Source: Vulcanimicrobiota bacterium | GTDB lineage: Bacteria > Vulcanimicrobiota > Vulcanimicrobiia > Vulcanimicrobiales > Vulcanimicrobiaceae | Assembly (NCBI GenBank): GCA_963777315.1 | Contig: CAVZQC010000005.1 | Coordinates: forward strand, 128,001-192,000 | DNA: 64,000 nucleotides | Reading direction: 5' to 3' | Shown: in pieces, positions 1 through 64,000 of the stretch | Layout of the letters: every line of letters starts with the position of its first letter | Numbering within the stretch: the first letter of the stretch is position 1 | Program-made: the position numbers and the translations under genes | Notes under the pieces: generated by a model | What the model saw: only the letters and a program-made list of their open reading frames with translations | The model's database searches: none | Told to the model about the DNA's origin: nothing

Positions 1-786
1 GCGCAAGGCCGGCGCGGCTCTGCGCTGCAGAAGAACTAAGGAACCTCTTAAAAACCCCCCACGCAGTCCATCGCCATGTCGCTTCTCGTCCAGTTCATCG
101 TTGCTGCGGCGGCCACGATCCGCTGCATTGCGTTCGTCCTCGCGCCTGGAACTGACCATAATCGCCACGGCACTGCACCACGGAGACTTCTTCAGCGATT
201 TCCCTAAAAAGCGGCGCCCGAATCCGAATGCCGTATACCGTGCCGTGGGCTCGGTACGTGCTACTTATGATGAAATGCATCCGCAAATGCATACGACGGG
301 CGGATCTGCCCGTCGAGCCGTACACGTCCATGTACGATCTTCGGATCTCCGGGTTTCTCATGGAGAGCGTTGATGCCGGTTACGCAACCGTGCAGCAGCG
401 GCTGGAAATTGGGCGATCTGTTCGGCTGCTGCGACGGATCCTGTTTGCGATCGGGTTCAAGGGAAGGCCATCTGTATGCGAACGAGAGCGATCCAAAGCG
501 CGTGCGTCGATCGGTGGTCCATCGCGTTCTACAACAGCACGCGTCCGCAGCTCGGCGCTTGGCGACGGCACAGCTTGAAGAACCGAAACCAGCTCTAAAG
601 GTCACAGCCGTAGCGCGGAACTCTACTTTTGCTTGCTATCGCCGGACCAATAGCGGCCTTTACATTTCACGGAGCCTGTTCGGCGATTTAGCAGGTTTGA
701 TTCGGCTTTCAAGGCCCGTTCAATGTCGGCGTGGCGAAATCAGAAACGGCCCTCGTAAAAGCGTTCACAAGGACCGTTCCCGGCTT

Positions 787-863
<77 letters not shown>

Positions 864-883
864 GTAGAAGCCTCATATACGCG

Positions 884-1936
884 ATGACCGCCGATGAATT
901 CCTGCGCGACGTCCCAAAAGTCCAACTGCACTGCCACTTAGAAGGGACGCTGCGCGCTTCCACGTTCCTGGACCTCGCTCGCCGGCACCGAGTTGCGCTC
1001 ACCTATAGATCCGGAGACAGTGATGGCTCGCTCGTTTCCGCCGAGCTGCTCTCAGCCGACTGCCGAACCGTCTATCGCTTCGCTGACTTCGGCGAATTCC
1101 TCATGACATTTGCAGCAGTAAGCCGCTCGCTCGCTAACCCCGAAGACTACCGCCGGTTGGCGCTGGAATACATCGAGGACGCGCAGCCGCAAAACGTCGT
1201 TTACGCCGAGCTGTTCATCTCGCCCTCGGTGTGGCGTTTCTTTCATCCCGAACTCGACGTGCGCGCGTGCGTGCAACAAATGCGTGCTGAATTTGATGCC
1301 GCTCTCAACGGCCCGCAAGTCAAATTGATCGTGGATTTGACGCGCAACTTCGGCGTGGAAAGCGCGATGCGAACCGCGCTGCTCGCTGCAGAACTGCAGG
1401 ACCTCGGCGTGATCGGCATTGGGTTGGGAGGCGACGAAGCGCGTTTTCCGGCGCAGATGTTCGCGCGGCCGTTCGATTACGCGCGCTCGCAAGGCCTGCA
1501 TGCCGTGGCGCATGCGGGCGAAGCCGCCGGAGCCGAGAGTGTGTGCGCTGCGATAGAAGTGTTGGGAGTCCAACGTATCGGCCATGGGTTACGCGCGCTC
1601 GAAGATCCGCGCGTCGTGGCGCTGCTCGCGCAGCGGCGCATTGCGCTGGAAGTTTGTCCGACCTCGAACTTCCTGACCGGCATCGCGCAGCGTGATAACC
1701 CCCACCCTCTGGTAGAACTCGACGCGGCCGGCTGTATCGTTACCATTGATGCAGACGATCCGGCGCTCTTTGCAACGAGCATCACCAACGAATACGCTTA
1801 CGTCGAACGGCTGTGCGGGCGTGAAACGCTGGTGCGTTTCATACGCAATGCGGTCGACGCGAGCTTCGCCGGTGCCACATGGAAGGCCGACATGCACTCG
1901 CGCCTCGAACGGTACATCCACAATGTCGGGACATAG
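884..1936 (+). CDS. add: Adenosine deaminase family protein
   Basis: PKVQLHCHLEG, AHAGE, RIGHG, EVCPTSN and DADDP motifs; start moved to ATG 884 because the ORF-track start lies inside the tRNA. Confidence 0.92.
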   Translation: MTADEFLRDVPKVQLHCHLEGTLRASTFLDLARRHRVALTYRSGDSDGSLVSAELLSADCRTVYRFADFGEFLMTFAAVSRSLANPEDYRRLALEYIEDAQPQNVVYAELFISPSVWRFFHPELDVRACVQQMRAEFDAALNGPQVKLIVDLTRNFGVESAMRTALLAAELQDLGVIGIGLGGDEARFPAQMFARPFDYARSQGLHAVAHAGEAAGAESVCAAIEVLGVQRIGHGLRALEDPRVVALLAQRRIALEVCPTSNFLTGIAQRDNPHPLVELDAAGCIVTIDADDPALFATSITNEYAYVERLCGRETLVRFIRNAVDASFAGATWKADMHSRLERYIHNVGT

Positions 1937-2588
1937 CCATTTTGCCGAATCGACCGAGGAATATCTCGAAGCGGTGTACCGCTTGGAACGGGAAGGCCCG
2001 GGCGTAAGCACATCCGGCCTTGCTTCCGAGCTCGGCGTCGCACCGGCGTCCGTGTCCGGTATGCTGAAAAAGCTCGCGGCGGAAGGCTACCTCGAACACG
2101 TCGCGCGCGGCGAGGTAACGCTTACGCGCAAAGGTCTGGAAGTTGCGGTTCGCGTGGTGCGGCGCCATCGTTTGGCGGAACGCTTGCTGACCGACGTGCT
2201 CGGCATGCCGTGGGACGAAGTCCAGCAGGAAGCTTGTATGCTCGAGCACGCCATTTCGGAAAACGTCGAGCAGCGGCTCATCGCGATTTTGGGCGATCCG
2301 CAAGTCTGTCCGCACGGGTTGCCGATCCCGCCCAAGGACTTGAGCGATCCGTCGCGGCTGGGAGTTCCGCTCGCGCAAGTCGACGTCGGCAGTGAAGCCG
2401 TCGTGCAGGGCGTTACCCAAGAAGTGCCCGAGATGCTGCGGTATTTGGGCGAAGTCGGTCTGCGTCCGGGTGCAAACGTGCGCGTTCACGACAAAGCGCC
2501 GCTGGGCGGCCCGTTGACCGTTGAGGTGCGCGAACGCAGGCACGCCATCTCGCTGGAACTTGCGCGCATGGTGCTGGTTACGGCTTGA
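1923..2588 (+). CDS. DtxR/MntR/IdeR-family metal-dependent repressor with C-terminal FeoA domain
   Basis: EEYLEAVYRL, RRHRLAERLL, EACMLEH, CPHG; FeoA-like LRYLGEVGLRPG...PLGGP. Confidence 0.92.
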   Translation: MSGHSHFAESTEEYLEAVYRLEREGPGVSTSGLASELGVAPASVSGMLKKLAAEGYLEHVARGEVTLTRKGLEVAVRVVRRHRLAERLLTDVLGMPWDEVQQEACMLEHAISENVEQRLIAILGDPQVCPHGLPIPPKDLSDPSRLGVPLAQVDVGSEAVVQGVTQEVPEMLRYLGEVGLRPGANVRVHDKAPLGGPLTVEVRERRHAISLELARMVLVTA

Positions 2589-3235
2589 TCACTCGCGCGC
2601 TCGTCGCGATCAACATCGTAGCGTTTCTTTGGGAGTTGCGCGTGGGCGGTTCCGGCGTGTTCAGCGGCGGCATTCCATCGGGAACCCTCATCGACGGCGG
2701 TTTGCTTTCGCCCAACTCCGTGCTGATCGGTCACGAATATTATCGCATCTTTACCAGCGCGTTTCTGCACGGCAGCATCGCGCACATCGGCCTGAACATG
2801 CTCTCGTTGTATTGGCTGGGCCGGTTCATCGAAGTGGTCCTCGGATCGTGGCGTACGCTGCTGGTGTATTTTGTCGCGCTGATCGTTTCGGGAATAAGCG
2901 TGGTGCTATTTTCGCCGCCAAACGCCGCAACGCTGGGCGCGAGCGGCGCGATCTTCGGTTTGTTCGGAGCGCTGTTTGCGATCGGGTTGAAGCTCGGAGA
3001 TCGCGGCAAAGACTTGGTGCGCGCGAACGTCGGCATCCTGGTGCTCAATCTCATCTGGAGTTTCGCCGTTCCCGGAATATCGTGGCAGGCGCACGTCGGA
3101 GGCTTGGTTTCCGGTTTCATCCTCACGTATCTCATTTTCTGGCCGCCGCGCCCGGTGTTTACGCGCGTGTACGATCCGCACAGCGGGGCGCAGTACGATT
3201 CGCAGCTCGAGATGCCCGATGACGATCGCCATTGA
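2585..3235 (+). CDS. Rhomboid-family intramembrane serine protease
   Basis: FLHGSIAHIGLNM, GASGAIFG, AHVGG; multiple TM helices. Confidence 0.93.
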   Translation: MITRALVAINIVAFLWELRVGGSGVFSGGIPSGTLIDGGLLSPNSVLIGHEYYRIFTSAFLHGSIAHIGLNMLSLYWLGRFIEVVLGSWRTLLVYFVALIVSGISVVLFSPPNAATLGASGAIFGLFGALFAIGLKLGDRGKDLVRANVGILVLNLIWSFAVPGISWQAHVGGLVSGFILTYLIFWPPRPVFTRVYDPHSGAQYDSQLEMPDDDRH

Positions 3236-5150
3236 CGACGTCTTTGCACCGAACGGCCCGATAGAGCGTGCGCTCGCGGGCTTTGAAGCGCGGCCTGGTC
3301 AGGTGCAGATGGCGCAGCTCATCGAACGCGGGTTTCTCGAAGGGATGCACACGATCGTCGAAGCCGGAACCGGCGTAGGCAAATCGCTGGCGTATCTGGT
3401 GCCCGCGCTGCGCAGCGGAAAGAAAGTCGTGCTGTCGACCGGCACGATTGCGCTGCAGGAACAGCTCGTCCTCAAAGACATTCCGCTGGTGACGCGCGCC
3501 CTGGACATTCGCGCGCGCATCACGTTGCTCAAAGGCCGCAGTCACTACCTATGCAAGCAAAAGCTCGAGCGCATGCGTTCGGAGCGTTTGCTCGCGTCGT
3601 CGTCGACGATGGAGCGGATGTGGGCGTGGGGTGCGTCAACGGAAACCGGCGATCGCGCCGAGTTGCCATTCGTGCCGCCGGGCGATGAATGGGAGCAGCT
3701 TGATGCCGACGCGGACGATTGCGTTGGGGAGTTTTGCGAGCATTTCCGCGACTGTTTTTTCTTTCGCAAGCGAGATGAAGCGAAATATGCCGATGTCGTC
3801 GTCGTCAATCATGCGCTCTTTTTTCTGGATCTCGCAATGGGAGGCGGATTGCTGCCGCCCTACGATTTTGCCGTATTGGACGAGGCGCATCAGTGCGAGC
3901 GCTGGGCGACGGCCGCTCTGACCGCGACGCTGTCGCGTTCGACGATCGCGCGCATGCTGCGCAAGCTGCATCGTTCGTACTCGCTGCCAGGGCATTTCGA
4001 CGGCGAATTCGATCGCGGCGTGCGCGGTTTGGAATCGGCGCTGGCGCGCGTTCCGGGCGACCGCTATCCGCTTGCCGCCAACGACGAGGCTGGCCCCGCG
4101 CTGGAGTCGCTGCGCGAGACGCTGTACAAGCTGGAGAACTGGCTGTACGCCAACTGGCACGACGCGCTCAAAAAACGGACGCAAGGTGATGCTTCGGCTG
4201 CGTCGGTGCAGGCCGCCGAACGCAGGCGCGATTTGGCGATGCGAACGATATTGGCGCACCAAGCGACGATCGAACGCGCGCAGTCGCCGCCTGAAACGGC
4301 GATTGCATGGGTCGAGCGCAGCGAAAGCGACGCGCGCTATCAAATCAGCAGCGCGCCGTTCGACGTTGCCGATTTTTTGCAGGCTGCGCTGTTCGAGCGC
4401 ACGCCCAGCGTCGTGCTTACCAGCGCGACCATCGCAAACGGGGCTTGGGGCGAGGCCGGTCCATTCGGTTTCCTCAAGGAATCGCTTGGTGTCACTCGCG
4501 CGCAGGAGCTCATTGCACCCTCGCCGTTCGACTTCCCCAAACAAGCGCGCTTGTACGTGGCTTCGTCCGCGCTCAATCCGAAATCCGAAAACTTTGCGCG
4601 CCGAGCGGCGCCCGTGGTTGAAGAATGTTTGGATCGCAGCCGGGGGCGAGCGTTCGTGCTGTTTACCTCTTATGCGCGGCTGCGCGAAGTGTACGCGCTG
4701 GTGCGCGAGCGAATCGCGTTTCCGGTGCGGCTGCAAGGCGAACTGCCGCGTCCGCGCCTTCTGCAGTGGTTTCGCTCGACGCCCAACGCCGTGCTCTTCG
4801 CAACCGGAACGTTTTGGGAAGGAATCGACGTGGTCGGCGAACAGCTCTCGTGCGTCATCATCGATCGCCTTCCGTTCCCTTCACCCACCGATCCGCTCGT
4901 GCGCGCGCGCATCGAAGCGCTCGAGAGCCGCGGGCGCAGCGGGTTCGATCACTACATGATTCCATCCGCTGTCGTGCGTCTCAAGCAGGGGTTCGGGCGT
5001 CTCATCCGCAGTAAGAGCGATCGCGGGCTCGTTGCCATTTTGGATGGCCGCGCTGCATCGTCGCGGTACGGCAAGGTCATTCTCGATGCATTGCCGCCTG
5101 CCACGCGGATATCTCACCTCGAAGAGTTGACGGAGTTTTTCGATCGATGA
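3219..5150 (+). CDS. dinG: DinG/YoaA-family ATP-dependent DNA helicase with Fe-S cysteines
   Basis: EAGTGVGKS, LKGRSHYLC, DEAH, LTSAT, FWEGIDV, QGFGRLIR. Confidence 0.93.
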   Translation: MTIAIDDVFAPNGPIERALAGFEARPGQVQMAQLIERGFLEGMHTIVEAGTGVGKSLAYLVPALRSGKKVVLSTGTIALQEQLVLKDIPLVTRALDIRARITLLKGRSHYLCKQKLERMRSERLLASSSTMERMWAWGASTETGDRAELPFVPPGDEWEQLDADADDCVGEFCEHFRDCFFFRKRDEAKYADVVVVNHALFFLDLAMGGGLLPPYDFAVLDEAHQCERWATAALTATLSRSTIARMLRKLHRSYSLPGHFDGEFDRGVRGLESALARVPGDRYPLAANDEAGPALESLRETLYKLENWLYANWHDALKKRTQGDASAASVQAAERRRDLAMRTILAHQATIERAQSPPETAIAWVERSESDARYQISSAPFDVADFLQAALFERTPSVVLTSATIANGAWGEAGPFGFLKESLGVTRAQELIAPSPFDFPKQARLYVASSALNPKSENFARRAAPVVEECLDRSRGRAFVLFTSYARLREVYALVRERIAFPVRLQGELPRPRLLQWFRSTPNAVLFATGTFWEGIDVVGEQLSCVIIDRLPFPSPTDPLVRARIEALESRGRSGFDHYMIPSAVVRLKQGFGRLIRSKSDRGLVAILDGRAASSRYGKVILDALPPATRISHLEELTEFFDR

Positions 5151-6166
5151 AAACACGATTCGCCTGTACGATCGCTTTGGCGATGCTCTGCTGCAGCGCA
5201 CCGGCGTTCGCGTGGGGATCTAAAGGCCACACGATCGTAAACCACCTCGCAGCGTTGAGTTTTGCGGGCCGCATGCCGGCGTTTTTGACCGGTTCCTGGA
5301 GTGCATACGAGATCGGTTTTCTCGGCCCGGAGCCCGACGAGTTGAAGGATGCGGGCCGGTCGTGGGATGCCGATTACGATCCGGGGCATTACGTGGATTT
5401 GCGCGACGACGGCAGCATCGCGGGCGCCGTTTGGATCGACCGCCTCGCGGCTGATCGGCAGGCTTACGATACCGCGCTGCGCGCCTCGAACACCGATCAG
5501 TACAAACAGGGATATCTGCCGTACGCGATCTTGGACGGCTGGGAGCAGTTGCGTAAAGACTTTGCGTACTGGCGTGTCGATAACTATACGGCATCACGCG
5601 CTCGCACGCGCGCGGCGCGCCTGATAGCGGTGGACGATCGCAGCATCGAGGAAAGCATTACCAAACGCGACCTTGGGATGTGGGGACATTTCGTGGCGGA
5701 CGCATGCCAGCCGCTGCACGTCACCGTGCACTTCAACGGTTGGGGGCCCTATCCCAATCCCAATGGCTACACGCAGGATCGCACGACGCATTCGCAGTTT
5801 GAAAGCGAATTTGTCGACCGCTACGTGAGCGAAAAAGGCGTCGCCCAATTGATGCAGCACGCGTCGAGCCTCTCAGCGCCGACCGCGCTGATCTCCCAGA
5901 CCGACGTCATGAAGGTGATCGCGCGCTACCTGCTTGCGAGCAATCGAACCGTCGCGCAATTGTACGACATCGAGAAAACCGGCGGTTTTGGCGACGGCTC
6001 ACCGCAGGCGATTCGGTTTACGCAAATGCGGCTGGCCGCCGGAGCAATGGAACTGCGCGATCTTTCCGTGTGGGCGTGGCAGGACAGCTTGTACGCAACG
6101 GTCGGCTACCCGAACGAAACGGTGCGCGACGTCCTCTCGGGTAAGGCGCCCTGGCCGCAGCGTTGA
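5147..6166 (+). CDS. Secreted S1/P1-family nuclease
   Basis: Signal peptide followed by WGSKGH; GHFVADACQPLH zinc-ligand motif; H...FES. Confidence 0.82.
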   Translation: MKTRFACTIALAMLCCSAPAFAWGSKGHTIVNHLAALSFAGRMPAFLTGSWSAYEIGFLGPEPDELKDAGRSWDADYDPGHYVDLRDDGSIAGAVWIDRLAADRQAYDTALRASNTDQYKQGYLPYAILDGWEQLRKDFAYWRVDNYTASRARTRAARLIAVDDRSIEESITKRDLGMWGHFVADACQPLHVTVHFNGWGPYPNPNGYTQDRTTHSQFESEFVDRYVSEKGVAQLMQHASSLSAPTALISQTDVMKVIARYLLASNRTVAQLYDIEKTGGFGDGSPQAIRFTQMRLAAGAMELRDLSVWAWQDSLYATVGYPNETVRDVLSGKAPWPQR

Positions 6167-6174
6167 TCCGGTAA

Positions 6175-8130
<1,956 letters not shown>

Positions 8131-8179
8131 TCATGCGTTTTACCGGGAACTCACGCGCATGCCTGCCGAAAATAACCGG

Positions 8180-8647
8180 GTGAACGTTTCCGCGCTCGTG
8201 CTTGCAGTCCTTACGAGCACCGGCCTTGCGACGGTGCAGTACGGTGCACCGCCGCCGGATTTTCAAGTGCCGACCTCGCAGGGCAGCCGCCCGCTTTCGC
8301 AACTGCGCGGCAAACCGGTCGTTATCAACTTTTGGGCGACCTGGTGTCCGCCGTGCACCAGCGAGTTGCCGTATTTCGAGCGTCTCGCGCAACGTTACGG
8401 CGACCGCATCCGCATCATCACCGTCGATTGGAATGAACCGCCGGACGTCGCGCTCGACTACTTGCGCGGTCAGGGGCTCGATTTATCGCTCATTTCCGAC
8501 CGGCAAGGCAAGATTTACAAAGCTTACTCGCTTTCCGAGGTGCCGGACACGGTTGTGCTCGATTCCGACGGAAAAGTGGCCTATGTTTCCGTCGGTGGCC
8601 TTTCCTGGAACGAGCTCGTGAGCGCCGTCGAGAAGGTTTTGCAGTAA
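8180..8647 (+). CDS. TlpA/ResA-family thiol-disulfide oxidoreductase
   Basis: VVINFWATWCPPC, N-terminal hydrophobic stretch; start uncertain (GTG 8180 or ATG 8159). Confidence 0.88.
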   Translation: MNVSALVLAVLTSTGLATVQYGAPPPDFQVPTSQGSRPLSQLRGKPVVINFWATWCPPCTSELPYFERLAQRYGDRIRIITVDWNEPPDVALDYLRGQGLDLSLISDRQGKIYKAYSLSEVPDTVVLDSDGKVAYVSVGGLSWNELVSAVEKVLQ

Positions 8648-8651
8648 AGTC

Positions 8652-8678
8652 TTGGCACTCCGCTGCCGAGATTGCTAA
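8652..8678 (+). promoter_or_regulatory. CIRCE element (HrcA operator)
   Basis: TTGGCACTC-N9-GATTGCTAA versus consensus TTAGCACTC-N9-GAGTGCTAA, 9 nt upstream of the hrcA ATG. Confidence 0.9.
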
Positions 8679-8687
8679 GATAACGAC

Positions 8688-9758
8688 ATGAACAGCGGCG
8701 AACCGAGCGGCGGCGTGCCTTCGGGCGAACTCGACAAGCGCAAAGCCTATATTCTGGCCACGGTGGTGTACGAGTACATCGCCACGGCGGAGCCTGTCGC
8801 ATCGCAAACGCTCACGCACAAGTACAGCCTGGGCGTCAGCTCGGCAACCGTCCGCAACGAGATGGCGGAATTAGAAGCGGGCGGTTACCTGGTGCAGCCG
8901 CACACGTCGGCGGGCCGCGTGCCGTCGGATGCCGGATACCGTCTGTACGTCGATCATCTCATGCAGCCCGAACGGCTCGGACCGGGCGATCGCCGGCGCA
9001 TTCGCGACGAGTTGCGCGATGCCAGCCGCGAGCTCGACGAAATCATCGAAGGCACTACACGCTTGCTCGGGCGGCTATCCAAAAATTTGGCCTTCGTCAC
9101 CAAGCCCGCTCCCGAAACCACGACGTTCCGGCATCTTCAGTTGATCTGGCTTTCGCCGCGAACCGGCGTGGCAATCGTCGTGACGTCGTTGGGCGTTTCG
9201 GCGCAATCGCTGTTCGAGCTCGCGGCCGACGTGACGCCGGACGATCTCACCAACCTTTCCAACGCGCTCAATGCGCGTTTGGGCAATCGGGTGCTGCGCG
9301 ACATCGCCGAGAGCGATATCGGAACGGCAATTGCGCAGTTGGGATTGCACGACGATCTGAAAAACGCCGTGCTGGCCGCGCTGCGCACCGTACGCTCGGG
9401 CGAGCAGCAGCCGCTCACGTCTTCCGGAGCGCAAAATTTGCTCGATCAGCCCGAGTTCCATGATCTTCGCAAGCTGCGCTCGATTTTGCGCATCGTCGAA
9501 GAGCAGAAGACGCTGTACGACGTCGTGGCCGATTCCATCAACGTTGAATCGCCGTCGGTGAAAATCGGCCGCGAGCTGGGCGTGGAAGAGATGACGGATT
9601 TCAGCATCGTCACGGTGCCGTACCGTTTCGGACAGCACGCGATTGGCATGCTGTCCATTTTGGGGCCGCGCCGCATGCCGTACGCGCGTTTGATGGCGCT
9701 GGCTTCGGGTACGGCAGAAACGCTTTCCGAACGCCTTTCCGACGTAGAGATCAAATAA
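8688..9758 (+). CDS. hrcA: Heat-inducible transcription repressor HrcA
   Basis: SSATVRNEMAELE, QPHTSAGRVPSDAGYR, GPRRMPY; CIRCE upstream and dnaJ downstream. Confidence 0.97.
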   Translation: MNSGEPSGGVPSGELDKRKAYILATVVYEYIATAEPVASQTLTHKYSLGVSSATVRNEMAELEAGGYLVQPHTSAGRVPSDAGYRLYVDHLMQPERLGPGDRRRIRDELRDASRELDEIIEGTTRLLGRLSKNLAFVTKPAPETTTFRHLQLIWLSPRTGVAIVVTSLGVSAQSLFELAADVTPDDLTNLSNALNARLGNRVLRDIAESDIGTAIAQLGLHDDLKNAVLAALRTVRSGEQQPLTSSGAQNLLDQPEFHDLRKLRSILRIVEEQKTLYDVVADSINVESPSVKIGRELGVEEMTDFSIVTVPYRFGQHAIGMLSILGPRRMPYARLMALASGTAETLSERLSDVEIK

Positions 9759-9765
9759 CCGTTTA

Positions 9766-10923
9766 ATGCCCACCAAAGACCTGTACGAAGTGCTCGGCGT
9801 GAGCCGCGGCGCGAATCCGGACGATATCAAGCGCGCGTATCGCTCGCTCGCGCGCAAGCATCATCCCGACGTCGCCGAAAACAAAGCCGAAGCCGAACAC
9901 CGCTTCAAAGAGATAAACCAGGCGTACGAAGTGCTTTCGGACCCGCAAAAGCGCGCGCAGTACGATCGCTTCGGTACGGTCGGCAACGGTTCGGCCGCTG
10001 GCCAGGGCTTCGGCGATTTCGGTTTCGCCAATGGGTTCGGCGGCACGGGTTTCGGCGACATCTTCGACATTTTCTTCGGCGACCGAACCGGCGGCCAGCA
10101 AACGCAGGCGCGTCGCGGCGGTCCGGCTCGCGGCTCGGATCTGCGCTACGATTTGGTCATAACGCTTGAAGAAGCGTTTGCGGGCACCTCGCACGACATT
10201 CACTTCAACCATCTCGCCCAATGCGAAACCTGCCACGGATCCGGCGCCGCTCCGGGAACGCTGGTTGTGCCGTGCGATCGCTGCAGCGGTACGGGCGTCA
10301 TGCGCATGTCGCGGCAAACGCCGCTCGGACAATTCGTCACGCAATCGACGTGCACGCAGTGCGGCGGCGAAGGGCAGCTGATCCGACAGCCGTGCCAAGC
10401 GTGCTCGGGACGCGGCCGGCGCGAAGTCGAACGCAACTTGAGCGTCAAGATTCCGCCCGGCGTCGACGACGGCAGCCGCATCCGCATCACCGGCAGCGGC
10501 GAAGCGGGGATTCACGGCGGTCCGCCGGGCGATCTGTACGTGTATCTGAGCATCGCGCCGCATGCGCTGTTCAAGCGCGACGGATTGGATACGTACGTCG
10601 AGGTTCCGCTCAGCTTTGCGCAGGCAGCGCTCGGAGCAACGACCGCTGTGCCTTCGCTCGAAGGCGATCTGCAGCTCGCGGTGCATTCGGGCACGCAAAG
10701 CGGCACGACTTTTCGCATTCGCGGTCACGGCATGCCCGGCGTGCGCGGAGGTCAGCGCGGCGATCACGTCGTCACCGTTCACGTCGCCGTACCCACGAAG
10801 TTGACCAAACAGCAGCGCGAACTGCTCGAAGAATATGCGCGCTTGGAGACCGCGGCCGGCGGACACGGCGGCGAGGAGCGGTCGTTTTTCGATAAGGTGA
10901 AGGACGCGTTCAAGCCTGAATAG
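9766..10923 (+). CDS. dnaJ: Chaperone DnaJ
   Basis: J domain with HPD, G/F-rich region, four CxxCxGxG repeats. Confidence 0.98.
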   Translation: MPTKDLYEVLGVSRGANPDDIKRAYRSLARKHHPDVAENKAEAEHRFKEINQAYEVLSDPQKRAQYDRFGTVGNGSAAGQGFGDFGFANGFGGTGFGDIFDIFFGDRTGGQQTQARRGGPARGSDLRYDLVITLEEAFAGTSHDIHFNHLAQCETCHGSGAAPGTLVVPCDRCSGTGVMRMSRQTPLGQFVTQSTCTQCGGEGQLIRQPCQACSGRGRREVERNLSVKIPPGVDDGSRIRITGSGEAGIHGGPPGDLYVYLSIAPHALFKRDGLDTYVEVPLSFAQAALGATTAVPSLEGDLQLAVHSGTQSGTTFRIRGHGMPGVRGGQRGDHVVTVHVAVPTKLTKQQRELLEEYARLETAAGGHGGEERSFFDKVKDAFKPE

Positions 10924-11641
10924 ATTCTTCGTGCCGGGAGCTCACGAGCCCGGAGATGCCGTTCGATTCCAAGGCAGCGACGCGCACAAGATCTCCGCTG
11001 TGCTGCGCCTGCGCGAAGGCGATTCCATCGAAGTGATCGACTCCCGCGCGCAGCGCTTTCTCGCCTCGATTCAAAACGCGGGGCGTTCGGTGGACGCCGT
11101 GCTCGAACGGCGGCTCGAGCCCGTAGCCGCAAGCGGTTTCGCAATTACCGTTGCGCAAGGCGTTCCAAAAGGTCAGCGCATGGATTTTGCCGTCGAGAAG
11201 CTCACCGAACTGGGCGTCGAGGCGATCGTGCCTCTGCGTTCCGAACGGACGATCGTTACCGTCGGTGCGAACAAACTCGAGCGGTGGCGGCGTTTGGCGC
11301 GCGTCGCCGCGCAGCAATGCGGGCGCGATCGCATTCCGGAAATCACGCAGCCGGTGGGTTGCGAGGAGCTGATCGCGCGTTTCGATCAATACGACTGCGT
11401 GCTGTTTGTGTGGGAGCTCGCGCGTGATGCAGCGAGCGCCCAGCCGCTGCCGATGCTCGTCGCGCATGCGCGCCGGATTCTCGCCATCGTGGGCCCTGAA
11501 GGCGGATTCTCGCATGCCGAAGCGCAGGCAGCGCAATCGGCCGGCGCTCATCTCGTTTCGCTTGGGTCTCGCATTCTGCGCACGGAAACCGCGGGGCTGG
11601 CGCTCGTGTCCGTCCTGAATTACCTGTCCGAAAACGCCTGA
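10916..11641 (+). CDS. rsmE: 16S rRNA m3U1498 methyltransferase RsmE
   Basis: VLRL, EKLTELGV, VGPEGGFS, LGSRILRTETA; start proposed at CTG 10916 (giving MNRFFVP), alternative GTG 10931. Confidence 0.93.
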   Translation: MNRFFVPGAHEPGDAVRFQGSDAHKISAVLRLREGDSIEVIDSRAQRFLASIQNAGRSVDAVLERRLEPVAASGFAITVAQGVPKGQRMDFAVEKLTELGVEAIVPLRSERTIVTVGANKLERWRRLARVAAQQCGRDRIPEITQPVGCEELIARFDQYDCVLFVWELARDAASAQPLPMLVAHARRILAIVGPEGGFSHAEAQAAQSAGAHLVSLGSRILRTETAGLALVSVLNYLSENA

Positions 11642-11744
11642 ACGCACTTCGAACCCACCGCGCGTCCAATCGGCACTCAGGCAGGGTAGCGGGCGGTTTT
11701 CCGGAAAGCGACCCCCATAAGGACACTTCTTGGAGGAGATGCTT

Positions 11745-12296
11745 ATGCATAGACCTGCGCTATTCGGCGTTTTTCTTAGCGCCGCAGTACTCGTATCGTT
11801 TGCGCTGCCGCGCATATCCGTTGCCGCGCCGGCGGCCGCCCCCACACCGGTGCCGGTGCACCGCCCCGACTTTTCTTCGATGAACTTCATGCTCGGAACG
11901 TGGCGTTGCCATTCAACGCTTCGGGGAAAGAATCGCCCGGACACATCCACGACGACGATGACGCTCGACGGCGCGTACATGGTCACGCACGACGTCGCGC
12001 CGCCCTTTGACAAATACCGCACGCAGGCCGTGCGAACCGATTCCTACATGACCTACAATCCACGAACCCATCTTTGGGTCACGATCAGCGTGGACAACTT
12101 CGCCGGCTATGGTGCAGTGACGTCACCGGGCTGGCGTGGCAATACGATGACCTCGACGCTCGTGGCTTCCCAGGACGGCTCGAGCGGCAGCGACACGCTG
12201 ACCAAAGTGAGCGATACGCAGACGCGCGACGTTGCAACCAATAAAACCAAGGACGGTCACGTAACGCACACCACCACGATGTGTAACAAATCGTAG
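11745..12296 (+). CDS. Hypothetical secreted protein (beta-rich)
   Basis: GGAGGAG SD, signal peptide, Pro-rich linker, FMLGTWRC motif. Confidence 0.75.
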   Translation: MHRPALFGVFLSAAVLVSFALPRISVAAPAAAPTPVPVHRPDFSSMNFMLGTWRCHSTLRGKNRPDTSTTTMTLDGAYMVTHDVAPPFDKYRTQAVRTDSYMTYNPRTHLWVTISVDNFAGYGAVTSPGWRGNTMTSTLVASQDGSSGSDTLTKVSDTQTRDVATNKTKDGHVTHTTTMCNKS

Positions 12297-12315
12297 TCGT
12301 TCGCACACGCGCCCT

Positions 12316-12350
12316 GCAAAAAGCCTCGGGTTTTGCCCGGGGCTTTCTGC
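12316..12350 (+). terminator. Probable intrinsic terminator hairpin
   Basis: GCAAAAAGCCTCGGG-TTTTG-CCCGGGGCTTTCTGC, 20 nt after the stop of 11745..12296. Confidence 0.6.
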
Positions 12351-12378
12351 GTTTAACCGCCTGCGTTACATCCTGGCA

Positions 12379-12414
12379 TTGTCGAAATGGAACCTTTATG
12401 GTAACATTTTGACA
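12379..12414 (+). promoter_or_regulatory. Sigma70-like promoter overlapped by a 15-bp imperfect inverted repeat (probable AbiEi operator)
   Basis: TTGTCG-N17-TAACAT; IR TGTCGAAATGGAACC / GGTAACATTTTGACA immediately before ATG 12416. Confidence 0.65.
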
Positions 12415-12415
12415 C

Positions 12416-12987
12416 ATGCCGCTAAGCCATCTCGACGCGCTCCTGGAGATAGCCTCCGAAAATGACGGCTTCGTTACTAACCGGGCGGCAGCCGATGCGC
12501 ATATCACCCGCCGAACGCTCGCCGGTATGGTTGCGCGCGGGCGGCTGGAGCGTGTCTCCCGCGGCGTTTATCGCTTCGTTCACTCAGTTCCCAACGTATT
12601 GTCCTCTTACCGCGAAGCCATCCTGTGGGCTCAGTCGCATCGAGGGCCGCGTGTGGCCCTTTCGCACGAAACTGCTCTTGCCGTCTTGGGTCTCACGGAT
12701 GCCAATCCGTCCAAAATCCAGCTCACGGTTCCCCCGCAGAGCTCGGCTGCGCCGTCGACGTCCGGCCCAAATTGCAATCCATCGCGCCAAGCTTAGAGAG
12801 CGCAGATATAATCGAACACGAGGGACTACCGGTTACATCCGTCCCGCGAACCGTTTTCGACCTTGCGCAGAGCGGCAATCTTCGTTTCGCCCGCGACGCA
12901 ATCGCCCAAGCACGGCGCGAGGGTTACATCACGGAAATCGAAAGTCGGCGGCTTACCAACCATTTGAAGAGACTGCATGGCGCGTGA
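12416..12987 (+). pseudogene. Type IV TA antitoxin AbiEi family, two frameshifts
   Basis: GRLERVSRGVYR and ALSHETAL in frame 1, RRARLRRRRPAQIAIHRAKL in frame 2, GLPVTSVPRTVFDL in frame 3; +1 insertions near 12733 and 12795. Confidence 0.82.
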
Positions 12988-13529
12988 GCGGCTCGACAAA
13001 GCCCTTCACCGTGTTGCGCGCGAGGCTGGCCTCGACGAGCTTCGGCTCCGCCGTTGGGTCTCATTCCTCGCGCTATGCGGCGTACTCCAACGAGCGATCG
13101 ACGCCGGCGTTATTGGAAGCTACCATCTGAAGGGCGGCGCAGCACTCGAACTTCGCTTCGCTGATAGGGCTCGCACGACGAAGGATATGGACGTCGGTCT
13201 ACCCGGTAGCCGGCGCGACCGATTTCTGACGGGCTTATCGGACCCGCGGCATTCAAACGATTCAGATCGATCTTGGCCCCGCGAGGGACATCGTAGACAT
13301 CCTATTTTTGCACATGCTTGGTCGGCTGGATCCGAAATCCGTCCAGACTGCTTGCATCCGAGTCTTTAAACAGCGATCGGAGCATGCATGGCCGCCACCC
13401 ATTGAAGTGCCCGCGGCGTGGAAGATCGATCTAGCATCCCTCGCGGTAGAACAAGGTCTGCCGTTTGCCACTAGTGACGAGATCATAGCGGCCTATACCG
13501 GCATCAGCGAAAGAATCGTCCGAGCATGA
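12977..13529 (+). pseudogene. AbiEii-family nucleotidyltransferase toxin, internally deleted/frameshifted
   Basis: N-terminal LKGGAALELRF...RTTKDMD; C-terminal RARDIVDIL...HAWPP in another frame; central part missing. Confidence 0.8.
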
Positions 13530-13627
13530 GCCGGTCGAAGCGGCGCCCTTCTAGGCCTGTTGGTCGCGGGCGCAGTATTATACTATAAGGCACCTTGCGG
13601 TGGCTCCATTGCCGGCGAGGTTGGCAT

Positions 13628-16396
13628 TTGGCCGTAGAAGACTATCTGGACCCTGAAGCTCGGGCGCGCGTGGAGATCGACCATCAATTGCGCGAGTGCG
13701 GGTGGGTTGTTCAGGATTACAAAAAGCTGAATCTCGGCGCTGGTCTTGGCGTCGCGGTTCGCGAGTTCAAGATGAGCGGTGGCTACGATGCCGCCGACTA
13801 TCTTCTGTTTGTCAATCGCAGGGCCGCCGGAGTGATTGAAGCCAAAAAAGCCGGCTCGACGCTCACCGGCGTCGAGTGGCAGTCCTCCAAATACACGAAG
13901 GGACTGCCCGACGGGATCTCAGCGCTCGAGAAGCCGCTGCCGTTTGCCTTTGAGTCCACCGGCGTCGAGACGCGCTTTACGAACGGCTTTGATGCGGACC
14001 CGGCGAGCCGCCAAGTGTTCACCTTTTATCGGCCCGCAACGCTCGCCGAGATCGGTTCCGAACGTACGACATTGCAAAGTCGTCTTCGCGATTTGCCGGA
14101 ACTCAACGAACAGGGCTTGTGGGCCGCCCAAGCCGAGGCGATTCGCAATTTGGAAGAGTCGCTTAAACACGGGCGCCCGCGCGCGCTCATCCAGATGGCA
14201 ACGGGCTCGGGCAAGACCTTCACCGCCGCCAACATCGCGTATCGGCTCATCAAATATGCGGGAGCGAGGCGCATACTGTTTCTGGTCGATCGCGCGGGTC
14301 TCGGGCGCCAAACGCTCAAGGAATTCCAGGCGTTCTCCACACCGGACGATGGACGTAAGTTCACCGAACTCTACAACGTTCAGCCGCTCCGCTACAACCG
14401 TATCGACGACGTTTCTCGGGTGGTCATCTCCACCATCCAGAGGCTCTATTCGATCCTTAAGGGCGAACCGGAACTGCCGGAAGAGCTCGACGAGGAATCG
14501 GCATACGACTTGCAACCTCCCAAGCCCGTCGAGGTCGCGTACAACCCGTCGGTGCCAATCGAAACGTTCGACGTCATTATCGTCGACGAATGTCATCGCT
14601 CCATTTACGGGTTATGGCGGCAGGTGCTGGAGTACTTCGACGCGTTCATAATCGGGCTGACCGCGACGCCTGGAAAGCAGACGCTCGGGTTTTTCAATCA
14701 AAATTTGGTAATGGAATACAATCACGAACGCGCCGTAGCCGACAATGTCAACGTTGACTTCGATGTCTTCCGCATCGCGACCGAAATCAGCGCCAAGGGA
14801 TCGAAAATTGATGCCGGACTCGTGACGACGTTTCGCGATCGACAGACGCGCGAAAAGCGTCTGGAACAATTGGATGACGATATCGTCTACGATGCGAGGG
14901 AACTGGACCGCAAGGTCGTCGCCAAGGATCAGATCCGGACCATCGTCCGGGCTTTTCGCGACAGTCTTCCGCAGTTATTTGAAGGCCGCACGCACGTACC
15001 CAAGACTCTGATCTTCGCAAAGGACGACAGCCACGCCGACGACATCGTACAAATCGTGCGTGACGAGTTCGGCAAAGGCAACGATTTCGCTGCCAAAATC
15101 ACTTACAAGTCGGGTTCACAAGGTCAAAAAGCCGAGCAGCTGCTCCAAGATTTTCGCAACACCTACAATCCGCGCATAGCGGTGACCGTCGACATGATTG
15201 CTACCGGAACGGACGTAAAGCCGATCGAGTGCGTATTCTTCATGCGCATGGTTCGCTCTCGCCAATTTTTCGAGCAGATGAAGGGTCGTGGCGTGCGGGT
15301 CATCAATCCGACGGACCTGCAAGGCGTAACGCCGGACGCCAAAGTGAAAGACCGGTTTGTGCTTGTGGACGCCGTCGGCGTGACCGAAGCCGACCTGCAC
15401 GACACGACGCCGATGGATCGCAAGCCGACCATTGGTCTCGATAGACTCCTGCACGCTCTGGCGCTGGGTTCGCGTGACCTTGATGTCGTTTCATCGGTGG
15501 CTTCGCGCATCGCGCGGCTCAACTTGCGCCTTTCGAAACAAGAACGCGAGGAGCTCGAAACGGTCGCCGGCGTGCCGCTGAAGGACTTGGCCGATACCAT
15601 CGTAGACGCGCTGGATCCGGATAAGCACTACGAGGCTGCGCAACGAGAAACTGGGATGGGCGAGCCGAACGCAGATGCGCTCGAACGTACTGCATCGCGG
15701 GTAATCGATGAAGCCGTAAGACCGCTCTCCGATAATGCGGCCTTTCGGGAAAAACTGGTCGAACTGCGCCGCAGCTACGATCAAGTGATCGACGAAACGT
15801 CGGCGGACAGGTTGCTTCAGGCAAAGTATTCGGTTGACGCCGCCGATCGTGCGCGTAAGACCGTCAAATCGTTCCGTGAATATATCGAAGAGCACAAGGA
15901 CGAGATCACCGCCTTGCAGATCCTCTACAGCCGTCCGTACAAACAGCGGCTGACGTGGAAGGAAGTGAAAGAACTCGGCAATGCCATTGGCCGCACGCCG
16001 CAGCACTGGACACCGGAGAATTTGTGGGCCGCGTACGAAGCGCTCGATAAATCGAAGGTCCGCGGCTCAGGCCCGCGTGTATTGGCAGACATCGTGCAAA
16101 TCGTGCGTTATGCGCTCAATCAGGTCGATGAGCTGGTGCCGTTCCCGGAGCGCGTGAACGAGCGTTTTGCCGGATGGATGCTTCAGCAAAAACAAGCTGG
16201 GCGCACGTTCACCCCGGAACAAACCCAGTGGTTAGAGCGCATCCGCGACCACATCGCCGCGAGCCTCGCCATCTCTGCCGGCGATTTTCAGTACACACCG
16301 TTCTCGGAACACGGCGGCCTCGGCAAGGCGTATGAAGTATTTGGCGATCAGCTAAACCCGCTGCTCGACGAACTAAACGAGGCTCTGGTCGCGTGA
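13628..16396 (+). CDS. hsdR: Type I restriction enzyme R subunit (EcoEI/EcoAI-like C-terminus)
   Basis: ADYLLF...VIEAKK nuclease motif, MATGSGKT, DECHRS, LTATP, QMKGRG; TTG start after GAGGT. Confidence 0.95.
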   Translation: MAVEDYLDPEARARVEIDHQLRECGWVVQDYKKLNLGAGLGVAVREFKMSGGYDAADYLLFVNRRAAGVIEAKKAGSTLTGVEWQSSKYTKGLPDGISALEKPLPFAFESTGVETRFTNGFDADPASRQVFTFYRPATLAEIGSERTTLQSRLRDLPELNEQGLWAAQAEAIRNLEESLKHGRPRALIQMATGSGKTFTAANIAYRLIKYAGARRILFLVDRAGLGRQTLKEFQAFSTPDDGRKFTELYNVQPLRYNRIDDVSRVVISTIQRLYSILKGEPELPEELDEESAYDLQPPKPVEVAYNPSVPIETFDVIIVDECHRSIYGLWRQVLEYFDAFIIGLTATPGKQTLGFFNQNLVMEYNHERAVADNVNVDFDVFRIATEISAKGSKIDAGLVTTFRDRQTREKRLEQLDDDIVYDARELDRKVVAKDQIRTIVRAFRDSLPQLFEGRTHVPKTLIFAKDDSHADDIVQIVRDEFGKGNDFAAKITYKSGSQGQKAEQLLQDFRNTYNPRIAVTVDMIATGTDVKPIECVFFMRMVRSRQFFEQMKGRGVRVINPTDLQGVTPDAKVKDRFVLVDAVGVTEADLHDTTPMDRKPTIGLDRLLHALALGSRDLDVVSSVASRIARLNLRLSKQEREELETVAGVPLKDLADTIVDALDPDKHYEAAQRETGMGEPNADALERTASRVIDEAVRPLSDNAAFREKLVELRRSYDQVIDETSADRLLQAKYSVDAADRARKTVKSFREYIEEHKDEITALQILYSRPYKQRLTWKEVKELGNAIGRTPQHWTPENLWAAYEALDKSKVRGSGPRVLADIVQIVRYALNQVDELVPFPERVNERFAGWMLQQKQAGRTFTPEQTQWLERIRDHIAASLAISAGDFQYTPFSEHGGLGKAYEVFGDQLNPLLDELNEALVA

Positions 16397-17604
16397 TGAC
16401 GGTCCCGAAAAGTTGGACTCGCGCAACGTTGGCCGATGTTGCCAAGTGGGGCAGCGGTGGCACTCCTACAGCCCAACGCGATGACTATTACGGCGGAAAC
16501 ATACCATGGGCTCTAAGCGGAGACCTGAAAGATGTGCCGTCCGTCGAACCATCTTTAACGATCACCGATGCCGGCCTCCGAAATTCCAGCGCTAAGTTGG
16601 TTGAACCCGGGACCGTCCTGATTGCAATGTATGGCGCGACGATTGGAAAACTTGGCATCGCTACTCACCCGCTGGCGACGAATCAGGCGGTTGCGTTCGC
16701 TCGACCGCTTCCCGGAGTGATCGAGCCGCGATTTCTCTTCTGGTACCTGCGTTCGCAGCGACAACTCCTTGTAGCAGCTGGTAAGGGTGCTGCACAGAAG
16801 AATATCAGCCAAACAACCTTAAAGGGGTGGCCAATTCCTCTGCCTCCCCTCGTCCAGCAGCGGCGGATCGTCGAAATCATCGAAAGACAATTCTCTCGCC
16901 TCGACGCCGCGGATGCATCTCTTAAGAGGGCAATGATTAACCTCGCTACCGTTCGCCGCTCCGCAGCGGCGAAGCTTTTGGACATCCATGAAAAGCCTCG
17001 CCCATTGAATGATCTAATCGCGGCGGGTCGTCCGATCTGTTATGGCATCCTGATGCCTAAAGAGGACGTCCCGAATGGCGTGCCATACGTGCGGGTAAAA
17101 GACTTCCCGGGCGGCGCGATTAACGTCCATAGTTTGCGCCGTACAACGCGGGACATAGCCGAGAAATACAAGCGCTCTGCCTTACGCCCTGGGGATGTAC
17201 TTGTCTCGATTCGCGGCACCTACGGGCGGGTGGCCATCGTGCCCCCCGAACTTGTGGGCGCAAACATAACCCAAGACACGGCGAGAATTTCACCCGGAGA
17301 GGGTATTTTACCGGCATTTTTGGCCGCTTATCTCGGAAGCGAGCCTGCCCAGCGTTTTTTGCGGGGCGCTGCACGCGGCGTCGCGGTTAAGGGCGTCAAC
17401 ATAGGAGACCTTCGCAGGCTGCCCGTTCCGGTTCCCTCGCTCCAAGAACAGCATCGACTTGTTGAGGTGTCGCAGCGCCACTCTTCAATCCATGGCGCGC
17501 TGTCGGTTCAGCTGTTGCTTGTTTTGCGGCGTTCGGCACAACTTCGCACAGTGATTATGCAGAAAGCCTTCGTCGGAGGACTTGCACAATCGTCTGGGTG
17601 TTGA
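16396..17604 (+). CDS. hsdS: Type I restriction specificity subunit S
   Basis: SGGTP TRD start, PIPLPPLVQQRRIV and PVPSLQEQHRLV conserved repeats, two TRDs. Confidence 0.93.
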   Translation: MTVPKSWTRATLADVAKWGSGGTPTAQRDDYYGGNIPWALSGDLKDVPSVEPSLTITDAGLRNSSAKLVEPGTVLIAMYGATIGKLGIATHPLATNQAVAFARPLPGVIEPRFLFWYLRSQRQLLVAAGKGAAQKNISQTTLKGWPIPLPPLVQQRRIVEIIERQFSRLDAADASLKRAMINLATVRRSAAAKLLDIHEKPRPLNDLIAAGRPICYGILMPKEDVPNGVPYVRVKDFPGGAINVHSLRRTTRDIAEKYKRSALRPGDVLVSIRGTYGRVAIVPPELVGANITQDTARISPGEGILPAFLAAYLGSEPAQRFLRGAARGVAVKGVNIGDLRRLPVPVPSLQEQHRLVEVSQRHSSIHGALSVQLLLVLRRSAQLRTVIMQKAFVGGLAQSSGC

Positions 17605-17725
17605 AATTCCGGGGTTGTGTTCTAAGCCTGGGCCGGGAGCTGCCGCTCCAGCTCCGGCGCTCCTGCGCTAATCGATGAAACGACCTCTTTTAGGAGGACT
17701 CCAATGTGAGGCGAAGACGCAACGA

Positions 17726-19204
17726 GTGAATGACACAAGTGGCCTCGTCACAAGGCTTTGGAACTACTGCAATGTTCTACGCGACGACGGCCTGTCATAC
17801 GGCGACTATATCGAGCAGTTGACATACATGCTCTTCCTGAAGATGGCCGACGAGCAGATGCGGCCGCCGTTCAACCGCCCCTCGGTCGTGCCCGACGGCC
17901 TCGACTGGCCATCGCTCCTCCGCCTCGACGGCGACGAACTTGAAGTCCAATACCGCCATATTCTAACCGAGCTCGGAAAGCATCCGGGGATGCTCGGCGT
18001 CATCTTTCGCAAGGCGCAGAACCGCGTCCAGGACCCAGCGAAGCTCAGGCGCCTAATCGTCGATCTCATCGATAAAGAGCACTGGATGACGCTCGACGCC
18101 GATGTAAAAGGTGACGCGTACGAAGGCCTGTTGCAGAAGAATGCCGAGGACACGAAGTCCGGTGCAGGCCAGTATTTTACGCCGCGTCCGTTGATTCGTG
18201 GAATCATCGACGTAATACGCCCCCAAGCGGGCATGACCATCTGCGATCCGGCGTGCGGTACGGGCGGCTTTTTTCTCGCAGCCTACGATCATATTGCTCG
18301 CAGTGGGCTGCTGGATCCCGATCAAAAGCGCCAGCTCCGATACGAGGCCTTACAGGGATGGGAGATCGTCGACAATACCGCGCGGCTCTGCGCAATGAAT
18401 CTGCTGCTCCACGGAATAACCGCGGCCGATGCTGAGAGCCCTATTCGCGTCGACGATGCGCTCAAAGCCGATCCCGGGCTGCGCTTCGATATGGTGCTGA
18501 CTAACCCGCCGTTCGGCAAAAAGTCATCGGTTACCATCGTTGGCGAGAACGGCGAATCCCGCCGCGACGACCTGACCGTCGTGCGCGATGACTTTTGGGC
18601 GACGACCTCCAACAAACAACTGAACTTCGTCCAGCACGTTAAGACGTTACTGAAAATCGAAGGGCGTGCGGCGATTGTCGTGCCCGACAACGTACTCTTC
18701 GAGGGTGGAGCGGGTGAGACGGTGCGCCGTCGTCTGCTTCACGAATGTGATGTGCATACGCTGCTGCGCTTGCCGACGGGCGTCTTCTATGCGCAGGGCG
18801 TCAAGGCGAACGTGCTATTCTTCGATCGCAAGCCTGCGTCGGAGACACCGTCAACGCGAGCGCTTTGGGTGTATGACCTGCGCACGAACATGCATTTTAC
18901 GCTGAAAGAAAAACCGTTGCGGCGCGAAGATCTCGACAATTTCGTTGCGTGTTACCGGGCAGACAACCGGGGGCAACGAGCAGAAACCGAGCGATTCCAT
19001 CGTTTCACTTACGATGAGATAATTGCGCGCGATAAGGTGAGCCTCGACCTGTTCTGGCTGCGCGATGAGTCGCTCGAAGACGCTGCCAACCTCCCCGAGC
19101 CGCACGTTCTGGCCGCGGAAATCGTCGAAGATCTTGAAGCCGCCCTAGCCGAATTTAGCGAGGTGGCAGCTTCACTTCGAACATTGGTACAGGAGCCGCC
19201 GTAG
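17726..19204 (+). CDS. hsdM: Type I DNA methyltransferase M subunit (N6-adenine)
   Basis: GAGQYFTPR, DPACGTGGF, TNPPF, VPDNVLFEGG. Confidence 0.96.
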   Translation: MNDTSGLVTRLWNYCNVLRDDGLSYGDYIEQLTYMLFLKMADEQMRPPFNRPSVVPDGLDWPSLLRLDGDELEVQYRHILTELGKHPGMLGVIFRKAQNRVQDPAKLRRLIVDLIDKEHWMTLDADVKGDAYEGLLQKNAEDTKSGAGQYFTPRPLIRGIIDVIRPQAGMTICDPACGTGGFFLAAYDHIARSGLLDPDQKRQLRYEALQGWEIVDNTARLCAMNLLLHGITAADAESPIRVDDALKADPGLRFDMVLTNPPFGKKSSVTIVGENGESRRDDLTVVRDDFWATTSNKQLNFVQHVKTLLKIEGRAAIVVPDNVLFEGGAGETVRRRLLHECDVHTLLRLPTGVFYAQGVKANVLFFDRKPASETPSTRALWVYDLRTNMHFTLKEKPLRREDLDNFVACYRADNRGQRAETERFHRFTYDEIIARDKVSLDLFWLRDESLEDAANLPEPHVLAAEIVEDLEAALAEFSEVAASLRTLVQEPP

Positions 19205-19405
19205 CAACATTGGTTCGGCGCGGTACACCAGAACAAGTTCGGGGTCGAGTTCATTGAGCCGCTTAAAAGAGCCGAAACGCCGCAGGGAAGGATGCAGAAG
19301 TGCCATGCTGCGCGTCCCTCATGAAAAGGTCGCACGCATTCGAAAGATATGGCCGCTCCATAGAGCATATTACAACATCGCAGATCCGCGGGGAAATAGG
19401 GAAAG

Positions 19406-19618
19406 GTGGAGTTGTTCATTATCGGTCTGATTCTGTACGTCGGTGGAAAGTGGCTGGTGAAAAAGACCGGCGCCGAGCGCCCCATGTTCATTTGCCGGAA
19501 CTGCACCCGAGTGAGCCGGGGGTTCGACCATTGCATTTTCTGCTGCGAGCACGGCCGGGACGTATCGGTGACGGGCGCATCCCAGCCCCCTTCGTCGAAG
19601 TGGTCTAGCCGAAGCTGA
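19406..19618 (+). CDS. Small hypothetical membrane-anchored Cys-rich protein
   Basis: N-terminal hydrophobic helix then CRNC...HCIFCCEH; purine-rich sequence upstream. Confidence 0.45.
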   Translation: MELFIIGLILYVGGKWLVKKTGAERPMFICRNCTRVSRGFDHCIFCCEHGRDVSVTGASQPPSSKWSSRS

Positions 19619-19622
19619 CCCT

Positions 19623-19811
19623 CTATCGATGCGGCCAGCCATGCTGGCGCTGCCACGTGATTACGTTTGCACGGCAGTCGTCGCAGGTAACCAATCCGCT
19701 GGGAGGTCGATTGCGAGCGCAGACGATACACTTGCCTTCGGCGCGCGCTCTTTCGCGTTGCTCGCGCTTCTTCATGGCCAAATACGTGCGGCGCTCTTTG
19801 GTTATGGGCAT
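19623..19811 (-). CDS. Small basic Zn-finger protein (CxxC-X11-CxxC)
   Basis: KKREQRERARAEGKCIVC...TCDDCR; starts 1 nt after the DUF2283 stop. Confidence 0.7.
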   Translation of the reverse strand: MPITKERRTYLAMKKREQRERARAEGKCIVCARNRPPSGLVTCDDCRANVITWQRQHGWPHR

Positions 19812-19812
19812 T

Positions 19813-20067
19813 CTAGCGTCGTCCGGCGATGAAGAGCGGGCTGAGATCGAGATCGTACCGCTGCACGATTTCCGACAGGGCTTTGAGCTGACCGGGACCG
19901 ACGCTCAGCATTTCAACGCCGACTACCTCGCCGTAGTGGTCCACGTCGACGTTGACTTCACCGCGATCGTGTGTTTCAGTGCGCGCGACGACGTGGTTAG
20001 AAAAACGCAAGTAGATGGGGCTGCGCTCGCGATCCCCCCGCTCAATTTCTTTTAGCGTTTTTATCAC
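19813..20067 (-). CDS. DUF2283-like protein (putative antitoxin)
   Basis: IYLRFS...VNVDVDHYGEVVGVEML; 4-nt overlap with the upstream gene. Confidence 0.78.
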   Translation of the reverse strand: MIKTLKEIERGDRERSPIYLRFSNHVVARTETHDRGEVNVDVDHYGEVVGVEMLSVGPGQLKALSEIVQRYDLDLSPLFIAGRR

Positions 20068-20294
20068 TTTTCCACCTCATCTGAAGTCACCGTCCACACG
20101 TAGTACATATCGGGCGCTTCTTGGTCGAACGTTGCGCGGATGCGTCGGCCTTGGATGACTTTGTACCGATTTCTACGGCCCCACTCGCCGGGAAGTTCCG
20201 TTTCGTAGTCTCGCAGGGTTTGCTCGACGTCGGCTTCACTGACATGGCGTTCCTCCATGCGCTTTCGGGCGTGTTGGTCGTATTCAACCTGCAT
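20064..20294 (-). CDS. DUF4258-like protein (putative RelE-fold toxin)
   Basis: YDQHARKRMEERHVSEADVEQTL...YYVWTV. Confidence 0.8.
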   Translation of the reverse strand: MQVEYDQHARKRMEERHVSEADVEQTLRDYETELPGEWGRRNRYKVIQGRRIRATFDQEAPDMYYVWTVTSDEVEK

Positions 20295-20300
20295 CCATTG

Positions 20301-20344
20301 TCCTTATGTCAACAATATATCCTCGCCATATCCTTATGTCAACA
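20301..20344 (-). promoter_or_regulatory. Sigma70 promoter with two 14-bp direct-repeat operator boxes
   Basis: Minus strand TTGACA-N17-TATATT; TCCTTATGTCAACA at both 20301-20314 and 20331-20344. Confidence 0.75.
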
Positions 20345-20532
20345 TACTGTCCGTGAGGATCCCAGTCGCACCGCCCTAGCGGTCTCCAGCCGAGTAGAAC
20401 TTCGAACGGCTTTTGACAACACCGGATCAGTCGGGGCGGCCTATTACCGGGCGAGGCCTGCGTCCTTTGCCCTAAAGGCCTACGGAGCGCGTTCAATCCA
20501 TATGCCATAGTGCGGCGTTTGGACCGGTGCGT

Positions 20533-22086
20533 ATGCGACTATTGCGCCGGCTTTGCACCGGTTTACTCGTGCTGATGTGTTGTGCTCCCGCGGCTGCCCA
20601 CCCGCTGGGCAACTTCACGATCAACCATCTGGCAAAAATCACTGCGGCGCCGCGAGCGCTGCACGTGCGCTACATTTTAGACATCGCCGAAATCCCCACG
20701 TTTCAGATCGTGCAGACGCGAGCGAACGGCAATTGGAGCCGGCAAACCCTGCAGGGTTGGGCCAACGACGAAATCGCGCTCGTGCAGGACGGTTTCCACG
20801 TTGCGGTCGACGGTCGATCCGCCGCGATGGTGCCGAGCACCGCGCACGCGCGTTTTCGTCCGGGCGCGGGCGGCCTGCCGATATTGCGCTGGGTGGGCGA
20901 ATTCGCGGTGCCGCTGCCGGCCGCCGCGTCGCATCGTGTCAGCATCGACGATCGCGTGTACGCCGATCGTCGCATCGGCTGGAAAGACGTCATCGCCGGT
21001 TCTCAAACCGAACCTACGGACGAGCTGCAGCATTATCCCAGCGCGCTCATCGGCACGCCCCGCCGCATCGGCGGTCTAGCGTTTCAGCTCAGTTCCTCGG
21101 GCGCATTTTCGAACATTCGCGCCGGAGCCGATGCTCAACCGATGACGGGATCGCTCACGTCCTGGATCGCGCCGTCCGCACTTTCAGACATGTTTTCGCG
21201 TCCCAATCAAACGCCGTGGTTCGTGATTCTCACCATACTGGCCGCGTTCGGTTTGGGCGCTCTGCACGCAATCGAACCCGGTCACGGCAAAGCGCTGCTC
21301 GCATTCACGCTCGTCGGCGCGCGCGCCACCTCCAAGCAGGCTTTGATTTTGGCAACGTCGCTCACGTTTGCGCATACTGCGGGCGTCCTACTGTTGGGCA
21401 TCGTGTTGTTTTTCGCAGCGGGTTTCGTATCGGAAACGATCTATCCGTGGATAACGCTGCTTTCGGGCCTTGCGATCGCCGTCATCGGCGCTCGCGCGCT
21501 GGCCAAGTACGTTCGCATGCGGCGCGGGCTGTCGCACGCGCACGTTCACCGGCATGAAGGAGCGCATCCGCACGCGCACGGCCACGAGCACGCGGGCGAT
21601 GCAGACGCCGCGCACGGTCACGGACATTCGCACGCTATCCCCGGGTCGCAACCGCTCGACTTTCGCAGCGCCGTGTGGGCCGCGATGAGCGGCGGCATCG
21701 CGCCGTGTCCGGCCGCCATCGTGGTGTTGCTGGCGGCGCTGCGTTTGCATCAGCTTGGCTACGGCGTATTTCTCATCGTGATCTTCAGCATGGGACTGGC
21801 AGCCGTTTTGAGCGGCCTGGGCATCGGGGTCGTGCACGGTGCCGACTGGCTCTCGCGCCGCTCGGCCTACGCGCGCTTTGTGCGTTACGGTCCGCTCATC
21901 ACCGCCGCCGTCATTTCGATAATCGGCTCCGTTACGCTCGCGCAAGGGTTCGTTCAGCAGGGAGCGCGTGTTCCCGTAGTGCTCGTCGCTGCGCTCGCGC
22001 TTGCCGCAATAGCGGGCTATGCGTTCTCGGGGCACACTCACCTGCACGGCCACGCGCACATGCCTGTCGAGGCGCAAACGACGTGA
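20533..22086 (+). CDS. RcnA/HoxN-like Ni/Co transporter with N-terminal exported domain and His-rich loop
   Basis: AHPLGNFTINH, LHAIEPGHGK, HTAGV, His-rich loop, GIAPCPAA. Confidence 0.88.
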   Translation: MRLLRRLCTGLLVLMCCAPAAAHPLGNFTINHLAKITAAPRALHVRYILDIAEIPTFQIVQTRANGNWSRQTLQGWANDEIALVQDGFHVAVDGRSAAMVPSTAHARFRPGAGGLPILRWVGEFAVPLPAAASHRVSIDDRVYADRRIGWKDVIAGSQTEPTDELQHYPSALIGTPRRIGGLAFQLSSSGAFSNIRAGADAQPMTGSLTSWIAPSALSDMFSRPNQTPWFVILTILAAFGLGALHAIEPGHGKALLAFTLVGARATSKQALILATSLTFAHTAGVLLLGIVLFFAAGFVSETIYPWITLLSGLAIAVIGARALAKYVRMRRGLSHAHVHRHEGAHPHAHGHEHAGDADAAHGHGHSHAIPGSQPLDFRSAVWAAMSGGIAPCPAAIVVLLAALRLHQLGYGVFLIVIFSMGLAAVLSGLGIGVVHGADWLSRRSAYARFVRYGPLITAAVISIIGSVTLAQGFVQQGARVPVVLVAALALAAIAGYAFSGHTHLHGHAHMPVEAQTT

Positions 22087-22883
22087 TCGTTACCGGCGCC
22101 TTTACCGTCTTTGCTCTAGGTTTGCGCCATGGAGCAGATCCGGATCATTTGGCGGCGATCGACAACATGACGCGCAACTCCGTGCAGCGCCAGCCGCTCT
22201 TGAGTCGCTTCATCGGTACGCTCTTTGCCGGCGGCCATACGGTCATGGTGCTGGCGATCGCGGCATTGGTGGGCTATTTGGGATCGCTGTTTGCCGGTCG
22301 CGCGCAAATCATCGAAAACGCCGGCACGCTGATCAGCATCGTCGTGCTCGTGTTCATCGCTTTGCTGAACATGCGCCAGCTCGCGGCAGGCCAAACGGAT
22401 CGCGTTGCCGGTGCAAAAACGCGGCTGCTTCCGTCGTTTTTACGCAATGCGACCAGCCCGCTGGTGGCGATACCCGTGGGCCTGCTCTTCGGATTCGGAT
22501 TTGAAACGTCCAGCCAGATCGCCGCCTACGCCGTTGCCTTCGGCGCGGATGCAGGCGTCGCGGGGGCTCTGCTGGTCGGTTCGATGTTCTGCGTTGGAAT
22601 GGTGTGCACCGACACGCTGGACTCACTGTTCATTCATCGCCTCGTCACCTATCGTGCCGGTCGTCTCCCGCAGGTCATGCGAGTGTGGATCTGGTCCGTC
22701 ACGATGTTCGCGCTTGCGGTCGCCGCATACGAACTGTCCCAACTGCTCGGTTGGCGCTCACCGGCTTCGGATCTGGCGGTGAGCGGCATACTGGTCACCA
22801 TTCTCCTCGCGATCTTCGCATGGATCTTCCTCTCGACACGGCAATTGCGCCGTGCCGGTCCACTCTTGGAGCAGCTGCCATGA
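22083..22883 (+). CDS. NiCoT-family (HoxN/HupN/NixA) high-affinity nickel permease
   Basis: GLRHGADPDHLAAID, FAGGHT, LFGFGFETSSQ; GTGA overlap with the upstream gene. Confidence 0.9.
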   Translation: MIVTGAFTVFALGLRHGADPDHLAAIDNMTRNSVQRQPLLSRFIGTLFAGGHTVMVLAIAALVGYLGSLFAGRAQIIENAGTLISIVVLVFIALLNMRQLAAGQTDRVAGAKTRLLPSFLRNATSPLVAIPVGLLFGFGFETSSQIAAYAVAFGADAGVAGALLVGSMFCVGMVCTDTLDSLFIHRLVTYRAGRLPQVMRVWIWSVTMFALAVAAYELSQLLGWRSPASDLAVSGILVTILLAIFAWIFLSTRQLRRAGPLLEQLP

Positions 22884-23639
22884 AACATCGAATTCTCGGT
22901 AGCCTCGCCGTGCTCGTCGCTTTGGTGCTCGGCTTCACGTTATACGTGAACCGGCCCGCCCAGGCGTCCGATCATCAGGACTCTCCCGTCACGCTCGGGC
23001 GTCCAGGCGCGGATATTACCGATCCCTACGCGTTCCCCGCTCCCGACAACTCGAACAACGTCGTGTTGGTCATGGACGTGCATCCGCTGATCCCGCCCGG
23101 ACAAGCTCTTTCAACCTATTTCGATCCGGGCGTCGTCTATCAAATGAACTTCGACGGTTTGGACGAGAATGGGCCAACGCCCGGAAAGTCGATCCAGCAA
23201 TCGTTCATTTTACAGTTCGTCGCAGGTCAACCCGGGCCGAACCAGCAGATGTTCGTGTACGGGCCCAGCGCGCCGCTCGTCACCGGAAACCAAACGAAAC
23301 TGGTCGCGCTTTCCGGCCAGGGCACGATCAACGCGCCCTTTACCGTCGGTCATATGAAAATCTTTGCCGGCGGGCGGGAAGAGCCGTTCTTCTTCGATCT
23401 CGCGCAGTTCCTCAAGATACTGCCCGATCGCAACGCCGGAAGCGACGCTGCGAGTCTGTTTGCCCAAACTGGGCAACGACACGTGCCCGCAAGGTTTCAA
23501 CGATCCGGGTCAGGACTTTTTCAAAGGCTTTAACGTCCTTTCGCTGGTCGTCGAGATACCGCGCGCCGATCTCATCGCCGCTTGCGGCGGCAGCAAAATC
23601 GCGTATTGGGTGACCACCAATACGTCGGGCGGAAAGTAG
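22880..23639 (+). pseudogene. DUF4331-family secreted protein with one frameshift near 23455 (pseudogene or sequencing error)
   Basis: ASDHQDSP...ADITDPYAF...FAGGREEPFFFDL, continuing in another frame as DFFKGFNVLSLVVEIP. Confidence 0.75.
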
Positions 23640-23646
23640 GAGCATC

Positions 23647-24372
23647 ATGCGTATTCCATCATTCAAACTCCAATTCGTCGCGCTCGGCGCGGCGCTGATG
23701 CTCGCCGCATGCGGCGGCTCGGGAACATCCAGTCCGGCCAATCCGCCGGGCGCTCCATCCGCACCGGGCGGCGGCAATTCGTCCAGCGGGCCGACGGCCG
23801 CGCTGGGAAACGGGCCGTTTCAACAGCTGGATCGGTTGAACCGGCCCGCGGTAAACGAAGTCTTTGCGACTTTTGCCCAGCACCAGCAGAACAACGTCGA
23901 TACGCCCAACCAAGACGTAGCCATCTTGGGGCCGGAAATCTACGCCTTCACCACGAGCGTGGGCGGACGCAGCAGCGCGATTGCGAACGTGCTGCGTTCG
24001 GTGCTCACGCCTGACGTGCAGATCATGGATCTCTCGGGCACGAGTTCGTCGTGCATCGGCAGCGCGCCGGGTACGTGCAACAACTATCTGGGCATCGAAA
24101 CCGGCGGTGCTCTACAATTGCCGGCCGGCCGCAAACCGTTCGGCGGACGAGCCCTGACCGACGACATCGTTACGACGTCGCTGTCGGCAATATTCGGAAA
24201 CGCAATCCCGTCACTCAAACTCGCGCCCGACGACAACAACGAATCCGACGGCCGCGCGGACTCCTCGTATCCCTCAGGGCACCGGCCGAACCTGACCAGC
24301 GACAACGTCACCTGGCAGAGTGCGCCCAAACACTTCACCTCGACGTTCCCGTACTTGGGAGCCCCGCACTAA
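23647..24372 (+). CDS. DUF4331-family lipoprotein
   Basis: Lipobox LAAC; QLDRLNRPAVN, GGRALTDD, C-terminal FPYLGAPH. Confidence 0.85.
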   Translation: MRIPSFKLQFVALGAALMLAACGGSGTSSPANPPGAPSAPGGGNSSSGPTAALGNGPFQQLDRLNRPAVNEVFATFAQHQQNNVDTPNQDVAILGPEIYAFTTSVGGRSSAIANVLRSVLTPDVQIMDLSGTSSSCIGSAPGTCNNYLGIETGGALQLPAGRKPFGGRALTDDIVTTSLSAIFGNAIPSLKLAPDDNNESDGRADSSYPSGHRPNLTSDNVTWQSAPKHFTSTFPYLGAPH

Positions 24373-24468
24373 AGGACGCACGGCGCACCCGCGCTCATGG
24401 CTCTTGCGGCGATTGCATGCAATGCGATCGCCGCTTGGCCGTCCGGCGGCGGTTGTCGTACGCGCACA

Positions 24469-24534
24469 CGCCGCAAACACATCGCTTCAACGAATGCGTT
24501 TGAGCGGGTGAACGCCGAGATTAAGCGGCACACA
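24469..24534 (+). mobile_element. IS256-family transposase remnant
   Basis: Translates RRKHIASTNAFERVNAEIKRHT, matching the IS256 STNxxERxNxEIKRRT motif; no full ORF. Confidence 0.65.
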
Positions 24535-24874
24535 ACCGAAGGTCGCGTTCGGTCGGGCGCTTAACGTTGGCCTGAACGCGCTACCAACAGAAACACGGGT
24601 GTCGGAATTACCGCGCTGGAGGCCTCTTTGTCTACAGGGAAATGCGAAGCGCAAAACTGCCCGATACATGTACACGTTTTTTAAGCAATGGAACCGGCAG
24701 TATCGACGAGATCACTGCTCCATTTGCATTGCATATCCGATTCAAGTATTTCATTCTCAACGGCCGTCTGTTTTCTTCGGACCATTTCGATGATCTTGGA
24801 TACTCCTACATGCACGAAAACAGATGGGTAGCGCCCTCTTCTGGAAGACTCCTATCGTTGCACCCGTCATCTGC

Positions 24875-25447
24875 CTATTCCCATTCACCGTGCCACCGTG
24901 CGTTCTGTAAGTGCTTTTGGGCGGCGCGCACGAAACGGCGTTCACTCTCCATGCGGCTCAGCGCGTGCAGCGCGGCAAGGGAGCCTGGCCCGGAGCGTTT
25001 TTCCACATCGCCGAAGAGGCGCTTTATCCGGCGCTCGTGCACTTGGATCTCGATGTCTCGCTTCTCGAGCATTTCCATGGCTGCCGCCCTGGTCAATTGC
25101 CCCAGCAACACAACTGCAACCTCAAGCGCTGAATCGCTTGACTGGCAATCGTTGAACACGTGATGCAATAGTTCAATGAAATGCGCTTCGCCCGACGCCG
25201 AAAGGCTAAAGACGCCCTTGTTCTCATTACGCCCGCGTGTCGCTCTCACGGTTCGCCGGGAGAGATAGCCGGCTTTCGCCAATCGATCCAACAAATGATA
25301 GATATTTCCCCGCCCTAACGGGCGATACAGCGGGGAATGGTTGCGCACTGCGTGATCAACGGCATAGGCCGAGAGCGGCTGCCGCCGCAGAATGCCCAGC
25401 ACTAACAGCTCACGCCCCGCGTCGGAGTTCACGACCGTCGATTGCAT
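24875..25447 (-). CDS. PadR-family transcriptional regulator
   Basis: LLVLGILRRQPLSAYAV...GNIYHLLDRLAKAGYL...FSLSASG. Confidence 0.82.
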   Translation of the reverse strand: MQSTVVNSDAGRELLVLGILRRQPLSAYAVDHAVRNHSPLYRPLGRGNIYHLLDRLAKAGYLSRRTVRATRGRNENKGVFSLSASGEAHFIELLHHVFNDCQSSDSALEVAVVLLGQLTRAAAMEMLEKRDIEIQVHERRIKRLFGDVEKRSGPGSLAALHALSRMESERRFVRAAQKHLQNARWHGEWE

Positions 25448-28400
25448 AAGGGACGGTGGTTCGCGCGCGCGGCGCCTTCGCCCCGCGATACCAGACGTAT
25501 GCGACCGGAACCACGAAAAGCGTCAAGAGCAGCGAGCTCGATAAACCGCCGATGACCACGGTTCCGAGTGCGCGCCGGTACTCCGCCCCAATCGTGTGTC
25601 CTGCCGCTAGCGGGAGCATGCCGGCGATCATCGCGGCGGTGGTCATAAGAATAGGCCGCAGTCGCAGCTGCGCAGCGTTCGCGATCGCGTCGGCCCCACT
25701 CGCGCCGCCTCGAACCGCGCGCTCCGCGTACTCGACGAGTAAGATGCCATTTTTCGCGACTAAGCCGACCAACATGACGATCCCGAGCATTGAATAGAGA
25801 TTGAGCGTCTGTGAGGGCACGTGCATGACGTTTAACATGAAAAGCACTCCCAATGCACCCGCCGAAGCCAGCGGGACGGTGAGCATAATGACGAGCGGCA
25901 GCGTGTAATTGCGATAAAGCACCGCCAAAATTACGTAAACGCCTATCAGCGAAAACAGCAGCGCCGCGAAGATTTTCGAAACCGCGTCCAGGAATTGCTC
26001 GACGTCGCCACGCGGTTCAACGCGCGTTCCCGGCGGCAAGAATGCCGGGTCTGCAATCTGCTTGGCGATTGGGGCACTCACCAAGCTTAAAGGCGCCCCG
26101 CGCTGCGCGTTTGCACTTACGGTCACGATGCGTTCGCCGTCCTCGCGCTGGACGATGGTGGGCTCGCGCAGCCTTCGCACGCGCGTAAGATCCTCCAGGG
26201 GTATCAATCGCCCGTCACCGGCGCGTACGGGAAAACGCATTAAAGCATCCAGATCGCCGCTGTCCGAGCCACCGGCCCGTACGATAACGTCCTGTAGTCC
26301 GGCATCCTCTCGGGCGCGCGCGGCGATGCTTCCTCCTGTTGCAATGCGTGCGGTGCGCGCGACATCATCCGGTGAGACGCCTAGCATCTGGCTGCGCGAA
26401 AAATCGACGTCTACTTCGAAACGCCGCCGCAGCCCCGAATCGCTCGTTTGCACATCGGTCGCATACGGATTGCTGCGAAGCGATGCGGCAATGCGCTGCG
26501 CCGCTGCATCGATGACTGCCGGATCGCCGCCGATCGTGTAGCTGATGCCGGCCGCGCCTCCCATGCCGGTGCCCGCTCCGGCGATTGTTGCCTGCGGAAT
26601 AAGGGCCGTCATGTTTTTGATCCGGCGCTCGACTTCTCCACCGTTTGACGTCGGGTCGCTCAGCACCATCGTCAGCTGCGCGACGTTGCCGGCGAACACG
26701 TCCGCACTGCCGTTGAAGGCGCGCCCGGCGCTCTCTTCCACATGCAATACGGCTGGATCGTCCAATAGTGCTTGGTTTACGCGCTGCGCGGCTGCGTCCG
26801 TTTGCGCCAAAGGCGTGCCGGCCGGCAAGGTTAGCGTCATCGTTACAAGCCCGCGATTCACCGGTGGTGAAAACTCCGCCGGAATCGCACCCGACACAAG
26901 CGGCACGAATGAAAGTGCGCAGATCGCCGCAGCAGCAACCACAACGGTCTTCGGCCGGCGGATTGCTGCGGGCAGCCAACGGCGTGCGTACGTTTCGGCC
27001 AGGTGCTGCTCGACGTGATTGAACCAATTGATCGCCGCATGCCATGCCGCCAAACCTCGCAAAACTGCTTCCGCGCGCATCGTCCATGGAAACGTCTTTG
27101 CTCGCTTGCGCAATGCCGCAAGCACGGCTCCATACGGCAACCCGTCAAGCGGCGCCGCGCCGGTGCGCAATGCCCAGCGCGCGGCGAGCAGCGGCGTCAA
27201 CGTCAAAGCTACGAGCAGCGAGAACGCCGTTGCGATAACGATGACCAAACCGAATTCGCGCATGAACTCGCCAACGATCCCGCCCATCATCGCAATCGGC
27301 GCAAAGACCGCAGCGTCGACCAAAGTGATGGCAAATGCCGCGCCGCCGAGCTCGCGGCGCCCCTCGAGTGCTGCTGCATCCGCCGAAAGACCGCCCGCCG
27401 CTGTCCGCGTAATCGCTTCGATGATCACGATGGAATCGTCCACCAGAATGCCGATTGTGAGCGATAGGCCCATGAGAGAAAGGACGTTCAGCGTTAAACC
27501 GAGCACCCACATCGTGGCAAATGCGGCGCAGAGCGAGGCCGGAATCGCAATTGCCGCGATGAGCGCGTTGCGCCATGCATGAAGAAAAAACAGCATAACG
27601 AGCACGGTCAGGAGTACGCCCTCGCCGAGCGTCTGGAAAACGCCGGCGATGGCGGCGTTTGTGGAAGGCTCGTCGGTACGCAACTCTTCAAACCGCACGG
27701 CGGGGAAGCGCTGCGCCAGTCGGCGCACGGCAGCACGCACACCGGCGATGGTGTGCAGCGCGTCGCTTCCGGACGCGTGCGTTACGTACACCAGCACAGC
27801 CGGCTGACCGTCGACGCGCGAGATAACGCTCTGCTCGGCGTACGTATTCTCCACGCGTGCCACGTCGGCGATCCGAACCGAAGCACGACCCGGGACCGTG
27901 AGCGGCAGGGTTCCTAATGCAGCGATACCGGTCGCGGCTGCGTCGATCCCGATATTTGCTTCGCTTGTCGCCGTACGCAGGCTTCCACCTGGAAGGACGT
28001 CGTTGCCCGCGCCGGCGGCGCCGAACAAATCCAAAAGCGTACCGCCCACTGCAGAAAGCGCCGCAGAACGCGGGCGAATGATGAATTGTCGCGTCTGCGC
28101 ACCCGACGTCTGTACGGTACCCGCACCGGGTACCGCCCGCAGTGCCGGTAAAATGTTTTTCGACAAGGTGTCCGCGAGCGTCCCGGGTGCTACGAGTTCC
28201 GAACTGATCGCCTCTTCCAACACCGGCGCTTGCGTTGGATCGCCGCGCGAGACCAGCGGCGGCAACAAGTCCGCCGGCAAGTTTGCGCGCGCCGCATCTA
28301 CGGCTTGTTGCACATACGTGCGGTCGACCTCGATGTTGCTGCCGAACCGGAACTGCACGCTGATTTGGGCTACGCCGCTTTGCGCCGATGAATCCACGTG

Positions 28401-28643
28401 CTGTACATCGGGCAGCGCGCTTACTTGATCTTCGATCGGCTCGATCACCAAACGTTCGATCTCGGCTGCCGCTGCGCCGGGATATGGCGCGGACACCGTG
28501 ATAACCGGAAGCGCGATCGGCGGCAAAATGCTGCGTCCCATCATCATAACGGCCGCCGCGCCCGACAGCATGATGACGATAAAGAACAGCGTCGCGGCAA
28601 CGGGGTTATTTAGGGCAAAGCGCGTAAGAGGCACGCGCCACAC
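25410..28643 (-). CDS. RND efflux transporter permease (AcrB/AcrD/AcrF family)
   Basis: 1077 aa; YPGA, GILVDDSIV, VAKNGILLVE, RLRPILMT proton-relay motifs. Confidence 0.93.
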   Translation of the reverse strand: MWRVPLTRFALNNPVAATLFFIVIMLSGAAAVMMMGRSILPPIALPVITVSAPYPGAAAAEIERLVIEPIEDQVSALPDVQHVDSSAQSGVAQISVQFRFGSNIEVDRTYVQQAVDAARANLPADLLPPLVSRGDPTQAPVLEEAISSELVAPGTLADTLSKNILPALRAVPGAGTVQTSGAQTRQFIIRPRSAALSAVGGTLLDLFGAAGAGNDVLPGGSLRTATSEANIGIDAAATGIAALGTLPLTVPGRASVRIADVARVENTYAEQSVISRVDGQPAVLVYVTHASGSDALHTIAGVRAAVRRLAQRFPAVRFEELRTDEPSTNAAIAGVFQTLGEGVLLTVLVMLFFLHAWRNALIAAIAIPASLCAAFATMWVLGLTLNVLSLMGLSLTIGILVDDSIVIIEAITRTAAGGLSADAAALEGRRELGGAAFAITLVDAAVFAPIAMMGGIVGEFMREFGLVIVIATAFSLLVALTLTPLLAARWALRTGAAPLDGLPYGAVLAALRKRAKTFPWTMRAEAVLRGLAAWHAAINWFNHVEQHLAETYARRWLPAAIRRPKTVVVAAAAICALSFVPLVSGAIPAEFSPPVNRGLVTMTLTLPAGTPLAQTDAAAQRVNQALLDDPAVLHVEESAGRAFNGSADVFAGNVAQLTMVLSDPTSNGGEVERRIKNMTALIPQATIAGAGTGMGGAAGISYTIGGDPAVIDAAAQRIAASLRSNPYATDVQTSDSGLRRRFEVDVDFSRSQMLGVSPDDVARTARIATGGSIAARAREDAGLQDVIVRAGGSDSGDLDALMRFPVRAGDGRLIPLEDLTRVRRLREPTIVQREDGERIVTVSANAQRGAPLSLVSAPIAKQIADPAFLPPGTRVEPRGDVEQFLDAVSKIFAALLFSLIGVYVILAVLYRNYTLPLVIMLTVPLASAGALGVLFMLNVMHVPSQTLNLYSMLGIVMLVGLVAKNGILLVEYAERAVRGGASGADAIANAAQLRLRPILMTTAAMIAGMLPLAAGHTIGAEYRRALGTVVIGGLSSSLLLTLFVVPVAYVWYRGAKAPRARTTVPYAIDGRELRRGA

Positions 28644-28759
28644 CTTTGCTGCCGCAGCGACGGCATGCTGCGCGATCGACGCTGGAATTACTCCACCGTG
28701 AAGTAATCCGGTCCATTGCGCCCCTGTTGCGGCTCGTCAAGTGCGCGTAATGTCAACCT

Positions 28760-29125
28760 ATGAACATTATCTTACTCGCTATACTACTCGCCCAAATGGG
28801 TATGCACGCACCCCCCGTGCCCATGACTCCGGAGCAATTTGCTCAGGCGGTGCCGGGCCAAAATGTGCAAATTGCGGTCCGCGTAGACGGCGTGCAGCGC
28901 ACGACCATTTATGCCGAGCTGCTTCGCCATGAAACCGACAGCACGGCGAAAGCCACGGGCCGGCACGTTGTTCTGTACTTCGCAGGCGGAACGCCGGTTG
29001 TGATGGGCAGCGCAAGCGACGTTGCCAAAGGCGCGCTGCTTTACGTGTACGGCATCATCACGAAATCCAATCACGTGGACGCCAAACGGGTCGTCGTTGA
29101 TACGCGCTTCATTAAAGTCGAGTAA
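28760..29125 (+). CDS. Hypothetical secreted protein (possible OB-fold)
   Basis: Signal peptide, beta-rich; 2 nt from the next gene. Confidence 0.65.
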   Translation: MNIILLAILLAQMGMHAPPVPMTPEQFAQAVPGQNVQIAVRVDGVQRTTIYAELLRHETDSTAKATGRHVVLYFAGGTPVVMGSASDVAKGALLYVYGIITKSNHVDAKRVVVDTRFIKVE

Positions 29126-29127
29126 CG

Positions 29128-29496
29128 GTGAGCCTATCGGATTTGGTCGCGTGGAGTGCCGTCGCGGCCGTTCCGCTGGGCGCGGGCACAGGGTGGGTAT
29201 TGCGGCGATGGGGACCTGGGCGCTTCGTCAGCCGCATGCGACCCCACTACGTACTTGGCTACACGGCGCTCGCGATCGCAGCGCTTCACGTCACACTCGT
29301 CATCGGCTCGATGCAGGCTGCCAATGCGGAAGGGCTTTGGTTTGCAACCTTCGCATTCGGCGCTCTTGGCGTGCAGACGTTTCTGGGCGCGAGCCTCCAA
29401 TCGCCGGGTGTTTATCGTGCACCGCTGCGGCGTTGGCACATGTTGTTGTTTTGGACGATTGGCGTGCTCATTCTTGGGCACATCGTTTTCGACTAG
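29128..29496 (+). CDS. Small membrane protein with TM histidines (cytochrome b/ferric reductase-like)
   Basis: Four hydrophobic segments; PHYVLGY, ALHV, RRWH, LGHI. Confidence 0.6.
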   Translation: MSLSDLVAWSAVAAVPLGAGTGWVLRRWGPGRFVSRMRPHYVLGYTALAIAALHVTLVIGSMQAANAEGLWFATFAFGALGVQTFLGASLQSPGVYRAPLRRWHMLLFWTIGVLILGHIVFD

Positions 29497-29500
29497 GCCG

Positions 29501-31522
29501 CTACCTCAGCTTGAAGATGGCAAGTGCGTCGCCGTACGAATAGCCGAGTTGGAAGTTTCCGCCGGCGGCTACGGCGATGTACTGTACGCCGTGAACGGCG
29601 TAACTGATCGCCGGCGCGTTGACCCCGGCGCCCAAATAGTAACGCCACAACCGTTTGCCGCTCGCGGCATCGTACGCATCGAACCAGCCGTTACCCTCGC
29701 CCATGAACGCCAGACCGCCGGCGGTCGTCAGGGCTCCGCCGATGAGCGGCTGTGGCGTCATCACCGTCCAGGCAATCTTTCCCGTGTCCACGCTGATTGC
29801 AACGAAACGCCCATCTTGAACGCCGCCGGGTGCGACGTTGGTGAACGCGCTTCCCAGACGCAGGTGACCTGGGGCCGCATTTGTCGGACCCGTCGTGAAG
29901 TTCATCAATTGATCCATTCCGAGCACGTACACCATGTGCGTCTTCGGGGAATAGGCTACCGGTGACCATTCCGCACCGCCGTTCGCGCCCGGAAGCATTT
30001 TTACGCCAACTTTCGTCGGTGTCGTGAACATGTTCTTGCTCATCGCAACGTAGGGCTGTGACTTGCGGATCAATTTTCCCGTGTTCCGGTTCACGATGAA
30101 GAACCAGCCGACTTTGCCGGCTTCGCCTGCGGCGGGAATCTTTCGTCCGTTCATCGTGACGTCGAACAGCACCACCGGGCTGGTTGCGTCGTAATCCCAA
30201 ACATCGTGCCGCACTTCCTGATAGCCCCATTTGAATTTTCCCGTGCGCGCGTCGAGCCCAACGATCGAGTCGGTCCACCGGTTGTCGCCTTTGCGCACCG
30301 TGCCGCTCAAGTCCGGATTGGGGTTGCCCGTTGAAAAGATCAGCAGGTTGCGCTGCGCATCCAGCGCGGGCGTCGTCCACACCATGCCGCCGCCTTTCTT
30401 CCACGAATCGCCGGCGTACGTCTTCGGATCCGGCGTCCTCCACCGCCAACGTTGCTTACCGGTTTTGGCCTCGTAGGAAGCCACGAAACCACCGATTGCC
30501 CATTCACCGCCTGCGCTGCCGATGATGATGCTCCCGTCGTATGCGACCGGCGTCATCGTCTCGGAATAGCCGAGCTTCGGATCGGCTACGCGCACGGCCC
30601 AGCGTTGTTTTCCGGTCCGCGCATCGAGCGCGACGAGTTTGTCGTCGAGCGTCGTAAAATATACCATGCCGTAAGCGAGCGTAGGACCGCGGTTGACCGG
30701 ACCGCAGCAGATTTGAAAGTTGCCAAGGTTGTACGTCGTTTCCCAATACGGCGCAGCCGTGGCCGCATTCAGCGCCATGATCTTCATTTGGTTGTTTTCC
30801 ACGCCCGTCGTGATGAACATGACGCCGTCCACCACAATCGGCGTCACCTCGAAACTGGCGGCGATGCCGGTTTGAGCAATGGCTACCGGAACGAGATTTC
30901 TAACGTTCGACGCGGTGATCTGCGTGAGCGGCGAATACCGATCGTTGGCATACGTGCGTCCATGAACGAGCCAGTCGTTCGCGTCCGATGCGGCACTGCG
31001 CATCATGCTGTCGGAAAGCCCGATCCTGGCAGACGAGGGAATCGGCGCGATCGACTTTGTCGACGGGGGCACGGCGCGCACGATCTCGTTCGTTCCTTGA
31101 TTGCCGGGCGCCGGAGTGCCCTTCGTCGCTCCCGACTTTCCGGTGATTTTCGTCTCAGACGGCGGAGCACCGCTCTCTAAGCGGCCGTTTTTCTGCAAAA
31201 GGAATGCCGTCACTTCCTCGTACTGTGCTGAACTCAAACTTCCGGGAGCGTTCGCGGGCATCTGCCGGTGAATGAAGTCGTAGAGTTGCTCTGGCGTCGG
31301 GTAAGCGTTGTTGAACGACGAGCCGAGAAGCCGTGGCCCCGATTGGCCTTGCAGGTTCGCCCCGTGGCACTGCGCGCACGATTGCGCGTACACCGTAGCT
31401 CCCGCAGCGGCTTGTGCGGCGGTGTATTGCGCTTGCGCTCCACGTGAGATTGCAAGTCCGCCGATGGCTAGAACGAAGGCGATTACGCCGGCCGATGTGT
31501 ACCGGGAAAACGTGTGCTGCAT
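29501..31522 (-). CDS. PQQ-dependent (alcohol-type) dehydrogenase with N-terminal cytochrome c domain
   Basis: Signal peptide, CAQCH haem motif, MPANAPGSL, W-repeat propeller (ALDARTGKQRW), CCGPVNRG, HDVWDYD. Confidence 0.9.
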   Translation of the reverse strand: MQHTFSRYTSAGVIAFVLAIGGLAISRGAQAQYTAAQAAAGATVYAQSCAQCHGANLQGQSGPRLLGSSFNNAYPTPEQLYDFIHRQMPANAPGSLSSAQYEEVTAFLLQKNGRLESGAPPSETKITGKSGATKGTPAPGNQGTNEIVRAVPPSTKSIAPIPSSARIGLSDSMMRSAASDANDWLVHGRTYANDRYSPLTQITASNVRNLVPVAIAQTGIAASFEVTPIVVDGVMFITTGVENNQMKIMALNAATAAPYWETTYNLGNFQICCGPVNRGPTLAYGMVYFTTLDDKLVALDARTGKQRWAVRVADPKLGYSETMTPVAYDGSIIIGSAGGEWAIGGFVASYEAKTGKQRWRWRTPDPKTYAGDSWKKGGGMVWTTPALDAQRNLLIFSTGNPNPDLSGTVRKGDNRWTDSIVGLDARTGKFKWGYQEVRHDVWDYDATSPVVLFDVTMNGRKIPAAGEAGKVGWFFIVNRNTGKLIRKSQPYVAMSKNMFTTPTKVGVKMLPGANGGAEWSPVAYSPKTHMVYVLGMDQLMNFTTGPTNAAPGHLRLGSAFTNVAPGGVQDGRFVAISVDTGKIAWTVMTPQPLIGGALTTAGGLAFMGEGNGWFDAYDAASGKRLWRYYLGAGVNAPAISYAVHGVQYIAVAAGGNFQLGYSYGDALAIFKLR

Positions 31523-31617
31523 CGAAGACCTCCACGAAATAGCAACGGCTCCTCGAAAAGTATACGCCCTTGCATAATGAAAAGGAAAGGCCGTTCACCG
31601 GCCGATACAACAATGCC

Positions 31618-33879
31618 GTGAGCGTCACCGATAGCGCCCGAGCTGAGGACGGCACGGCCGCGACGATCATCGGCATCGAGACGTGCTGCTCAGCCCTCGA
31701 TTACGATTGGCTCGAGAAGGCGGTGCGCAACGTAGGCGGCGTTCGCGACGTCGGTATCGACCGTACGAGCAACGATCTCGAGGTCGCGTACGATCCTTCC
31801 GATATCACGCCGCAGCAATTGGTCGAGCGGATCCGGCGTGACGGCTTCCGCTGCACGTGCGAAACAGAGCAAGCCAAGCCTGAGGCGCACGTGCACGAGC
31901 AACACTCCGCGGCGATGATCGATGAGATGCTGCGCAAGGCAATCGCTTCGGCGATACTCACGATTCCGATCGTGCTCTACTCTCCGATCGGGCACGCCTT
32001 GGGATTCCGCGGAACGCTGCCGTTCGGCGTCTCGGAATCGATTCTTGGATTCATCCTTGCGACACCGATCGTGCTGTGGGGCGGCTGGGTGTTTTTGTCG
32101 AGCGCCTGGAGCGCGCTGCTGCGCCGGGAAGCGAATATGATGACGCTCATCGCGCTCGGCATCCTCGTGAGCTACGTGTACTCCGTTGTTGCGACGTTTG
32201 TAACGCATGGGGACGTGTTCTACGATGCAGCCGGCATGCTCACGGCGTTCTCACTCGTCGGCCACTGGATGGAGATGCGCAGCCGTTTTGCCACTGGCCG
32301 CGCCGTCGAAGCGCTCTTGAATCTCGCTCCGCCAACCGCTCGCGTACGCCGTAACCGAGCGGAAACCGAGGTTCCACTCGAGCAAGTCGTCGTCGGCGAC
32401 GACGTGATTGTACGACCCGGCGCTCGCGTACCGGTTGACGGCGTCGTGGTCAGCGGCCAAAGCTTCGTCGATGAGTCGATGATCAGCGGCGAGCCCATTC
32501 CCGTCGAGAAAAAGCCCGGCGCGAAGGTGATCGGCGGCACCGTCAATCAAACGGGCAGCTTTGTCTTCACCGCGCAGGCCGTCGGCGCCGACACGGCGCT
32601 CTCACGTATCGTGAGCATGGTTCGCGACGCCCAAGCTTCGAAAGCACCGGCTCAAGAAATGGCCGACCTCGCCGGCAAGTATTTGGTCTTCGCCGCGATC
32701 GGGTCAGGTGGTATCGCGTTTCTCGTCTGGTACCTGTCGGGCGCCGGTGTGCTATTCGCCATTACGGCGGCCGTCTCCACGATCGTCATCGCCTGTCCGG
32801 ACGCGCTCGCGCTCGCAACGCCGACGGCGATCACCGTTGGCGTCGGGAAAGGCGCGCGTAACGGTGTCCTTTTCAAGAACGCGACCGCACTGGAGGCGAC
32901 CGCGAAGATCGATGATGTCGTTTTTGACAAGACTGGAACGCTAACGGCCGGAAAGCCGAGTTTGACCGACCTGCTGCCGCAAGCTCCTTTCACGGCGGAG
33001 CAACTCGCGAGGTTCGCCGCGACGGCCGATTCGAAATCCGAGCATCCGCTCGCGCAGGCGATCGTCGCCGGTGTGCAGGCGCGTGGTATCGATTTGCCCG
33101 AGCCAACCACGTTTGAAGCGCTGCCGGGACTCGGTGTTCGCGCGACGGTTGACGAAAAAACCGTCCTCCTCGGGAACGCCAGGCTGCTGCAGCGACAACA
33201 AATCCCGATTCCGTCCGATGCACAAGCTCGGGCGGCGCAGCTCGCGGCGAACGCAAAGACACCGATGTTCGTGGTCGTTGATGGAGGGCTCGCGGGCATC
33301 GTCGGCGTCGCAGACACGATTCGGCCGACAGCCCCCGCAGCGATCGCCGAGCTGCGCCGCATGGGCATTCGCACAGCCATGATTACGGGGGACAATCGCC
33401 ACACTGCGCAGGCCGTCGCGCGCGTGCTTGGCATCGACGACGTGCTTGCCGAAGTTCTGCCGGCCGATAAGGCGAACGAAATCAAGAAAATCCAACAACA
33501 AGGCCGTCGCGTCGCGATGGTCGGCGACGGTGTAAATGATGCGCCCGCGCTTGCGCAAGCGGATGTCGGCCTGGCGATCGGCGCAGGGACCGATGTCGCG
33601 GTTGAGACGGCGGAAGTAGTGCTGGTCAAGGACGATCCGGCATCGGTTGCGGTCGCGATCCAATTATCCCGTGCCGTACGCGCGAAGATCGTGCAAAATC
33701 TTTTTTGGGCTGCCGGCTACAACCTGCTCGCCATTCCCGTTGCGGGCGGTATCCTGTACCCCTCGCTGCATGTGCTGCTCGCGCCCGAGTGGGCGGCGCT
33801 ACTCATGAGCGCCTCTACCATTTCCGTTACGGCGAACGCACTCATGATAAATAGACTGCATTTGGTCCGAGCGCGTTAG
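31618..33879 (+). CDS. Heavy-metal (Cu-type) P1B ATPase
   Basis: HMA-like N-terminus, [34 protein letters not shown]...MSAS. Confidence 0.93.
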
Positions 33880-33910
33880 TCGCGAGATCGGGCCCTAGAC
33901 TAAAAAGCGC

Positions 33911-34543
33911 CTACTTTTTTGTCGCGGTTTGGGGCAACCGGGAGACGGGGAGATGCCAGCCGTACTGAATGGCTCCGAACCGTAACCCAAAACACAACAC
34001 CATGCCCACTATGGTGATGACAATCGGATGAATGTGAAGCACGCTTCCACCCGCCACTACCGCCGCGCCCGCGAGGGCTGCGAGCGCGTACAGGTCGGCG
34101 CGCAGCACCGCCGGGATTTCATTGGCGAGAATGTCGCGCAACATGCCGCCCCCGATTCCCGTCAGCATGCCCAGCAATGCCGCCATCACCGGATGCAGTC
34201 CATGAGCCAGTGCCTTTTGCGTGCCGGCGACTGCGAAAAACGCCAGACCTAACGCGTCGAACCATAGCACCGGATGATTGAGCCGAGCCATGACCGGATA
34301 CCAAAGAAACGTTATTAAACCCGCCAAGATACTGACCGCAAGATAATTCCAACTCGAGATCGCGGCCGGCGGAACCGCGCCGATCAGCAAGTCCCGTGTG
34401 ATGCCGCCCGCGTTGCCTGCGGCAAAAGCGAGCACCATGATGCCGAAGATGTCGAGCCGGTGTTTAACTGCCGTCGCTGCGCCGCTGATTGCGAACACGA
34501 ATGTGCCGCCCAAGTCCAGCACCAGCGACAGGATATGGCCCAT
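33911..34543 (-). CDS. Trimeric intracellular cation channel (YadS/UPF0126) family membrane protein
   Basis: Duplicated FAISGA...GGITRD / FAVAG...GGGMLRD units. Confidence 0.9.
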   Translation of the reverse strand: MGHILSLVLDLGGTFVFAISGAATAVKHRLDIFGIMVLAFAAGNAGGITRDLLIGAVPPAAISSWNYLAVSILAGLITFLWYPVMARLNHPVLWFDALGLAFFAVAGTQKALAHGLHPVMAALLGMLTGIGGGMLRDILANEIPAVLRADLYALAALAGAAVVAGGSVLHIHPIVITIVGMVLCFGLRFGAIQYGWHLPVSRLPQTATKK

Positions 34544-34547
34544 GTTT

Positions 34548-35804
34548 CTACGCTGACAGCCAGGCTCGTGCAGCGGTCACCATCGCCTCCACGCCCGTTT
34601 CCAGCGTCGGATGAATCGTGGGCAAGAAGCGCGGATTATGATTGGTTGGGATTTCGTTGAGCCGGTTTGCCGCCTTGGCTTTCGCATACTCGGTCGGATC
34701 CGTTCCGCCGACGAACCAGAATACCGACGGTACATGCCACTCCGCTCCGAACGATCCGAAATCTTCACTTGCCGAGGCCGGTCCGGTTTCAACGATCCGG
34801 TCCGCCGCGAACGTCCGATGGAATGCGTCGAGGACCGTCTGCGTAGCGTTCGCGTCATTTGTTGCCAAAGGATAGCGATCCAGCGCGGTGATTTCCGGCG
34901 GTTTCGGAGCGCCCGACGCCGCGGCCTCGGCATTGACGATACGTTCGACGGCGGCGAGCACGCGTTTGCGAACCCCTTCGTCAAAAGTCCGTATGTTGAG
35001 TTTGATAACGGCCTCGTCGGGAATCACGTTTTCTTTCGTGCCCGCCTGCAGCACGCCGACGGTGAGCACCGCAGATTCCGAAGCTGCAACCTCGCGCGAA
35101 ACGATCGTCTGCAGCCGGAGCACCGTCGCAGCCGCCATCACCACCGGATCGATACTGGCCTGCGGCATCGAGCCATGGGCGCCGCGTCCGAAAAGCCGAA
35201 TCTGCAGGCTGTCTGCAGCGGAGGTGATTGCACCGGGCCGTCCCCCGACGTTACCGGCCGAACCGACCATGACGTGCTGACCGAGCACGACGTCGGGTTT
35301 CGGAAACCGTTTGAACAGGCCGTCGTCGATCATCGCCTGCGCGCCTTCCGCCGTCTCTTCGGCCGGTTGGAAGACTGCGAGCAGCGTGCCATCCCAGGCC
35401 GAACGCGCCTGCGCCAGCAGCTGCATCGTACCGACGAGCCAGGTAACGTGCATATCGTGTCCGCAAGCGTGCATCACCGGCACTATCTTGCCGTCGCGGT
35501 CAGTGCCTTTAGCCTTACTCGCATAAGGCACGCCGGTGGCTTCCTGCACCGGCAGTGCATCCATGTCCGCGCGCAGCATGACGGTCGGCCCGTCGCCGTT
35601 TCGCAGTAGGCCGACCACTCCGGTCTGACCAACGCCCGTCGTCACCTCATAGCCGGCCGCGCGCAGCCGATCCGCAGCAAGGCCGGCGGTGCGCGTTTCC
35701 TGCATTGAAAGTTCGGGATGGGCGTGCACGTCTTTGTAAAAGCTTTCCAGATCGGAAAGCGAGCCATCCAAACGTGAAAGTACAGGATCTGAAGAAGTCA
35801 CCAT
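34548..35804 (-). CDS. M20-family amidohydrolase (hippurate hydrolase-like)
   Basis: HPELS, RADMDALP, HACGHD, QPAEE, GAHGS, SEDF; true start ATG 35804. Confidence 0.93.
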   Translation of the reverse strand: MVTSSDPVLSRLDGSLSDLESFYKDVHAHPELSMQETRTAGLAADRLRAAGYEVTTGVGQTGVVGLLRNGDGPTVMLRADMDALPVQEATGVPYASKAKGTDRDGKIVPVMHACGHDMHVTWLVGTMQLLAQARSAWDGTLLAVFQPAEETAEGAQAMIDDGLFKRFPKPDVVLGQHVMVGSAGNVGGRPGAITSAADSLQIRLFGRGAHGSMPQASIDPVVMAAATVLRLQTIVSREVAASESAVLTVGVLQAGTKENVIPDEAVIKLNIRTFDEGVRKRVLAAVERIVNAEAAASGAPKPPEITALDRYPLATNDANATQTVLDAFHRTFAADRIVETGPASASEDFGSFGAEWHVPSVFWFVGGTDPTEYAKAKAANRLNEIPTNHNPRFLPTIHPTLETGVEAMVTAARAWLSA

Positions 35805-35875
35805 ACAGCTACTCGCGTTTCGTATGCCCTCCGATAACGATGCGGTCGAGGGTTCGCTGCGTTGCGCGTCGCTGC

Positions 35876-36247
35876 CTACCGTAAAAGCAGGGTGAGCTCC
35901 CAATGCTGCGCGCACTCGTTTCGCGACATTGCCGTTGCGAAGCTGAGGCAAATCTCCGAAGTTCAGGCCCGCTTCGTGCCGCCCTTTCCCAAAGTGGCGA
36001 TACGCATAACTTGCATAGTCCGCCTCAAGGCGTCCGAAGGGCTCAACCTGGACGACAAGCATGATCAAAAAACTGCTGAGGTCCATCGCTCCATCCTCAC
36101 CCAGCGCCGCTCGCGCGACGATATCGCATTCAACGAGCGTAGGAGCTCCGATTCGTAAGCTGTCGGCGCGTTCGATCGCATCCCTATAGACGCGAGCGTC
36201 GGCTCGTTTCCCAGAATGGCGATGATTGCCGATGTGTCTAGAACCAT
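35876..36247 (-). pseudogene. vapC: VapC PIN-domain toxin, frameshifted twice and C-terminally truncated
   Basis: MVLDTSAIIAIL, then in another frame ...YRHFGKGRHEAGLNFGD, then CLSFATA; usual C-terminal LLFKGxDF motif absent. Confidence 0.8.
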
Positions 36248-36492
36248 TAGATAGGTAGTCCTGCGTCGTCGTAGCCCACGATTTCCTCATGCGTACGGGA
36301 ATCGACGACTTTGCGGGAACGCGCAATTTGCTCAATCCGATCGAGCGCCGCTGTCCGGTTCTTGCGGCGGCGTACCGTCGCGAGTCGTTCCCGGAGCGCC
36401 TCAGCGACGGCGTTCGTGAGCGTTTCGCCTGTCTCTGCGGCCAGCTCGCGGGCGAGCCTATTTGCCTCCTCACTCTTAATGCTTAACACCAT
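36247..36492 (-). CDS. vapB: VapB antitoxin (PSK_trans_fac/Rv0623-like)
   Basis: LSIKSEEANRLARELAAETGETLTNAV...GYDDAGLP; TAATG coupling to vapC. Confidence 0.88.
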   Translation of the reverse strand: MVLSIKSEEANRLARELAAETGETLTNAVAEALRERLATVRRRKNRTAALDRIEQIARSRKVVDSRTHEEIVGYDDAGLPI

Positions 36493-36595
36493 TGTGGCGC
36501 CATACTACCAAAAAAAGGCGGATAGGTGACAACGCCCCTTGATGAGAAGCCGCGCGAGGTTCCACCGCGGTCTCGCGTCGCCGTCGTTCGCTGCC

Positions 36596-37162
36596 TCAAA
36601 GCATAGGCAGCGGTGTTTCTCCCGAACGCACGGCGCGGTGACATTCTTCAAGAAAGGTTATCTGCGCGCGCTCGGATAGCGGAAATCCATACGCGCTCTG
36701 CTCTTCCATGGCTCTTTGCAAGTCCCAGCCCTGCGCTATGCGGACCAGCATGGCAAAGGTAGAAGCACGCCCGTGGCCGTCGTTGCAGTGCACGTACATT
36801 TTCCCATCCGTGCGATGACGCTGACATAGCAGCAGCCACTGCCGCGCTTGAGCGATCGTTGGCGGATGATGGTTCTTAACCGGGATATGCACGGGTTCGA
36901 TCTCCGGCGCACTCTCGGCCATTTCTTGCGATTCCTCGTGGGTGCGCAGATCGACGACGCAGTGAAAGCCGTGCGATGCAAGCCACTTGTAGCCTTCACG
37001 TGTTGGTTGTCCGCCTCGAAAGAGCCAGCTTTCAAGTGGTCCGAACGCGGGGAGATCGCGCTCCGCGGGCGCCGCATCTTCGAATGCTTCAAGATCGGCG
37101 CGCACCTTGCCGATCTGGTCCTGAATCGATCGATCGTCGTGCGGACCGCCGATTATATCCAT
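36596..37162 (-). CDS. Cys-based (tyrosine/dual-specificity) phosphatase family protein
   Basis: FRGGQP, VVDLR, VHCNDGHGRA (CX5R). Confidence 0.82.
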   Translation of the reverse strand: MDIIGGPHDDRSIQDQIGKVRADLEAFEDAAPAERDLPAFGPLESWLFRGGQPTREGYKWLASHGFHCVVDLRTHEESQEMAESAPEIEPVHIPVKNHHPPTIAQARQWLLLCQRHRTDGKMYVHCNDGHGRASTFAMLVRIAQGWDLQRAMEEQSAYGFPLSERAQITFLEECHRAVRSGETPLPML

Positions 37163-37333
37163 TTGCGAAGCATTTTTATATATTGCCTAAAAGCCTACCC
37201 ACCGCCGCTGTGCCATAACGGAGCGACCGATCCGTTGAATGCATCTTGGTTCTGCTGAGTGCATCTTCGTTCCGGCAAACGTGCGCGTCGGCGGCGGAAC
37301 GATTCGCGAACGGCCCTAGCGAAAGGCACCGTC

Positions 37334-37440
37334 GTGGCCGCTACGCCCAATCCTGTCCCCAGCCGCGAAGTACTGCCCAGCGGCACGGTGACGTTTGCGT
37401 TTACCGATATCGAAGGCAGCACGCAGCGCTGGGAGCGGCG
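37334..37440 (+). pseudogene. N-terminal fragment of an adenylate/guanylate cyclase-ATPase-TPR gene
   Basis: LPSGTVTFAFTDIEGSTQRWE class III cyclase start; similarity ends abruptly. Confidence 0.75.
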
Positions 37441-37472
37441 ATCTGCCGTCCGGTTCCAGCGAGGAGTCTGTT

Positions 37473-37943
37473 GTGAAACGATATTTCTTTGCACTACCCG
37501 TTTGTTGTGGAATTTTGCTGGCCGGCTGCGGTGGTGTGGGCTCAAGCTCGATGCATTCGGCAGCATCGCAGTCGCACGAAATGCTTCCTTTGGGTGTCGC
37601 TCATAAGAGCGATATAACAACCGCCGTGCTCCCGGAGTCGATCGATCCGTTGCAGCACCATTTTCCAGTAGTGCATGGAACCGCAGTCTACGCCGTGCCG
37701 ACATACGAAATTGACTACAGAAAGCCCGACGGAAGCGGATTTTCGACGTACGCGTACGGCAATGTAAGCGTCACCCGAACCGCATCAGCCATGATCCTAG
37801 TGGCGAACGGGATCAGCAAACCAGAAACGTTCCCGCCGTCCGCAACGATACGGAAAGCCCGATCAGCCCTTCTATTCGTACGGCCCGGAATGCAGAAGCC
37901 GTCTGTAGCCCAAAACTTATTGCCCGCTGCCATCATTCCATAG
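37473..37943 (+). CDS. Hypothetical lipoprotein
   Basis: GAGGAG SD, GTG start, lipobox LAGC followed by GG. Confidence 0.65.
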   Translation: MKRYFFALPVCCGILLAGCGGVGSSSMHSAASQSHEMLPLGVAHKSDITTAVLPESIDPLQHHFPVVHGTAVYAVPTYEIDYRKPDGSGFSTYAYGNVSVTRTASAMILVANGISKPETFPPSATIRKARSALLFVRPGMQKPSVAQNLLPAAIIP

Positions 37944-38061
37944 GATCGTTGAGACTTGGTCATTCAAGAAAGAGGTGGCGCCGGTTTTTCGAGCTGCGGA
38001 TAGCGCCTTCTAAACAGCACGAAGATGTTTTGCTGCTCGGTAATGCAGCGTCGGAAACAGC

Positions 38062-38178
38062 CGCCTCATGGCATTACTCGCCGATCAGTCCAATCCGGAC
38101 GATCTCGCGCGCATGCTCGCTGAAGGCGCCGCACTCTCTCCGGAAGTCGCCATTGCGGTCGCGCTCGCTGAGCCCTAG
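38062..38178 (+). pseudogene. Probable C-terminal fragment of the same cyclase-ATPase-TPR gene
   Basis: RLMALLADQSNPDDLARMLAEGAALSPEVAIAVALAEP* resembles the EGAAL..E.A..AL C-terminus of cyclase-ATPase-TPR proteins. Confidence 0.55.
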
Positions 38179-38191
38179 CGGCATGGCCGGA

Positions 38192-39052
38192 TTACGGTGT
38201 TTTCGTCGGGGCCGGATGCGGCATCGGCATTGGCATTGGCATTTCGCTCCCCATAATTGACATCATGAAGTGGTTCGTACGTTTGTAACCGGCGGGCGGC
38301 GCGAACAGGGAGGCGATCGGCATGGTGAGCGACACGGCCGACAGGTCCATCTTCATGGCGGCTGTCGCGATACCGGTGAACGCCATGTCGGCATGGACGG
38401 GCACGCCCGAAAGATCGTCGGCGAACGCTACGTTCGCGACTATTTGCTGAGGCGTTTTATCGGTGTGCCTCTGCATTACCGTCGTGAGACGGTACACGTG
38501 TGAGACATGGCCGTTGACGGGCTGATCGCCGACCAGCTCCGTGGTCGAGGAAAACTTGTCCAACTGCGTCATCGCGCGAAACATCCCACTGATATCGGAA
38601 AACGGCGAACGCGAACGTGCGGCCCTTTTTGGCGGATGCGACTTCGAATGCTCTCCTGGCGAACCAAGTTTGGTTTGATAATAGTACTTGCCCGTGGACG
38701 ACCACATGGTCAGCGTACCGTTCGCGGTGTTGACGAGCGCTGAGACGACGCCTTTCGGCAGCATCGCCGGCATAGCGCTGTTCGCATGGGGGTGTTGCGT
38801 TGTCACGGCCACTTTTAGGACGTCGATGCGCGTGAACGCATCGCGGTGTGCAACGCGAACATCGATCTGCACGGCGGCCGATTTGCCTTTCCCGCTGGTG
38901 CCGTTCACGCTCATCGTTCCGCTTGCGGTGAACGCCGGGAACAGCGCGGCGGCGCGTGTGGGGGCGGGCTTTGGCGTGGGCTTCGGCGTGGGAGCAGCGG
39001 CCGCAGTCGCGAGCGGGAGAAGGAGCGCGTACAAAACCCGGTGCGAGATCAT
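38192..39052 (-). CDS. Hypothetical secreted protein (DUF4412/LolA-like fold possible)
   Basis: Signal peptide, PTPKP linker, C-terminal LFAPPAGYK, Met/Pro-rich tail. Confidence 0.7.
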   Translation of the reverse strand: MISHRVLYALLLPLATAAAAPTPKPTPKPAPTRAAALFPAFTASGTMSVNGTSGKGKSAAVQIDVRVAHRDAFTRIDVLKVAVTTQHPHANSAMPAMLPKGVVSALVNTANGTLTMWSSTGKYYYQTKLGSPGEHSKSHPPKRAARSRSPFSDISGMFRAMTQLDKFSSTTELVGDQPVNGHVSHVYRLTTVMQRHTDKTPQQIVANVAFADDLSGVPVHADMAFTGIATAAMKMDLSAVSLTMPIASLFAPPAGYKRTNHFMMSIMGSEMPMPMPMPHPAPTKTP

Positions 39053-39246
39053 GCGCGCGTTTTCGCGCGCGCTCGCGCTCGCCCCCGCCCCCGCGTTCAC
39101 CGACGGACACTCCATTCCAATCGCGTCTGCCGGAATTTTGTTGCGAGAGTCCCAACGGGCCACCTCGCGCCGGCTAGTCGTTCAGGGTGGTTGACGACCG
39201 CCCGCTCGCCGTACGATAATAGGACCTCGAAGTCGGGAGGGACGAC

Positions 39247-40203
39247 ATGCAGCATCCGAACGTCGATATTCTGGTCGTGCCTCGCGAGCAGTTCGGCCGC
39301 ACCGCCGAATCGCTCGAAAGCATCTATGCCAACACCCGCGTGCCGTTCTCGCTCACCTACGTCGACGGCAACTCGCCCCGGCACATCCGGCGGTACCTGG
39401 AACGCAAGTCGAAAGAACTCGGCTTCACGCTCTTGCGCTACGATCGATATCTCTGCGCGAACGAAGCGCGCAATATTGGATTGCCTCATTGCCTGGGCGA
39501 GTACGTGGTATTCATCGACAACGACGTGTACGCCATGCCCGGTTGGCTGGAATACTTGATCGCGGGTGCGCTCGAAACGGGCGCCGCGATCGTCGGGCCT
39601 TTATACTACTTGGGTGATCCGCGCGAAAAGCGCATCCATACCGCCGGCGCGGATCTGTACGTGAAGGACGAAGGCGGCCGGCGAACGTTCGTCGAGCGCC
39701 ACCACTTCGTGAACGAGCTCGCCGACGATGTAAGCGCGGAGCTGCAACGGCAACCGGTGGGATTGGTCGAGTTTCACTGCCTGCTCGCGCGTAGAGACTT
39801 CGTTCAGGCCGTCGGGTTGGACGAGAATCTGCGCTCGTTCCTGGATCACGACGACTTCTGCCTTGCTGCGGCGAAAGCCGGCGCAAAAGTATACGTCGAA
39901 CCGCGCGCCATCGTTTCACACCTCTCACCGCCGCCCATTTCGCCGAGCGATCTGCCGTTTTTCATCCGGCGGTGGAGCAACGCCTGGATCGATCCGAGCA
40001 TTAAGCATTTCGCGCTCAAACACGGTCTGCGCTTCGACGACGACGGCCTGCAAGGACACTACCGCTATCGCGACGCCCACCGGTTACGTCTGATGGGACG
40101 GCTTCACGGGATCGTGCACCGGCTTTTCGGCAGGCGCGCCTCCGGCATGCTCGATCGCTTCGTCAACGCCTACGTTTTCGATCGTCTGCTGAACTTACGC
40201 TAG
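39247..40203 (+). CDS. Glycosyltransferase family 2
   Basis: VDGNS, ARNIG, YVVFIDND, EFHCLL; GGGAGG SD. Confidence 0.88.
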   Translation: MQHPNVDILVVPREQFGRTAESLESIYANTRVPFSLTYVDGNSPRHIRRYLERKSKELGFTLLRYDRYLCANEARNIGLPHCLGEYVVFIDNDVYAMPGWLEYLIAGALETGAAIVGPLYYLGDPREKRIHTAGADLYVKDEGGRRTFVERHHFVNELADDVSAELQRQPVGLVEFHCLLARRDFVQAVGLDENLRSFLDHDDFCLAAAKAGAKVYVEPRAIVSHLSPPPISPSDLPFFIRRWSNAWIDPSIKHFALKHGLRFDDDGLQGHYRYRDAHRLRLMGRLHGIVHRLFGRRASGMLDRFVNAYVFDRLLNLR

Positions 40204-40330
40204 AACCCGCGATCTGCAGACCCGCCGCGAATTCGTGCAGGTCCCTCCACCCCGCTAGGGGAATGCTCTCCCTGTCCCGGGGCCTAGAGCAGGCTCGCTA
40301 CTTCTTTTTTTTCTGATAAGGGGCCGCGCG

Positions 40331-41167
40331 ATGATCGTCCGTTCGAAGCTACAAGCCCGTTTCGCGGGTTTGGTCACCATGGCTGTAATGTTGGCAGCGT
40401 GCTCGGGCGGAGGCACGTTGATGCCGGCTCAGAACGAGGGGAGCGCGACACCGCTGTCCGGGATGCCAGGTCAAACGAGCGCGCCCGTAACGCTCGACGC
40501 CGCCCGTACACTTGCGCAGAACACCAGGAGTTACGGCAGGCAACTGTCCGTGACTCCCGCGTCGCTCACGTTCACCAGCAACTCGACGCAGACTCTTTCG
40601 GTCCGGATTCCAGGGAAAACGACTGTCTACGCCGCGTCGAGTGATGACAGGATCGCTACCGTCATGCTGCAACGCACCGACACGTCCGGTCCGACGACGA
40701 TTGTGTTGACCGTCACGCCTCGGGCGAACGGTAAAGCCTACATCGGCATCCTGGACCGCGCTCTCAGATATGCCATCGTGCCGGTCTGCGTCAACGTTCC
40801 AAGTATGCCGACGCCGGTTCCGAGCCCCACGCCGACCGCTTCGGTTAGTCCGACGCCAACGCCGACGCCGACGCCGACGCCAACGCCAACGCTGACACCG
40901 ACACCAACTCCTACGCCCACGCCCACAGCAACGCCGACACCGACACCAACGCCTACGCCCACAGCAACGCCGACGCCGACACCAACACCGACACCAACGC
41001 CGACGCCGACGCCTACTCCCACACCGCCGACGACAACAACGCCGACGCCGACGCCCACATCCACCCCGACGGGGGGCGGCGGTGGTTCTTGCAGCGCAAC
41101 GATACCACCGGACTACGGCACGGAGCACAAGAAAGGTACCAAGCGCGACGTCATTGTCGTATGCTAG
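40331..41167 (+). CDS. Lipoprotein with Ig-like segment and Pro-Thr linker
   Basis: Lipobox LAAC; long (PT)n tract; short Cys-containing C-terminus. Confidence 0.75.
40808..41070 (+). repeat. Coding 6-bp tandem repeat (CCNACN)n encoding Pro-Thr
   Basis: Directly visible ccgacg/ccaacg/ccgaca units. Confidence 0.9.
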
Positions 41168-41303
41168 CGATCATCGTCGCGCGTGATGTCCGGTGATCGC
41201 GCGTGAATGGGCTATCGATTCATTGCGATAGAGTGGGACGGCACCGAATTTTGAATGCCCGTCCTGAAAGGTTCGCAGCCCTCCAAACGGTATATGGTGC
41301 CGC

Positions 41304-41585
41304 ATGTCCAGGCTGTTGGAAGAATTGCCCGTCGGGACGCCGGTGCACGCCAAAGACGGCGTTCGAGTCGGCGAGGTTCGCGCCGTATACGGTTCGGGCG
41401 ACGGGCGCGTGGCGGAATTTTTGCTGGTTCGGTGGAGCGTCCGCGATGAGGAGGCGCTTGTCGCCGCCGACGAGGTGACGCAGATTTCCGAGCAGGGAGT
41501 GACGTTGGGAAAGAACGCCGGCTCCTACGATCTGCTCGCAGCGTTCGACCCTTCCGCCAACCCGATGCTCCACCGCCTGGTCTGA
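41304..41585 (+). CDS. PRC-barrel-like small protein
   Basis: GTPVHAKDGVRVGEVRAV...FLLV. Confidence 0.65.
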   Translation: MSRLLEELPVGTPVHAKDGVRVGEVRAVYGSGDGRVAEFLLVRWSVRDEEALVAADEVTQISEQGVTLGKNAGSYDLLAAFDPSANPMLHRLV

Positions 41586-41636
41586 TCCGCGCCCAAAAGA
41601 CCCCATGCCGACTGCGTCGTATACCATTGAATCGGC

Positions 41637-42350
41637 ATGAGCAGTTTGAAGTTTTCCATCGTCATTCCAACGTACAACGAGGCCGGCGGCATCGAGCGGC
41701 TTGTGCGCTCGGTGAGCGAGGTCTTTGCGCAAAACGGCCTGGACGGCGAAATGATCGTCGTCGATGACAACTCGCCCGACGGCACCGGCGCCATCGTCGA
41801 CAACCTTGCCGCGCAGCTGCCCGTGCGATGCCTTCATCGACCCGGAAAGCTCGGGCTGTCCAGCGGCGTCATCGACGGATGGAAATTTGCGCGGCCCGAT
41901 TCGCAGGCGCTCGGTGCGATGGACGCCGACTTCAGCCACGACGTCAACGTGCTGCCGAACATGGTTCGAGCGCTCGAAAACGGCTACGGGCTGGCGGTGG
42001 GCAGCCGGTACGTCAGCGGCGGCGGGATCACGAATTGGCCGTGGAAACGAATCGTCACCTCGAAGATTGCCTGCATGCTCGCACAGCCCCTCACGCGCAT
42101 CAAAGACATCACGAGCGGTTACTTTCTGGTTCGCCGCGAGGCGCTCGAAGGAGTTCGCCTGGACCCGATCGGTTTCAAAATCGGTTTGGAAGTGATCGCC
42201 AAGGCCCACTACGGCACCGCACTCGAGGTGCCGTACGTGTTTACCGACCGCGTTCACGGCGAGTCCAAATTGAACGAAAAAGAAGTGTTCAATTATCTCA
42301 AGCAACTGCGCAAACTGTACGCTGCGCGCTTGTTTTCGAGGGCCCAATAG
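41637..42350 (+). CDS. Polyprenol-phosphate mannosyltransferase-like GT2
   Basis: IPTYNE, VDDNSPDGT, MDADFSH, GSRY, DRVHGESKL. Confidence 0.92.
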   Translation: MSSLKFSIVIPTYNEAGGIERLVRSVSEVFAQNGLDGEMIVVDDNSPDGTGAIVDNLAAQLPVRCLHRPGKLGLSSGVIDGWKFARPDSQALGAMDADFSHDVNVLPNMVRALENGYGLAVGSRYVSGGGITNWPWKRIVTSKIACMLAQPLTRIKDITSGYFLVRREALEGVRLDPIGFKIGLEVIAKAHYGTALEVPYVFTDRVHGESKLNEKEVFNYLKQLRKLYAARLFSRAQ

Positions 42351-42355
42351 TGCCG

Positions 42356-43210
42356 ATGCCGGACTGGCTGCGCCGCCGGCGCACGAAGGCCGCCAAGAAC
42401 GACGAAGCTGCGCTATGGACCAAATGCCCGGCGTGCGGCGAAGTGCTCTATCGTCAGGACGTCGCGGCCAACCTTTGGGTTTGTCCCAAATGCAGCCATC
42501 ATTTCCGTATGAGCGCGCACGACCGCATCAGCACGCTGGTCGACTCGGATTTTACCGAGATCGGCAACGAGGTGCTCCCGGGCGATCCGCTGCAGTGGGT
42601 GGACAAAAAGAGTTACGCCTCCAAACTGGATGCCGATCGCGAGAAGTCGCAGCTCAGCGAAGGCGTGGTCTGCGGTTTTGGGCAGATCGCCGGACATGAC
42701 GTGGCGCTGGGGGTGATGGATTTTCATTTTCGCGGCGGCACGATGGGAACGGCCGTGGGCGAACGCATTACCTTGCTTTTGGAAGAAGCGCTCAGGCGAA
42801 GGATTCCCTGCGTCATCTTCACCGCCAGCGGCGGCGCGCGCATGGAAGAAGGCATGCTCGCGCTCATGCAAATGGCGAAAACGACCTCCGCGGTCGCTCG
42901 TTTCATGCAGGACGGCAACGTGTTCATCACCGTGCTCACCGATCCGACGACGGGCGGGGTTTCTGCGTCCTTTGCATTTCAATCCGACCTCATCTTGTCC
43001 GAGCCTCGCGCAATGATCGGCTTTGCCGGCCGGCGCGTGATCGAGCAGACGATCCGGCAAAAACTTCCCGATCAATTTCAAACGGCAGAATTTTTGCTCG
43101 ATAAAGGGCACATCGACATGGTCGTGGAGCGCGCGCAGATGAAACCGACTCTGGCCAGACTGCTCGACTATGCCGCCCAAGGCCGCCGCGTGGAAGCCGG
43201 TATCTCGTGA
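42356..43210 (+). CDS. accD: Acetyl-CoA carboxylase carboxyltransferase beta subunit
   Basis: WTKCPAC...CPKC zinc finger, SGGARMEEG, PTTGGVSASF, FQTAEFLL. Confidence 0.96.
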   Translation: MPDWLRRRRTKAAKNDEAALWTKCPACGEVLYRQDVAANLWVCPKCSHHFRMSAHDRISTLVDSDFTEIGNEVLPGDPLQWVDKKSYASKLDADREKSQLSEGVVCGFGQIAGHDVALGVMDFHFRGGTMGTAVGERITLLLEEALRRRIPCVIFTASGGARMEEGMLALMQMAKTTSAVARFMQDGNVFITVLTDPTTGGVSASFAFQSDLILSEPRAMIGFAGRRVIEQTIRQKLPDQFQTAEFLLDKGHIDMVVERAQMKPTLARLLDYAAQGRRVEAGIS

Positions 43211-44154
43211 ATTTGATCGTCGAGCGCGAAAAGGGTCTGCTCGAACTCGAGCGCCGCATCGACGAACTGCGCGCGGCTAACGCGCAGCAGCCCGTCGATA
43301 TGTCGGCCGAGATTCTTGCACTGGAGACGAAATACGGCGAAATCCAGCGCGAAGTCTTCGGATCGCTCACGCCGTGGGAGAAAGTTCACATGGCGCGGCA
43401 CCCCGCGCGTCCGACTTCTGCCGATTATCTTTCGCAGTTCGGCGCGTTCGACGAATTGCACGGCGACCGCCAATTTCGCGACGATCGCGCCATTATTGCG
43501 GGGCTGACCACGCTGCGTGGCCGCGCCGTGATGGCGATAGGCGAGCAGCGCGGCCGGGACACCAAGGAAAACGTCGAGCGCAACTTCGGCATGCCGTCGC
43601 CCGAGGGATATCGCAAGGTGCAGCGCCTTGCGCACTTAGCCGGGCGCCTGGGCGTGCCGATAGTCACGTTCGTGGATACCAAAGGCGCCGACCCTTCAGC
43701 CGGATCCGAAGAGCGCGCGCAGTCCGAAGCAATCGCCGCGTGTTTGTACGAGTTCACCATCGTTCCGGTTCCGATCGTGGCGGCCGTCATCGGTGAAGGC
43801 GGAAGCGGCGGCGCGCTGGCGCTCAGCATCGCCGACCGGATCGTCATGCTCGAACACAGTTACTATTCGGTAGCTAGTCCCGAAGGCTGCGCGGCGATTC
43901 TTTGGAGCGATGCGTCCAAGGCCGACGAGGCGGCGTCGCATTTGAAGTTGACCGCGCAGGATTTGCACGGGTTTGGAATCGTCGACGAGATCGTGCCCGA
44001 GCCGTTGGGCGGAGCGCACCGCGATCCGGCGGGAACCATCGAGCGCGTGCTGAACGCTATCGACCAGGCGCTCGCGCAGCTGTGCGTAACGGCGCCGGAC
44101 CGGTTACGAGAGGGTCGATATCTGAAATATCGGCGGATAGGCATAACCCCGTGA
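43207..44154 (+). CDS. accA: Acetyl-CoA carboxylase carboxyltransferase alpha subunit
   Basis: ARHPARP, ELHGDR, NFGMPSPEGYRK, GEGGSGGAL, EPLGGAH. Confidence 0.97.
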   Translation: MNLIVEREKGLLELERRIDELRAANAQQPVDMSAEILALETKYGEIQREVFGSLTPWEKVHMARHPARPTSADYLSQFGAFDELHGDRQFRDDRAIIAGLTTLRGRAVMAIGEQRGRDTKENVERNFGMPSPEGYRKVQRLAHLAGRLGVPIVTFVDTKGADPSAGSEERAQSEAIAACLYEFTIVPVPIVAAVIGEGGSGGALALSIADRIVMLEHSYYSVASPEGCAAILWSDASKADEAASHLKLTAQDLHGFGIVDEIVPEPLGGAHRDPAGTIERVLNAIDQALAQLCVTAPDRLREGRYLKYRRIGITP

Positions 44155-44465
44155 AACGCAGCGCTGCCGGCTTGGTGCGTTTATTGAGCCGCCTGGTTTT
44201 CGTTTGCGTTTCCGTCGTCGTGCTCACGCTGGTCTCCATACAATTTGCGCGCATCGTCGGCGAAAACATCGCCATGGCGCAGTCGCTGGCATCGGTTCGC
44301 CACGACGTTCGCGCGCTCGACGAGCGAACGCGCCGCGACCGTAGCGAGATGCGCCGCCTGCTGGATCCGCAAGGCGCCGTGCCGGCCATTCACCAGCGCC
44401 TGCATCTGGTGGCGCCCGGCGAAGCGATCATCTACGTCAAACGCGCGTCCGCCGGCCATCCGTGA
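44151..44465 (+). CDS. FtsB/DivIC-like septum formation initiator
   Basis: TM helix, coiled coil, LHLVAPGE tail; context (followed by an S1-like gene and ppx). Confidence 0.68.
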   Translation: MKRSAAGLVRLLSRLVFVCVSVVVLTLVSIQFARIVGENIAMAQSLASVRHDVRALDERTRRDRSEMRRLLDPQGAVPAIHQRLHLVAPGEAIIYVKRASAGHP

Positions 44466-44824
44466 ACGATACCGAACGCGGAACGGTCATCAACGTCAAT
44501 GCATACGGGGCTACGGTTCGACTGAGCGGGGGCCGCTTGGCGAGCGCGCCGCTGGTCGACGTCGAAAAACATCGCGCCGACTACGAGCGCGCGATCGCGG
44601 CGCGCAAAGCGCTCGAGTTCGTCGTGCGGCAGACGGAACGCCGCACGCTCGTGATGCTCGCGCCGCAACTGCGCGACGAGCAGCTCGAAGAGCAAATCGC
44701 CGGCTATCTCAAGATGACGCAGGAGTGGGACAAACCGGATGCTCCGCCCGCGCACGAGCGGCACTTTCTGCGCAAGAAAAAACGCGCCGCTCTCTTCCAA
44801 TCGCGCCATTCGCAAGAGCGGTGA
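44462..44824 (+). CDS. Small S1-domain-like protein (YabR/YugI-like)
   Basis: GTVINVNAYGATVRL; LEEQIAGYLK tail; position after the divIC-like gene. Confidence 0.55.
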   Translation: MNDTERGTVINVNAYGATVRLSGGRLASAPLVDVEKHRADYERAIAARKALEFVVRQTERRTLVMLAPQLRDEQLEEQIAGYLKMTQEWDKPDAPPAHERHFLRKKKRAALFQSRHSQER

Positions 44825-45714
44825 CTCGGGCGGTCGTCTCAATCGGAACGAACTCGACGCGTGCTCTGGCTGCCCAGCTCAACGGGCGCGCACGCATTCT
44901 GCTTGCGCGGTCGGTCGGCACGCGGATCGGACAGGGATTGCGCGAACGCGGACGGCTCGACGAAGCTTCAATGGAGCGCACGATCGATGCGGTGCGCGAG
45001 CATACCGCCTGCGTTCGCGAACTGACCGGCGACATTCGCGTCATCGCAACCAGCGCGTTGCGCCGCGCCGACAACGCCGACTTGTTCGCCGGCCGAATTT
45101 TCGACGTTACCGGCGTGCCGCTGGAAATTATTTCGGGAGAAGAAGAAGCGCGGCGCTCGTTTTTGGGAGCGGTGTCCGGAATCGAGTCCGGCGGCGCAAC
45201 GCGCCTGGGCGTAATCGATACCGGCGGCGGCAGCACCGAATACGCCGCCGGCACGAGACGTGCGGCGCAGCATATCGTTTCGTGCGAGATCGGTGCGGTA
45301 CGGTTGACCGAAGCGGTCGCGCAGCTTGCGGGCGGCTCGTCCAAAGTGCCGGATTCCGACATTGCACGCGCGCGCTCGCTGGCTCGCACGGCGCTTTTGC
45401 CGATCACCGGCGTGCCGCCGGTGGATCGATTGCTCTTCGTGGGCGGAAGCGCGACGGCCGCGATAGCGGTCATGCGCGGCGACCGTGCGCCGTTTGCTTA
45501 TGCCGAGCTCACCCGCGCCGCTCTGCGTTCGCTGGTCGAGCGTTTACGCGGGCTCGACCTGCACGCACGCAAGGCGATACCCGGCATGAATCCGCAGCGC
45601 GCCGACATTCTGCTCGCCGGTTTACTCATCGTGGAGCAAGTTTTCGAACTGCTCGCGCACGAGCGGGCGCTCGTTTCGAGCAACGACCTGCTGCTCGGCA
45701 CGCTGCTGCAATGA
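44821..45714 (+). CDS. ppx: Ppx/GppA-family phosphatase
   Basis: SIGTNSTR, ATSALRRA, ISGEEEA, DTGGGSTE, RADILLAG. Confidence 0.9.
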   Translation: MTRAVVSIGTNSTRALAAQLNGRARILLARSVGTRIGQGLRERGRLDEASMERTIDAVREHTACVRELTGDIRVIATSALRRADNADLFAGRIFDVTGVPLEIISGEEEARRSFLGAVSGIESGGATRLGVIDTGGGSTEYAAGTRRAAQHIVSCEIGAVRLTEAVAQLAGGSSKVPDSDIARARSLARTALLPITGVPPVDRLLFVGGSATAAIAVMRGDRAPFAYAELTRAALRSLVERLRGLDLHARKAIPGMNPQRADILLAGLLIVEQVFELLAHERALVSSNDLLLGTLLQ

Positions 45715-45736
45715 AGCAGTTGAGCCGTTCGCTGCG

Positions 45737-46276
45737 TTGAATCAGCCAGGAATGTCAGATGCCGAGGTCTACCGGGCCGTGCTCGATGCCCGACGCGCGT
45801 GGAGCGACTATTTGGATGCCTCAGACGAGGACGAAGACGCGGTGTACGAAGCTTATCTCGAAGCTGCTGCGGAAGCCGTTCCCTTAGTCGGAGGACTTAT
45901 CGAGCTCTGCGTGGAGGCGAATTTGATTGCGATTTCCGCACGCGATCGCGAAGAGCGCTACGTCGATTTAGCCGCCACCAACGCGCGCGTCCACGCCGAC
46001 GCGATCGTTGAAGTCGTCGGCGATATCGTCCTGGGTCACTCCGAAGAATTTCCGGCGTTCGAGCGCCGGACGGCAGCGCAAGACGACGAGGAAACGCGCT
46101 TCAACCGCGCGCGTGAAATGTTCCGCGAAATAAATCGGCCCAACGTTGGCCGGGCCGTGGACGAATTGCGTCAACTACGCGACGAGCTGCTGCGCAGCGG
46201 CCAAGAGACGCACGCCGGCAGGCTGTCGCACATTCTGGCGCTGCTCCAAATTTCGCCGCCTCGTTTAAGCGAGTGA
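45737..46276 (+). CDS. Hypothetical acidic helical protein
   Basis: 179-aa ORF with genome-like codon use in operon position. Confidence 0.65.
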   Translation: MNQPGMSDAEVYRAVLDARRAWSDYLDASDEDEDAVYEAYLEAAAEAVPLVGGLIELCVEANLIAISARDREERYVDLAATNARVHADAIVEVVGDIVLGHSEEFPAFERRTAAQDDEETRFNRAREMFREINRPNVGRAVDELRQLRDELLRSGQETHAGRLSHILALLQISPPRLSE

Positions 46277-46774
46277 CGCTTTGACGCGCCGATAAGCTTG
46301 CCGCGCGCCGATGCGCGCGCGCACGCGGATCTCGTGGCCGCGCTCGGCCGAGTATATCGTCAAAAACGTTTCGAGCTCGCTGAGCAGCTGCGCCGGCAGA
46401 TCGTCCAGCGTTTCGTACCCGTCGGTGCTCAGCGAGGCTTCCTTTCCCGGCAGCAGACACGTGACGTAGCGGTCGTTTTGCGTGCCGTCCTTTTCGATCT
46501 GAAACGCTCCGAGCATTCGCACCGTCAGAATGCAGCCCGGAAACGTCGGTTCATCCATGAGCGCAAGCATGTCCAGTGCGTCGCCGTCGTCGCCCTTGGT
46601 TCGCGGAATGAAACCGTAATCGTACGGCCAGCTCAGCCCGCTCGAAAGCGTTTGCCGCAGCTCGAACGCGCCATCGGCGTGATTCCACGCGTATTTGTGG
46701 CGGCTGCCGCGCGGCGTTTCCACCACGACCCGCAACGTGCCCTCGTCGCCCAATTGCGGATCGATGTCGTGCAC
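46265..46774 (-). CDS. ppa: Inorganic pyrophosphatase (family I)
   Basis: ETPRGSRHKY, YGFIPRT, DGDALD. Confidence 0.9.
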   Translation of the reverse strand: MHDIDPQLGDEGTLRVVVETPRGSRHKYAWNHADGAFELRQTLSSGLSWPYDYGFIPRTKGDDGDALDMLALMDEPTFPGCILTVRMLGAFQIEKDGTQNDRYVTCLLPGKEASLSTDGYETLDDLPAQLLSELETFLTIYSAERGHEIRVRARIGARQAYRRVKASLA

Positions 46775-47139
46775 TACAAGCGCGGAATTCCGGATTCGCT
46801 TCCCGGCACGGGCTGCTGCTGGGTGATTTCTTCGGTCGGCAGACCCGCTTGCCGGTACGCGTCGAATCCGCCGTCCAAAATCGCGACCTGTTCGTATCCC
46901 TGTTCCCGCAGGCGCGCAGCAACGCGCTGCGCGCGTTCGTCATCCTCCGAGTACACGACGATTCGGCTTTCGTGCGGGAGCGGCAGCGTCAACTTGTCTT
47001 CTTCGAGCAGCACCTTCGGATCGTAACGCAGCGCGCCGCGGATCTGTTCGTGCCCCGTGTGCGCGCGCGCATCGATCACCGGCGTGGTGTTCGTGTCCAG
47101 ACTGCTCGCCGGCACCCGCGGGATCGCCTTGTCGTCCAT
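46774..47139 (-). CDS. Rhodanese-like domain protein (no catalytic Cys)
   Basis: VIDAR, IRGA, IVVYS, ILDGGFDAY...GLPTE. Confidence 0.82.
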   Translation of the reverse strand: MDDKAIPRVPASSLDTNTTPVIDARAHTGHEQIRGALRYDPKVLLEEDKLTLPLPHESRIVVYSEDDERAQRVAARLREQGYEQVAILDGGFDAYRQAGLPTEEITQQQPVPGSESGIPRL

Positions 47140-47869
47140 CACTTCTTGCGGCGGTTGGGATTGGCCGGAACTTTGCCGCCGCTGCGGCGCGCTTCGGAAA
47201 GTCCGATCGCGATGGCTTGTTTGCGGCTCTTGACCTTTTTGCCGCTGCGTCCCGACTTGAGTTCGCCGGCATTCATCTCGTGCATCGCGCGCCCGACCTT
47301 GCGGCTTGCCTTCGGCCCGTATTTACGCCCCGAGCTCTTCTTGCGCGTCGACTTCTTGCGTCCGCCGGTCGATTTCTTGCGACCGCCGGTCGATTTTTTG
47401 CGCGAAGCGGTGCTCTTCTTGCGCCCGGTGCTCGTTTTTTTGCGTCCACCGGTCGATTTCTTGCGTCCGCCGGTCGATTTTTTGCGTGAAGCGGTGCTCT
47501 TTTTGCGCCCCGTGCTCGATTTCTTGCGGGTGCTCTTTTTCCGGGATGAGCTTTCTTGCGCTCACCCGTCGATTTCTTGCGCGAGCTGCTGCTCTTGCGC
47601 GAAGACGAAGATTTGCGCCCGTTGCGCGCGCCGGCGCGGGTGACGAACTTGACCATATGTCCGCGCGGGTCGTACAAAAACTCCAGGTTGCTGCGATCGA
47701 AGATATCGAAGAACCTATTCCAGTCCACCTGTTCCAGGCGTTCTTCGGGCTGACCGAAATCGATCCGCAGCATGCCGCCGGTTCCTTCGACGATTGCAGG
47801 ATGCCCGTCGTTGCTCTCGACCCATCGCCGGATCTCACTGTGATCCGTAGTGCGCTGTGCAGTGGCCAC
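47139..47869 (-). CDS. Stress-type protein: N-terminal globular domain + (RKKSTGG)n histone-like repeats + DUF6496; one frameshift near 47555
   Basis: TTDHSEIRRWVE...LRIDF domain; RKKST heptads continue in the -1 frame to KVGRAMHEMNAGELKSGRSGKKVKSRKQAIAIGLSEARR; GGAGG SD. Confidence 0.75.
47340..47610 (-). repeat. Coding 21-bp tandem repeats (RKKSTxx) with a higher-order 84-bp duplication
   Basis: Repeated ggtcgatttcttgcg / ggtgctcttcttgcg units. Confidence 0.85.
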
Positions 47870-47898
47870 GTGTACCTCCAATCTTTTCCCGACTGTGG

Positions 47899-47924
47899 TT
47901 ACCCGCAGCGTCGCCGGGAGAAAC
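47899..47924 (-). promoter_or_regulatory. SigB/SigF-type promoter
   Basis: Minus strand GTTT-N16-GGGTAA, 30 nt upstream of the start codon. Confidence 0.6.
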
Positions 47925-47929
47925 GCCCG

Positions 47930-48157
47930 TTAAACTCCGCCGCTGCTCGGTGCGCTGTCGGTGTCGCCCGACGACTTGCGCACCAGCGCGGTTTTCAGAT
48001 GCTCGCGAAGCTGCGCGAGGGCCGGATCCAGGCCGCCCGCTTGATCCAAACGCTCCAAAGCCAAAAGGATGCGGTTTGCCTGCGGCGCGTCCATCCGCAC
48101 CGCCAGCGTTCCGTGAGCGGCGTCGTAACGCGAAATGCCGGCGTTTAATCCAGCCAC
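47930..48157 (-). CDS. Small hypothetical protein
   Basis: 75 aa, AAGGA SD, last gene of the glycan operon. Confidence 0.55.
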   Translation of the reverse strand: MAGLNAGISRYDAAHGTLAVRMDAPQANRILLALERLDQAGGLDPALAQLREHLKTALVRKSSGDTDSAPSSGGV

Positions 48158-48166
48158 GGTAGTCCT

Positions 48167-49153
48167 TTACCCGGCGCGAGCGATTTGCAACAACGCGCGC
48201 AGCTGCTCGGCGACTTCGTCGACGCCGATCGAGGCAAGCCCCGGATCGACGAACGGTGCGTGGGGATCGCCCAGCGTGCCGCGCCAGATGACTCGATGGT
48301 ACGGGCGGCTGGGCGGAGGCCCCCAATAGCGCGGACTGGTCGGTCCGAACAGAATGACCGAGGGCGTCGCAAGCGCCGTGGCAATGTGCGCGATCCCGGT
48401 ATCGCCGCAAACGAGCGCTTGAGCCGATGCCACGATGCACGCCAGCTGCGTCAGATCGGTGCTGCCTGCCGTTACCGCGTGTAGGGGAAGCCCCGCGGCT
48501 TTAGCGATGAACCGGCATCGCCGGAATTCGCGGCTTGAACCGGTCAGGAGCATGCGATGGCCGTCGGCGCGCAGTCGCGAGCAGAGGTCGATCCACCGCT
48601 GGGTCGGCCAGCGTCGCGATTCGCTGGCCGCGCCCGGATGAACGACGATTGCTCCGCGCGCGCGAACGTCGCCGCGTGGTGCGCAAATCTCCAGATCGTT
48701 CGGATCGGCGGGTATTCCGCTTTCGCGCAGCATTCGGCACCAGCGGTCGATCTCGTGTTCGTCGGCGCGCCACTCGGGGAACCCTAGGGTCTGCGGTATC
48801 TCGGCGTTAGCGAACGCAATGAGTCTGCGCGGCTGCGTTTGCAAAACGATGCGGTGGCTTTGCGGGCCGCGGCCGTGCAGATTGACGGCGACGTCGACGT
48901 CCATCAAACCGTCGTCGAGCGGTTCGAGCGGAGCGGCGTCGATGACTTCGTCCACGCCGCCGCATAAAGCGACGAGTGGAGCGAGATAGATGGGCGCGGC
49001 CAGAACGCGATAGTGCGCGGGAAACGCTCGCGCGCAAGCTCGAATTGCAGGCACCGCCGCCAGCAGATCGCCCAAGCCGAGCGCGCGCAGCATGACCAGC
49101 GTGGGCCGCGAAGTGACGACTGCATTGGGACGCGCGCGCGAGGATGGTGCCAT
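48167..49153 (-). CDS. Glycosyltransferase family 9 (heptosyltransferase-like)
   Basis: LRALGLGDLL, VHPGA, RRWP, CGDTGIAH, LFGPT. Confidence 0.9.
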   Translation of the reverse strand: MAPSSRARPNAVVTSRPTLVMLRALGLGDLLAAVPAIRACARAFPAHYRVLAAPIYLAPLVALCGGVDEVIDAAPLEPLDDGLMDVDVAVNLHGRGPQSHRIVLQTQPRRLIAFANAEIPQTLGFPEWRADEHEIDRWCRMLRESGIPADPNDLEICAPRGDVRARGAIVVHPGAASESRRWPTQRWIDLCSRLRADGHRMLLTGSSREFRRCRFIAKAAGLPLHAVTAGSTDLTQLACIVASAQALVCGDTGIAHIATALATPSVILFGPTSPRYWGPPPSRPYHRVIWRGTLGDPHAPFVDPGLASIGVDEVAEQLRALLQIARAG

Positions 49154-49160
49154 CGCGTGT

Positions 49161-50372
49161 TTACGAGGCGCGTCGCGCGAAAGCGTGTTGCGTGATGACG
49201 TCGTTGTACACCGCCAAGGTGTCGTTCGCAATGCGCGTCCAGCCGTAACGCCTGTTGGCGCGGCGCGTCGCGGCGAGCGCGAGCTCGGCGCAGCGCCGCT
49301 GATTTCCCAGCAGGTGTTTCAACGCCTGCGCGAGCGCGGCCGGCGAACGCGGCGGCACGTGAACGCCCGTTACGCCGTTGACGACGCTGTCCACCAAACC
49401 GCCGACCTGCGCGACGACCACGGGAACGCCGCACGCCATGGCTTCGAGCGGAACGATTCCGAACGGTTCGTACCACGGATAACACACGACCGCATCCGCC
49501 GAACGCAGCAGCGGCGGCACGCTCGAACGTTCGACGCGTCCGCGAAACACGACCCGATCGGCAACGCGCAAATCGCGCGCGAGTTTCTGCAATCGGCAGG
49601 CCTCGGGATCTTCAGGCAGCAGCGCAGCTTCGGGACCGCCGGCGATGACGAGCTCGACGTCGGGCAGCAGTTCCAACGCGGTGATGACGTCGGCGATTCC
49701 TTTGCGCTCGACCAAACGGGACAGGCATACGAGGCGCTTGCGCCTGCGGTCACGGCCTTCGACCGGACCTAGGGGTTGGAACGACGCCAAGTCGACTCCG
49801 CACGGTACGACGGCAATCTTGGCCATGTCGGCGCCCATGCGCACCAGTTCGAATGCTTCGGCCGTCGAGGTTGCGACGATGCGGTTCGCCTCGCGTGCAA
49901 TTCGGCACTCTTCGTCCAGTCGCGATCGCGGGCTGGTGTCTTTGGAACCCTGATAGCGGCGCTTTTCCACGCCGAGCGCGTGGAACGTCTGCACGACCGG
50001 TATTTCCAGCGGTGACGCGGCGTCCAGGCATGCTTTGCCCGACATCCAGAAGTGCGCGTGAACGACGTCGGGGCGATCGTGGTTCCACCGCTCGCCAAGA
50101 TACTGCGCGAACTGTCCCATGTAGGGCAGCAAACGATCCTTTTCGACGTTTGTCTGCGGGCCGGCAGGAACGTGTTCCACCGTTACGCCCGGCGCATACT
50201 CTACGCGAACCGGCAGCGCCGCGTCGTCGCGGCGGGTGAAAACCGTTACGTGCGCGCCTTGCTGCGACATCGCTTCGGCGAGCGCGGCCACGTGAACGTT
50301 CTGGCCGCCCGCGTCGACGCCGCCCAGCACCGCAAGAGGGCTGGCATGTTCGGATACCATCGCAATTTTCAA
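49161..50372 (-). CDS. Glycosyltransferase family 4 (MshA-like)
   Basis: SEHASPLA...DAGGQNVHV, HAHFWMSG, EPFGIVPLEAMACG. Confidence 0.92.
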   Translation of the reverse strand: MKIAMVSEHASPLAVLGGVDAGGQNVHVAALAEAMSQQGAHVTVFTRRDDAALPVRVEYAPGVTVEHVPAGPQTNVEKDRLLPYMGQFAQYLGERWNHDRPDVVHAHFWMSGKACLDAASPLEIPVVQTFHALGVEKRRYQGSKDTSPRSRLDEECRIAREANRIVATSTAEAFELVRMGADMAKIAVVPCGVDLASFQPLGPVEGRDRRRKRLVCLSRLVERKGIADVITALELLPDVELVIAGGPEAALLPEDPEACRLQKLARDLRVADRVVFRGRVERSSVPPLLRSADAVVCYPWYEPFGIVPLEAMACGVPVVVAQVGGLVDSVVNGVTGVHVPPRSPAALAQALKHLLGNQRRCAELALAATRRANRRYGWTRIANDTLAVYNDVITQHAFARRAS

Positions 50373-51301
50373 CTTACGACCTCCTGCAATAGACGGTCCC
50401 AATCGCCGAGAAATCGATCCAAGCCGTAGCGCGCTTTGGCGTGGGCGCGCGCATTGCGTCCGAGCTGCGTGCACCGATCCGGCTCGCGCAGCAGGCGTTC
50501 GAGCGACTCGACGAGGGCAGCAACGTTGGTAGAGATGATTCCGGTGCCTGCCGGAACCGCTTCGGGCACTTCGGTGGTGGCCAGCGCGACGACGGGCATT
50601 CCCAAATGCATCGCCTCGATGAGTGAAAGACCCAGCGACGTCCACCGGATCGGATGCAGGTAGACGCGCCGGCGCGCAATTTCACCGTGCAGCCGCTCCT
50701 GCGGCAAGTTCTCGAATCCGCCGCGCGCGCCCGCGCCCATTCCGAACAATTCGACGGGCACGCACGATTCAAACCGTCCGAGCAGATCCGTTCCGGTTAC
50801 GCGCGCACGTCGCTGGGGTTCGTTGATGACCACGGCGCACGAGGCGACTTCGCCCGTATAGCGGTAGCCGGGATCGACGATTCCGTGTTCGACGACGTAC
50901 GTGGGTCGATCGCCGCAATCCCAAAACAGATCGTTGAAGTTCGTCACGTGCACGACCGATACGCCCGGCCAGTCGGCAGCGGGATGGCGCATCGCGTTGA
51001 TTTGGCCTTGCGGCGCGTTGTGCTCGACGTAAATCGCCGGCACGTCGATTCCGGGACGTAGGCCAAGCCACGTTTGCGCGAGATCGTATTCGTGCGGGCG
51101 CTGCAGGATCACGACGTCCGGTTTGAGAGTGCGCGCGTCTTGCGGGCCGATTTCCCGAACGTTTTCCGGCCACTGCCAAGTTTGCGCGCGTCCGCGTCCG
51201 TCGGCGCTGCGATCGGGCAGCACGGGTACGGCATAGTCGTGACCGCCGTGAACGAACGCCGTCATCCACGATCCGTGCACGTGCCAGGCGAAGATCTTCA
51301 T
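50369..51301 (-). CDS. Glycosyltransferase (GT4-like)
   Basis: WHVHGSW N-terminus, RWTSLGLSLIEAM. Confidence 0.88.
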   Translation of the reverse strand: MKIFAWHVHGSWMTAFVHGGHDYAVPVLPDRSADGRGRAQTWQWPENVREIGPQDARTLKPDVVILQRPHEYDLAQTWLGLRPGIDVPAIYVEHNAPQGQINAMRHPAADWPGVSVVHVTNFNDLFWDCGDRPTYVVEHGIVDPGYRYTGEVASCAVVINEPQRRARVTGTDLLGRFESCVPVELFGMGAGARGGFENLPQERLHGEIARRRVYLHPIRWTSLGLSLIEAMHLGMPVVALATTEVPEAVPAGTGIISTNVAALVESLERLLREPDRCTQLGRNARAHAKARYGLDRFLGDWDRLLQEVVS

Positions 51302-52314
51302 CAGGCAACCTCGACGCGCATCGGCGCCAGGCTCTCGAGCGCGCGCAGCACGTCGTCGACCGAAACGCAATCCAAGCACGGCTGGCCTTCTATCGGGCAC
51401 GAGCGTGCGCGGCATCCCGCGCAGGGCGCATGCTGATCGCCCAGCAGCACGTGTTCGGTCCGCCACGGACGAAAACGCGCGGCCGGAACCGTCGGCGCAA
51501 AAATTGATACCACCGGCGTTCCGACGGCCGAGGCTACGTGCGCGGCCGAAGTATTGCCGCACACGACCGCCGACGCGTCGCGCACGATCGCGGCGAACTC
51601 CACGAACGAGGTTTTTCCGCCTAAGTCCACGGCACGCGCGCCGGCCACGTACGCGGTGAGTGCGGACTCTTGCGCGCTTCCCGTCACCACGACGTTGATA
51701 CCGCGCCGGCAGAGCGACGCAACCAGCTCTGCATTGCGATCCGGGAACCACGCACGCGCCGTCACGGTCGATCCTGGATGCACGACGACGTACGGCAAGT
51801 GCTGCACGTTGCCGCGTTCGAGCAGACCGATCATTCGCAAGCGCGCATCGTCATCGGCGGGCAAATCGTAGCCCATCGCCCGCACCAGCGAAAGCGCTCG
51901 TTCGACCTCGTGGATGTCGTCGGGCACGCGGTGACGCACGTCGAGCAGCGAGCCCGGATAGTCGACGCCGATCGCGCCGATTCGCGCAACGCCCGCCATT
52001 CGCAGAAGAAGTGCCAGCGGCAACGGGCTTTGATGAAACGACGTGAGTACGATCGCTTCGTCGAACGTGCGCGTGCGAACGTCCTCGATGAATTCCAGCG
52101 TGCGGGCGAATGAAACCGGCTGCGGGTCCGCATCGATCCATTCGGCTTGCCGAACGAGCGTTTCGCGCACGCCCGGAAGCGCTCGCGCAGCATCGGCGCC
52201 GCGCGGACCGCACAGAAACGTGACATGCGCATCGGCGGCCACTGCGCGCACCGCCGGACCGGTGAGCAGCACGTCGCCGTTGTTGTCCTGGCGAGCCACG
52301 AGCACGCGTTTCAT
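51301..52314 (-). CDS. Glycosyltransferase family 9 (heptosyltransferase-like)
   Basis: RQDNNGDVLL, VHPGS, GNTSAAH, PCAGCRARSCP. Confidence 0.9.
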   Translation of the reverse strand: MKRVLVARQDNNGDVLLTGPAVRAVAADAHVTFLCGPRGADAARALPGVRETLVRQAEWIDADPQPVSFARTLEFIEDVRTRTFDEAIVLTSFHQSPLPLALLLRMAGVARIGAIGVDYPGSLLDVRHRVPDDIHEVERALSLVRAMGYDLPADDDARLRMIGLLERGNVQHLPYVVVHPGSTVTARAWFPDRNAELVASLCRRGINVVVTGSAQESALTAYVAGARAVDLGGKTSFVEFAAIVRDASAVVCGNTSAAHVASAVGTPVVSIFAPTVPAARFRPWRTEHVLLGDQHAPCAGCRARSCPIEGQPCLDCVSVDDVLRALESLAPMRVEVA

Positions 52315-52835
52315 GCCGCGGACCGTGCGTTCAGTGCGAGGACGTAATCGACGGCCGACGCGAGATCTGCGCACACGACCGGCGCCGACTCTATCTCTTG
52401 CGCGCGCGTCACCGGCGTGGGCACCAGAACGGCGTGTGCGCCGGCGCACAGCGCTGCTTCGACGTCGCTGCCGATATCGCCGATCACGATGCATTCTCGC
52501 GGTGAAACGCCGAACTCGCGCGCGGCCGCGTGGATCAAACCCGGCGCAGGTTTGCGGCAGCCGCACTGGGCGCGCGGCTCGTGCGGGCAAACGAACCACC
52601 CGTCGATCGCGCCCACCAGAGCTTCGATGCGGCTGTGCAGGGTGTCGAGCTGGGCGCGCGTGACCGCGCCTTGTGACAGCACGGGCTGATTGGTCACGAC
52701 GCCGATGCGCATGCCGTGCTCGCGCAATCGCCGCACGGCGCTCGCCGCGTGAGGCATCGCGTCCACCGCATCGTCTGCATGTGCGGCGTCCGCAATCAGC
52801 GTGCCGTCGCGATCGAAAAGCACCGCGCGGATCAT
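52311..52835 (-). CDS. gmhB: HAD-IIIA phosphatase, GmhB-like
   Basis: FDRDGTL, VTNQ, CPH...CGCRKP, GDIGSD. Confidence 0.85.
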   Translation of the reverse strand: MIRAVLFDRDGTLIADAAHADDAVDAMPHAASAVRRLREHGMRIGVVTNQPVLSQGAVTRAQLDTLHSRIEALVGAIDGWFVCPHEPRAQCGCRKPAPGLIHAAAREFGVSPRECIVIGDIGSDVEAALCAGAHAVLVPTPVTRAQEIESAPVVCADLASAVDYVLALNARSAA

Positions 52836-53755
52836 TGCGCCGGCTTGCGTAAGAGCGCGGGCATGGCAACCAAACCGCGAATGCGGTGATAGACCGCGGC
52901 AAACGGAATCACGGCGCTCGTGGCCGCAAGCGTGGTGATCTCCTTGGCCGTGCGGGGACCGGGCGCGATGCGTTTCCAGGCAAAATCCGCCGTTAGTCCC
53001 GCCCATGCGGCAAAACACAGCACCGTCGCCAAATGATACGGCCAGCGTCCGCGCGGAGCGTTCGCCCGTTCGCGCCAGTGCGTGCCGTGCAGCGCGCGCA
53101 TCAGCACGTCGTCGGCATTTCCCGCCTGCAGCCGTACGCTGATCCATGCATCCGCCGGGCGTACCGGGTGCTCGGTTTCGCGGCGCCCTTGCGCAATGCG
53201 ATAGCCGGCGTCGAAGACGCGTAACGCAAAGTCGGCGTCCTCGCGATACGCACGGCGAAAGCGCTCGTCGAATCCATCGAGGCGCTGAAGAATCGAACGC
53301 GCGTAGATCATGTCCGCCGTAATCCACGCAGAATGTTGCAATCCGCGCACGTTGCGTTCCCAGTCGGTGGGAGCGCGATCCGCCGGCAGCGGCACGCGCA
53401 CGCGACCCTGCGATCCCACTTCGTCGCGATCCAGCGCGGCGATGTCGGCCACCGCCTGCTCGAGCCATCCGGGCTGCACGCGAACGTCGTCGTCGAGAAA
53501 CGCGATCCATGCCGCCGTCGATTCGCGCCATCCCGAATTGCGCGCAGCGGCTGGTCCCATCGCCTTACCGCGCAGGATGCTGATGCGCGAACGAAGCGCC
53601 GCAGGAGCGTCCACCGCGAGCGGCGCTTCGGGATCGCGGCGATCGTCGACCAGAATGATGCGCCCCAAACTCTCGCTGCGCGAATCACCCAGCGATCGCA
53701 GCAGCTCGCGCAGCGACGCGCGTCCGATCGTCGGGACCACCACGTCAAACCGCAC
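52832..53755 (-). CDS. Glycosyltransferase family 2
   Basis: VVPTIGR, GPAAARN, FLDDD, FDERF...EDADF. Confidence 0.9.
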   Translation of the reverse strand: MRFDVVVPTIGRASLRELLRSLGDSRSESLGRIILVDDRRDPEAPLAVDAPAALRSRISILRGKAMGPAAARNSGWRESTAAWIAFLDDDVRVQPGWLEQAVADIAALDRDEVGSQGRVRVPLPADRAPTDWERNVRGLQHSAWITADMIYARSILQRLDGFDERFRRAYREDADFALRVFDAGYRIAQGRRETEHPVRPADAWISVRLQAGNADDVLMRALHGTHWRERANAPRGRWPYHLATVLCFAAWAGLTADFAWKRIAPGPRTAKEITTLAATSAVIPFAAVYHRIRGLVAMPALLRKPAQ

Positions 53756-55418
53756 CGCTGACCTCGCGTGGCTGCGAGCCGGATTGAAAGACGCCGCTGC
53801 GGCGCAGCAGAAACGGACCGATCGCCAGCGCGTCCACGGGCGCGGAGCCAAAGCACTCCAGAGCGTCGCGCGGATCGTCGACCATCGGCCGCCCTGCGGT
53901 ATTGAAGCTGGTGTTGATGACGACCGGGGTTCCGGTCAGTCGATCGAACTCACGCAGCATTCGCGCAACCAGCGGTTCGTCGCCGGCGTCGACGGTCTGC
54001 ACGCGCGCGGTTCCATCGACGTGCACGGCGGCCGCGATAGCATCCCGCCACTGCGGCTTGACGCGATGCGTGAAGAGCATGTACGGGCTGGGCAGTTGCC
54101 CTTCGAAAATTTCGGATGCGCGCTCCTGCAGCACCATCGGAGCGAGCGGACGAAATTGCTCGCGACCTTTAATCGAGTTGAGCCGTTCCAGGTTTTGCGG
54201 ATACTTGGGATTGGCCAGCAGGCTGCGATGCCCAAGAGCTCGCGGCCCGAACTCGCTGCGTCCCTGGAACCAGCCGACTACGCCGTCGTCCGCGAGGATT
54301 CGCGCAACGGACTGCGCGATGTCGGGCGGCCGTTCGTACTCGATGTGCGCGCCGTCGAGTCGGCGCGCGAGCTGATCTTCATTCCACTCGCGACCCAGCG
54401 CCGCCGTCGTCATCGGCTGCGTGCGATCGCCGTTTTGATGAGCTGCGAACAACGCCGCGCCCAGCGACGTGCCGGCATCGCCGGCGGCGGGCTGAACCCA
54501 AATGCGTTCGAATGGGCCTTCCCGCGCGAGTCGCGCGTTGGCCACGCAGTTGAGCGCGACGCCGCCGGCCATGGCCAGATGCCGGTCCCCGGTCTTCGCG
54601 TGCAAACCGCGCGCCAGCTCCAGGAGCACTTCTTCCAAACGCGCCTGCACGCTCGCGGCCAGATCGGCGTGTGCCCCGATGAACTCGCCGTCATCGCAAC
54701 GCTTTGGCGCAAAACGAGTGAAATCGACCGGATCCGTGTCGAAACCGCCGTCTTCGCGCACCCGGATCGCACGGCGGAACCCGTCCAGAAACGCGGGCTT
54801 GCCGTAACCGGCCAGCCCCATGACCTTGTACTCGTCGCTGGAACGGTGAAAGCCCAGATGCATGGTGAGCTCTTCGTATAAGAGGCCTAACGAACTGGGC
54901 AACGGCTGAACGGCGAGCGTTTGCAAGTCGCCGTCGCGCACCGTGCCGGAAAGATATGACGCGCGTTCGCCCCGGCCATCCGCAACGATAACGGCGCAGT
55001 CGCCCAGCGGTCCGCCCAGATACGCCGAGGCGGCGTGCGCGACGTGATGCGCGACGTACTCCACGCGTGCTCGCTCGATGCCGGGTATCGCCGCCTGCAG
55101 AAATCGCGGCAGCCGCTGCGCGTAGAGCGTGCGCAAAGGCTCCCAATCGCTGCGCGTAACGTCGGCATCGCCGGCAGCTGCAAGCGAGGGATCGTACGAG
55201 TATGCTACGACGTCGACGTCCGAGGGCTGCAGACCGGCGTGTGCCAAACACCACCGCGCGCTGAGAACCGGAAGTTCCCACGTGCTGAACGGCACGCAAT
55301 CTTTGCCGTGCTTGCGGCGGTTGAAGCGTTCTTCTTCGGCCGCGGCGACGATGGTGCCGTCGACAACAAGCGCAGCGGACGAATCATGGAAGACGGCGTT
55401 AATTCCCAGTACGATCAT
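53745..55418 (-). CDS. Carbamoyltransferase (NodU/CmcH/TobZ family)
   Basis: HDSSAAL, EEERF, HHVAHAAS, GGVALNC, EFGPRALGHRS, FRPLAP, NTSFN. Confidence 0.95.
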   Translation of the reverse strand: MIVLGINAVFHDSSAALVVDGTIVAAAEEERFNRRKHGKDCVPFSTWELPVLSARWCLAHAGLQPSDVDVVAYSYDPSLAAAGDADVTRSDWEPLRTLYAQRLPRFLQAAIPGIERARVEYVAHHVAHAASAYLGGPLGDCAVIVADGRGERASYLSGTVRDGDLQTLAVQPLPSSLGLLYEELTMHLGFHRSSDEYKVMGLAGYGKPAFLDGFRRAIRVREDGGFDTDPVDFTRFAPKRCDDGEFIGAHADLAASVQARLEEVLLELARGLHAKTGDRHLAMAGGVALNCVANARLAREGPFERIWVQPAAGDAGTSLGAALFAAHQNGDRTQPMTTAALGREWNEDQLARRLDGAHIEYERPPDIAQSVARILADDGVVGWFQGRSEFGPRALGHRSLLANPKYPQNLERLNSIKGREQFRPLAPMVLQERASEIFEGQLPSPYMLFTHRVKPQWRDAIAAAVHVDGTARVQTVDAGDEPLVARMLREFDRLTGTPVVINTSFNTAGRPMVDDPRDALECFGSAPVDALAIGPFLLRRSGVFQSGSQPREVSGAV

Positions 55419-55491
55419 CGCTTCGTTGCCCCACTGACAACCGACTTTTTTTTGCGTGTGTGCTGCGTGCGCTGCGAACGTGCGCCTATTG

Positions 55492-55546
55492 TTTCCGAGA
55501 AGAGATAACTTAAACGCTCAGGTTAAAAGGGGGCACTTCATGGTAA
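55492..55546. promoter_or_regulatory. Back-to-back SigB-like promoters for the two glycan operons
   Basis: Minus strand GTTTAA-N12-CGGAAA (55515-55492); plus strand GTTAAA-N13-TGGTAA (55522-55546). Confidence 0.45.
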
Positions 55547-55556
55547 AGAGCCGTGC

Positions 55557-56876
55557 ATGCACCGTGCGGCGATATTCGGATGCGGTTACGTCGGTCTGGT
55601 AACGGGCGCGTGTTTTGCCAAGCTGGGACATCACGTTGTCTGCTGCGATACAGACTCTACGAAGATTCGATCGCTGCAGCACGGTGACGTACCGTTGTAC
55701 GAACCGGGATTGCGCGAACTGATCGCGGCACAGCACTCGGCGGCCCGGCTGCAATTCACCGATCGCCCCGCCGAAGCTATGGCGAGCGCAGCCGTTGCGT
55801 TCATTGCCGTGGGGACGCCCACCGGGCCGACCGGCGATGCGGATCTCACGTACGTGCGCCAAGCCGCCCGCGACATCGCCGCATATGCCGGCGGTCCGAC
55901 TATCGTCGTGAACAAATCGACCGTTCCGGTAGAAACCGCGGACATGGTCGAACGCATCGTTACGGCGCACGCGCCTTCCGATTACCGCTTCAGCGTCGCG
56001 TCCAATCCGGAATTTTTACGCGAGGGCAGCGCCATCGAGGACTTCATGCATCCCGACCGCATCGTCGTCGGTTCGCAGGATGAGCACGCAATCGCCGTGC
56101 TGCGCGAGATGTACGCGCCGCTGGGCGCGCCCATGCACGTTGTCGACGTGCATACGGCCGAGATGGTAAAATACGCTGCCAACGCTTTTCTTGCGACCAA
56201 GGTTTCTTTCATCAACGAGATCGCCAATCTGTGCGCCGCGGTCGACGCCGACATCGACGGCGTCATTGCGGGCATCGGCGCCGACGCGCGCATCGGCCCC
56301 GCCTATCTACAGCCGGGATTGGGCTTCGGCGGATCGTGCTTGCCCAAGGACGTCGCGGCCCTAGCCGGCGTCGCGCGCGCCCACGCGATCGAACCGACGA
56401 TGCTCGAAGCGACGCTCAACGTCAACCGGCGGCAAGTCTCGCGCGCGGTTCGGCTGATCGAAGACGCGGTGGGAGATGTGTTCGGCCAAGCCATAGCGGT
56501 TGCCGGGTTGGCGTTTAAGGGCGGCACCGACGACGTCCGGGAATCGCCCGGCATCGTGCTGGTGCAAGCGCTGCTGTCGGCGGGCGCGAACGTTTGCGTG
56601 CTCGACCGCTTCGCCACGGAGCACGCCCGCGCAGTCTTGCGCGATCGCGTAAGCTATGCGGGCTCCGTAAATGAATTGTGCGCGGGAGCCGGCGCCCTGG
56701 TGATTGCAAGCGACGATCCTTCGTACGAACGGCTGAATTGGGAGAGCGTTGCGGCCGCGCTTGCCGATCCCAACGTCATCGATCTTCGCAACATCCTCGA
56801 CCCTGATGCCGTGCGGCGCGCAGGACTGCGCTACGTCGCCGTGGGCCGGGGGCGCCGCGCAGTGCTCGCGCGATGA
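55557..56876 (+). CDS. ugd: UDP-glucose 6-dehydrogenase
   Basis: GCGYVG, NKSTVP, SNPEFLREG, GFGGSCLPKD, AFKGGTDDVRES. Confidence 0.95.
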   Translation: MHRAAIFGCGYVGLVTGACFAKLGHHVVCCDTDSTKIRSLQHGDVPLYEPGLRELIAAQHSAARLQFTDRPAEAMASAAVAFIAVGTPTGPTGDADLTYVRQAARDIAAYAGGPTIVVNKSTVPVETADMVERIVTAHAPSDYRFSVASNPEFLREGSAIEDFMHPDRIVVGSQDEHAIAVLREMYAPLGAPMHVVDVHTAEMVKYAANAFLATKVSFINEIANLCAAVDADIDGVIAGIGADARIGPAYLQPGLGFGGSCLPKDVAALAGVARAHAIEPTMLEATLNVNRRQVSRAVRLIEDAVGDVFGQAIAVAGLAFKGGTDDVRESPGIVLVQALLSAGANVCVLDRFATEHARAVLRDRVSYAGSVNELCAGAGALVIASDDPSYERLNWESVAAALADPNVIDLRNILDPDAVRRAGLRYVAVGRGRRAVLAR

Positions 56877-57838
56877 ACGTGCTCATTACCGGCGTCGCCG
56901 GTTTTTTGGGATCGCACTTGGCGGACGCGTATCTGCAGCGAGGCGACAACGTCGTGGGTGTGGATGACTTGTCGACGTCCACCGGCGAGAACATCGCGCA
57001 TCTGCAGCCCGAACCGCGCTTTGATTTCATCCAAGCCGACTTGTGCGAAGGCATTACCCGGATCGAACGTCCGCCCGATCTGATCTTGCACTTCGCATCA
57101 CCCGCCAGCCCGCAGGATTATGCGCGCGCTCCGATAGCAACGCTCAACGTCAACGGCTCGGGCACCGAGCGCTGCTGCAAGTTGGCGCTGGCGAACGGCG
57201 CGCGGCTGATATACGCCTCGACCTCCGAAGTGTACGGCGATCCGCTGGTGCATCCACAACCCGAACGCTACCGCGGCAACGTCAATTCACTTGGTCCGCG
57301 TTCGTGCTACGACGAGGGCAAGCGTTTCGGCGAAGCGATGATTGCGGCGTACCGCCGCACGCACGGCTTGGATGCGCGCATCGCGCGCATCTTCAATACG
57401 TATGGTCCTCGCATGCGCGCCGGCGATGGCCGGGTGGTGCCGGCCTTCATTAAACAGGCGTTGGAGGGAACGCCGCTGACCGTCTTCGGCGACGGCACGC
57501 AAACGCGCTCGCTGTGTTTCGTCGACGATCTCGTCGAGGGCATCACTGCCTTGGCAGCGTTGGAACGTCCGGCCCACGAGGTCGTGAATCTGGGTTCGGA
57601 GTTCGAAGTTGACGTAAACGAAATCGCGCGCACGATAGCGCGGCTATGCGGGGTAACGCTCACCGTGGAGCAGTGCCCTCTGCCGCCCGACGATCCGGTG
57701 CGGCGCCGTCCGGACCTTGCGCGCGCTCGCGCGATGCTGGGCTGGGAACCGCAGACGCCGTTGGAAACCGGCATGCGCAAAACGATCGAGTGGTTTCGCG
57801 CGCAGCATGCTTTTGAAAAGGAGACCGTCGGATCATGA
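56873..57838 (+). CDS. UDP-glucuronate decarboxylase (UXS)-like NAD-dependent epimerase/dehydratase
   Basis: GVAGFLGS, ASPASP, STSEVYGDP, CYDEGKR, RIFNTYGPRM, DGRVV. Confidence 0.92.
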   Translation: MNVLITGVAGFLGSHLADAYLQRGDNVVGVDDLSTSTGENIAHLQPEPRFDFIQADLCEGITRIERPPDLILHFASPASPQDYARAPIATLNVNGSGTERCCKLALANGARLIYASTSEVYGDPLVHPQPERYRGNVNSLGPRSCYDEGKRFGEAMIAAYRRTHGLDARIARIFNTYGPRMRAGDGRVVPAFIKQALEGTPLTVFGDGTQTRSLCFVDDLVEGITALAALERPAHEVVNLGSEFEVDVNEIARTIARLCGVTLTVEQCPLPPDDPVRRRPDLARARAMLGWEPQTPLETGMRKTIEWFRAQHAFEKETVGS

Positions 57839-58563
57839 CCGCGACTACGGGATATACGCAAACCTCTGCGGCCGCGCGCGCGCTGCACGGGACGTTCATC
57901 GTCACCGGAGCTGCGTCGGGGCTCGGATTGGCCATCGCACAGGCGATTGGAGCCGCGGGCGCAAGCGCCGTCGGCTTTGACGTCAACGCGCCTTCGGGCG
58001 ATTTCGAGCACGAGATCGTCGACGTTTCCGACACGTCGATAGTGGAAGCGAAAGTTCGCGAAGTTGCGCGGCGACACGGTGGGCTTAGCGGTGTGGTTGC
58101 GAACGCAGGCATCGACGCGTGCGGGCGTTTCCAGGACGTGTCCGCCGGCGCGTGGGAGCGCGTGATCAAAGTCAACTTGATGGGCACTGCGGCAGTCGTG
58201 CGCGCCGCATTGCCGCATCTGATCGAAAGTCACGGGCGCGTCGTCACGGTAGCATCCACTTTGGGCCTGCGCGCGGTGAGCGACGCGACCGCGTACTGCG
58301 CGAGCAAATTCGGTGTGGTTGGATTCACCCGAGCCCTCGCAACCGAACTGGCGGGTCAAGTCGGGGTGACGCTGCTGATTCCCGGCGGCATGCACACGCA
58401 TTTCTTCGATGACCGCGACGAAAAATACAAGCCCGGTGCGGACGCCCGGCTCAATCGCCCGGAAGACGTAGCGCAAGCAGCGGTTTTCGCACTTGCCCAG
58501 CCGCCGGGCTGCGAAGTGCGCGAGATGCTGATCTGTCCGTCGATGGAGACGTCCTGGCCTTAA
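57835..58563 (+). CDS. Short-chain dehydrogenase/reductase
   Basis: TGAASGLG, NAG, YCASK. Confidence 0.92.
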   Translation: MTATTGYTQTSAAARALHGTFIVTGAASGLGLAIAQAIGAAGASAVGFDVNAPSGDFEHEIVDVSDTSIVEAKVREVARRHGGLSGVVANAGIDACGRFQDVSAGAWERVIKVNLMGTAAVVRAALPHLIESHGRVVTVASTLGLRAVSDATAYCASKFGVVGFTRALATELAGQVGVTLLIPGGMHTHFFDDRDEKYKPGADARLNRPEDVAQAAVFALAQPPGCEVREMLICPSMETSWP

Positions 58564-58607
58564 GCGTTCCCGGACTTTCGCTCCAAAACAACGCATTTTC
58601 AGCCCTA

Positions 58608-58643
58608 TATACCCTTGACGGAATATGCCTTATGGGGGATAAT
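58608..58643 (+). promoter_or_regulatory. Sigma70 promoter with palindromic operators, probably giving a leaderless transcript
   Basis: TTGACG-N17-GATAAT, GTG start 5 nt downstream; ATATACC-N6-GGAATAT and a similar second box. Confidence 0.6.
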
Positions 58644-58648
58644 ACGTT

Positions 58649-59011
58649 GTGGCATGGGAAGTCGAATTTACGGACGAGTTCAAGGAGTGGTGGGACGATA
58701 TCGATGGCGGCGCTCAAGCAGACATCGATGCATGCGTTCGGCTCCTAGCGGAGGTGGGACCGGCGTTAGGACGGCCTCACGTCGATACTGTAAGCGGCTC
58801 GGCCCACGCCAACATGAAGGAGCTCAGAGTCCAGAGCAATGCGCGGCCGTTTCGGATATTTTTTGCCTTCGATCCACGCAGAACTGGCATTTTATTAATC
58901 GGCGGCGACAAGACTGGCAAAAAGCGATTCTACGAAGAGATGATTTTAATCGCTGACCATCTCTACGATGAGCACCTTGAAGAAATTGGAGACGAAGGCG
59001 CAAATGAGTAA
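58649..59011 (+). CDS. RelE/HigB-like type II toxin (Gp49/DUF891 type)
   Basis: GPALGRPHVDT...NMKELR...RIFFAFDPRR...LLIGGDK. Confidence 0.9.
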   Translation: MAWEVEFTDEFKEWWDDIDGGAQADIDACVRLLAEVGPALGRPHVDTVSGSAHANMKELRVQSNARPFRIFFAFDPRRTGILLIGGDKTGKKRFYEEMILIADHLYDEHLEEIGDEGANE

Positions 59012-59345
59012 GAGTTACTCAGTACTCCACGAGAAATTGACGCCGGAACAGCGTAAACGCAGTGACGCGCGACTTGAGCACTTGCGTAATCAAGTCCGGC
59101 TTCAGGAACTACGCGTTGCGCGGGCGCAGACGCAGGAAACGATCGCCGGTGTCATGCGCATTCCTCAGTCGTCTGTTTCTAAAATTGAACAGCGCACCGA
59201 CGTCTATGTCAGCACGATTCGCCGTTACCTTGAAGCGGTTGGCGGCAAACTTCAAATTATCGCGCAGTTTCCGGACGGAGAGACCTTTGAGATTACGCAG
59301 TTCCATGAGATTGGCGAACCTGAACAGGAACTCGTGGACGCGTAA
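59004..59345 (+). CDS. XRE/HigA-like antitoxin
   Basis: LQELR...TQETIA...QSSVSKIEQRTD...STIRRYLEAVGGKL. Confidence 0.9.
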   Translation: MSKSYSVLHEKLTPEQRKRSDARLEHLRNQVRLQELRVARAQTQETIAGVMRIPQSSVSKIEQRTDVYVSTIRRYLEAVGGKLQIIAQFPDGETFEITQFHEIGEPEQELVDA

Positions 59346-59387
59346 ATCCTTCAGTGGGATTTTACTAAGATCTTCGGCTTGGAAACA

Positions 59388-59415
59388 TGGTGGCCCCAGC
59401 GCGGATTCGAGCCCC
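59388..59415 (-). other. tRNA 3'-end remnant (possible att scar)
   Basis: Minus strand GGGGCTCGAATCCGCGCTGGGGCCACCA: T-loop-like TCGAATCC, acceptor 3' strand and CCA, with no 5' half. Confidence 0.5.
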
Positions 59416-59421
59416 GAAGCC

Positions 59422-61317
59422 CTACCGCGGCCGCACGATAACGATCGCAACGCGCGACTCGTCGGCCCACGCGGCCGCTGCAACCAGCGGACTGGTCAGG
59501 TACGCAAAGGCCTGTGCGATCTCGGCGCGCGAGCAGCCCGCGTGCGTGCCGTTGGCGGCCAGTTTCGCGTCGACGAGCGCGATCGCCACGTCTGCGGTAA
59601 TCGACGCCGCATCCGACCGCGCATTTCCTTGCGCAGCCGTGAGTTGCATCTGCCATCCCTCGCTTCGCAGATAGCTGCAGATAATCGTTAAGCGCTTCAC
59701 GCTGCCGTGTTGGCGTGCCCACAGCAATTCGCCAACGCGATCCGCTGCCAAGCCCGGCGCAAGCATGTCGCGCAGTTCGACGGCGGTAGCGCCGGCGCCG
59801 AGCAGTTGCTGGAGATCCCGGACGGTCCACGCGCTCACGCCGTGTTGTTGTAGTTCCGACGTGAATTCCAGTTCGCCGGGAAAGTCCGGGCCGACGATCG
59901 TGCAATACTGCGCGCCGTACGCATCGCGATACTTGCTGGCTTCAAAGCAGTCCGGCTGCGTGACTTGAGAGCGCGCGGTTTTGCACTCGAGCATGACGCG
60001 GTACTGCAGCGGGCCCAGCACCGCGTCTGCGTAGCCGTCCGGAGCATCGTTTCCGCCCAAGTGCGTCGCGCGAAAGCCCAGCATCGTAAACGCATCGCAA
60101 ACCGCGCGTTCGAACGCAGCGGGATCGTCGCCGTGTGAGGTTTGGCTCAGCCGCGCGCACAGCTCTTCAGCGCCAGGAGCGGGCGGCGGCTGCGGCACCG
60201 CAATCGCCGGCCACGGATCCGGCGGCTCGTTGATGCGAAACCGGCGATCGTCGTCCTGCACGATCAGGGGTTTGCGCTTGCGCCCTTCGGTGCGAGCGAT
60301 GTATTCGATCAGCGCGGTATAGACGTATTTGCGGCTCGTGTGCGGCGGCAGCGTTCCATTTTTGATGGCTTCGGCTAAAATTTCGTCCGCCGACCGCGGG
60401 TGCCCGTCGCTCAGAATGGCCAGCACCGCGTTTAACACGTGACCGCGTTCCGGCGCACTCGAGGGCGTCGTCATCACCGGGTACACGCGCTGGTCGACGC
60501 GTGAGAAGCGTTGATCGTCGATGATGCGTACTTGCGCGCCGAAGACTTCGCCGGCGGTATGAAATCTTTCGGCAAAGCCAGCCGCGCCGATGCTTCCGGC
60601 CCGGACTTTTCCCACCTCGTCCCATTGCAGCGGGGCGCACACGCTCAGCCGCGCATCTCCACGCAAGGTGTACGGCAGCGCGCTAAAGCGTCGCGGCGCA
60701 TTGGAACCGACGTGAACGTGCACGCGATCGTCGTTTCGCACGTTCGGATCGGTAGTAAGCAACGATGGTGCGCGCCGTACGGCTTCATCGGCGATTTCGT
60801 GCAGCCACGCCCGCACGGGCGCGTATTCCGGTGCATCGCAGAACGGCAGCCACAGGCCCATTCCCCGCGCGCCGGCCAGGACCGGAATGGAACGAACCTC
60901 GCGCTCAACAAGGACCTGGTGTATCGCGCGCGCTGCATCGTCCAACATGGGCGCGGCGGCCGTGGCATCCAACTCCAACAGAATGCGCGCGAACCGCAGG
61001 CGAAGCGGGTCGTTCGCCGTGGGCGTCCAGCTGTGAAATTCGACGGCGGAATCGCGGTGGCAGAGCCACAGCAGCGCGTTGGCGCTCAGTCCGACGTAGC
61101 AATCGCGCACGCCGCCGACGTCGACCTGCACCGATGCAATGGTTTTCGGCAGAGGCTTCGAAGTGGGGCCGTGCCATTGAGGCGTTGCGCTAAAGCCGTG
61201 GGGAAAACTGACCGCAACGACGGGAATCGCTCCGAAGAGGCGCTCGAGGAGCGGCGCCACGAGATCGTAGTGCGCCAGGACGGGAACCGTCGATGGTTCG
61301 TGCTGCAAGACATCCAT
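59422..61317 (-). CDS. Fusion protein: degenerate LigD/Prim-PolC-like AEP domain + winged HTH + PD-(D/E)xK (Mrr-like) endonuclease
   Basis: YDLVAPLL..PVVAVSFPHG, VEFHSW, ALPYTLRG, SVCAPLQWDEV (LigD Pol-like); AVLAILSDGHPRSADEI (HTH); FERAVCDAF..LGF..LGG..APDG..MLECKT (nuclease). Confidence 0.8.
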   Translation of the reverse strand: MDVLQHEPSTVPVLAHYDLVAPLLERLFGAIPVVAVSFPHGFSATPQWHGPTSKPLPKTIASVQVDVGGVRDCYVGLSANALLWLCHRDSAVEFHSWTPTANDPLRLRFARILLELDATAAAPMLDDAARAIHQVLVEREVRSIPVLAGARGMGLWLPFCDAPEYAPVRAWLHEIADEAVRRAPSLLTTDPNVRNDDRVHVHVGSNAPRRFSALPYTLRGDARLSVCAPLQWDEVGKVRAGSIGAAGFAERFHTAGEVFGAQVRIIDDQRFSRVDQRVYPVMTTPSSAPERGHVLNAVLAILSDGHPRSADEILAEAIKNGTLPPHTSRKYVYTALIEYIARTEGRKRKPLIVQDDDRRFRINEPPDPWPAIAVPQPPPAPGAEELCARLSQTSHGDDPAAFERAVCDAFTMLGFRATHLGGNDAPDGYADAVLGPLQYRVMLECKTARSQVTQPDCFEASKYRDAYGAQYCTIVGPDFPGELEFTSELQQHGVSAWTVRDLQQLLGAGATAVELRDMLAPGLAADRVGELLWARQHGSVKRLTIICSYLRSEGWQMQLTAAQGNARSDAASITADVAIALVDAKLAANGTHAGCSRAEIAQAFAYLTSPLVAAAAWADESRVAIVIVRPR

Positions 61318-61407
61318 ATCAGGCGCCTACTTGGCTGCCGGTTGTCTGCTTACCTGCCTGCTCCGTCGAGTTCCTGGCGCCCCGTCCCATGCGGGTACAG
61401 AGTCTGC

Positions 61408-62448
61408 GTGAACCTGGGAATCGGTTTGGACTTTCCCCCGATGGAAGCGCAGACGGCCAAGTCGCTGCCGCATGAGCCCAACTACCAATTCGAGCCCAAA
61501 TGGGATGGGTTTCGCGCGTTGTGCTTCAGGGACGGCGACGACGTGGCCCTGCAATCGAAATCCGGCCAGTCGTTGGCGCGCTACTTTCCCGAACTGGTGG
61601 CGGCGACAAAAGCGCTCAAGTGCGAGCGCTTCGTCATCGACGGCGAGATCGTCGTGCCGGTCGAGGATCGCTTGGACTTCGATCAGTTGCTGCAGCGCAT
61701 CCACCCTGCCGCCAGCCGCGTCTCGATGTTGTCGGCTCGATACCCCGCAACGTATGTCGTTTTCGATATCCTCGTCGACGAGCGCGCAAAACCGTTGTAT
61801 CAGTTACGGTTGAACGAACGTCGCTCCGCTCTGGACGACTTCGCGCACAAATTTCTGCAAGATCAGCCGAGGTTCAAGTTGTCTCCGGTAACCGCAGACC
61901 GCCGAGTCGCCGAACGGTGGTATTCGTCCGTCGGCGGAGCTTTAGACGGCGTTATCGCCAAGCGTACGGACATTGCGTACTCTTCCGGCGACCGCCGCGG
62001 GATGCTCAAGATAAAGCGGCTGCGAACTGCCGATTGCGTGGTGGGCGGTTTTCGCCTGGCAAACGACGGAGCCTCGCTCGGCTCGTTGCTGCTGGGTCTC
62101 TACGACGGCGACGGCGCGCTCGACTACGTCGGTTTCACATCCGGCTTTTCCGCCGCGGAGAAGAAGTCGCTATTGAAAAAGCTGAACGATCTCAAGACCG
62201 ACGTCTCGTTCACGGCGCGCACGCCCGGCGGTCCGAGCCGGTGGAACCGCGGCAAAGAAACGGCGTGGGTTCCGGTCAAACCTTCGATCGTTTTGGAGGT
62301 CGAGTTCGATCACGTCAGCGGCGGACGTTTTCGCCACGGAACGCGGCCGCTGCGCTTCCGTCCCGATAAATCCCCAAAGCAGTGCACGATGGAACAGCTG
62401 AATCAGCCGATCGGCACATCGCCGTTTTCGCTCGCCGCCGCGGACTAA
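61408..62448 (+). CDS. ligC: ATP-dependent DNA ligase (LigC type)
   Basis: EPKWDGFR, DGEIV, FDIL, DGVIAK, KIKRLRTADCVVGG, GGPSRW, RFRHG, RPDK. Confidence 0.9.
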   Translation: MNLGIGLDFPPMEAQTAKSLPHEPNYQFEPKWDGFRALCFRDGDDVALQSKSGQSLARYFPELVAATKALKCERFVIDGEIVVPVEDRLDFDQLLQRIHPAASRVSMLSARYPATYVVFDILVDERAKPLYQLRLNERRSALDDFAHKFLQDQPRFKLSPVTADRRVAERWYSSVGGALDGVIAKRTDIAYSSGDRRGMLKIKRLRTADCVVGGFRLANDGASLGSLLLGLYDGDGALDYVGFTSGFSAAEKKSLLKKLNDLKTDVSFTARTPGGPSRWNRGKETAWVPVKPSIVLEVEFDHVSGGRFRHGTRPLRFRPDKSPKQCTMEQLNQPIGTSPFSLAAAD

Positions 62449-62563
62449 GGCTCTACTTCACAATAATGTCGACTTTGCTCTTCGATAGCTTCGATTGCGC
62501 TCGTTCCTTCAAAGACGCGCATTTGGTCGCCTTTTGCGCTGGTCTCCGCCCCGAGTGTATTCG

Positions 62564-64000
62564 TTATGGCGCTGCGAAAGTTAGATCGCTTGCATAGCCG
62601 CTGGCAAAGTTGCCGCTCGTGAAGACCTGATTACCATCTGTGTCGTAGACTTGTATAATGCCCTGACCCGAAACGTACAGATGCGAATTGCTCGGATCGA
62701 ACGCGACCCATCTCGGGAAATGAAGGTTGGCGAACGATCCGCTCGTCGTAATTGCGTTACCGTTCCGATCGTAGACCAAGAGCGTGGGAGGACTAAAGTT
62801 GTAGATCGCTGCGTACACCCGGCCCTTGAGATCGAACGCGGTGTCTACGGCACCGGTGCTGTTTGGGAAGGATCCGGCCGTGGTGATTTGGTTGCCATTC
62901 TCATCATAAGCCCTGATCGGTTGATCGAATTCTAAGTACAAACGGCGCGTAGTCGGATCAAACGAAATGCCGGCTGATACTCCCTGATCTGCGAATGAAC
63001 CCGGCGACGGGAGTTGTTCGCCGTTCTGATCATAGACTGTGATGAAATCGCTGTTTGAAATATAATTCGAAATGTACAATCGGCCCTTGCTGGAGTCAAC
63101 GGCAAGGTCCTGAGAGAATTCGGTGTTTGGAAACGATCCGGTGGTCGAGACTTGATTGCCGTTCTGATCGTAAACCGCAATCGAGTTGGTCCTGGTCGCC
63201 CCATTGCTGTTCAGCACATACAGGTGACCGTTGAGCGAGTCGAAATCAATGGCGTACGGTTCAATGAGATCCAAGAACGGCCCAGTCGTCACAATTCTGT
63301 TGCCGTTCTCATCGTAGACCATTATCGTGTCACTTGTGGTGTTGGTCACGTAGAGCGCCGGGGTCGGTGCGAGCAGCGCTTGCCCGGTGCAGCCGCAGCT
63401 GTGGAGAGTCGCCGTCACGATGCCTGGCGCGTTGGGTTCGGCCATAGCAATGGGCAGGAAGCTGAAGACGTTACCGCCCAACGGCGTTATTTTTACGACG
63501 TTCGAGGTGAGCGTTATCGAGGACGCGTTGTCCGGGCTGACGATCGCGTTGCCGTCGGCATCCTCCGGAGTCACGGCGAATTTTTCCGCCTGCGGGCCGA
63601 CGAGCTCGTAAACGTTTTTGTTTGCCTGCGTAATGGGAATCACGAACGGCTGAGAGCCGCTCGGCGCCAGCACAATTTTCGTGCACAAGCCCTCGAGTAA
63701 GGCGGTGATCGCGTTGCTTTGCCCGGCAATGATTCGCCGTCCGACCGTTACCCATGCAAGAAGCTTGCCGGCGCCGTTTGGTTGATCCCAAGCCTCGATC
63801 AGGAACGAGTCGGTACCGGGCGGGGCGTCGATAGTGATGGTTGTCGTTGCCGCCGCCGCCCGGGACGGTGGCGCATTCGCAACGACGGTAGGCTTCGTTG
63901 CATTGTTGACCGTAATGGAAACGCTCCGCGTCGAGGCCGAGACGGAGCCGACTCCCGTTGGCGCCCCCCAATGCATGGTGAACGTAGCACTCGTCGTACC
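62564..64000 (-). CDS. Surface/secreted protein with NHL-like beta-propeller repeats (5' end beyond the window)
   Basis: Frame open to the window end; repeats of about 45 aa, VYD(E/Q)NGNQxxTxGSFxN; N-terminal Ig-like segment. Confidence 0.78.
   Translation of the reverse strand, partial: GTTSATFTMHWGAPTGVGSVSASTRSVSITVNNATKPTVVANAPPSRAAAATTTITIDAPPGTDSFLIEAWDQPNGAGKLLAWVTVGRRIIAGQSNAITALLEGLCTKIVLAPSGSQPFVIPITQANKNVYELVGPQAEKFAVTPEDADGNAIVSPDNASSITLTSNVVKITPLGGNVFSFLPIAMAEPNAPGIVTATLHSCGCTGQALLAPTPALYVTNTTSDTIMVYDENGNRIVTTGPFLDLIEPYAIDFDSLNGHLYVLNSNGATRTNSIAVYDQNGNQVSTTGSFPNTEFSQDLAVDSSKGRLYISNYISNSDFITVYDQNGEQLPSPGSFADQGVSAGISFDPTTRRLYLEFDQPIRAYDENGNQITTAGSFPNSTGAVDTAFDLKGRVYAAIYNFSPPTLLVYDRNGNAITTSGSFANLHFPRWVAFDPSNSHLYVSGQGIIQVYDTDGNQVFTSGNFASGYASDLTFAAP

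Follow-up and report, generated by a model that had tools for sequence, protein, structure and literature searches.

A dead LigD/Prim-PolC-like domain joined to a FokI/Mrr-like nuclease: a candidate anti-invader system

What might a protein do that joins a polymerase fold without its catalytic residues to an intact nuclease, and does it work with the DNA ligase encoded beside it? Both questions arise from gene P0001 in the window, the whole stretch of 64,000 nucleotides that was analysed. An earlier note on this DNA had proposed a DNA end or gap sensor that licenses a nuclease, either as a break-processing partner of LigC or against phages and plasmids.

Gene and domain layout

The features of the locus are listed by position in the window.

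58564..61374 (no strand): 2.8-kb segment missing from the same site in a genome of the same genus (G199), from genome comparison
58649..59345 (+): HigB/HigA-like toxin-antitoxin pair (Gp49/DUF891 and XRE HTH), within the 2.8-kb insert
59388..59414 (-): decayed 3' end of a tRNA-Glu(CTC), 7 bases past the P0001 stop codon
59422..61317 (-): P0001 gene, 631 aa; dead LigD/Prim-PolC fold, winged helix, PD-(D/E)xK nuclease, winged helix
59431..59706 (-): winged helix 2, residues 538-629, from structure match
59707..60180 (-): FokI/Mrr-like nuclease, residues 380-537, with E403, D427, E444, K446 and E459
60226..60456 (-): winged helix 1, residues 288-364, from structure match and alignment
60502..61281 (-): dead LigD/Prim-PolC (AEP) domain, residues 13-272; metal, NTP and 5'-phosphate sites gone
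61408..62448 (+): LigC ATP-dependent ligase (NF006078, 428 bits, cut-off 296)

The N-terminal domain was recognised both by profile and by structure. Pfam LigD_Prim-Pol (PF21686) matched residues 13-256 with 87.9 bits (E 1e-24, cut-off 27.4), and NCBIfam ligD_pol gave 76 bits, below the required 215. The AlphaFold model of P0001 had a pLDDT of 92.7 and a pTM of 0.61; modelling the C-terminal half from its single sequence gave too poor a result for use (pLDDT 47). LigD/Prim-PolC structures (2iru, 6sa0, 5dmu, 2fao) matched the AlphaFold model with Z scores of 28.8-30.6 over ~260-290 residues. With the catalytic residues substituted, the dead AEP fold that the earlier note had read by eye was borne out. 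A viral fold library returned single-domain likenesses only.

The nuclease was matched by Pfam Mrr_cat (residues 398-475, 22.9 bits, cut-off 21), by HindIII (Z 14.4, rmsd 2.7, 149 aligned) and by FokI (Z 15.1, rmsd 13.3 across two domains; Foldseek E 8e-8). Its HLGG-x3-PDG ... (E/D)xK motif lines up with the FokI catalytic motif (profile E 0.02). The domain has both the fold and the intact E...PD...(D/E)xK site of Mrr/FokI-like nucleases, with E403, D427, E444 and E459 in 80/80 members and K446 in 78/80, which confirms the intact-looking nuclease described before.

A winged helix lies on either side of the nuclease, with Z scores of up to 9.2 (residues 288-364) and 9.6 (residues 538-629). The first is the HTH-like segment placed earlier at ~60445-60225; it is indeed a winged helix, but at the Pfam level it does not belong to HARE-HTH (PF05066), which matched 2 of 103 members below the cut-off (best E 0.014). 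Among the separately aligned parts it is the most conserved (59% mean column identity). The second had been taken for a helical C-terminal tail, and no likeness between it and the first was detectable. Two member proteins carry an extra C-terminal domain, for which likeness to uracil-DNA glycosylase is a lead.

Loss of the polymerase sites

Alignment to M. tuberculosis PolDom showed that the motif substitutions seen by eye (ELD, VLAGARGMGLW, VHVH) were correct: D137 corresponds to E115 in P0001, S172 to A148, K175 to R151, H178 to G154 and D227 to H202. D117 is present in P0001 but not family-wide (15/119). Two aligned member sets were used, the 119 closest proteins and a more diverse set of 84 rows. 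The metal-ligand aspartate at PolDom 137 occurred in 1/119 and 0/84 members and that at 227 in 0/119 and 1/84; the metal ligands D137, D139 (motif I) and D227 (motif III) of LigD-Pol/Prim-PolC are not retained in the family. The NTP triad of the polymerase, S172, H178 and R244 (PMC8656161), is also incomplete, with S172 in 1/119 members, motif II H178 in 0/119 and 0/84, and R244 retained in 118/119 and 63/84. Of seven stand-alone copies from one genus, five had D227, but neither motif I DxD nor H178 was present in any.

In PolDom, N13, K16 and K26 form the 5'-phosphate pocket and R53, F63 and F64 the wedge (PMC3898472). The F64 aromatic, kept in 114/119 members, is the sole survivor of these residues. 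The R53 column reads N/S/T/A, and NxxK ahead of the first conserved Tyr, seen in both active paralogues of the same genome, was found in 0/119 members. Most of the DNA-binding surface has gone: the median lysine count was 4, compared to 11-14 in six active paralogues. Because N13, K16, K26, R53 and F63 are not retained, the proposed sensing of 5'-phosphate ends or gaps is weakened. Despite its catalytic-residue loss, the domain is under purifying selection (dN/dS 0.10-0.35 in 15/15 close pairs).

Distribution, mobility and gene neighbours

The fusion is a real family and extends beyond this assembly: 70 of 122 loci were intact fusions, 10 were divergent pairs, and tandem pairs occurred in both orders. 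The hosts belong to three families of one phylum. Among 401 genomes the dead domain was found in 117, the nuclease in 136 and both in 111, so that the nuclease accompanied the dead domain in 111/117 cases. In the main host family, the gene was present in 110 of 296 genomes, with up to five nuclease matches per genome. Twenty-five genomes had the nuclease only (some being partial matches or incomplete genomes), and therefore a gate on it is not always needed. In one genus, the dead domain alone was found, in a fixed genomic position (7 loci); it may there have a separate function. Trees of the dead domain and the nuclease correlated with a Spearman coefficient of 0.53 over 66 loci and 0.59 over 11 split loci. 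Complex prediction for one split locus, pairing the dead domain with the nuclease module, gave no verdict (score 0.00).

Gene sites were unrelated even between close relatives. Copies from two genera were 98% identical across 1,897 bp and did not share flanks; by this comparison the fusion gene was recently transferred between genera, and its occurrence is patchy and multicopy. The HigB/HigA-like pair of the insert was not found beside any other family homologue. The decayed tRNA-Glu(CTC) end is possibly an old integration site; an Rfam search over 58500-62600 gave no match. A self-mobile element (IS, homing gene) was rejected, since no terminal repeats or target duplications were seen by eye in the aligned flanks of eight groups of close copies, nor a transposase domain in P0001 by Pfam. 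No relative was found in viral contigs (one pattern, seven candidates), the nuclease half matched none of 50,697 phage records, and plasmids gave ordinary LigD matches only, with no family member.

Toxin-antitoxin, IS or defence genes made up 19 of 296 neighbours versus 1 of 150 control genes (p 0.003); dedicated defence genes alone were not enriched (3/296 versus 1/150, p = 1). There was no DNA methyltransferase among the 296 nearest neighbours, and an N6/N4 methylase query matched at 1/121 loci, ~6.5 kb off. The cognate methyltransferase adjoining the nuclease in type II restriction-modification is thus missing. M4 (protealysin-like) proteases were scarce (18/301 genomes), 12 of their 25 matches adjoined family genes, and HExxH was intact in 11/11. 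The protease may be a third component in one subtype, as activator or second effector. Among the neighbours a single cluster recurred, of beta-propeller lipoprotein genes (raw count 27 loci, position variable). REP-like repeats were rejected as an association (11/102 loci versus 10/131 control genes, p 0.49).

Proposed mechanism and alternatives

We lean, with modest confidence, towards a stand-alone, horizontally mobile nuclease against invaders (phage or plasmid), gated by the pseudo-polymerase. The anti-phage or anti-plasmid role suggested earlier is upheld as the likeliest use. The core is the winged helix - FokI/Mrr-like nuclease - winged helix unit, whose active site is intact. As no methyltransferase is adjacent, the nuclease would need a gate; the pseudo-polymerase could provide this gate or targeting, licensing the cut once an infection signal is bound. 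By analogy with FokI, cutting would need two nuclease domains.

The signal may be other than the 5'-phosphate end read by LigD. One tentative candidate is a nucleic-acid ligand that the dead fold can still bind, for example a single-stranded 3' end or a nucleotide. Somewhat more doubtful is that the fold serves as an 'integrated decoy', drawing phage proteins that target the LigD/Prim-PolC of the host; their binding would unleash the FokI-like nuclease. Such a bait might also catch phage end-binding proteins, and in some lineages release could occur via or alongside the protealysin-like protease. A signal of another type seems improbable.

Literature searches, in which subscription papers were thinly covered, gave no description of this architecture, in line with the earlier note. 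Its closest relatives by fold are LigD-Pol and Prim-PolC, the AEP polymerases of NHEJ and excision repair. The family retains P55, the F64 aromatic, N231 and PY(S/T)LR with R244. Unlike them, it lacks the metal aspartates, S172/K175/H178, N13/K16/K26, R53 and F63, and is fused or linked to a nuclease, with no ku or ligC link. For Shedu (SduA), two reports describe one PD-(D/E)xK core under N-terminal sensor control, and sensor-less members too (10.1101/2023.08.10.552793; 10.1101/2023.08.10.552762). The likeness concerns the working model only, a sensor-controlled single-gene nuclease, whereas the core of our family is FokI/Mrr-like and sits between two winged helices. Neither Pfam nor PADLOC matched DUF4263/SduA in P0001 or the 80 members; PADLOC gave weak REase_II matches only (21/80, best E 2e-5). 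The main text of the Shedu sensor survey mentions neither 'primase' nor 'LigD'. FokI (type IIS) shares the cleavage-domain motif, but the family has no FokI recognition domains by sequence and no partner methyltransferase. TOTE systems use an AEP domain in defence, and CAPP and one TOTE primase were among the fold matches. DRT7/UG10, CRISPR-associated Prim-Pol and TOTE thus resemble the family in having an AEP fold in a conflict setting. DRT7 requires an active primase (10.64898/2026.02.16.706125); the AEP domain here belongs instead to the LigD clade, is dead and is linked to a nuclease.

The alternative that survives best, possible though on the unlikely side, is a type IV modification-dependent restriction enzyme, in which the nuclease is aimed by one winged helix, or by both, through recognition of a modified base, and the dead fold is only an accessory for binding or stabilising. 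Like Mrr, DpnI and HARE-HTH-Mrr, the family combines a winged helix with PD-(D/E)xK and is methyltransferase-free; it differs by the pseudo-polymerase and the second winged helix, and its modification dependence is putative. Mrr_cat matched 69/80 members, and the nearest Atlas clusters were Mrr, FokI-cleavage and HARE-HTH proteins (the cluster containing HARE-HTH scored 0.84, a lead only). Precedent comes from winged-helix and PD-(D/E)xK fusions, which PMC11037411 gives as proven m6A-dependent enzymes, stand-alone ones being expected to depend on modified DNA. The nuclease-only copies and the lack of a methyltransferase close by also fit. However, the HARE-HTH matches are few and weak, winged helix 1 matched no PDB sequence, and the retention of the dead domain next to the nuclease across arrangements is left unexplained.

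Split two-gene forms, protease linkage, single-gene mobility and toxin-antitoxin neighbours would suit a selfish addiction module, with the nuclease as toxin, the dead fold as antitoxin and the protease, if present, removing the antitoxin. This is improbable, as 70/122 loci encode one fused chain, 25 genomes have the nuclease only, and the family is absent from the plasmids and phages searched.

Still less probable is a break-processing nuclease for NHEJ or excision repair with LigC, Prim-PolC or Ku. The fold derives from LigD/Prim-PolC, ligC is divergent here, and Ku is encoded in 269/296 genomes of the main host family. The 90-bp gap to ligC given earlier is right if the start is GTG 61408; from ATG 61441 it is 123 bp. 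Yet adjacency to ligC or ku was found at this locus only (0/121 other genome loci, 0/80 metagenome loci), the site is empty in G199, and the conserved partner of LigC is an intact Prim-PolC just beyond the window edge. The suggested LigC partnership therefore falls, and LigC is a neighbour through chance insertion. Ku dependence was rejected on six fusion carriers, 91-98% complete, without a Ku match. About two thirds of main host family genomes lack the gene, the 5'-phosphate pocket is lost, and the sites are unrelated.

Very unlikely is an enzyme of a different kind, whose putative new site (H200-x-H202 with E115 and D148) would be catalytic or bind metal: common in the 119 closest proteins (H200 115, H202 112, E115 103, D148 96), these residues thin out to 65, 54, 54 and 62 in the 84-row set, while the 11 split copies have 5, 2, 2 and 5, and a universal His-x-His site was rejected as clade-dependent.

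To return to the gated anti-invader nuclease, sensor-gated nucleases are already known in bacterial immunity; a LigD/Prim-PolC pseudo-enzyme as partner is unreported in the literature searched. The compact one-gene system lends itself to testing against a clean catalytic mutant, and a FokI-like nuclease that is gated and carries a new binding module could be of use as a tool. The family is common in a soil phylum rich in uncultured members, occurring in about one third of main host family genomes. If the signal read by the dead fold comes from phage, a DNA-repair enzyme would have been recruited to immunity, giving a handle on phage interference with end joining. Should the decoy version be true, a repair enzyme would have come to guard the repair pathway, and phages would be expected to carry inhibitors of bacterial NHEJ that are still to be discovered.

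Architecture and active sites

P0001 and the features around it lie in the window as follows.

51301-58563: sugar-gene cluster with glycosyltransferase-, carbamoyltransferase-, phosphatase-, UDP-glucose dehydrogenase- and epimerase-like genes and a short-chain dehydrogenase gene (all but the last named by eye)
58649-59345 (+): HigB/HigA-like toxin-antitoxin (TA) pair, within the same insert as P0001
59388-59414 (-): decayed tRNA-Glu(CTC) 3' end, directly after the P0001 stop codon
59422-61317 (-): P0001 ORF, 631 aa
62564-64000 (-): lipoprotein-like beta-propeller gene, lower in GC, lying between ligC and Prim-PolC

Pfam placed LigD_Prim-Pol on residues 13-256 of P0001 (87.9 bits, cut-off 27.4) and Mrr_cat on residues 398-475 (22.9 bits, cut-off 21). 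In structure comparisons of an AlphaFold model (119-row input alignment, pLDDT 92.7, pTM 0.61), Z was 28.8-30.6 for polymerases of the Prim-PolC and LigD kind, 15.1 for FokI, 14.4 for HindIII, and ~9 for each of two winged-helix domains (residues 288-364 and 538-629), with concordant Foldseek results. By these Pfam and structure matches, P0001 begins with the dead polymerase fold and continues with a winged helix, the nuclease and a second winged helix, and the N-terminal LigD/Prim-PolC fold of the earlier note is upheld. The two winged helices of P0001 showed no profile likeness, and HARE-HTH matched just 2 of the family's 103.

Dead domains were numbered by alignment to the M. tuberculosis LigD polymerase domain, with residue roles taken from passages of PMC8656161 and PMC3898472. 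Among the 119 closest proteins, D137 and S172 occurred in one each, and K175, H178 and D227 in none; the 84 domains from genome loci had neither D137 nor H178, and D227 once. An NxxK ahead of the first conserved Tyr was absent from all 119 and present in both active paralogues of the source genome. Seven stand-alone copies, from one genus, lacked the motif I DxD and H178, and five had D227. The catalytic losses first seen by eye in P0001 hold family-wide across the aligned 119 proteins and 84 locus domains, and by these residues the polymerase is dead throughout the family. The 5'-phosphate pocket is lost as well (among the pocket and wedge residues, K26 and R53 were unconserved and F63 variable), which argues against the DNA end sensor previously proposed. 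An aromatic at F64 was retained in 114 of the 119 dead domains, and N231 and mostly R244 were also retained. Lysines are few in the dead domain (median 4, compared with 11-14 over the same span of six active paralogues), and its net charge is -3, where the paralogues range from -1 to +7. The domain is not decaying: each of the 15 close pairs tested had a dN/dS of 0.10-0.35.

All 80 aligned nucleases have E403, D427, E444 and E459, and 78 have K446. Their motif aligned to the catalytic motif of FokI (profile E 0.02), and Pfam detected Mrr_cat in 69 and FokI_cleav_dom in 3 of the 80. The active site is intact, as the earlier reading of a PD-(D/E)xK nuclease had it.

Surroundings and relation to LigC

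The tRNA-Glu remnant matched the end of the genome's tRNA-Glu(CTC), with CCA added, at 23 of 27 positions, a score reached by 0 of 2000 random 34-mers. The full tRNA-Glu(CTC) lies on a different contig, and Rfam gave no match at the remnant. Ahead of the HigB/HigA-like pair is a sigma-70-like site (58615-58643, 10/12); one such site was expected by chance.

In tblastn searches, LigC and Ku of the source genome had no match at 121 other genome loci (≤9 kb per side, less at contig ends) or 80 metagenome loci (up to 5 kb), and six full-fusion carriers, 91-98% complete, had no Ku match. G199, from the same genus, shares the junction of the dehydrogenase gene and ligC, but in place of the 2.8-kb insert it has 587 bp of repeats; its own P0001 homologue is 52% identical and 1.2 Mb distant from this empty site. 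LigC is 83-95% and Prim-PolC 84% identical between the two genomes. An intact Prim-PolC lies ~300 bases past the window end and directly adjoins ligC in three other relatives. The loci free of ligC and ku, together with the empty site, argue against the break-processing partnership once suggested; LigC is a bystander of the P0001 gene.

The empty site in G199 is occupied by an imperfect REP-like repeat array (L109:4043-4630). Different genes stand at the beta-propeller position in G199, making it a second variable site. In this genus ligC is inverted relative to Prim-PolC (61408-62448; L109-L112), the two being convergent with unrelated genes between; ligC also faces Prim-PolC in G089, whereas in two relatives, G240 and G160, Prim-PolC and ligC form a pair with the same orientation. 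The source genome's NHEJ locus, L008 (G000:C2, ~498-502 kb), has a further intact polymerase of LigD type beside ku and a ligase-like gene.

Distribution, gene arrangement and mobility

The protein search gave 285 relatives among 8,000 candidates scored; those named were mostly Eremiobacteraeota/Baltobacteraceae, with one labelled Dormibacteraeota and one just 'bacterium'. The nearest Atlas cluster had mostly Vulcanimicrobiota members. Among 401 genomes from the phylum, 117 carried the dead domain (110/296, 4/5 and 2/30 in three families, plus the source genome); 18 other families lacked it. The nuclease module occurred in 136, both halves in 111, the dead domain alone in 6 and the nuclease alone in 25, counts that are descriptive, the genomes being incomplete and related by kinship. 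These tallies take in the unpublished genomes G263, G359, G128 and G178, on which two of the six dead-domain-only genomes and one protease linkage rest. One genome had at least five nuclease matches. With relatives across three families, the fusion is not confined to the source assembly.

A census of 122 genome loci, picked by score and not at random, comprised 70 intact and 6 truncated fusions, 10 divergent pairs and 1 convergent, 14 tandem pairs with the dead domain first (several of them frameshifted fusions) and 4 with the nuclease first, 9 loci with the dead domain only and 8 with the nuclease only; the script put two loci in the wrong class, L105 being a pair that starts with the dead domain and L072 a frameshifted fusion. 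The dead-domain and nuclease trees (FastTree, branch support not considered) correlated, with Spearman coefficients of 0.53 for 66 loci and 0.59 for 11 split ones; a single partner swap was visible (L103/L107), and members of one genus were scattered over at least four clades. The dead domain and the nuclease belong together. Tandem duplications took two forms: at L062 and L065 a single dead domain precedes two nuclease genes, and at L056 and L078 another, partial copy comes after a fusion.

Two genomes of different genera shared the gene and ~65 bases upstream at 98% identity over 1,897 bp; their flanks were unshared, and IS genes lay near both copies. No terminal repeats were seen in the aligned flanks of close copies. 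Of 362 first and second neighbours, 296 were scanned against Pfam (4 family fragments dropped, 62 left out). As control, 20 arbitrarily chosen 10-kb regions of carrier genomes supplied 173 genes, of which 150 were scanned. TA (10), IS/recombinase (6) or defence genes (3: Cas1, DndE, MZB) made up 19/296 against 1/150, a methylase (p 0.003), in classes of our own assigned after the names were known. Defence genes alone were not enriched in this comparison, and no DNA methyltransferase was among the 296. The family gene sits in variable spots; a defence island is a candidate location at most. At L045:2-2827, an MZB-domain gene and a PLD gene adjoin the system, which we take to resemble drmB/drmC of DISARM.

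A protealysin-like M4 protease adjoined or was fused to the system at 5/121 genome and 6/80 metagenome loci (L045, L077, L098, L101, L131, L187, L188, L193, L203, L204, L211), in at least four gene orders and with HExxH intact in 11/11. This protease was rare (18/301 genomes), and at least 12 of its 25 matches lay beside family genes by coordinates. Protealysin cleaves RecA and FtsZ, and its usual partner is an inhibitor (PMC9505478). Two proteins (P0131 at L075:9188-11959, and P0181) end in an additional domain. Among named Atlas clusters, the one nearest to this domain scored 0.92 and is uracil-DNA-glycosylase-like, a family annotated on 19% of its members; this identity is a lead. The same domain occurs at L010:2623-3216, ~1.3 kb from a family gene.

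A proposed gated nuclease and its rivals

With no methyltransferase alongside, an intact nuclease of the FokI/Mrr-like kind has to be kept in check or directed at a foreign target. A section of PMC11037411 applies the same logic to stand-alone winged-helix nucleases. Most plausibly, the pseudo-polymerase would gate or aim the nuclease, by analogy with the Shedu N-terminal domains that control a nuclease, as outlined in part of the Shedu work. A site for 3' ends or nucleotides may survive in it, or it could act as a protein decoy. The family's patchy, multicopy, mobile and domain-shuffling behaviour would suit a conflict system, as opposed to housekeeping repair. An anti-invader nuclease gated by the pseudo-polymerase is the best reading and, on balance, a probable one. 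Seven loci of genus g25 have the dead domain by itself as a 250-270 aa gene (L113-L117, L119, L120), with no nuclease, at a fixed syntenic site near rpoB between GNAT-like and CsrA-like genes (named by eye); this copy may have its own function, which gating of a nuclease does not explain.

Type IV restriction by the Mrr-like nuclease is unlikely, though it keeps some weight, and an addiction module is improbable. A repair role is quite improbable. That the polymerase fold became a new enzyme is highly improbable; many dead domains of the main clade combine E115 and D148 with a His-x-His pair, but this set is not common in the other clades, and therefore no new active site is claimed.

No published description of this architecture was found in a literature search that covered few subscription papers, with supplements, including the Shedu survey's 79 sensor families, outside its scope; PMC5862659, in the part concerned, deals with other AEP families. 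In DRT7, the AEP fold serves defence as an active enzyme, whereas that of P0001 is dead. Sensor-linked restriction-fold nucleases, and AEP folds in defence as active enzymes, are already known; what is new in this family is an undescribed pseudo-enzyme partner, which would gate an anti-invader nuclease.
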